Virus record (IMG/VR): IMGVR_UViG_3300038674_000823
Span: 1 to 33,332 of that record
From: a virus
Taxonomy: Duplodnaviria > Caudoviricetes
Strand: one strand, 5' to 3'
DNA: 33,332 nucleotides
Under the pieces are notes generated by a model. The model was not told the DNA's origin, did not search any database, and worked only from the letters and a program-made list of their open reading frames with translations. A program made the translations under genes and the position numbers. This document shows, piece by piece, positions 1-33,332 of this stretch. Within the stretch, counting starts at the first letter, position 1. Every line of letters begins with the position of its first letter.

Positions 1-743
1 TTCGCGTTGTAAAGGATGAGCGCGGAGAACCTTGGTTTGTGGCGAAAGATGTTTGCGATGTGTTGGAAATTGAAGATGCGAGAAAGTCCGTTGGTTACTT
101 GGATGAGGATGAGCGGACTATTAGTCCGGTCACGGATTCTCTAGGGAGACTGCAGGATACTTTTATCATCAACGAATCCGGGCTCTACTCGCTGATACTT
201 CGATCACGCAAACCGGAGGCACGGAAATTCCGCAAGTGGGTGACATCCGAAGTGCTTCCGTCCATTCGGAAAACGGGATCCTACGCAGCCCCCCAGACAT
301 ATCCGGAAGCCCTCCGCGCGCTGGCCAACGAATACGAAATGCGCGCCCTCGCCGAAGCCCAGCGCGACGAAGCCATCCGCACCAAGGCGCTCATCGGATC
401 GAAACGGGAGGCCACGGCCATGGCGACCGCCTCCGTCGCAAAACGCCGCGCCGAAGCCCTTGCCGAGAAAATCGGCGAAAGCGTCACCTGGAAAGCGGTC
501 AAAAGTATCCGGTGGCTGCTCGACATCTTCGCCGAAAGCAAGGGAATGTGGTCCTCCGTGGGAAAAAAGCTCAAGGCCCTGTCCGACGAAATGGGCTATG
601 ACGTCAGGACCATCGAAAACAGCGACTACGGACAAGTCAACGCCTACCACCGGGACGTCATCGCCCGCTTCAGGGCCAAGCTCAGCGCCGACCCCAACAT
701 GCTCGCCAAGTACCGCCGCGACGAAATGGAGCGGTCCGCATGA
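1..743 (+). CDS. BRO-N domain antirepressor (5'-truncated)
   Basis: Frame is open from base 3 (RVVKDERGEPWFVAKDVC). BRO-N motifs INESGLYSLILRSRKPEA and FRKWVTSEVLPSIRKTGSY, then a PQTYPEALRALA linker. The true start lies upstream of the window. Confidence 0.92.
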   Translation, partial: RVVKDERGEPWFVAKDVCDVLEIEDARKSVGYLDEDERTISPVTDSLGRLQDTFIINESGLYSLILRSRKPEARKFRKWVTSEVLPSIRKTGSYAAPQTYPEALRALANEYEMRALAEAQRDEAIRTKALIGSKREATAMATASVAKRRAEALAEKIGESVTWKAVKSIRWLLDIFAESKGMWSSVGKKLKALSDEMGYDVRTIENSDYGQVNAYHRDVIARFRAKLSADPNMLAKYRRDEMERSA

Positions 744-931
744 ACGCCGGGTCAGTCTCACCCGGGCGCCTTCTCGTCGTCGGTCAGTGCCTTGCCCGGG
801 ACGTCCCCGCGAGGATCTCCGCCGCCGTGTCGGCCGCCAGGATGATAGAGCGCATAAAAAACGCCCCCCGTGAGGGAGGCGAAACGGAAAGTGGAGCACC
901 AGGGCGCTGCAACGCCCTGACAAAAGTATAA
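740..931 (+). CDS. Hypothetical protein (63 aa)
   Basis: ATGA overlap with the preceding stop, and it fills the gap to the next ATG. No recognisable motif. Confidence 0.5.
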   Translation: MNAGSVSPGRLLVVGQCLARDVPARISAAVSAARMIERIKNAPREGGETESGAPGRCNALTKV

Positions 932-932
932 C

Positions 933-1055
933 ATGGCCGACCGTGCCCTGTGGCTTGCCGTCGGTGTGATCGGGGGCTTCTTCCTCTTCGGAGTGCTGTG
1001 GCTGCTCCGGGAGGAAGAGCGCTCCCGCAAAACGAAGGGAGGAAGCACCCCATGA
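933..1055 (+). CDS. Small single-pass membrane protein (40 aa, not in ORF track)
   Basis: Manual translation MADRALWLAVGVIGGFFLFGVLWLLREEERSRKTKGGSTP*. Starts 1 nt after the previous stop and its stop overlaps the next ATG (ATGA). Confidence 0.7.
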   Translation: MADRALWLAVGVIGGFFLFGVLWLLREEERSRKTKGGSTP

Positions 1056-1357
1056 CTGACATGGTCAACCTCGACCTCTCCACCATAGGCGACCTGAACG
1101 CCGAATGCGTCGCCCTCATCCCGTCGCTCATCAAAAGCCTGTACGACGGAAAATGTAAATCCAAACTCAACATCACCATCGAATTCAAGCGCATGGAAGA
1201 CTCTGAAACCGCCGTTGTGGTGGGCTATTCCGTGAAACCAGCCTATCCCAAGCGGGCCCAGAAAATGCTGTGCCGCACCGACCTCACGGGGAACCTCAGG
1301 ACCGAGCTCCCCGAGGGCCGGCAAATATCCATACTGCAATCCATAAAGGAGGCGTAG
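1052..1357 (+). CDS. Hypothetical phage protein (101 aa), probable partner of the downstream DUF2303-like protein
   Basis: GGGAGG RBS before ATG 1052 (MTDMVNLDL...). The ORF-track start at 950 overlaps the small membrane gene. Confidence 0.7.
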   Translation: MTDMVNLDLSTIGDLNAECVALIPSLIKSLYDGKCKSKLNITIEFKRMEDSETAVVVGYSVKPAYPKRAQKMLCRTDLTGNLRTELPEGRQISILQSIKEA

Positions 1358-1360
1358 TCG

Positions 1361-2098
1361 ATGAACGAGGCCACATTCCGGATACAGCCCCAGGTGGCGG
1401 AAAACGGCGACCTCACCATCAGGACGGGAAACGCGAACCCCGTATATCAATACAAAGGAGTAGACTACAGAGCCCTTTCCGTGCCGAGCTTCGCCGAACT
1501 GGTGAAACAAAAGGCCGTCCAGCCCAACGCCATCGTATTCTGTCACAAAGACGGATTCAGCGCGATACTGGACGATTCCGTCCGGGAACACCCCTTCGAC
1601 ACCGTCACATACAACTTCGCCTTTTCCACCCTCGCATCCGAATGGATGCCGGTGCTGAGCAAAGGAAAAGTCTACGACATCAAGGGGCTTGCCGACTTCC
1701 TCAAGCGCCGGACGCCCGGAGAAATCAAAGACATTGAAGGGCTGGTCTACGCCGTGCAGAACTTCCGGTACGTCACGAACATCTCCGGAGACTTCACCTT
1801 CGCCGACAGAAACAACTACGTCTTCTCCGTGAAGGTGGACGAAGCTGAAACCACCGTAAAAGTCCCCAAGACGATCAACGTCTCTCTCGCGCTCCTCGAC
1901 GGCGACGACGCCATCTCCGCCATGGAAATAGAAGTGGAAGTCCACCGGCCGGCAAACGCAGCGGAAAAGCCGGGCTTCCTGCTCTCGTGCCCCAAGTTCG
2001 AACGCTACCTCGACGAAGCGAAGGCAGGGGCGCGGAACACACTCCGAGAGCTCCTGAAGGGGTGGCTCGTGGTGGACGGCGAACCATCGGCCAGATAA
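1361..2098 (+). CDS. DUF2303/YfdQ-like phage protein
   Basis: AAGGAGG RBS, 245 aa. Length, the pattern (AILDD, EW, LADFL, VPKTINVSL, VVDG at the C-terminus) and the small upstream partner resemble the YfdP/YfdQ arrangement. Family call is by eye. Confidence 0.6.
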   Translation: MNEATFRIQPQVAENGDLTIRTGNANPVYQYKGVDYRALSVPSFAELVKQKAVQPNAIVFCHKDGFSAILDDSVREHPFDTVTYNFAFSTLASEWMPVLSKGKVYDIKGLADFLKRRTPGEIKDIEGLVYAVQNFRYVTNISGDFTFADRNNYVFSVKVDEAETTVKVPKTINVSLALLDGDDAISAMEIEVEVHRPANAAEKPGFLLSCPKFERYLDEAKAGARNTLRELLKGWLVVDGEPSAR

Positions 2099-2118
2099 AG
2101 GCGAAAGGAAAACACCCC

Positions 2119-2481
2119 ATGACCGAAACGACGCAGCCCATGCGGAAAGTATACATAGGCCACCCCCTTCGGGGGCCCGCCCCCGCAGAAAAGGCCCGGA
2201 TCATAGCGAATATCCTCTCCGTCTCGAGGATATGCCTGCGCCTCATTCACGACGAGCCCGACATCCTCATCCTCAGCCCGATCCACGCCTTTTTCTTCTA
2301 TGACCCCGAAGGGGACCAGACGGCCGTCCTGTCAAAGTGCCGGGCGCTCCTCGCCCTGGCTGACGAAGCCAGATTCTACGGCGACTGGCGCGCATCCGAA
2401 GGATGCCGGATGGAAATAGACCATGCCCGCGCCCTCGGCATTCCGGTACTCTTTCCGGAGGATCCCCATGGCGGTGATTGA
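2119..2481 (+). CDS. DUF4406-like / nucleoside 2-deoxyribosyltransferase-fold protein
   Basis: KVYIGHPLRG, LSPIH, LLALADE, GDWRASEGCRMEIDHARALGIPV motifs. AAAGGA RBS before ATG 2119. Confidence 0.8.
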   Translation: MTETTQPMRKVYIGHPLRGPAPAEKARIIANILSVSRICLRLIHDEPDILILSPIHAFFFYDPEGDQTAVLSKCRALLALADEARFYGDWRASEGCRMEIDHARALGIPVLFPEDPHGGD

Positions 2482-2695
2482 ATACGAACTCTTTGCCGCC
2501 GTAGGCAAATACACCGCGCAGGACGGCAGGAAACGGACACTGACCCGCAAAGTGGGCGAGGTGTGGACGCACAGCAGCGGCGAACGGTACATCCGCCTGG
2601 ACCCCTATTTCAACTTCGGCGCCGTGGAACGCAAGGCCGGATCGGACCGCATCTTCCTGAAAATGACGAAACCGGAGAACCCGCCGAATGGATAA
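2468..2695 (+). CDS. Hypothetical small beta-rich protein (75 aa), possibly nucleic-acid binding
   Basis: GGAGG RBS before ATG 2468. Sequence VGKYTAQDGRKRTLTRKVGEVW...YIRLD. Confidence 0.65.
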   Translation: MAVIEYELFAAVGKYTAQDGRKRTLTRKVGEVWTHSSGERYIRLDPYFNFGAVERKAGSDRIFLKMTKPENPPNG

Positions 2696-2789
2696 CCTGG
2701 ACAGCGTCGGAGTACTTATTCTTTGGTACTCCCTGTGCTGCTTCATCGGATGGTGGATTGCTGGCATCACGAACAAAGGAGGCACTACC

Positions 2790-3221
2790 GTGCTTGACGA
2801 TATCAGAATAACGCTCACATCCCCGGACCTTCTTCCCGTCCGGGCTCACGAAGGCGACGCCGGCGCCGACCTCAAGGCCGCCGAAGACACCATCATTCCC
2901 CCCGGGGAATACCGCACCATCCCGTCCGGGGTACGGATCGCCGTCCCCTTCCGCCATGTCGGGCTCGTCTTCTCGCGAAGCAGCCTCGCCGTAAAGAATG
3001 GACTTCGGCTGGCCAACTGCGTCGGCGTGATAGACCACGGATACACGGGAGAAATCGGCCTGCCCCTCTACAACGACAGCGACGCCCCCAGGATAGTCCG
3101 CCGGGGGGACAGAGTGGCCCAGCTCGTCCTGCTGCCCGTCGAACTCCCGTCCTTTGACGTGGTGGAAGCCCTCCCCGAAACGAAAAGGGGAACGGGCGGC
3201 TTCGGCAGCACCGGAATATAG
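2790..3221 (+). CDS. dut: Trimeric dUTPase
   Basis: All five motifs: AGADL, RSSLA, GVIDHGYTGEI, RVAQL, RGTGGFGSTG. AAAGGAGG RBS before GTG 2790. An in-frame upstream ATG exists at 2688. Confidence 0.95.
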   Translation: MLDDIRITLTSPDLLPVRAHEGDAGADLKAAEDTIIPPGEYRTIPSGVRIAVPFRHVGLVFSRSSLAVKNGLRLANCVGVIDHGYTGEIGLPLYNDSDAPRIVRRGDRVAQLVLLPVELPSFDVVEALPETKRGTGGFGSTGI

Positions 3222-3260
3222 AGGCCCGTCGACGGAGCGCTGATAAAAGGAGGTGACGCG

Positions 3261-5810
3261 ATGACAGATCTTGCGGCATACAGACGATTCGTAAATGACA
3301 AGCTCACACTGGCGGCACGGAGCGGCGTCCCGTGTGATCCAAAGGACATCAATCCGATCCTCAAACCGCACCAGAGGGACATCGTACAATGGGCCGTCGA
3401 GGGCGGGCAGCGGGCCATATTCGCGTCCTTCGGCCTCGGGAAGACAATGATGCAGCTGGAAATATGCAGGATCCTCCAGGCGAAAACAGGGGGGCGCACC
3501 CTGATCATCCTCCCCCTGGGTGTACGGCAGGAGTTCCGCAGGGACGCCGAAAAACTGGAGATCGACATTGAATTCGTCCGGCGAACCGAGGAAGTGGAGG
3601 CATCCGGGAAAAAACACTTCATGACCAACTACGAAAGCGCCAGGGACGGAAAACTGAACCCAGAGCTCTTCAGAGCTGTTTCCCTGGACGAGGCGTCCGT
3701 GCTCCGGTCCTACGGATCGAAGACCTACCAGGAATTCCTTCCGATCTTCGCCCCGTGCCGGTACAAATTCGTCGCCACGGCCACCCCTGCCCCGAACCGC
3801 TACAAAGAACTCATCCACTACGCCGGCTTCCTGGGAATAATGGATACGGGACAGGCCCTCACCCGTTTTTTCCAGAGGGACAGCACGAAGGCAAACCATT
3901 TAACCCTGTACCCTCACAAAGAAAACGAATTCTGGCTCTGGCTCCATTCATGGGCCATATTTCTTCAGCGCCCTTCCGAGCTCGGGTACTCCGACGAAGG
4001 ATATGACCTGCCGGAGATAAAGGTCTTCTACCACAAAGTCGAACGTGAAGGCGCCCTGCCGGTGGACAGGGACGGCCAGGTCTCCATGTTCTTTGACGCA
4101 TCGCTCGGAGTCAGGGAAGCCGCCAGAGAAAAGCGGGAAAGCATGGCCGCCCGCGTGGCAAAAATGGCAGAAATACTCGAAGGTGATCCTGACAGCCACT
4201 ATATCCTGTGGCACGACCTTGAAGCCGAACGGAACGCCATCAAAAAGGCCGTTCCCGAGGCCGTCGAAGTCTACGGATCGCTCGACCTGGACGAGCGGGA
4301 ACGCCGGATACTGGCCTTCTCGGACGGGCAGGTGAAATACCTGGCCACCAAGCCCGAGATCTCCGGCAGCGGATGCAATTTCCAGAGACATTGCCACAAG
4401 GCTATATTCCTGGGCATAGGCTACAAGTTCAACGACTTCATCCAGTCCATTCACAGGATACACAGATTCCTGCAGGACCATCCGTGCGATATCCATGTCA
4501 TCTACTCGGAATCTGAAGCCGAAGTGCTGCGGATACTGCTCCGGAAATGGGAAGAGCACAAACGGCTCATGGCCAACATGAGCGCGCTGGTGGAACGCTA
4601 TGGACTGAACAGGCTCTCCGTGGACGGGCTGACCCGCGCCATGGGAGTCCGCCGGAAGACAGAGCGGGGCACGCTTTGGCACGTCGCCCTGAACGACTGC
4701 GTCGAAGAAGCGGCGCTGCAGGAAGAAAACTCCGTCGGGCTGGTGGTCACATCCATACCCTTCAGCAACCACTACGAATACACCCCGAACTACTGCGACT
4801 TCGGCCACACAGACGACAACGGCCACTTCTGGCGGCAGATGGACTTCCTCACCCCGGAAATCCTGCGCATACTCCGCCCCGGGCGGCTGGCGTGCATCCA
4901 CGTAAAAGACCGGGTGCTGTTCGGCAGCGTAACCGGAGCGGGAGCGCCGACCATCTCTCCGCTCCATGCCGAAGCCATATTCCACCACATCAAGCACGGA
5001 TTCGACTACATGGGAATGATCACCGTGATAACCGACGTTGTGCGGGAAAACAACCAGACCTACCGGCTCGGATGGAGCGAAAACAGCAAAGATGGAACGA
5101 AAATGGGGGTCGGTTCGCCGGAATACATACTGCTCTTCCGGAAACCACAAACCGACCGGACCCGCGGATATGCCGACGATCCGGTGTGCAAGTCAAAGGA
5201 AGACTACAGCAGGGCGCGGTGGCAGGTAGACGCTCATGCATTCTGGCGCTCATCGGGAAACCGTCTCCTCTCCGCGGAAGAATTCAAAGCCCTTTCCTCC
5301 GGCGAACTGGGAAAGGCCTTCCGGGAAACGTCCAGGGGTCTGATCTATGACTACGGCGAGCACATCTCCCTGGGCGAAGATTTCGAACGGCGGGGCCGTC
5401 TCCCGGCGACCTACATGGCCATAGCTCCCGGGAGCTGGCATGACGACGTGTGGGACGACGTCAACAAAATGCTCACGCTCAACGGCGAACAGACGCACCG
5501 TGGCCTTCAGAACCACATCTGCCCCCTGCAATTTGACCTTGTTGACCGCCTGATAGTCCGCTACAGCAATGAGGATGATCTCGTATACGACCCCTTCGCG
5601 GGGCTGATGACCGTACCCTACAGGGCCATCCTGCTTCGCCGCCGCGGCGGAGGGTCGGAGCTATCGGAAGACTATTTCCGGGACGGCGTCAGATACCTGC
5701 GGATGGCCGAAACGGAGGCGCTTGCTCCCACATTGTTCGACCTGGAAGGCATCGGCCTTCCGTCTGAGCATGCCGGCCTCATGAAAAGGAGTGAAGCAAA
5801 CCATGACTGA
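3261..5810 (+). CDS. SNF2-like helicase fused to a beta-class amino (N4/N6) DNA methyltransferase
   Basis: N-terminal Walker A FGLGKT, DEAS, TATP, GCNFQ, QSIHRIHRF. C-terminal motif IV variant TSIPF, then HICP and motif I DPFAG. AAAGGAGG RBS. Confidence 0.88.
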   Translation: MTDLAAYRRFVNDKLTLAARSGVPCDPKDINPILKPHQRDIVQWAVEGGQRAIFASFGLGKTMMQLEICRILQAKTGGRTLIILPLGVRQEFRRDAEKLEIDIEFVRRTEEVEASGKKHFMTNYESARDGKLNPELFRAVSLDEASVLRSYGSKTYQEFLPIFAPCRYKFVATATPAPNRYKELIHYAGFLGIMDTGQALTRFFQRDSTKANHLTLYPHKENEFWLWLHSWAIFLQRPSELGYSDEGYDLPEIKVFYHKVEREGALPVDRDGQVSMFFDASLGVREAAREKRESMAARVAKMAEILEGDPDSHYILWHDLEAERNAIKKAVPEAVEVYGSLDLDERERRILAFSDGQVKYLATKPEISGSGCNFQRHCHKAIFLGIGYKFNDFIQSIHRIHRFLQDHPCDIHVIYSESEAEVLRILLRKWEEHKRLMANMSALVERYGLNRLSVDGLTRAMGVRRKTERGTLWHVALNDCVEEAALQEENSVGLVVTSIPFSNHYEYTPNYCDFGHTDDNGHFWRQMDFLTPEILRILRPGRLACIHVKDRVLFGSVTGAGAPTISPLHAEAIFHHIKHGFDYMGMITVITDVVRENNQTYRLGWSENSKDGTKMGVGSPEYILLFRKPQTDRTRGYADDPVCKSKEDYSRARWQVDAHAFWRSSGNRLLSAEEFKALSSGELGKAFRETSRGLIYDYGEHISLGEDFERRGRLPATYMAIAPGSWHDDVWDDVNKMLTLNGEQTHRGLQNHICPLQFDLVDRLIVRYSNEDDLVYDPFAGLMTVPYRAILLRRRGGGSELSEDYFRDGVRYLRMAETEALAPTLFDLEGIGLPSEHAGLMKRSEANHD

Positions 5811-5825
5811 TAAGAAGGTGGTGGC

Positions 5826-7286
5826 GTGATGGGTCTTGTCATCGATCTTTTCGCCGGTGGAGGAGGGGCCTCCGAGGGAATCCGAATGGCCCTTGGGCGA
5901 GACCCGGACATAGCGGTGAACCACGATCCTGAGGCCATCGCCATGCACATGGCGAACCACCCCGGGACGAAACACTACGTATGCGATATCCATGACGTTG
6001 ACCCGGCGGAAGCGTGCGGAGGCATTCCGGTAGATTTGCTGTGGGCAAGTCCGGACTGCACCCACCACAGCAAAGCGAAGGGGGGAAAGCCGAGGGACAG
6101 GAAACTTCGCTTCCTCGCCTGGGCTGTGGTGGACTGGGCGAAAAAGGTTCGCCCAGCCGTAATCTGCCTTGAGAACGTGGAAGAGTTTCGGAGCTGGGGC
6201 CCCCTTGATCCCAGCGGGTACCCCATCAAGGCCATGAAGGGGAAGATATTTGATTCCTTCACGACGAGCCTTCGGAATTTGGGATACTCCGTGGACTGGC
6301 GGGAGCTGCGAGCCTGCGATTACGGTGCTCCGACGACGAGGAAGCGGCTCTTCCTCGTCGCCCGTTGCGACGGGCGCCCTATCGTCTGGCCGAAGCCGAC
6401 ACATGGCCCCTGGGGGATTCCATTCCGGACGGCGGCTGACTGTATCGACTGGAGTATTCCCTGTCCCTCGATTTTCGAACGGGAACGGCCGCTGGCGGAC
6501 GCAACACTCCGGCGCATTACCAGGGGGATCGTTAAGTTCGTCCTTCAGAATCCGAGCCCCTTCCTGATCCAGTATCACGGTGAAACAGGCCCCAACCAGG
6601 TACGGGGGCAGAGCATAGACGAACCCCTCATGGTGGTGGATGCATCGCCTCGATACGCGATGATTTCTCCCGTTTTCACCGAACATGCGAACGCCTCGTC
6701 TCCACGGTGCATGCCGGCTGATGAACCCCTCAGGACGATTTGCGCCTCGCACTCCTTGCGAAGCACTACGGCGGCGTCACCGGTGCAAAAATCGATACAC
6801 CCCTTGGTACGGTCACAGGGGTGGACCATCATTCGCTGGTGGCGTGTCATCTCTTGAGGCAATTCGGGACATCTACCGGCTCCCCGATCGAAGCTCCAGT
6901 CGGAACGATTATGCCAGGGGGGGTGTGGCAAGACAGCGCTCGTAAGCGCGTTCCTCTCGAAATACTACGGTGCAGGGATCGGCGAGGAGGTCGAACGTCC
7001 CATAGGCACCGTCACAGGACACGACCGTTTCGGCCTCGTTACCGTGCAGGTGGACGGCGAGACCTGCGCCTTGGCGGACATTGGAATGAGGATGCTGCAG
7101 CCCCGCGAACTCTACCGGGCCCAGGGATTTCCCGAGGAGTATGTGATCGACCTGGATTTCGGAGGGAAACCGTTGACGAAGACAGCCCAGGTTCGCATGG
7201 TCGGAAATTCCGTGTGTCCTCCTGTGGCTGACGCAATTATCCGAGCGAATTTCCACGAGGCAAAGGCGTCCTCCAGGACGGCCTGA
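5826..7286 (+). pseudogene. DNA (cytosine-5) methyltransferase disrupted by two frameshifts
   Basis: Motifs DLFAGGGG, ASPDC, LENV, RKRL in the first frame. The middle segment (LAKHYGG...TIMPGG) is in another frame from about 6747 to 6923. C-terminal RELYRAQGFP and GNSVCPP return to the first frame. Confidence 0.85.
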
Positions 7287-7346
7287 CTTTCCGGCCTCCC
7301 AAAAAAGGGGGAAGGAAAACATTCTAGGAAAAGGTGGTGGTGGGAG

Positions 7347-7628
7347 ATGCCTGTCATCGAAAAAAAGCCCCCCGTAATATCCTGGGAAAGGGATGTCCCG
7401 GCAAGCTGCAAAACCTGCGGCGAATTCCGGTATGTATCCGCTCTGGCCTATGCCGCGCACGCCGACAAACGGGAAATCGAGCGGCTCATCGGCCAAATCG
7501 AGGCGATGAAAAACCACATCAACATCTTTCAGGACCTCGTCAGGGAAATCAGCGGGGAAAACAGAACCCGTCTCCAGGCCAAACTTGACGACCTTCGATC
7601 CTCTGCTGGAATGAGGTCCCGTCGATGA
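7347..7628 (+). CDS. Hypothetical protein (93 aa) with CxxC and coiled coil
   Basis: G-rich RBS-like upstream sequence, CKTC, helical C-terminal half. Fills the gap between the MTase and the replication gene. Confidence 0.6.
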   Translation: MPVIEKKPPVISWERDVPASCKTCGEFRYVSALAYAAHADKREIERLIGQIEAMKNHINIFQDLVREISGENRTRLQAKLDDLRSSAGMRSRR

Positions 7629-7666
7629 AAGCCAAACCTGAAGCCAACCTGTAGAGGAGTGATCCC

Positions 7667-8689
7667 ATGGCGTGGATACAGGCCCATCAAAGCCTGCCGA
7701 CCCACAGAAAGACGCTGCGCGCTGCCGACGCCCTGGACATTCCGCCGGTCTACGTCGTCGGGCACATGATCTCCCTCTGGCTCTGGGCCATAGACAACGT
7801 GCCCGACGGGAGCCTGGCCGGCATAACGCCGGGGATGATTGCCAGGGCCGCACAATGGACAGGCGAGGCGGCCCTGTTTTCGGAAGCCCTCCTGTCGGCC
7901 GGATTTTTTGAAGAAACGGGCGACGGGCTGAGAATCCGCAACTGGGAAGAATACTGCGGAAAACTGGTAAAGCGGCGGGAGCGCGATTCTGAGCGCGTAA
8001 AGAACTGGCGGGAAACTAAAAACGAACGCGACTGTAACGCAGACGTTACGCATAACAACGGCGTAACATTTTGGGAAGAGAAGAGTAGAGTAGATAAGAG
8101 AATAAAAACCAAGAACAAAATCTCTCCATCATCGGCTGACGCCGATGGACAGATTTTGACCCAACCGGCCCCCCCGGCTGAGAGTCCGTCCGAGGACGGA
8201 GGAGCGCGTCACAGCGATGACGGCATAGGGGACCGCGAGAGCACCGGAACCGTGCTGCCGGCATCTGCCCCTTCCACGGCGGACATTCCGGTTCCCCCGG
8301 CTGAGAACCCGTCCGAGGACGGAGGAGCGCGCCCTTGCGGGGGCGGCAGCGGGAACCGAAAAGGGGCTGATCTGGATACATTCGTCGAAACCAGATTTGC
8401 CGAATTCTGGCAGGGGTATCCGCTCAAGAAAGACAAAAACGCGGCACGGAAGGCCTTCCGGTCTGTGCTCATCGGAGCGGGCAGGAAGAAAATTCCCCTG
8501 GTCCTCTCCAACATGGAGCACCATCTGCAGGAGTACTGCGAGCAAGTCTCCGGACAGGACCCCAAGTACATCAAACATGCGTCTACGTGGCTGAGGGCCG
8601 TCGACTTTCTCGAACCGCCGCCGGACAACCCCGTGTCCGTAAGGGAAAGCCGGGAGTTTGTCCCCGTAGAGGACTGGGGTGAAGCCTGA
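7667..8689 (+). CDS. Phage replication initiator (lambda O-like architecture)
   Basis: N-terminal MAWIQ...LWLWA...IRNWEEY domain, low-complexity linker, C-terminal FAEFWQGYP-K-DK--A-KAF...YIKHASTWL domain. Directly upstream of the helicase. Confidence 0.85.
   Translation: MAWIQAHQSLPTHRKTLRAADALDIPPVYVVGHMISLWLWAIDNVPDGSLAGITPGMIARAAQWTGEAALFSEALLSAGFFEETGDGLRIRNWEEYCGKLVKRRERDSERVKNWRETKNERDCNADVTHNNGVTFWEEKSRVDKRIKTKNKISPSSADADGQILTQPAPPAESPSEDGGARHSDDGIGDRESTGTVLPASAPSTADIPVPPAENPSEDGGARPCGGGSGNRKGADLDTFVETRFAEFWQGYPLKKDKNAARKAFRSVLIGAGRKKIPLVLSNMEHHLQEYCEQVSGQDPKYIKHASTWLRAVDFLEPPPDNPVSVRESREFVPVEDWGEA
8033..8120. promoter_or_regulatory. Putative replication origin inside the initiator gene
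   Basis: GTAAC/GTTAC units (TGTAACG 8033, CGTTACG 8044, CGTAACA 8062) followed by a purine/A-rich tract at about 8073-8120. Confidence 0.55.
8171..8331 (+). repeat. 38-bp direct repeat x2, 123 bp apart
   Basis: CCCCCGGCTGAGA(GT/AC)CCGTCCGAGGACGGAGGAGCGCG at 8171-8208 and 8294-8331, 2 mismatches. Encodes PPAE(S/N)PSEDGGAR twice. Confidence 0.92.
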
Positions 8690-9843
8690 TGATCGACTAC
8701 AGAAGGCTGCTGGGCCTCAGGGTCAACGCCAGGGAAGCCGATCTCGACCCCGAAACCTTGAAATTCATGCTTCTGGAGGAAATATCCGGCGAGGCCGTCA
8801 GGCTGTACGGCCAGGGCTGGCACCCCATGGACATCAGGAGGCACGCCGCCGAGATGAACAGGGCGCTCCTGGAAGACGCCCTGCCCAAAGACGATATCGA
8901 CGCCGCACTTACCGCCCGACTGGAGGAAGAAGAGCGGCGGCGGCGAAGAATCGTGGACGCCCCCGGTGAACACCTTGCCCGGCTTCGAAAAGAAGTCCAG
9001 AGCTGGGGAGAAACGTACTCTTTCACCCTGGGCATATCGGGGCTTGATGAATCGTGGGGGGGCATCATGCCCGGAGAAATCGCCGTGATCGTCGGCGCCC
9101 AAGGAAGCATGAAGACCAGCCTGGCCCTGAACGGCGTAGAGCATTTTCTCAGGGAAAACCAGGACGGAACAGTCCTCTTCTTCAGCCTGGACATGACCAC
9201 CGAAGAGCTCTCGGCGCGGATAATCATGAGGGATTTGGGGGTCTCGCATCAGGAAGTATACGGCATGATGCGGGAACAGAACCTCCGGTATCTCCAGGCG
9301 GAGCGGGCTTTTGCGGAAGCCACGAAAGGACGCCTGAAGATGCTTGGAAACACGGACAATAGCCGCTGGACAATAGAGGGCGTCGAATGGCAGGTTGCCC
9401 TCAGAAAGCCGGACCTCGTCGTCATCGACTTCCTGACCATGCTCAAGAAACCAGGACAATCGGACCTCGAGGCCGTCGAAGAAATAATGCCGCGGCTGCA
9501 GGCAACCACCCAGCGGCTCAGAATCAAAACGCTGATCCTCTCGCAGATGGCGCGGGCCTCGAAAAATGATCAGGCAAAAGGCATCACGGGCGGCCACTCG
9601 AAGGGGGGCGGAATCGTCGAAGAGCTGGCCCACTCCGAGATAGAACTTTATCGGGACAAGGGGGAGGACGACAATGAGCCCCCTCGCATAATTGCCACCA
9701 TAACAAAAACAAGGCGAGGGGTCAGCGGAGCGTCCTACGAGTTGGCCTACAGGGGCAGACAGATGGAATTTACGGGGCAAACGAGGCGGGTCCAGAGGGA
9801 GAAAAGAAAACCCATCTTCTCCGCCGTCAGCCCCCTTGCATGA
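8689..9843 (+). CDS. DnaB-like (SF4) replicative helicase
   Basis: GISGLD, Walker A GAQGSMKT, FFSLDM, VVIDFL, LSQM, C-terminal KTRRG. Translationally coupled to the initiator. Confidence 0.88.
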   Translation: MIDYRRLLGLRVNAREADLDPETLKFMLLEEISGEAVRLYGQGWHPMDIRRHAAEMNRALLEDALPKDDIDAALTARLEEEERRRRRIVDAPGEHLARLRKEVQSWGETYSFTLGISGLDESWGGIMPGEIAVIVGAQGSMKTSLALNGVEHFLRENQDGTVLFFSLDMTTEELSARIIMRDLGVSHQEVYGMMREQNLRYLQAERAFAEATKGRLKMLGNTDNSRWTIEGVEWQVALRKPDLVVIDFLTMLKKPGQSDLEAVEEIMPRLQATTQRLRIKTLILSQMARASKNDQAKGITGGHSKGGGIVEELAHSEIELYRDKGEDDNEPPRIIATITKTRRGVSGASYELAYRGRQMEFTGQTRRVQREKRKPIFSAVSPLA

Positions 9844-9855
9844 GGAGGAGAACCC

Positions 9856-10089
9856 ATGACAAGCAGCGCAGTGGAGGAAATAGCGGCTCGCGCTTCGGAA
9901 CTTGAACTCAATCTGAAAAAACTGCGCGACTCTGCGGAATCATATCTTCCCGGATCTGTTCTCCGGCAGAAAATAGAGGCGACCATGGCGGAAAAAGAAG
10001 CGGAATACGCCCGGCTGCTCCGGGATCTCGATCAGCTTCAGGGGCAGGGGCACCTGTTTCCGGATCTCCTGTCCCCGGGCAAGGGATAG
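9856..10089 (+). CDS. Hypothetical coiled-coil protein (77 aa)
   Basis: AGGAGG RBS and heptad-like pattern. Confidence 0.7.
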   Translation: MTSSAVEEIAARASELELNLKKLRDSAESYLPGSVLRQKIEATMAEKEAEYARLLRDLDQLQGQGHLFPDLLSPGKG

Positions 10090-10096
10090 GAATCGA

Positions 10097-10600
10097 ATGG
10101 GGACCCTGCACCCGGGGGACGTCGGAAGGCTTGGCGCGGTGATAGAGCTGGTCGCCCTCTACCATCCCGCCGGACTGCGCATTCTGCTGGGTGAGAGGCC
10201 TCCTCTCGATGCGGAGGCCTGGTCAGAACTCATCGAATCTCTGCGGTCGAAGGAAGAGCTGGATCGTGTGGACCGGTCTCCGAACCTCGACGGGTTTCTG
10301 TCCAAAATGTCCGACGGGTTGTGCGTCGTTGAATTTATTGAACGGGCGTGCGGCTGGGGGGCCGTGGTGGAGTCGGCGCAAGCCTTCAGGCAGACCCGCC
10401 CCATGGACTGGAACATTTTTGTCGAATTCATCCGGTCCGCCACAGACCCCCTCGCCTCCAGGCTGCAGGAAAGCCCCCTGACGGCGGCTGCCGGAGAATA
10501 CGGTGTAGACCGAAAGACCATCTACCGCAGGCGGTCGCTTGTCCCCGTCAAAATCGCACGGGAGGCCATCGGCGGATTTCAGCGGGCGCTGTTCGGTTAA
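10097..10600 (+). CDS. Putative late-gene regulator with C-terminal HTH
   Basis: LTAAAGEYGVDRKTIYRRR helix-turn-helix. Last gene of the early operon, followed by phased repeats and a promoter. Confidence 0.6.
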   Translation: MGTLHPGDVGRLGAVIELVALYHPAGLRILLGERPPLDAEAWSELIESLRSKEELDRVDRSPNLDGFLSKMSDGLCVVEFIERACGWGAVVESAQAFRQTRPMDWNIFVEFIRSATDPLASRLQESPLTAAAGEYGVDRKTIYRRRSLVPVKIAREAIGGFQRALFG

Positions 10601-10620
10601 CGCCCTTCCGGAAGAATCGC

Positions 10621-10700
10621 CAATGTCCCGGCTATTCCCCAACTAATCCACAGATAATCCCCGACTATTCCCCAACTAATCCCGTCGCGGCTGGTAAAAT
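10621..10700 (+). promoter_or_regulatory. Putative activator-dependent late promoter: 11-bp phased repeats plus extended -10
   Basis: Units CTATTCCCCAA / CTAATCCACAG / ATAATCCCCGA / CTATTCCCCAA / CTAATCCCGTC (10632-10686), then TGgTAAAAT at 10692-10700. No canonical -35. Confidence 0.65.
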
Positions 10701-10741
10701 GATACCGTGGGTGCAGTGCGAGAGCAGAAAGCAGCGCGGGG

Positions 10742-10783
10742 AGAACCGCTTCCGGGAGTCAGCTTCCTGGGCGGTTCTTTTTT
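10742..10783 (+). terminator. Rho-independent terminator-like hairpin
   Basis: AGAACCGC...GCGGTTCT stem with an inner GGGAG/CTTCC stem, followed by T6. Confidence 0.65.
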
Positions 10784-10821
10784 GTGCCCGAATTTTTATT
10801 GCATGGGGAGGGGGTTGACAG

Positions 10822-11034
10822 GTGGAAGAATATGTTCTCTGGGGAATCCCGGAAGAAAAGGGGCTCCGGATCGGAGCCTCAGACCTTCGAAAATCCCCGC
10901 TGCCTTTCGGCGCCGATATCATCACGAGGGTAGAACCCTGCGACCTTGACATCATGCGTCGGTGGTGCAGACGCCGGGCACGGCGGGGATGGACGGTGGA
11001 AAAAATGCGGGCTTTCTGTGGTGAAGCGTCATGA
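10822..11034 (+). CDS. Hypothetical protein (70 aa)
   Basis: GGAGGGG RBS, GTG start, ATGA overlap with the recombinase. Confidence 0.6.
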   Translation: MEEYVLWGIPEEKGLRIGASDLRKSPLPFGADIITRVEPCDLDIMRRWCRRRARRGWTVEKMRAFCGEAS

Positions 11035-11654
11035 AATGGCTGGGATCGAAGACGACGCAGCCCATACGAAGCGCGTCCGACAGGGAGGCCATAGAACGAT
11101 TTTTGTACAGGAGAAGCGCCCGCGACCACGCGCTTTTCGTCTTCGGCACCCGAACCGGCCGCAGGATTACAGACCTTGTAAAGCTCAACGTCGGGGACGT
11201 GGCGTTCATCGACAGCCGGGGGCGTTTGTGCGTAAAGGAGCGTTTTGAAATAACAGAGAAAAAGACCGGCAAAAGAGCAAATATCATCATCCATCCAAAG
11301 GCTCGCCGGGTGCTCTCGCGATATTTCAGAGAGCGGATGAACGAGGCTCCGTCGAAGGGGAGGCTCCTCCTGGAGCCGCTGTTCAAGTCGCGACAGCGGA
11401 ACGGAGACGGGGAATACAGAATTGGCACCAGCCACGCATGGCGCATCCTTAAAAAAGCGGCCACCGCCTGCAAGCTGAATTATCGCGTAGGCACACACTC
11501 GCTGAGGAAGACATTCGGGTATTGTCTGTACCACGAAGGAACCAACCTCGAACTCATACAAAAACTGCTAAATCACAGCTCTCCGGAAATCACGCTGGCG
11601 TACATCGGCATTACCCAGGACAACCTCGACGAAGCTATCCTCGCTCTCCCTTAG
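11031..11654 (+). CDS. Tyrosine recombinase, catalytic domain only (207 aa)
   Basis: RD..LF, TGRRITDL (Arg), EKKTGK (Lys), HSLRKTF, LNHSS, YIG catalytic residues. No N-terminal arm-binding or SAM-like domain. Confidence 0.92.
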   Translation: MKWLGSKTTQPIRSASDREAIERFLYRRSARDHALFVFGTRTGRRITDLVKLNVGDVAFIDSRGRLCVKERFEITEKKTGKRANIIIHPKARRVLSRYFRERMNEAPSKGRLLLEPLFKSRQRNGDGEYRIGTSHAWRILKKAATACKLNYRVGTHSLRKTFGYCLYHEGTNLELIQKLLNHSSPEITLAYIGITQDNLDEAILALP

Positions 11655-11869
11655 TCATCATGCTTCGCTGCACACAATAAGCCGTTTTTGTTGAAGTTGT
11701 GAGAAAAAGGGGTGTTTTTGGCCGCAGACGATTTTCCCCGATCTTGGAGCTGGGGGTTTTGGCGCTTCCCCTTGTGGCGTCTCGTTTTACACAGTATTTT
11801 TGAGTGCAATAGTTTACCGTTTTGCAGCACTGGGGGCCGGCGAGCCTTAAACGCTGATGAGCGCAGGGT

Positions 11870-11931
11870 TTTACGGGTCCTCCCAAGGGGGGGAGGGCCG
11901 AGGTCGGCTCGCTGACCCCGGGTTTTGGCTA
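11870..11931 (+). other. Putative cos packaging site (cosQ plus cosN)
   Basis: TTTACGGGTCCT (GGGTCCT = lambda cosQ) at 11870-11881, dyad GGTCGG-ctcg-CTGACC at 11902-11917, then CCCGGGTTTTGGCTA. Lies about 150 bp upstream of the small terminase gene. Confidence 0.75.
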
Positions 11932-12083
11932 GCGCCAGAATTGTACGATTTCGTTTCGTGCGTTTGACCAAAGGGCTAAGGCTTTGCAAAGTCGGCTTTT
12001 TCAAAAACGAAATGGGGTAATTAGCAGGGGTAATGTTAATGATTTAATAAGGCCATTCAAGATAGATATATGGAGGGTTTGGG

Positions 12084-12620
12084 ATGGCTCAAAAAAATAT
12101 GGGATACAAAGTACAATCTCAAGAGGGCGAAAATCAGTCCACTTACTCTGTGAAAACAATTGCCGACCTGCTTCTGCTGTCTGAGAGGAGAGTGCAGCAG
12201 CTCGTCCAGGAGAAGGTGATACCCCGCGCCAGAGCCGGAGAGTATGCCCTTTTTCCCTCGGTGCAAGGGTATATCAGGTATCTCCAGGAGAGGATTCAGA
12301 CTGGAGATGACCCCGATTTGACCAGGGAACGGGCCCTGCTGACAAAGGTGCAGAGGGAAACCGCCGAACTTGAATTGGCGGCCATGCGGGGAGATGTCCA
12401 CAAGAGCGAGGATGTGATGATGGTTTGGACAGAATCGATTACGAACTGCAGATCCCGTCTGTTGGCCATCCCGACCAAACTCGCCCCCATCCTGTTCGAG
12501 GCGGAAACGGTCGCGGATATCCAGGAGGTCTTGAAAAAGGCCATCTACGAGGCCCTCGATGAACTCTCAGAATATAGCAAGGAGCGAATATCGGGTATGG
12601 TCCCTGTGGACGAGGTTTGA
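12084..12620 (+). CDS. Terminase small subunit (Nu1-like)
   Basis: Winged-HTH IADLLLLSERRVQQL, coiled coil ERALLTK...AELEL, LLAIP motif. GGAGG RBS, upstream of the large subunit. Confidence 0.9.
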   Translation: MAQKNMGYKVQSQEGENQSTYSVKTIADLLLLSERRVQQLVQEKVIPRARAGEYALFPSVQGYIRYLQERIQTGDDPDLTRERALLTKVQRETAELELAAMRGDVHKSEDVMMVWTESITNCRSRLLAIPTKLAPILFEAETVADIQEVLKKAIYEALDELSEYSKERISGMVPVDEV

Positions 12621-14508
12621 TGCCCTGTGGTGTCCGCCGCCGGAGATTTCGGTTGCCGAATGGGCCGACAGGGAAAGGCGGCTGTCGCAGGAATCAAGTG
12701 TCGAACCGGGGCGATGGGTAACGGACAGGGCCCCGTATCAGAGAGGCATAATGGACGCTATTTCGGATCCGCGCCAGCAGGATATTGTAATTATGTCCGC
12801 AGCGCAGATCGGAAAGAGTGAAATTTTGAACAACGTGATAGGGATGTATATCGATATCGATCCTTGCCCGATGATGCTGGTCCAGCCAACCATAGAGGAC
12901 GCGGAGGACTATAGTAAAGATCGCATAGCGCCGATGATCCGGGATACGCCGAGCCTTTCCGGGAAGGTAAAAGATCCCCGGTCCAGGGACAGCGGCAATA
13001 CCTTGCGGCATAAAAAATTTCCCGGGGGACAGCTTTTTCTGGGCGGAGCGAATTCACCGAGCGGGCTGGCTTCGAAGCCGATACGATTACTGCTCCTGGA
13101 CGAGATCGACAGGTATCCTGCTTCGGCCGGTTCTGAGGGGGATCCTGTGCTTCTGGCCCGAAAGCGTACTCAAAATTTCTGGAATCGGAAGGTTATCCAG
13201 GTTAGCACGCCGACCATTAAGGGCTTGAGCCGGATAGAAAAGCTGTACGAGTCTTCGACGATGGAACAATGGCACGTTCCATGTCCGAAATGCGGGGTTC
13301 CACATCCTATCGAGTGGGGCAACTTCAACTATAAGAATCTTGACGATATCCGGTTGAAGTGCCCTGCGTGCGGGCAGTACAGCGGTGAGCAGGAATGGAA
13401 GTCCCAGCAGTCCCGGGGGAAGTGGGTGCCACGGAAGGAGCACCACGTTCGAGGCTTCCACATCAACGCCTTTTCTTCCCCGTGGACGTCGTGGCGGGAG
13501 CTGATTTTCGCGTACATGGAAGCGAAAAAAGACGGGGATGACGCGATGAAAGTGTGGTGGAATACCGTCCTCGGGATTCCATGGGAGGAAACGGGCAACG
13601 CCATCGAGGTGGAGAATCTCGAAGAGCACCGGGAAGAGTACGGCGCGGAAATTCCGGATGGAGTATTGATCCTCACATGTGGAATAGACACCCAGGATGA
13701 CCGCCTCGAAGCCGAGGTTGTCGGGTGGGGGCCGAGAAAAGAATCATGGGGTATCTGCTATCGGGTGTTCTACGGCGATCCTGGGCAGCCTCTCGTGTGG
13801 GAGGCTCTGGATGAGTTTTTGCTTTCACTCTGGAATTACGCCGACGGAGAACAGATAGGGATAGCATGCGCCTGCATAGATTCAGGCGGACACTACACCG
13901 ATGAGGTGTATAAGTTTTGCAAGTCCAGGGAACGGCGGAATGTGTTCGCCGTCAAGGGGTCGTCGGTCTACGGGAAGCCCGGGGTAAGCAAGCCGAGCCG
14001 AAATAATCGCCGCAGGGTGGCGCTGTTCAGTCTCGGTGTCGATGCCCTGAAGGGGAGTTTGTTTTCCCGCCTGAAGGTTGAGTCGCCCGGCCCTGGTTAT
14101 TGTCATTGGCCGCGGGAGCTCAAGACGAACCATCGCGGATACGATTTGCCGTACTTCAAGGGGCTTGTGTCGGAAAAACTGGTGGTCCGGCGGGTCGGCG
14201 GAAAAATGAAGGTCGAGTGGGTGAAGCGCTACGCAGGGGTAAGGAACGAACCGTTGGACGTGAGAGTGTACGCCACGGCGGCCCTCGAAATTCTCAATCC
14301 CGATCTAGAACGGCGCAGGGAGCGGCGAACGGTGAAGCGGAAGGGGAGCAAACCCGCGGCGAAGAAGCGCAAAGAGCCCCCGCTGAATCTCCGACAGGAG
14401 CCACCCCCTCAGCCTCCACCAGAACCACAACCGAAAAATCCTCCATCGAAACAGGCAACGCAGAAACGCAGAGGCGGCGTGCGTGTTTTGAATGGTGGAA
14501 TGAGGTAA
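12559..14508 (+). CDS. Terminase large subunit (lambda gpA family)
   Basis: PYQRGIMDA, AQIGKSE Walker A, LLLDEIDRY Walker B, STPT, two CxxC, GIDTQDDR, IDSGG, RNEPLD. Exact start uncertain. Confidence 0.95.
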   Translation: MNSQNIARSEYRVWSLWTRFDALWCPPPEISVAEWADRERRLSQESSVEPGRWVTDRAPYQRGIMDAISDPRQQDIVIMSAAQIGKSEILNNVIGMYIDIDPCPMMLVQPTIEDAEDYSKDRIAPMIRDTPSLSGKVKDPRSRDSGNTLRHKKFPGGQLFLGGANSPSGLASKPIRLLLLDEIDRYPASAGSEGDPVLLARKRTQNFWNRKVIQVSTPTIKGLSRIEKLYESSTMEQWHVPCPKCGVPHPIEWGNFNYKNLDDIRLKCPACGQYSGEQEWKSQQSRGKWVPRKEHHVRGFHINAFSSPWTSWRELIFAYMEAKKDGDDAMKVWWNTVLGIPWEETGNAIEVENLEEHREEYGAEIPDGVLILTCGIDTQDDRLEAEVVGWGPRKESWGICYRVFYGDPGQPLVWEALDEFLLSLWNYADGEQIGIACACIDSGGHYTDEVYKFCKSRERRNVFAVKGSSVYGKPGVSKPSRNNRRRVALFSLGVDALKGSLFSRLKVESPGPGYCHWPRELKTNHRGYDLPYFKGLVSEKLVVRRVGGKMKVEWVKRYAGVRNEPLDVRVYATAALEILNPDLERRRERRTVKRKGSKPAAKKRKEPPLNLRQEPPPQPPPEPQPKNPPSKQATQKRRGGVRVLNGGMR

Positions 14509-14545
14509 AATCCCGCGTCGGGCATTTGCTACCTTGCCGTGGGTT

Positions 14546-14579
14546 AAGGGGCGCTCCCCAGGGCGCCCTTCTATTTTTT
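14546..14579 (+). terminator. Terminator-like hairpin after the large terminase
   Basis: GGGCGC...GCGCCC stem followed by TTCTATTTTTT. Confidence 0.5.
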
Positions 14580-14697
14580 CGCCACGCGAGAATGACCGCT
14601 GTGCGATTGTTTTTGATGAAACGGCATGACTGGGCGTCTTTTGAAAAACAAGTGCTCCTGAGGGTGTTTTTGACGGGGGGGTTTTGTGAAGTTTATG

Positions 14698-14733
14698 AAG
14701 GGGGACGGCAAGCGCCGGTCCCCCTTTTTATTT
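14698..14733 (+). terminator. Terminator-like hairpin before gpW
   Basis: AAGGGGGAC-GGC-aagc-GCC-g-GTCCCCCTT followed by TTTATTT. Confidence 0.6.
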
Positions 14734-14752
14734 CGGGGAAGGAGGTGGCGCG

Positions 14753-14974
14753 ATGACTGCCGCAAATCTGGCGGCTTTGAACGAACGGCTGGAGATGTAT
14801 CGGCGGGCGGAGGCGGCGATTTTATCGAGCCAGGCGTACAAGATGGAAGGGGTCGAACTGACCCGTGCGAATTTGGGCGAGGTGCAGCGGATGATTTCCC
14901 GGCTGGAGGGGATGATTTCCCGGCTTTCTTCCGGAAGGGGGCGAGTGAGGGTGATAGTCCCGAAGGATTGGTGA
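14753..14974 (+). CDS. Head completion protein (gpW-like)
   Basis: 73 aa between terminase and portal. Pattern YRRAEAAIL..QAY......LTRANL. AAGGAGG RBS. Confidence 0.8.
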   Translation: MTAANLAALNERLEMYRRAEAAILSSQAYKMEGVELTRANLGEVQRMISRLEGMISRLSSGRGRVRVIVPKDW

Positions 14975-14978
14975 TGGC

Positions 14979-16526
14979 ATGGGCATGGTAGACAGTTTTT
15001 TCCGGGCGGTTGCACCGAAATTCGCCCTGAGGCGGGAAATGGCGCGGTTGCGGCTTGAGACGCTGTCAAAAACGCGAGTCTTGCTGAATTCGGGCTACGG
15101 GAATCATGGGGCGAGCCGGCAGCGGACGTCAATGGTGGCCTGGGATTCGACCTCGAAGAGCCCTGATGAAGATATCGGGGAGAATCTGGAGCTTTTGCGC
15201 GAGCGGTCACGGGATCAGTATTACGGCGTTCCGCTGGCACGGGGAGCCGTGGAACGAATTTTGACCTCCTCAGTTGGGCCTGGTCTGCGGCCGAAATTCA
15301 GTATCAACCGGGAGTACCTCGGGCTGTCGGACGAGGCGGCGGACCGGTGGGAGGAAGACGTCGAACGGGAGTTCGGGTATTGGGCCGAGTCCAAGGATTG
15401 TGATGTTGCCCGGCGGCTGAATTTTTACGAGATGCAGTCTCTTGCCTTTCTGGCCGTTTTGATGAATGGCGATGTGTTCGTAGGACTTCCAATGAAGGCG
15501 CTTCCCGGGAGGCTCTACGATCTGAGAATTCGCCTGATCGAGGGGGACCGGGTGTGCGACCCGGATCGAAAGCCGACCGGAGTGCGGATGGTGGAGGGCA
15601 TCGAATTTGACGGCGACGGGGTTCCGGCGGCGGCGTGGGTGGCGAACCGTCATCCGAAGGGGGAGAGCGTGTTTTTGCCCCGGCTGGCATGGTCCAGGGT
15701 GCCGTTTTTCGGCTCTCTCTCAGGGCGGCGCAACCTGCTGCATCTGATGCGCCCGGAACGGGTGGACCAGCCGAGGGGAGTTCCGCTCCTTTCCCCCGTG
15801 ATAGAGACGCTGAAACAGCTTGGTCGCTATACGGACGCGGAGTTGATGGCCGCCGTGGTGAACGGGATGTATAGCATTTTCTTCGAGCACGACGCGAAGG
15901 AAATGGAGTTGGGCGAGGAAGGGTATGCCATGGAGGAATCGGGGCTGGAAGAGGATCCTCTGGGCAAGGTGCGGCTGGGGTACGGGTCCGTGTTCGATCT
16001 TCCGCCGGGAGTGAAGGCGAACGCTGCGGCTCCCGGTCGCCCGAATCAGAGTTTCGACGCTTTTGTGATGTCGGTGTGCCGCCAGGTGGGGGCTGCCCTG
16101 GGAATCCCGTATGAGCTCCTGATCCTGAACTTCACGGCGTCCTATTCGGCGTCCCGCGGGGCGCTCCTGGAGGCCTGGAAGCTGTTCAGGATATGGCGGG
16201 ACTGGTTCGCGGCGAACTTTTGCCAGCCCGTGCTGCATGAATGGTTGTGCGAAGCGGTGTTGAAGGGGCGGATTTCTGCGCCGGGATTCTTCAGCGATCA
16301 GCTGACGGCCTACTGTTATTCGTGGGTTGACTGGTACGGCCCGGCGCAGGGGCAGCTAGACCCGTTGAAAGAGGTGGTGGCGGCCCAGAGGAGGATTGAA
16401 ATCAACGCGTCCTCTGAATCGCGGGAGGCCATGGAACTGACGGGCTCAGAGTGGGAAATGAACGTCCGGCTCCGGGCGAAGGAGCAGGCGACGAAGCGGG
16501 CGTTGAACCTCGTCTCCGAGAAGTAG
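14979..16526 (+). CDS. Portal protein, lambda family
   Basis: LRERSRD, VGPGL, GIEFD..G, QPRGVPLLSP, GIPYELL, SYSASR, LDPLKE motifs. 515 aa. Confidence 0.95.
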   Translation: MGMVDSFFRAVAPKFALRREMARLRLETLSKTRVLLNSGYGNHGASRQRTSMVAWDSTSKSPDEDIGENLELLRERSRDQYYGVPLARGAVERILTSSVGPGLRPKFSINREYLGLSDEAADRWEEDVEREFGYWAESKDCDVARRLNFYEMQSLAFLAVLMNGDVFVGLPMKALPGRLYDLRIRLIEGDRVCDPDRKPTGVRMVEGIEFDGDGVPAAAWVANRHPKGESVFLPRLAWSRVPFFGSLSGRRNLLHLMRPERVDQPRGVPLLSPVIETLKQLGRYTDAELMAAVVNGMYSIFFEHDAKEMELGEEGYAMEESGLEEDPLGKVRLGYGSVFDLPPGVKANAAAPGRPNQSFDAFVMSVCRQVGAALGIPYELLILNFTASYSASRGALLEAWKLFRIWRDWFAANFCQPVLHEWLCEAVLKGRISAPGFFSDQLTAYCYSWVDWYGPAQGQLDPLKEVVAAQRRIEINASSESREAMELTGSEWEMNVRLRAKEQATKRALNLVSEK

Positions 16527-16577
16527 GGGGTGGTTCGTGGGCCTGAAAGCGACGGCGAAAGGGAGGGTGAGGAAATT

Positions 16578-17699
16578 TTGAAGGAACGGTGGTGGAAGGC
16601 GCAGTCCCTTGGCGAGAAAAGCGGAGAGCTTCTGCTCTATGGCGATATAGGCGAGGGTTGGTGGGCCGAGAACAACGCGAAGGACTTTATCCGCGACATC
16701 AAGTCCCTGGGAGCCATCACGGAGCTTGTGGTGCGGATAAACAGCATCGGCGGGGATGTGTTCGCCGGCATGGCGATCTACAACTACCTGCGGAGCCTGA
16801 AAACACACACGACGGTGATCGTGGACGGTATAGCGGCTTCTATCGCGTCGGTTGTGGCCATGGCGGGAGACAAGATAATCTGTCCTGCCAACGGAATGAT
16901 GATGGTCCACAACCCGTGGAGCTTTTCCATGGGCGACGGGGAGGAAATGCGCAAGACCGCGGAACTCCTGGACAAGCTGCGGACTCAGATGGCCGGGGTG
17001 TACGTGGCGAGGACGGGCCTTGAGGAGGGCGTGATCCTCGGGATGATGGATTCGGAAACGTGGATGACGGGCGAAGAGGCCGTGGAGAGCGGTTTCGCCG
17101 ACGAGGTCGGGGAGCCGGTCGAGGCCGCCGCATCTGTGCGGGACGGGTATTTTGCGCTCAGCACGTCGGCCGGCACGGCGAGAGCGAGCATGAAGCGCGT
17201 GAAGGAGATGCGCGCTGATGTGACGGCGTTTTTCCCCCAGGGAAACCAGGGCGAAGGCGGCGAAAACACAAAGAAGGAGGGCAACGGTATGACTCTTGAG
17301 GAGTTGAAGGAGCGATTCCCCGAGCTGTACGCTGCGGTGCTGGACGAAGGCAGATCCGAGGGGGCGAAGGCAGGGGCGGAACGGGAGCGGGCGAGGCTTA
17401 AGGCCCTGGATGATCTGAATCAGCCGGGATGCGGCGAGATTATCGCGAAGGCGAAATACGAGACTCTATCCACGCCCGAGGAGTGTGCGCTTTCGCTTCT
17501 GGCGGCCGCCAGGGCGAAGGGTGCCCTGGATGACCGAAGGCAGGATGCGGCATCGGCTCTTGATGGTGTCGGCGGGATGGTCCCCGGCGGAATGCCGGGA
17601 AGCGACGAGCGGGAAATGGAATCGTTTTTGAGCGTAGTGAAGAGCGTGTCGTCCGGAGTGCGGGCGACCGCGAGAGCATCCGTGAGGGGGGTGGCGTAA
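16578..17699 (+). CDS. ClpP-type head maturation protease with C-terminal scaffold region
   Basis: LYGDIG, INSIGGDV, AASIAS, MMVHNP, ETW, GFAD. A TTG start at 16578 after GGAGGGTGAGG is favoured over 16530. Confidence 0.92.
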   Translation: MKERWWKAQSLGEKSGELLLYGDIGEGWWAENNAKDFIRDIKSLGAITELVVRINSIGGDVFAGMAIYNYLRSLKTHTTVIVDGIAASIASVVAMAGDKIICPANGMMMVHNPWSFSMGDGEEMRKTAELLDKLRTQMAGVYVARTGLEEGVILGMMDSETWMTGEEAVESGFADEVGEPVEAAASVRDGYFALSTSAGTARASMKRVKEMRADVTAFFPQGNQGEGGENTKKEGNGMTLEELKERFPELYAAVLDEGRSEGAKAGAERERARLKALDDLNQPGCGEIIAKAKYETLSTPEECALSLLAAARAKGALDDRRQDAASALDGVGGMVPGGMPGSDEREMESFLSVVKSVSSGVRATARASVRGVA

Positions 17700-18428
17700 G
17701 TGTCCGATGCGAACATGATCGGCAGCATGACGGCGGATAATCTGTTTGCCGGCAGCCAAATGCCGGTGGTGGACGGCGAAGTGGTAATCGCAGAGGGAGA
17801 GGGCTCCCTCGCGAGGGGAACGCTGCTGGGCCGGGCAACGAAGGGAACGGTGACCTTCGAGGCGGAAGCCGCCGCCAAGGGCGATGGAAACACGGGCAAC
17901 GGCACGCTGGTGCTGGATTCGGAAACGCCTGTTCTTGAGGGCGTGGCCGCGGGGGTGTATTCGGTCCGTGTGATCCGTGCGGCCGTGGCGGCTGTGGCGA
18001 CAACGCCGGAGGTTCCGGCCCAGCTTGCTCTTGCGGCGCTGAGGGGGCCGGGCGGCGCCATTCTTGCCGTGTTTGACGTCCCCGGAACGACAGGGGCAAC
18101 CGTGGCGAACGGGGTGAAGTTCGTGATGACCGAGGGGCTGACCCCCTTCGCCGTGGGTGACGGCTGGGATATTACCGTCACGGCGACGGAAACCGAGCCG
18201 TCTGGACTGTATAAGGCTGTTGATTCTGCTGCAACCGACGGGTCTGCGGAACCCCTGGCGGTGCTTGCCTGGCCGGTGGATGCCACCGATGGAGACGTTA
18301 CGGGTGTCGCGTATTTTACCGGCGAGTTCAATGAGGGCGTTCTTGCCTTCGGCGGCGTTGCCGATACGGCGGATACCTTCAGGGAGGCCGCGAGAGCCCG
18401 CGGTCTGATCTTCAGGAAAGTTCGATAG
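17700..18428 (+). CDS. Head decoration protein (gpD-like) with central insertion
   Basis: Between protease and capsid genes. L.RGT.LG at the N-terminus and DGS..P.AVL...DAT...Y.TGEFN at the C-terminus. Confidence 0.8.
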   Translation: MSDANMIGSMTADNLFAGSQMPVVDGEVVIAEGEGSLARGTLLGRATKGTVTFEAEAAAKGDGNTGNGTLVLDSETPVLEGVAAGVYSVRVIRAAVAAVATTPEVPAQLALAALRGPGGAILAVFDVPGTTGATVANGVKFVMTEGLTPFAVGDGWDITVTATETEPSGLYKAVDSAATDGSAEPLAVLAWPVDATDGDVTGVAYFTGEFNEGVLAFGGVADTADTFREAARARGLIFRKVR

Positions 18429-18439
18429 GAGGCGGCGAG

Positions 18440-19486
18440 ATGACTATTAACCTGTACGATCCGAGGACGATGCTGAAGGCCCTGAAGGCAGCCTTCCCCG
18501 CCCAGACGTTTATCCGGGACATGTTCTTCCGGGAACGGAATCCCGTGGTTACCGAGCACGTGGATATTGATATCGTCAAGGGGAATCGGAAGATGGCCCC
18601 CTTTGTGCACCCGATGCGGGCAGGGTCGGTGATGGCCAGAGACGGGTACACGACGAACTCCTACACGCCGGCCATGTTGAAGCCGAAGCGGGGTGCGTCG
18701 GCTCCCGACTGGCAGACCCGTCAGCCCGGCGAGGTGATCTACAGCGGGACAAGCCCTGACGAGCGGGCGACGAAGCTGTATGTCGAGGACCTGCTGCACC
18801 TCGACCAGATCATCACCCGCCGGGAGGAGTGGATGTGTGTCAAGGCTCTGACCGAGGGGAAAGTCCCTCAGAAGGGGGACGGCGTGGACGAGGAGGTAGT
18901 GTTCCCGCTGACCATCACGACCCTGGACGCGGCGGACAAGTGGACTGCCGATACCGGCAAACCCCTTGCGAAGCTGCGGGAGACCCGGACGGCCATGGTG
19001 AAGGCCTCCGGGGTGGCACCGAATACGGCAATCATGGGGACGAAGGCCCTAGAAGCCTTTCTGGCGAACGCGGAGGTTGCGGCGTTTTCGGACAAGAGCA
19101 AGATTCTGCTGACGGAGATCGAGCCGCAGCTCCCGGTAGCTACCCTCGAAACCATGGGCGTTATCTACTGGGGGTACATGCGGGATTCCGGGCTGTACGT
19201 CTATACCTACGACGAGTGGTATTACGACGAGGCCACGGGAACGGAGAAGCCCATGATTGACGAGAGCATCGTGCTGCTCGGGAACCCCGCCGCACGGACC
19301 AGCCTGATGTACGGCGCCTGGACCGAGGCGGACGAGAAGACCGGCGGTGTGGTGACCCACGTCGGTGAAAGGGTGCCTCGGTCGTGGGTGGAACATGACC
19401 CGTCGGTGCGCTGGGTGCAGATGGTGTCCCGCCCGCTGCCCGTACCGCATCAGATCGATGCGTTCCGCGCGCTGAAAGTGGTGTAG
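18440..19486 (+). CDS. Major capsid protein (lambda gpE family)
   Basis: 348 aa. F.RD.FF, MAPFV.P, ITRREEWM, W...DP, SRPLP.P motifs. Confidence 0.93.
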   Translation: MTINLYDPRTMLKALKAAFPAQTFIRDMFFRERNPVVTEHVDIDIVKGNRKMAPFVHPMRAGSVMARDGYTTNSYTPAMLKPKRGASAPDWQTRQPGEVIYSGTSPDERATKLYVEDLLHLDQIITRREEWMCVKALTEGKVPQKGDGVDEEVVFPLTITTLDAADKWTADTGKPLAKLRETRTAMVKASGVAPNTAIMGTKALEAFLANAEVAAFSDKSKILLTEIEPQLPVATLETMGVIYWGYMRDSGLYVYTYDEWYYDEATGTEKPMIDESIVLLGNPAARTSLMYGAWTEADEKTGGVVTHVGERVPRSWVEHDPSVRWVQMVSRPLPVPHQIDAFRALKVV

Positions 19487-19491
19487 GTCCC

Positions 19492-19824
19492 ATGATCAAA
19501 ATCACGAGGGAGCGGACGTTTGCCGGGGGAGCCGGGTTCGGCGATACGATCTCCCTCGGTGAAGACGATGAGCGATGGCTTGTGGACACTGGGCAGGCTG
19601 AATATGTAGAAGCGCCCCCGGTGTCTCCGGAAGCGGAAGAGGTCCCGGTGTCTCCGGAAGCGGAAGAGGTCCCGGCGTCTCCGGAAGCGGAAGAGGTCCC
19701 GGCGTCTCCGGAAGCGGAAGAGCCTCCGCGGGAGGCGGACGGCGGGGGCGGAGGTGGTCATCGCGATGCCGACGTTCAGGGAGCAGGTACGACTGGACGC
19801 GGAAAGCGGCGCCGCGTGGTTTAA
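19492..19824 (+). CDS. Small acidic repeat protein in the gpFI position
   Basis: Directly after the capsid gene. Short N-terminal domain (GDTISL....RWLV..G.AE) plus P(V/A)SPEAEEV repeats. Confidence 0.6.
   Translation: MIKITRERTFAGGAGFGDTISLGEDDERWLVDTGQAEYVEAPPVSPEAEEVPVSPEAEEVPASPEAEEVPASPEAEEPPREADGGGGGGHRDADVQGAGTTGRGKRRRVV
19617..19722 (+). repeat. 27-bp in-frame tandem repeat, about 4 copies
   Basis: CCCGG(T/C)GTCTCCGGAAGCGGAAGAGGT starting at 19617, 19644, 19671 and 19698 (last copy 25 bp). Confidence 0.96.
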
Positions 19825-20107
19825 CGAGAATGAGTTCGCCGACTGGCACGACGTGAACGGAAAACGGCTCCTGTGCGTGCTGTGCGCGGACCGGAGGATG
19901 ACGGATATTCCGCGCCGGAAGGAATCGGAACGCCCCGAGGGAGTGCATCTCAACCGGGGCGTTCTTTTTCTGCGCGCCGGCGACGTGGTCGGCGTGCCGC
20001 GGCGAGGCCAGAAGCTGACGGTGGACGGCAGGCTGTACACGGTGGACGAGGCCCGTCCCATAGGCGGCTCCGTCCTGAGGATAGAACTGGAGGGGAACGA
20101 TTCATGA
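19766..20107 (+). CDS. Head-tail joining protein (gpFII-like position)
   Basis: GGAGG RBS. F.N..EFA..H.VNG and P..GQ.L.VDG..Y.V pattern. Confidence 0.75.
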   Translation: MPTFREQVRLDAESGAAWFNENEFADWHDVNGKRLLCVLCADRRMTDIPRRKESERPEGVHLNRGVLFLRAGDVVGVPRRGQKLTVDGRLYTVDEARPIGGSVLRIELEGNDS

Positions 20108-20640
20108 TCACCGTGGACGGGGCCCAGCTCGATCGGGCACGCGCGGCGCTGGCCGGTATAGACAACGGTTTCGCCAAGGCGGTATCGGCGGCGCTGAACC
20201 GGGCGGCAGACGGCTTTGTGACGGAGGCTGTCCGGGGGACGACGGGGCGGTATTTCGTGAAGGCCGCGGAGGTTCGGAAGGCACTGAAGCTGAAGCGGGC
20301 CGGCGGAAGTTCCCTTTCGGCGACGATTTTGGGGCGGGGGCGGCGGAAGTCGATTTCGGAATATAAGCTCTCTCCGTCCGCCCCGACGCCGGGACGGCGA
20401 AGGGAGCTGATGGGCGCGGTGAAGCGGGACGGCCTGAAGCCGCTTCGAGGGGCCTTCTTCGTGCGGGGGAGGCCCTTTGTTCGTTCCGGCGGGGAGCTCC
20501 GTCCGGTCATTTCTCCGTCGGTTCCGCAGATCGTGAAGAACGAGGAGACGGTGAAGCAGGTCGAGCGGGTGGTTTCTGACAGATTCGGGAAGCGGCTTGA
20601 CCATGAAATTCTTCGGGTGCTGGGGGTGTTCCGGCGATGA
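20104..20640 (+). CDS. Minor tail/neck protein (lambda gpZ-like)
   Basis: Basic protein with A...ALNRA, AF, PSVPQ and RLDHEI.R.L. ATGA overlap at 20104. Confidence 0.8.
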   Translation: MITVDGAQLDRARAALAGIDNGFAKAVSAALNRAADGFVTEAVRGTTGRYFVKAAEVRKALKLKRAGGSSLSATILGRGRRKSISEYKLSPSAPTPGRRRELMGAVKRDGLKPLRGAFFVRGRPFVRSGGELRPVISPSVPQIVKNEETVKQVERVVSDRFGKRLDHEILRVLGVFRR

Positions 20641-21194
20641 TTGCCCTTGGTCTGCAGGATGCCCTCGCGGCGCGGCTGCGGAGGCTGTTCGACGGGTGGA
20701 CCCTTCCGGCCAAGGACGGAGTTTACCGGCCGGTGAGAGTTTTTACCCAGTTTTTGCCCCTGCCGGAAGCCGCCCGGACGGATGGCGCCGATGGGCCGCT
20801 GGTTTTCGACGAGGCTCTTGCGTACGGCGAGGAGGACCTGGAGCGGAATTTTCCCTGTGTGCTGGTGAAGGTGGACGAGGGGAAGGACGCTGACGAAGCC
20901 GGACCATGCAGGGTGTCCGCCCGGCTGCTGGCAGGGGTGTATGACGATTCGTCCGATTGCCAGGGCTACAGGGACGGACTGAATATCCTGGACGCGGTAC
21001 GGCTGGATTTGCTGTCGGACAGGTTTCTTGAGATGCGGTACCGCCTGGCGGTGCCTCTGAAGTGGTACGTCTTCGACGAACAGCCGTGGCCCGTGTTCTT
21101 TGCCTGCATGGAGACGGTGTGGGAGACAGGGAAACCCGCTGAGCAGATTGTATGGAAGGGCGGTGACTGGCGCGATGGCAGCTACACGAAGTAA
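20637..21194 (+). CDS. Probable tail terminator/completion protein
   Basis: Position between the gpZ-like gene and the sheath. FP.V.V, GVYD....GY.D.LN, QPWP.F pattern. Confidence 0.7.
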   Translation: MIALGLQDALAARLRRLFDGWTLPAKDGVYRPVRVFTQFLPLPEAARTDGADGPLVFDEALAYGEEDLERNFPCVLVKVDEGKDADEAGPCRVSARLLAGVYDDSSDCQGYRDGLNILDAVRLDLLSDRFLEMRYRLAVPLKWYVFDEQPWPVFFACMETVWETGKPAEQIVWKGGDWRDGSYTK

Positions 21195-21504
21195 AAAACG
21201 CATGCCGGCGGCCGGGGCGAAGGCCCCTGCGGCAGGACTGAAGGAGGCTGTGAGGGTGAAACCAAAAGATGAGCGGCTGATGTATGTCGGACCGAATATC
21301 CCCGGGGGGCGGCTGATGAGCGGCCAGGTGTTCCGGGGAGGCTATCCTCCCCATTGCAGGGACCTGCTGGAGAAGGTTCCGGAGATCAGGAAGCTGTTTG
21401 TGCCCGTGGACCGCCTGATGGAAGTCCAGCGGAAGCTGAAGGAGCCCGGAAGCAACGAGGCCAGGCTCTACGCGGCAGTGAAGAGCATGAAGGAGGTGGG
21501 GTAG
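21175..21504 (+). CDS. Hypothetical protein preceding the sheath
   Basis: YVGPNIPG...LFVPV..L...KL..PGS. Abuts the sheath start. Exact start uncertain. Confidence 0.7.
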   Translation: MAATRSKKRMPAAGAKAPAAGLKEAVRVKPKDERLMYVGPNIPGGRLMSGQVFRGGYPPHCRDLLEKVPEIRKLFVPVDRLMEVQRKLKEPGSNEARLYAAVKSMKEVG

Positions 21505-22980
21505 GTGGCGTATTCCCACGGCGTGTACAAGTCGGAGGTTCCGACGTCCATTGTGCCTCCGGTGAGAACGGAGGCGGGGCTGCCGGTATTTGTGGGGACC
21601 GCCCCGATTCATCTCGGGAGCGATTCCGGGGCCATGGCCAACGTGAACAAGCCGCAGCTTTGCTATACCTACGAAGAGGCTGTGTCGTTGTTCGGCTTCA
21701 GCAGAGAGTTCGGCAGGTATACCCTCTGCGAGGCCATTTACTCCCAGTTCGCCCTGTTCAACGTGTCCCCGGCGGTGTTTATCAATGTGCTGGATCCGGC
21801 GGAACATACCACAGGGGGAGCGGCCGCGGAGGAGTTCGACCTTGTGGACGGGGCGGCGAATTTGGGAAAGGATGTGCCCCTGAGCCTGGTGACGGTGCCG
21901 AACGTTTCCGGGGTCGCGGAAGATCCCGACGCGGTGGCGGGGGTGGATTACGCCCTGTCGTACAACAGCGACGGCGAGGCCATCCTGACGGTGCTGGAAG
22001 AGGGAATGTTCGCGGAGGCCGTGAAAATCAGCGCGAAGGTGCCGAAGCTGTCTCCCGAAGCGGTGGATGAGTACGACATCATCGGCGGGGTAAATATCAC
22101 CAGCGGCGAATACGAGGGCCTTGAACTGGTGAACGCCGTCTTCCCGAAGTTCCGCATTATTCCGGGATTGCTGGCCGCCCCCAAGTGGTCGGAAAAGCCG
22201 GCGGTGGCCGCGGTGATGGCGGCGAAGATGAGCAATATCAACGGCCATTTCACGGGGGAATCCGTGGCGGACATCCCCAGCGACAGCGATTCCGGGGCGG
22301 ACCGGTACACGGCGGCCCCGGAGTGGAAGAACCAGAATAATTACATACTGCCGAACCAGATCGTCTGCTGGGGCAAGCCGAAGCTCGGCACGGACACCTT
22401 CCACCTCTCTACCCAGCTCATTTCGCTGATGAACCGGACGGATGCCTCGAACGAGGATATCCCCTACGAAAGCCCGTCGAACAAGAGCCTGCAGATGGAT
22501 TCTCTGGTGAACGCCGGCGGGAAGGAGATTCTGCTCGGCTCGGACCAGGCGGCCTACCTGAACGGACAGGGTATCGTGACGGCACTGAACTTCATCGGCG
22601 GATGGAAGGCCTGGGGAAACCGCGAGGCGGTGTATCCCGCCGTGACCGACCCGAAGGACGCGTTTATTCCGATCCGGAGGATGTTCCACTGGATCGGGAA
22701 CGAATTCATCCTGACGTTCTGGCAGAAGGTGGACAAGCCCATGACCCGGCGGCTGGTGAAGACCATCGTGAATTCCTACAACGTGCGCCTGAACGGCCTG
22801 GCGGCGAGGGAGTTCATTCTCGGCGGCAGGGTGGAGTTCCTTGAGGACGAAAACCCCCTGACCGACCTTATCGACGGAATTCTGCGCTTTCACGTGTACG
22901 TGACGCCTCCTCCTCCGGCAAAGGAGATCAGGGCGGTGCTCGAGTTCGACCCGGGCTATTTCAGCACACTGTTCGAGTAG
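21505..22980 (+). CDS. Contractile tail sheath protein
   Basis: Y.HGV, PVFVGTAP, INVLDP, ESPSNK, YLN.QGI.T, WGNR, FI..RR, P.PA..I motifs. 491 aa. Confidence 0.95.
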   Translation: MAYSHGVYKSEVPTSIVPPVRTEAGLPVFVGTAPIHLGSDSGAMANVNKPQLCYTYEEAVSLFGFSREFGRYTLCEAIYSQFALFNVSPAVFINVLDPAEHTTGGAAAEEFDLVDGAANLGKDVPLSLVTVPNVSGVAEDPDAVAGVDYALSYNSDGEAILTVLEEGMFAEAVKISAKVPKLSPEAVDEYDIIGGVNITSGEYEGLELVNAVFPKFRIIPGLLAAPKWSEKPAVAAVMAAKMSNINGHFTGESVADIPSDSDSGADRYTAAPEWKNQNNYILPNQIVCWGKPKLGTDTFHLSTQLISLMNRTDASNEDIPYESPSNKSLQMDSLVNAGGKEILLGSDQAAYLNGQGIVTALNFIGGWKAWGNREAVYPAVTDPKDAFIPIRRMFHWIGNEFILTFWQKVDKPMTRRLVKTIVNSYNVRLNGLAAREFILGGRVEFLEDENPLTDLIDGILRFHVYVTPPPPAKEIRAVLEFDPGYFSTLFE

Positions 22981-22994
22981 GAGGGGGGATCTGA

Positions 22995-23519
22995 ATGTCC
23001 AATATAGTGCCGGAGAAGAATATCAATTTTTCCGTGTACCTTGAGGGGGGCGACCTGCTCGGGGTTGCCGAGGTGGCGCTGCCCTCCTTCGAGGCCATGA
23101 CGGAGACGGTGAAGGGGGCGGGGGTGGCCGGCGAGTTTGATTCCATCGTGCTCGGTCATTTCGGCTCCATGGCGGTGACCCTGAACTGGCGGAACGTGAC
23201 GGACAGCGCCATCAAGCTGCTGAGGCCGGCGGCCCATAACCTGGACCTGTACGGGGCGCTGCAGGATTACGATGCGGGCCGGGGGGAGTATGTGGTGCGG
23301 CAGATTCACATTTTCTGCAAGGCCGTGCCGAAGGTGCTGGACCCCGGGAAGTTTTCCGTCGGAGAGATGGCGGACGGTTCTACGGAGCTGGAAATCCATT
23401 ACCTGCTCCTGGAGCGGGACGGTGTGCCCAGGGTGGAGCTGGATAAGTTCAATTACATCTTCCGGGTGGATGGTGTCGATTATCTGGCCGAGGTCCGGAA
23501 GGCCCTCGGAAAGAGCTAG
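22995..23519 (+). CDS. Tail tube protein (P2 FII family)
   Basis: NF.VY, LP, T..GAG.AGE, E.DK.N....DGVDYL. 174 aa directly after the sheath. Confidence 0.92.
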   Translation: MSNIVPEKNINFSVYLEGGDLLGVAEVALPSFEAMTETVKGAGVAGEFDSIVLGHFGSMAVTLNWRNVTDSAIKLLRPAAHNLDLYGALQDYDAGRGEYVVRQIHIFCKAVPKVLDPGKFSVGEMADGSTELEIHYLLLERDGVPRVELDKFNYIFRVDGVDYLAEVRKALGKS

Positions 23520-23531
23520 GGAGGATCGAAA

Positions 23532-23879
23532 ATGGCAAAGGTCGTATTAAGCACTCCTCTGAAATACAAGGGGAGCGAGCTGCGGGAGATTGAGCTGAAG
23601 CTGGAAGGCCTGACGGGACGGGACCTGATCGACGTGGAAACCCAGATGAACAGCGAGGGGAAATTCGCGCTGATGGCAGACTACAGCAAGCTGTATCTGT
23701 CCAGAGTGGGGGCGAAGGCCGCGGGACTTCCCGTGGAGGTGCTGGAGACTCTGGGGGCAAAAGATTTCAACAAAATCGTGACGGCGGTGCAGCTTTTTTT
23801 CATGGGGTCGGACTCTCCCGCCCCGTCGGGCAGCGGCGCATCTCCGGCGGTTCCGGAGATTCAGCGGGAAAAATCCTGA
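23532..23879 (+). CDS. Tail assembly chaperone (gpE/gp41-like)
   Basis: L..P......EI.L..LTGRD, L.AKDF..I...VQ.F. Position between tube and tape measure. Confidence 0.88.
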   Translation: MAKVVLSTPLKYKGSELREIELKLEGLTGRDLIDVETQMNSEGKFALMADYSKLYLSRVGAKAAGLPVEVLETLGAKDFNKIVTAVQLFFMGSDSPAPSGSGASPAVPEIQREKS

Positions 23880-24034
23880 AGCGTCTTGCGGTGAGGCTCG
23901 CCCGGGCGGACACGGGGACGTCGGCTGATGTCTGGCTGGCGTTCCCCGTGGCCGATCTGCCCTCATGGTGCGAGGTTGTCAGGGAAGAGCAGGAGCTTGT
24001 GCGGAAAGAGGCTAGAAGAAAATCCCACGGATGA
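23795..24034 (+). CDS. -1 frameshift extension of the tail chaperone (E+E'/G-T type)
   Basis: In-frame slippery T TTT TTC at 23795-23801. The -1 frame is open to TGA 24032-24034 (...ILKRLAVRLARADTGTSADVWLAFPVADLPSWCEVVREEQE...). Confidence 0.78.
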   Translation, partial: FFHGVGLSRPVGQRRISGGSGDSAGKILKRLAVRLARADTGTSADVWLAFPVADLPSWCEVVREEQELVRKEARRKSHG

Positions 24035-24182
24035 AACTCCATGCAAAGGCGAGAATCACTGCGAAGATGACGGCGCCGAACAGGGCGAGGAGCAAATAGC
24101 CGGAGAGTTCGGCAAGGTGACGGGCGGCGGCTGCCACCGTTCCGGCCATGGCCGCTGCCCGGCGGGAGGCGGTTCTGATCAC
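24012..24182 (-). CDS. Small membrane protein (56 aa), antisense moron
   Basis: Minus-strand AAAAAGGAGG RBS, GTG start, C-terminal hydrophobic helix YLLLALFGAVIFAVILAFAWSFI. Confidence 0.7.
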   Translation of the reverse strand: MIRTASRRAAAMAGTVAAAARHLAELSGYLLLALFGAVIFAVILAFAWSFIRGIFF

Positions 24183-24207
24183 GGAGGACCCCTCCTTTTT
24201 TCTTTTT

Positions 24208-24216
24208 ATTGTAGCA
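24208..24216 (-). promoter_or_regulatory. Extended -10 promoter for the antisense gene
   Basis: TGcTACAAT on the minus strand directly upstream of the A-rich leader and RBS. No clear -35. Confidence 0.55.
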
Positions 24217-24234
24217 CTGAAGGGGGGTGAGCGG

Positions 24235-26955
24235 ATGGCCAACGAGTACCAGATTTCCTTCGTGATCGGGGCGACCATGGCGGGGGCGTTCCGGGGGGCG
24301 TTTGCCTCGGCCGGAGACGCCATGGGGAAGCTACACGCGCAGACGCAATCCCTGGCGAAGAACCAGGACGCCATAAAAAACTTCCAAAAGCTGCAGGGGC
24401 AGATGGCGAGCACTTCTGATCGTCTGGCGGCCGCCCGGGAGAGGGTGCGTGCCCTTGGGCAGGAAATGCGGGGTTCATCGGCACCGACAAACGCCATGAA
24501 AAAGGCCTTTGCCTCTGCCCACCAAGAGGCCCACAAACTGCAGACAAAACTCGGCGAGCAGCGGAAGGCCCTGGGCGAGCTCCGGGGAGCGATGACAGCA
24601 GCCGGAGTGGACACGGGGAAGCTGGGAACGGAGCAGGGCCGCCTCGCCGCCAGGATGGAACAGGTAGCCGCCGCCCAGGACAGGCTGCAGCGCTCGAAGG
24701 GAGCCCTGGACGCATCAAAGGCCCAGCTGGCGGGGATGAAGGGCGAAGTGCTCGCGTCGGCGGGAATCGTTATGGCGCTGCGGGCTCCCATCAAGGTTGC
24801 CGCTGAATTCGAGCAGGCTATGGCGAAGGTAAGGGCGGTTTCTGGGGCGTCGGCGGAGGAAATGGCCCGTCTCTCCGGGCAGGCCCGGCAGCTGGGGCGG
24901 GACACGAAGTTTACCGCCATGGAGGCGGGGGCGGCGCAGGAGCTTCTGGCGCGGGCAGGGTTCAAAACAAATGAAATTCTTTCCGCCATGCCGGGTCTGC
25001 TGAACATGAGCGCCGCCGAAGGTCTCGACCTGGCGACGGCGACGGATATCGCCGCCAGTACGCTCCGGGGGTTCAATCTTGGAGCGGAGCAAACAGGCCG
25101 GGTTTCAGATGTCCTGGCCAAGGCGTCGGCGTCAACGAATACAAGTATTCTGACGTTGGGCGAATCCATGAAGTATGTGGCTCCCGTCGCTGCGGGACTG
25201 AACATTCCGCTGGAAGAGACGGCAGCCATGATCGGCGTCATGGGGGACGCCGGAATAAAGGGGTCTCAGGCCGGCACGGCCCTTCGGGCGGCGCTGCTGC
25301 GGCTTTCGAGGGAACCGAAAATGGCGGCCAAGGCCCTTGAGTCTCTTGGAGTGAAAGCGCGGGACGCGGCGGGCAATATGCGGACAATTCCTGATCTCAT
25401 GACCGAACTGTCGGCGAAGATGAGGGATATGGGGTCCGCCGAGAGGATGGAGCACCTGTCAAAGATCTTCGGAGCTGAAGCGGCATCCGGAATGCTCGCC
25501 GTTATGGAGTCCGTCAAAACCGGCAAGCTTGAAGAGGTGACGGAAAAGCTGCAGGACGCATCGGGGGCCGCCGCTGAAATGGCGCGCATCATGAACGACA
25601 CGGCCCAGGGGGCGATGAAGCGGCTTTCGTCGGCAACAGAATCGCTGATGATCGATATCGGGAACGTGCTGCTACCTGGGTTCGCCTCGGGCGTGGAGAC
25701 CATGGGCCGTTTTGCCTCCGGGCTGTCCGCCCTTGCACAGGAATTTCCCCTGGTGACGAAAGTCATTGTGGGAGGCGCCGCGGCTCTTGGAGCGTACAAG
25801 GTCGCCGTTACCGCCGGGAAATTCGCCTGGATTGCAGCGAAGCTTCCGTTCCAGCATGCCCGGGTGCTGATAGATACCGTTCGGGCGTCTACCCTGCTGA
25901 GCGGGAAGGCTGCCACCCTGGGGGCGCTGAAGACAAAAGCTCTGGCTCTGGCGCACGGGGGGCTGAACCTCGCGCTGAAAGCAGGCCGGGGGCTGATGGA
26001 CGTGGGGCGCCTGGTGCTGTATCACGGAAAGCAGCTGCTCATCGCCGGGGTGACCAAAACATGGACCGCGGCCCAATGGCTGCTGAACGCGGCGATGAAC
26101 GCGAACCCGATAGGGCTGATCATCGCCGGAGTGGCCGCTTTGGCCGCAGGGGTGTATTACCTGTGGAAGAACTGGGACGACGTATGTTCCCTTATGGCAG
26201 CGGCCTGGGAATGGTTGACCGGCATGGTGTCGGAGGGGTGGGAGTGGCTGAAATCCCTTTTTTCATGGGAAGGTGTTGCCGGCCTCTGGGACTGGTTTTC
26301 TTCGGGCTTCGCCGCAGCGTCAGGGCTCATCTCTTCCGGCTGGGAAACGGTGAAGGCGCTGTTCTCTGTCTTTCCGTCCTTTGTACAGTCGTCTCTTGCG
26401 GGGCTCGGCGACGCGATCATCGCCCCCTTCCGCGCGGCCTTCGAGTGGATCGGGAAGGCCATAGGGTGGATTCAGGACCTCTGGAAGGGGTTTATGGCGA
26501 TCTTCAACGGAGATCTGGGGAAGATAGACAACGCAACGGCAGGGAAGGTGAGCGCGGAGGCGGCGGCGCTCGGCGAGAAACTTGGACCTGATTTCCAAAC
26601 AGCGTTTGCTGTTCCTGGGGCTCCCCCTAGCTCTGAAACTCCGAAAATGGCTGCCGGCGGCATTGTTTCAGGTCCGCAACTAGCCTTGATAGGCGAGGCG
26701 GGGCGTGAGGTCGTGACGCCCGTGGACCGCCCGAGGCTGGGAATTCCGCTGTGGATGGCGGCGGGGGAGATGATGGGCCTCGAATTCGGCGGCGGGAGCG
26801 TGAACCACTCTACCTCGAACTTCAGCCCGCAGATTACGATCAATGTTTCCGGCGCCGCGGATGACGGCTCGGTCCGTAAGCTGGAGGATGTGGTCCGGAG
26901 AGTGTTGCGCGACGAGCAGGAGAGGTTCGCGCGCCTGTCGTGGGGGTCGGCATGA
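24235..26955 (+). CDS. Tail tape measure protein (TP901-type core)
   Basis: FEQAMAKVRAV, T.FTA.E, LGESMKYVAP, GIKGSQAGT.LR, ANPIG, Trp/Phe repeats. ATG 24235 after GGGGGGTGA. Confidence 0.95.
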   Translation: MANEYQISFVIGATMAGAFRGAFASAGDAMGKLHAQTQSLAKNQDAIKNFQKLQGQMASTSDRLAAARERVRALGQEMRGSSAPTNAMKKAFASAHQEAHKLQTKLGEQRKALGELRGAMTAAGVDTGKLGTEQGRLAARMEQVAAAQDRLQRSKGALDASKAQLAGMKGEVLASAGIVMALRAPIKVAAEFEQAMAKVRAVSGASAEEMARLSGQARQLGRDTKFTAMEAGAAQELLARAGFKTNEILSAMPGLLNMSAAEGLDLATATDIAASTLRGFNLGAEQTGRVSDVLAKASASTNTSILTLGESMKYVAPVAAGLNIPLEETAAMIGVMGDAGIKGSQAGTALRAALLRLSREPKMAAKALESLGVKARDAAGNMRTIPDLMTELSAKMRDMGSAERMEHLSKIFGAEAASGMLAVMESVKTGKLEEVTEKLQDASGAAAEMARIMNDTAQGAMKRLSSATESLMIDIGNVLLPGFASGVETMGRFASGLSALAQEFPLVTKVIVGGAAALGAYKVAVTAGKFAWIAAKLPFQHARVLIDTVRASTLLSGKAATLGALKTKALALAHGGLNLALKAGRGLMDVGRLVLYHGKQLLIAGVTKTWTAAQWLLNAAMNANPIGLIIAGVAALAAGVYYLWKNWDDVCSLMAAAWEWLTGMVSEGWEWLKSLFSWEGVAGLWDWFSSGFAAASGLISSGWETVKALFSVFPSFVQSSLAGLGDAIIAPFRAAFEWIGKAIGWIQDLWKGFMAIFNGDLGKIDNATAGKVSAEAAALGEKLGPDFQTAFAVPGAPPSSETPKMAAGGIVSGPQLALIGEAGREVVTPVDRPRLGIPLWMAAGEMMGLEFGGGSVNHSTSNFSPQITINVSGAADDGSVRKLEDVVRRVLRDEQERFARLSWGSA

Positions 26956-27161
26956 AAAGCTATACGACGAAGCAGGGAGATATGTGGGACACGGTGGCGA
27001 AGCGGGTGTATCCCGATATGGGGGGGGAACTGCTGATGACGCTGCTTATCGACGCGAACCCGGACCACAGGGATGTGGTGATTTTCCCGGGTGGCGTGAT
27101 ACTGGCGGTGCCTGAGGTGGAGATACCGGCCGTCCGGGATCTGCCTCCATGGAAGAGGTAA
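26952..27161 (+). CDS. Tail protein X (P2 gpX, LysM-like)
   Basis: YTT.QGD.WD..A...Y, L..ANP, LPPWK. Confidence 0.92.
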   Translation: MKSYTTKQGDMWDTVAKRVYPDMGGELLMTLLIDANPDHRDVVIFPGGVILAVPEVEIPAVRDLPPWKR

Positions 27162-27165
27162 TGTC

Positions 27166-28194
27166 ATGGAAGCAACCAGAAGGGTCGATGTGGAGCTGGT
27201 GTATGAAGGGGCGAATATCTCGAGGGATATAGCCCCTTTTTTCGTGGATCTGACCTACACGGACAACGCCCACGGGGAGGACGACGATCTTCAGATTACT
27301 CTGGAGGACAGGGAGGGGAAGTGGCGCGGAAGCTGGTTCCCCGAACGGGGGGCGGCCGTCAGGGCGGCCCTGGTGTCCCGGAACTGGGAGAAGCCCGGCG
27401 CCGCCGTCCGTTTCCCGTGCGGGACGTTCGAGGTGGACGAAATCGAATGCTCGGGCCCCCCGACGGTGGTGAAGATCAAGGCGGTTTCCAGTCCCGTGAA
27501 GGGGGCGCTGAAGCGCGAGCTGGTGACGAAGGCATGGGAGGCGGTGTCGCTTTCCGAAATAGCGTCGGAGCTGGCGGGGAAGCACGGGCTGGCCCTTGTG
27601 TGGGAATCCGGTGAGGACCCGGTGTATGAGCGGAAGGACCAGGTGGAAACGGCGGATCTGGTGTTTTTGAGGGAGCTCTGCGAGGAGGCCGGAGCGGCCC
27701 TGAAGACAACGGATGCTCAGCTGGTGGTGTTTTCAGAGGAGGAATACGAGAAAAAGCCTCCGTCACGGACCATTACGCCCGGAATGGAGCGGCTGTCCGG
27801 GTACAGGCTGAGGGCGAAGACGGCGGGGACCTACAAGGCGGTGAAGGTCCAGTATCATGACGCGGTCCGGGACGAGACCTTTGAGGTGTATACCCCGGAA
27901 GGGAAGCAGATGGGAAAGACGGGTGAAACTCTGGTTGTGAACCGCAAGGTGGACAGTCTCGCTGAAGCGGAGCGCCTGGGGAAGAAGAAGCTGTACGACG
28001 CGAACAAGCGGGAGATGTCGGGCTCATTTTCGCTGATGGGGGACTTTCAGTTTGTCGGCGGTTCCACCGTCAAACTGTCCGGATGGGGGAAGTTCGACGG
28101 CGTGTGGTTTGTGGAGCGGGCGACCCACAAGGTTTCGAGGGGCGGCTACACCACCGACATCGATATCCGCATGGGCGTAAAGGAGGGGTCGTGA
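27166..28194 (+). CDS. Baseplate hub (P2 gpD / late control D family)
   Basis: YTD...E.DDL.I.L.D, G.F.VDEI, Q....D..FL..LC, G.FDG.W......H, GYTT. Confidence 0.92.
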   Translation: MEATRRVDVELVYEGANISRDIAPFFVDLTYTDNAHGEDDDLQITLEDREGKWRGSWFPERGAAVRAALVSRNWEKPGAAVRFPCGTFEVDEIECSGPPTVVKIKAVSSPVKGALKRELVTKAWEAVSLSEIASELAGKHGLALVWESGEDPVYERKDQVETADLVFLRELCEEAGAALKTTDAQLVVFSEEEYEKKPPSRTITPGMERLSGYRLRAKTAGTYKAVKVQYHDAVRDETFEVYTPEGKQMGKTGETLVVNRKVDSLAEAERLGKKKLYDANKREMSGSFSLMGDFQFVGGSTVKLSGWGKFDGVWFVERATHKVSRGGYTTDIDIRMGVKEGS

Positions 28195-28625
28195 TGCCCG
28201 GTGGAGAGTCCGGAGGAGTGCTCCGGTTCGGCTATGTGTCCGACGTCGATCCGGCGCGCAAGATGGCGCGGGTGCGGTTTCCGGATAAAGACGGTCTTGT
28301 TTCCGGGTGGCTTCAGGTGGTGGTGCCGAATACCCTGAAGAATAAGGATGAAGTGAATCTTGACCCAGGGGAGCACGTGGTATGTCTGCTGGCCGGCAAC
28401 GGCATCGAGAGGGGCGTTGTGCTCGGTGCCGTGTGGGACGGGAAGAACACCCCGCCGGTAGGCGATCAGGATGTCCGGGTGACCACCTTCGAGGACGGCA
28501 CAACGGTCCGCGTTGACCGGAAGGGGCATGTGGTGGAGCTGAAAGACCATTTTGGCAGCTATATTCGGTTTGCTGACGGCAATATTTACATTATGGCCGC
28601 GGCAAATGTCTACATCAACGAGTGA
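28194..28625 (+). CDS. Baseplate spike (gpV-like)
   Basis: G.VS.VD....ARV.F.D....SGWL, GE.V.CL...NG...G.VLG, F.DG....DR. AAGGAGG RBS. Confidence 0.9.
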   Translation: MPGGESGGVLRFGYVSDVDPARKMARVRFPDKDGLVSGWLQVVVPNTLKNKDEVNLDPGEHVVCLLAGNGIERGVVLGAVWDGKNTPPVGDQDVRVTTFEDGTTVRVDRKGHVVELKDHFGSYIRFADGNIYIMAAANVYINE

Positions 28626-28634
28626 GGTGATTGT

Positions 28635-28916
28635 ATGCCTCCGGCTACGCGACTCGGCGACATCTGCACGGGGCACGGGTGATGGCCGCCCCGCCCTTCG
28701 GCGGAGGGCAGCCCGAATGTTTTTGTGAACGGTATTCCGTGGCACCGCCAGGGAGACGGCTGGGAGCCGCACTGCTGCGACGGCTGCCATGCTTCGGTAT
28801 TGGCGTCCGGCAGCGGAACCGTGTTTGTGAACGGCAGGCAGGCGGGCCGAATCGGTGATCCGGTGGCCTGCGGTTCATCGGTAGCTACCGGGTCTCCGGA
28901 TGTTTTTTGCGGATAG
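28635..28916 (+). CDS. PAAR spike-tip protein (T4 gp5.4-like) with an in-frame TGA at codon 16 (candidate selenocysteine)
   Basis: MPPATRLGDICTGHG*WPPRPSAEGSPNVFVNGIPWHRQGDGWEPHCCDGCHASVLASGSGTVFVNGRQAGRIGDPVACGSSVATGSPDVFCG. Three PAAR repeats, GAGGTG RBS, directly after the spike gene. The ORF track shows only the fragment after the TGA. Confidence 0.88.
28693..28709 (+). promoter_or_regulatory. Candidate bacterial SECIS hairpin
   Basis: GCCCTTC-GGC-GGAGGGC stem-loop starting 10 nt after the TGA. The apical loop starts with GG, 17 nt after the TGA. Confidence 0.5.
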
Positions 28917-28928
28917 GGGGTGAGGGGT

Positions 28929-29336
28929 GTGATCGGGATTCTGGGCGGCGTGATGTTTGAATCGTCGACGGGGGACGGTCCCCTGGGCGTGCGGGTGAGG
29001 ACGTACGAGAATCTGCAGCGGTCAAAGGGGGCGAAGTATGCGGCCCATGAGGTTCATGGCCGAAAACCACTCTTGGAGTTCACCGGCCTCGACGGGGACA
29101 CGATTTCCCTGTCCATGCAACTCAACGCGTCGCTTGGAATCAGCCCGTCCGAAACGATCAGCGAGCTTACGGCCATTCTGGAGGGAGGCGCCGCGGTGCC
29201 CCTGATTTTCGGAGGGGCGCCTCTGGGGTTGTTTGTCCTTGAGGGGATTTCGGAAGCCTGGGGCGTGGTGGAAAGCGAGGGGCGCCTGGTGTCGGCGACG
29301 GTCACGGCGCAGTTGAGGGAGTATCCCGATGGCTAG
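28929..29336 (+). CDS. Tail tube initiator (P2 gpU-like)
   Basis: IG.LG...F, A.HE..G.KP.LEF.G, L.EY end. Start at 28920 or 28929. Confidence 0.88.
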   Translation: MIGILGGVMFESSTGDGPLGVRVRTYENLQRSKGAKYAAHEVHGRKPLLEFTGLDGDTISLSMQLNASLGISPSETISELTAILEGGAAVPLIFGGAPLGLFVLEGISEAWGVVESEGRLVSATVTAQLREYPDG

Positions 29337-29643
29337 GGAGCTGGTCATTTTAGGCGGCGCGGGGGACGTGGATTTTTCTCCGGTCGGGGTTGCTGCGGAG
29401 GTGGCGCAGAATGTCCGGACCATCCTGAGTACTCCCGTATGGTCGGTGCCCCTGGACCGGTCGTTCGGTCTGAATGCCGAAATGCTCGACAGACCGACTC
29501 CGTCAGCCATAGCGGCGTTGACGTCGGAGATCTACCTGGCGCTGAGGCGCTGGGAGCCGCGGGCCAGGCTGAAAAACATTTCGTTCGACGGTGACGCGGA
29601 CGGGCGCCTCGTGCCGAAAGTGAGGATTGAGGTTGATGAGTGA
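29329..29643 (+). CDS. Baseplate wedge protein (gpW/gp25 family)
   Basis: QNVRTILST...SVPLDR.FG, D.P, WEPRA. Confidence 0.9.
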   Translation: MARELVILGGAGDVDFSPVGVAAEVAQNVRTILSTPVWSVPLDRSFGLNAEMLDRPTPSAIAALTSEIYLALRRWEPRARLKNISFDGDADGRLVPKVRIEVDE

Positions 29644-30763
29644 TCTTTTTGCCGGCCTGCCGGACGTGCTTTTTGCCGTCAAGGATGCAGCCGAGGTGGA
29701 ACGGGAAATCATCCGCGCTTTCGAGAGGGCGTCGGGCCGGTCTTTGGCTCCCGGCGACCCGGTCCGCCTGTTTTTGCTGACCGTGGCGTCCGTGGTGATT
29801 CAGCAGCGGGCCCTGATCGACTTCACGGGAAAGCAAAATCTGCTGGCGTATGCCTCCAGGGATTATCTGGACCACCTCGGGGCGCTGCTGGGGGTCTACA
29901 GGCTGCCGTCTGCGCCGGCCATGACGACGCTCCGGTTTACGCTTTCGGCCCCCCAGCCCGGGGCCGTGGTGATCCCTGCGGGCACCAGGGTGACGCCCGG
30001 CGGCGGAGATCTGTATTTTGCAACCCGCGAGGCGGTATCAGTGCCGCCGGGGGACCTGTCGGCCGATTCGCCGGCAGCGTGTCAGACGGTAGGCGGAATC
30101 GGGAACGGTTTTTTGCCCGGGCAGGTGGCGAAGCTCGTGGATCCCCTGCCGTGGGTGAGAGGAGTGGAGAATGTCACCGAAACGGCGGGGGGTGCGGATC
30201 CTGAAAGCGACGACAGCCTGCGGGAACGGATTCGAATGGCGCCGGAGCGATTTTCGGTGGCCGGCCCTTCAGGTGCCTATGCGTTCTGGGCGCGCACAGC
30301 CCACCAATCCATCGTGGATGTGTCGGTGATATCGCCCGCTCCGGGAGAGGTGCATATTTACCCGTTGGCGGCGGGGGGAGAGCTTCCTTCCCAGGAGGTC
30401 CTGGATGCCGTGTACGAGACGTGCAACGCCGAGGACGTCCGGCCGCTGACCGACCACCTGACGGTCTTGCCTCCGGTGGCGGTGGAGTATGAAGTGCATG
30501 TGACGTGGTGGCTTTCAAACGCGCGGGCGGCTGAGGCTTCGGCAATCGAGGCTTCCGTTGAGCGGGCTGTGACCGGCTGGATTGATTGGCAGCGGGGGGC
30601 ACTGGGCAGGGATATTAATCCGTCGGAGCTCGTGGCCAGAGTGGTGGGGGCCGGAGCTAAGCGGGTTGAGGTGGCAAGCCCCTCTTTTACGGCTCTTGTC
30701 CCTTCTGAAGTTGCGCTGCCCGTGTCGGTGGATGTGATTTTTGGAGGGATGGAGGATGCGTAG
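29636..30763 (+). CDS. Baseplate J protein
   Basis: L.PGDP.R, QNLL.YA...LD.LG, GGAD.E.D..LRER, SVAGP..AY, RPLTD. Confidence 0.95.
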   Translation: MSDLFAGLPDVLFAVKDAAEVEREIIRAFERASGRSLAPGDPVRLFLLTVASVVIQQRALIDFTGKQNLLAYASRDYLDHLGALLGVYRLPSAPAMTTLRFTLSAPQPGAVVIPAGTRVTPGGGDLYFATREAVSVPPGDLSADSPAACQTVGGIGNGFLPGQVAKLVDPLPWVRGVENVTETAGGADPESDDSLRERIRMAPERFSVAGPSGAYAFWARTAHQSIVDVSVISPAPGEVHIYPLAAGGELPSQEVLDAVYETCNAEDVRPLTDHLTVLPPVAVEYEVHVTWWLSNARAAEASAIEASVERAVTGWIDWQRGALGRDINPSELVARVVGAGAKRVEVASPSFTALVPSEVALPVSVDVIFGGMEDA

Positions 30764-31400
30764 GCTTGAAGACGTTTCTCTTGGAGACATTCTGCCTCCG
30801 TCTCTCTCGGCGGATTCCGGCGTCATGGCCGCAGCGGGGGCCATCGACGGGGAACTTTCCGAGGCGGGTGCGCTCATCCGGGAGGCCCTGATCGTCTCGC
30901 GCATCGACGAACTGCCGGAGGTGCTGCTTGACCTGTTGGCCTGGCAGTGGCACGTGGATTTTTACCCGCCCGGAATTCCGGCGGCGACAAAGCGGAATTT
31001 GGTCACGTCGTCCATTCCCTGGCACCGCAAAAAGGGGACGCTCTGGGCCGTCAAGCGGCTTTGTGAGGATGTGTTCGGCCGGGCCGAGGTTTCGGAGTGG
31101 TTTGAATATGGAGGGGACCCCTTTCGTTTCCGCGTGGCGACGGAGGGGAGGTTGACGGGGGAAGAGTCCTGGCGGCTCTTTTTTCAGTCCCTTGACCTTG
31201 CGAAGAACGTGCGCAGCCATCTGGACGAGGTGACGATCCTCAGGCCGTTAACGATCGGGATACGCCATTCCGGACCGCTGTGCACCAGGGGGGCGGTCTC
31301 GATTGCGCCGGCACCTCCGGCAGGGGCGTCCATTGTTGCCCGCCGGGGAATAGGCCATAGCCGGAGGGGTTTTATGACGCTTTTCACGAAAGGAGGTTGA
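30756..31400 (+). CDS. Tail protein I (P2 gpI-like)
   Basis: ID.LPE..LD.LAWQWHVD, HR.KGT..AV, EWFEYGG.P..F, KN.RS.L. Confidence 0.93.
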   Translation: MRRLEDVSLGDILPPSLSADSGVMAAAGAIDGELSEAGALIREALIVSRIDELPEVLLDLLAWQWHVDFYPPGIPAATKRNLVTSSIPWHRKKGTLWAVKRLCEDVFGRAEVSEWFEYGGDPFRFRVATEGRLTGEESWRLFFQSLDLAKNVRSHLDEVTILRPLTIGIRHSGPLCTRGAVSIAPAPPAGASIVARRGIGHSRRGFMTLFTKGG

Positions 31401-31404
31401 GTAG

Positions 31405-32226
31405 ATGGCTAATTTTGGAGCCATGACCCTGACGAGGGCGGGGCGGAATTTGCTTGCCGAGGCACAGCTTGGAGGCGTGTTGACCTTTACCAGAGTTAAG
31501 GCCGGAGACGGATTTCTTTCTCCGGAAACCTCAATTCCGGACATGACCGATGTGGTCAACCGGATTACGGATTTGCCTATCAACAGCAATACCATCACCG
31601 GCGACGGCATGACGGAAATCGAGTGCCTGCTCAGCAATCAGAGTCTTGAGCAGGGATACTGGTTCCGGGAGGTCGGCCTTTTCGCCAGAATCGGCAGCGG
31701 GGAGGAAGTTTTGTACGCCTACAGCAACGCGGGGGACGAGCCTGACTATATCCCTGCGGGCGGCGGCGCCCATGCGGTCCACGTGATCTTTACCCTGATA
31801 ACGGTCATCGACCAGGCGGAAAGCGTGACGGCGGTGATTAACGACGGGCTTGGGTTCGTAACGTATCCCAGGCTCGAGCAGGAGTTGAGTGCTCTCTTCC
31901 AGCCGTATTCCGCGGCCGTCGGCTTTTGGACCTACAGCGGAAGTGACAACAAACTGCGGCCGGCAACGGTGCCGGAGGCACACAAGGTGTTGTTCCGGGG
32001 CGGAACGGGAGAGGATCGGTTATTTCTCACGTTTGATCCCAGATCGCAGACCCTGGGTTTTATTCCCATGAGCAGGCTTCTTATCAGGGCCGAGCGGCTG
32101 AGCGGCGGCACCCCGACCATGCTTCCCGAGGAATACGTGCTCGATCCGCTGAGAGGCGGCAATCCGACGTGGCTGCCTGAAGCCTACGAGGGGCATTTGT
32201 ATGGCGGAGATCCGCAGACATTATAA
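31405..32226 (+). CDS. Short tail fibre / baseplate anchor protein
   Basis: N-terminal LT..G..L.A, FT....GDG, G...REVGLFA, LYAY baseplate-attachment domain. C-terminal L.GG.P repeats. Confidence 0.85.
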   Translation: MANFGAMTLTRAGRNLLAEAQLGGVLTFTRVKAGDGFLSPETSIPDMTDVVNRITDLPINSNTITGDGMTEIECLLSNQSLEQGYWFREVGLFARIGSGEEVLYAYSNAGDEPDYIPAGGGAHAVHVIFTLITVIDQAESVTAVINDGLGFVTYPRLEQELSALFQPYSAAVGFWTYSGSDNKLRPATVPEAHKVLFRGGTGEDRLFLTFDPRSQTLGFIPMSRLLIRAERLSGGTPTMLPEEYVLDPLRGGNPTWLPEAYEGHLYGGDPQTL

Positions 32227-32238
32227 GGAGGATAGGCT

Positions 32239-33332
32239 ATGGCTGACGAAGTCAGAATTATCACTGTGAAGCGCGGCACGGCCAGTGAGTGGGAGCTCGC
32301 GAACGGGCCTCTTGAGGCCGGAGAGCTCGGCTACGACAGTACCAGCAACAAATACAAGGGGGGAGATGGTGCGAGCTCGTTTGACGAGCTTCCGGAATTT
32401 ATCACGAAAGACGATGTGGATATCTCGGGCAGCCTCGTCTATTCAGGTCCTCGCAGGGTTCCGGCCCTGGATGAGCCGATCGGGGTGGTTCTGGTGGCTC
32501 CGGGCGGCGGGGCCGGCGTGTGGGACAGGGTGGACCTTGACGGTAATCCAGTGGCGTGTCCTCCTGGATACTTCTCCAGCCGTCCGGAATATAGCCTGAA
32601 CACGTTGGCGATTGATAATCAGTGCATGGTCGAGATCAAGAAATTCCATTACGCCAACGTGTTGCTCACCGAAGGCCCCTATGCCGGGAAGCGGGCTCGT
32701 TTTCTCAACAAAACAGCCTTCAGCGGTTCTCAGGCCCACCCCGCATTTTTAAATTCGTCCGGCGTGGAAATCGACCAATTCTATGTCGGCGCCTACGAGG
32801 GCTATGATGACGGCGGGAGCAAGGTAGGCAGTACCAACAACAAGGCTCCCCTCGTCTCCATCAATTTCACTACGATGCTCAGCAGGTGCGCCGCGCGCAA
32901 TGCCGGCGGTGTCACCGGGTTTCAGCTCATCGACATTTATCAGCTTGCGGCCATCCAGTACCTTGCCCTTGTGGAGATGGGGAACCCGGACGCGCAGGTC
33001 TCGCTGGGCCGGGGGAACTGTGATGCCCCGTCCGGCGTATCGGCGATGCAGACCGGGACTACTACAGCCATCTGGCGCGCGCTGCATGAGCTGTGGGGTA
33101 ACGTGTGGATGATGGTCCAGGGCATTGAAAACCGGGATGGCGTCTTGTGGGTGTGGAACAAGGACGGAACGAGGGCCTTCGTCAACACGGGCTTTACTCT
33201 GCCCGACGGCGGATGGGTGGTCGACATGAGCGTCGCCGCCGGAACCGGATTCGACCTGGGGGCGCTCTTTATTCCAGGAGAAACGGCCGCGGCCTCCGAT
33301 TCCGGCTCGTGGAGCGACTATTTCTGGATCAC
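32239..33332 (+). CDS. Receptor-binding protein with Mtd-like N-terminus and CLec/FGE-type C-terminal domain (3'-truncated, not in ORF track)
   Basis: AAGGAGG RBS. Manually translated open to the window end: KRGTASEW...LEAGELGYDS...YKGGDG, then HPAF, YVGAYEG, LHELWGNVW. Confidence 0.85.
   Translation, partial: MADEVRIITVKRGTASEWELANGPLEAGELGYDSTSNKYKGGDGASSFDELPEFITKDDVDISGSLVYSGPRRVPALDEPIGVVLVAPGGGAGVWDRVDLDGNPVACPPGYFSSRPEYSLNTLAIDNQCMVEIKKFHYANVLLTEGPYAGKRARFLNKTAFSGSQAHPAFLNSSGVEIDQFYVGAYEGYDDGGSKVGSTNNKAPLVSINFTTMLSRCAARNAGGVTGFQLIDIYQLAAIQYLALVEMGNPDAQVSLGRGNCDAPSGVSAMQTGTTTAIWRALHELWGNVWMMVQGIENRDGVLWVWNKDGTRAFVNTGFTLPDGGWVVDMSVAAGTGFDLGALFIPGETAAASDSGSWSDYFWI

Follow-up and report, generated by a model that had tools for sequence, protein, structure and literature searches.

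Whether an in-frame UGA in the gene for a phage spike tip marks a broken gene or a selenocysteine codon is the question raised by this locus. The window, which is a whole virus record of 33,332 nt, encodes a phage with a lambda-like head and a P2-type contractile tail, and its PAAR gene lies within a baseplate operon in the order gpD, gpV, PAAR, gpU, gp25, J, I and tail fibre (Pfam). The PAAR gene (28635..28916; this and all features below are on the + strand) has its ATG at 28635, 93 sense codons with one in-frame TGA among them, and a TAG ending at 28916, and is preceded by the Shine-Dalgarno-like sequence GAGGTGA (28624..28630), which overlaps the stop of the gpV spike gene. The TGA is codon 16 (28680..28682) in the context C-T-G-H-G-*-W-P-P-R (the asterisk denotes the TGA), where it aligns with a nearly invariant Cys, and is predicted to encode selenocysteine (Sec). 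An otherwise intact gene with a putative ribosome-binding site, as described in the first-pass annotation, is seen directly in the DNA.

The gpV-type central spike gene upstream is listed as the ORF 28083..28625 (its true start is probably further inside) and matches PF04717 weakly (E 9.6e-05, just under the cut-off), while the P2-like baseplate genes gpU, gp25/W, J and I follow downstream (28920..31400; Pfam). On inspection of its sequence, gpV contains no HxH at the C-terminus; according to the accessible text of PMC12407873, absence of this motif from a T4- or P2-type spike implies a separate tip protein, which is therefore expected here as well. The 93-aa product obtained when codon 16 is read through is identified by profile and fold as a gp5.4-like PAAR spike tip, as it matches PF05488 (E 6.5e-19, Pfam profile search) and is also assigned to phrog_281. 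Among the 30 GenBank phage matches listed, identity does not exceed 68%. Its AlphaFold model, in which residue 16 was entered as Cys, has a pLDDT of 97.9 and the three-hairpin cone fold, sharing this fold (Foldseek TM 0.87-0.93) with T4 gp5.4 (4KU0), P1 UpfC (9VYI), V. cholerae VCA0105 (4JIV), E. coli c1882 (4JIW) and 9F4B. The T6SS PAAR equivalog NF033420 was rejected, as the product scores 83.4 bits against a cut-off of 124 and the genomic context is a phage tail.

As in known PAAR tips (PF05488), the gene adjoins a spike gene and the protein is predicted to hold a metal site of three histidines and one cysteine. The predicted ligands H14 (28674..28676), H46 (28770-72), H52 (28788-90) and C79 (28869-71), which had been proposed earlier, are invariant in 43 aligned homologs; the metal site of T4 gp5.4 comprises three His and one Cys in the accessible text of PMC12407873, and zinc is described in a T6SS PAAR in that of PMC10715212. 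Residue 16 is not among the ligands of this predicted set. Unlike known PAAR tips, the window protein adds two tip Cys pairs, 16/48 and 47/51, with UGA in place of Cys16, while the solved homologs 4JIV, 9VYI and 4JIW have Gly at position 16 in the alignment.

The UGA is genuine and has been retained in several lineages. It is identical in spanning contigs of runs X2, X4, X6, X8, X9, X10 and X13, which represent seven studies and were compared as assembled contigs, not raw reads, X2 possibly being the same source as the window; the contigs of these runs differ at neighbouring sites while the TGA stays constant. The Cys/UGA pairing suspected earlier also holds in diverged homologs. Codon 16 is Cys in 69, TGA in four, Ser in six and Ala in one of 80 viral homologs found by protein, and one further homolog of this set has TGA at C48; altogether, TGA at codon 16 occurs in 23 distinct phage or prophage contexts, against an estimated 600 or so Cys copies. 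A DNA pattern for the TGA form hit real PAAR genes in 11/11 viral, 5/13 genome and 15/28 metagenome matches, the remainder being chance matches without PAAR similarity. With TRR allowed at codon 16, the viral scan gave 13 matches, namely 11 TGA (all PAAR) and two TGG (non-PAAR), and thus contained no TGG, TAA or TAG counterpart of the PAAR gene at this codon.

Internal stops in 188 unique PAAR sequences all fall at Cys columns 16, 48 or 51. A PAAR gene is carried by 54 of 268 Synergistota genomes, where the ten TGA matches have one TGA each, at position 16 (6), 48 (1) or 51 (3); 301 genomes of another phylum gave a single match, with TGA at position 48. In the PAAR gene L358 (G948:C1:1314684-1314953), whose UGA at 48 likewise comes from a phylum other than Synergistota, a G-loop hairpin of 6 bp lies at a spacing of 29. 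Apart from the gene in bin G005, the Pseudomonadota sample held 16 PAAR matches, all free of stops but too few to carry much weight. The PAAR family does show ordinary decay, as a Synergistota copy (L322, G108:C55) in a bin without selA is cut by TAA after about 30 codons.

The protein segment after the UGA is under purifying selection, with dN/dS against the window of 0.047-0.26 in 8 of 15 pairs and saturated synonymous sites in the other seven; even homologs as distant as about 47-60% identity, saturated at synonymous sites, retain the UGA. A reassigned UGA (code 4 or 25 type) was rejected, as UGA is an ordinary stop elsewhere in the window: ORFs under code 11 already cover 96% of it, and TGA terminates 50 of its 86 long frames, gpV included. 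The jumbo-phage stretches that were read (60 of 275 kb, 40 of 284 kb and 20 of 357 kb, together with tRNA regions) showed, like the window, neither genome-wide UGA recoding nor a tRNA(UCA). Recurrence, low dN/dS and the use of UGA as a stop elsewhere therefore reject error, decay and a changed genetic code. Two ways of producing a protein without decoding the UGA were also rejected. The ATG overlapping TGA-TGG opens an alternative frame of 3 to 318 codons among 16 relatives, which is not conserved, while a restart at GTG 28725 would lose H14, the histidine needed for spike binding in T4 gp5.4 according to the accessible text of PMC12407873. A protein tree built from 217 rows and 96 columns, with UGA entered as Cys, is too poorly resolved for counting origins, and the Fisher p-values consequently overstate independence; a single origin of UGA16 is possible from the sequences.

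A SECIS-like hairpin, GCCCUUC-GGC-GGAGGGC (28693..28709), identified by folding and by comparison with relatives, starts 10 nt 3' of the UGA and presents its loop 17 nt 3' of it, just where it had first been pointed out. It can be drawn in a window register of 7 bp with a GGC loop at 28700-28702, or in a family register of 5 bp (28695-28699 with 28704-28708) with a 4-nt loop (28700-28703). Bacterial SECIS (bSECIS) elements are characterized by a loop of 3-9 nt, a stem of 4-16 bp, G in the first two loop positions, a spacing of 16-37 nt and an MFE of at most -7.5, as given in the accessible text of PMC13188914. With a loop of 3, a stem of 7, G first (GG), a spacing of 17 and -9.5 kcal/mol, the window hairpin agrees with all of these values, which were applied by our own script, not by bSECISearch. 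The suggestion of a SECIS element thus stands as regards the model, but not as regards stability, as four folds gave z-scores of -0.01 to -1.68 against shuffles, i.e. within chance, and the significance of the hairpin therefore derives from comparison with relatives only. A lower stem (CGGGUG/CAGCCCG) over the UGA, also part of the first-pass annotation, is absent from the 61-nt fold centroid and from the family consensus. Nothing near the gathering score was found by Rfam over 28400-29200. The 3' arm of the hairpin holds GGAGG (28703-28707), 9 nt before an out-of-frame ATG (28717-28728) which opens three codons only; this arrangement is probably due to chance.

The hairpin accompanies the UGA form, with the spacing of the selD and grdB SECIS elements of the hosts. 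A 5-bp stem pairing nt 16-20 with 25-29 (U of UGA = 1) is complete in 16/21 UGA but only 1/144 Cys contexts, and in one of the seven Cys homologs whose residues fit [PS]-S-x-[EGQ]-G; the full stem is absent from the closest Cys homolog (L001, 88% identity). When the best G-loop stem under a bSECIS-like rule is considered, it lies at a spacing of 17-18 in 19/23 UGA contexts compared with 1/182 Cys contexts, so that the hairpin is far from equally present in Cys homologs. The four codon-16 contexts failing this spacing test are L083, L125, L091 and L096, the last of which has the stem, but another hairpin scored higher. Isolated stems at or below -7.5 kcal/mol are found in only 10/23 codon-16 contexts. 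UGAs at 48 and 51 have their own hairpin at or below -7.5 in five of nine cases, while no strong hairpin was found at the other-site UGAs of the remaining four (L271, L275, L304 and L318).

No pair is broken in an RNAalifold consensus of 16 stem-bearing sequences (alignment A2), which were picked for having the stem, so that the percentage paired is circular. The 18-27 pair alternates between C-G, U-G and U-A at synonymous sites; of the five core pairs, a single one shows changes in both partners. The selD SECIS elements in the Fretibacterium and Pyramidobacter bins (G002 and G004) have a spacing of 17 and a GGA/GGC loop, and the grdB SECIS has a spacing of 18 at four of four S-T-U-G sites.

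The window phage is likely a phage of anaerobic bacteria. Of 268 Synergistota genomes, 40 match its head-tail DNA, as does a Bacillota-labelled bin, and even the closest prophage DNA (G001, G044 and G028) is, at 65-77% identity, too distant for a host assignment. Genomes that carry UGA-PAAR genes have Sec machinery. selA is present in 9/9 Synergistota carriers compared with 27/45 genomes with other PAAR forms (one-sided p 0.018, for genomes that are not independent and bins that are incomplete, most Cys-form hosts also having selA). In total it is found in 12 of 13 genomes that carry UGA-PAAR genes related to that of the window phage: the nine Synergistota, G001, G003 and G948, the exception being G005. 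All five related-prophage carriers tested have selA. G001 and G003 contain selA, selB and tRNA-Sec(UCA), although no selD above cut-off was found in G001, while G948, from another phylum, contains selA and a TGA-containing, Sec-type selD. Synergistetes are described as selenoprotein-rich in the accessible text of PMC9312934.

Bin G005 (L104, L285; Porticoccaceae) has no selA, selB, selD or tRNA-Sec above cut-off. Its UGA-PAAR contig is probably mis-binned, as it is only 3.8 kb long and a Sec-type grdB fragment with SECIS occurs in the same bin. The phage contig of G001 may likewise be mis-binned, since the gene was found in G001 only within a 301-genome sample of its class.

The tip-loop cysteines C47, C48 and C51 (28773..28787) suggest a role for residue 16. 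Among 208 of 217 proteins that could be parsed, residues 16 and 48 are both Cys or UGA in 197, neither in seven and discordant in four, while residues 47 and 51 are both Cys or UGA in 136, neither in 71 and discordant in one; residue 16 is independent of residue 47. This co-variation, together with the independence of 16 and 47, favours a pair of independent disulfides over a single metal site made of four cysteines, with C48 as the predicted partner of residue 16 and C51 as that of C47. All 31 parsed UGA sites stand opposite a Cys partner, and phages with two UGAs have one in each Cys pair. Residues 15-16 and 48-50 fall between strand segments of the AlphaFold model, and the predicted Sec16-Cys48 bond would be situated at the needle point.

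Several jumbo phages carry variants of this arrangement. The low-GC records L083 (G272, a 275-kb phage), L113, L125 and L128 have PAAR genes with two UGAs, at 16 and 51, where a strong hairpin is found at the second UGA only (spacing 20) and shows paired changes between L083 and L125. In the 284-kb phage G274, the PAAR gene (L275) has UGA at 48 and Trp replacing the conserved Gly13; the same phage encodes a tRNA with a CUA anticodon (L340:2408-2501), designated tRNA-Pyl by ARAGORN, which may be an amber suppressor. The jumbo-phage PAAR genes L271 and L276 have UGA at 48 without a good hairpin and an N-terminus before H14 that is apparently out of frame, and are possibly a decaying copy.

The selenoprotein interpretation of the first-pass annotation is supported by these results, and those of its refuting tests that could be applied failed to refute it. 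We consider it probable that host SelB inserts selenocysteine into the tip protein, likely forming a Se-S bridge, which would make this protein a virion selenoprotein. Under this scheme, SelB would bind the G-loop hairpin 17 nt 3' of the UGA and, together with tRNA-Sec, would place Sec at residue 16; the protein would then fold round its 3-His/1-Cys metal site and cap the gpV trimer. At the needle point, a Sec16-Cys48 selenenyl-sulfide would staple hairpins 1 and 2, replacing the disulfide predicted for Cys homologs. From general selenium chemistry, a Se-S bond would likely form more readily and better resist reduction in anaerobic habitats. As each virion has one tip, inefficient Sec insertion would suffice. 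We lean, by a narrow measure, towards the broader view that phages of Sec-using anaerobes turned spike-tip cysteines into Sec several times independently, at three positions each with its own SECIS, thereby building Se-S staples.

The evidence also bears on three other accounts of the UGA. In a programmed leaky read-through, a near-cognate Cys or Trp tRNA would misread the UGA with help from the downstream stem, throttling output without any selenium. One tip copy per virion would tolerate a low rate, some UGAs (codon 16 of the two-UGA jumbo phages among them) have no SECIS-like hairpin, and insertion of Cys would equally account for UGAs in Cys columns. A throttle could, however, use Trp codons or UAG/UAA, yet UGA is found at Cys columns only, and Trp never stands in place of Cys16 in the PAAR matches. 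This account also leaves unexplained that the hairpin shares its spacing and G loop with the selD and grdB SECIS of hosts and that the carriers are Sec-using genomes, while neither general UGA recoding nor a tRNA with UCA anticodon occurs in the window or the jumbo-phage stretches examined, and we consider it unlikely. A selenium-gated switch, which is compatible with Sec insertion, differs in what is selected: the UGA would mostly terminate, and the tip would be present or absent according to host selenium, regulation itself being the selected trait. T4 without gp5.4 still assembles and plates at a fitness cost of about 1.55 per cycle (accessible text of PMC12407873), and the related Synergistota prophages L354 (G028:C38) and L356 (G033:C21) lack a PAAR gene between gpV and gpU. 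That T4 can do without its tip, and that these two prophages have none, keeps such a regulatory reading alive and also means that low-efficiency decoding would be enough. A switch, though, needs no particular residue, whereas the UGAs fall only on the paired tip cysteines, always opposite a Cys, and none is found at the metal ligand C79 or elsewhere in unbiased sets, so that this reading appears very improbable.

That the UGA is a mere nonsense change in a dispensable gene, or a sequencing error, is hardly credible, even though a single change turns TGY into TGA and the gene, which T4 can spare, is absent from some relatives and cut by TAA in G108. The same codon recurs in contigs from seven studies, the UGA persists at low dN/dS in homologs of only about 47-60% identity whose synonymous sites are saturated, TGG, TAA and TAG counterparts are lacking, and the hairpin is associated with the UGA form. 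The first-pass annotation had kept decay or error open partly on account of another broken gene in the window; no such gene was found by tblastn with related-prophage ORFs, codon 16 being the only clear in-gene stop at a homologous residue in this non-exhaustive scan, in which most other rows were off-frame.

As a predicted selenoprotein, the PAAR tip resembles SelD and GrdB of the likely hosts, in which UGA likewise aligns with Cys, Cys homologs abound, a G-loop hairpin follows at 17-18 nt and the genomes contain selA. The prototype bacterial selenoprotein is E. coli FdhF, with an in-ORF SECIS read by SelB. Known prokaryotic selenoproteins are, to our knowledge, almost all cellular and mostly redox-related; unlike known bacterial selenoproteins, the tip belongs to the phage structure and is neither an enzyme nor a transporter, and its predicted role is a structural bridge rather than catalysis. 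Among eukaryotic viruses, the poxvirus glutathione peroxidase homologs are selenoproteins, being host-derived enzymes with a eukaryotic 3'-UTR SECIS. The tip gene likewise would borrow the Sec machinery of the host, but differs from them in encoding part of a bacteriophage virion and in having a bacterial in-ORF SECIS.

No PAAR, tail or phage family is included in Table 1 of a 2026 compilation of 119 prokaryotic selenoprotein families, in the accessible text of PMC13188914. PAAR and phage are absent from the accessible main text and supplements of deep-Sep (PMC12013277) and BSepDB (PMC13326102), PAAR is absent from the accessible text of Haft and Gwadz (10.1101/2022.07.06.499078), and NCBIfam 20.0 has no seleno-PAAR model. 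A literature search whose coverage left out most subscription journals returned no report of a PAAR or phage-virion selenoprotein. If the broader view of repeated Cys-to-Sec conversion is correct, PAAR would be the first bacteriophage virion selenoprotein family, and selection would have favoured Sec for a bond that is structural and not catalytic. Sec in a tip present once per virion would bring the 21st amino acid into phage structural biology and make the phage dependent on the recoding machinery of its host. With Cys and Sec forms occurring naturally in a protein of 93 residues whose homologs have solved structures, the family bears on why Sec is kept over Cys outside catalysis. In prophages of anaerobes, UGA tip genes readily escape notice or are annotated as pseudogenes.

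Some minor observations concern the prophages and the remainder of the window. The gpV proteins of the G028 and G033 prophages have a proline-rich extension at the end, which might replace the tip. The 33-kb record contains no tRNA gene, and no sel gene was found among its 34 scanned ORFs. Window positions 2688-6857 encode a dUTPase and two DNA methyltransferases, one of the N6/N4 type (849 aa) and the other of the C5 type (343 aa), the latter aligning with no more than the N-terminal half of its Pfam model.
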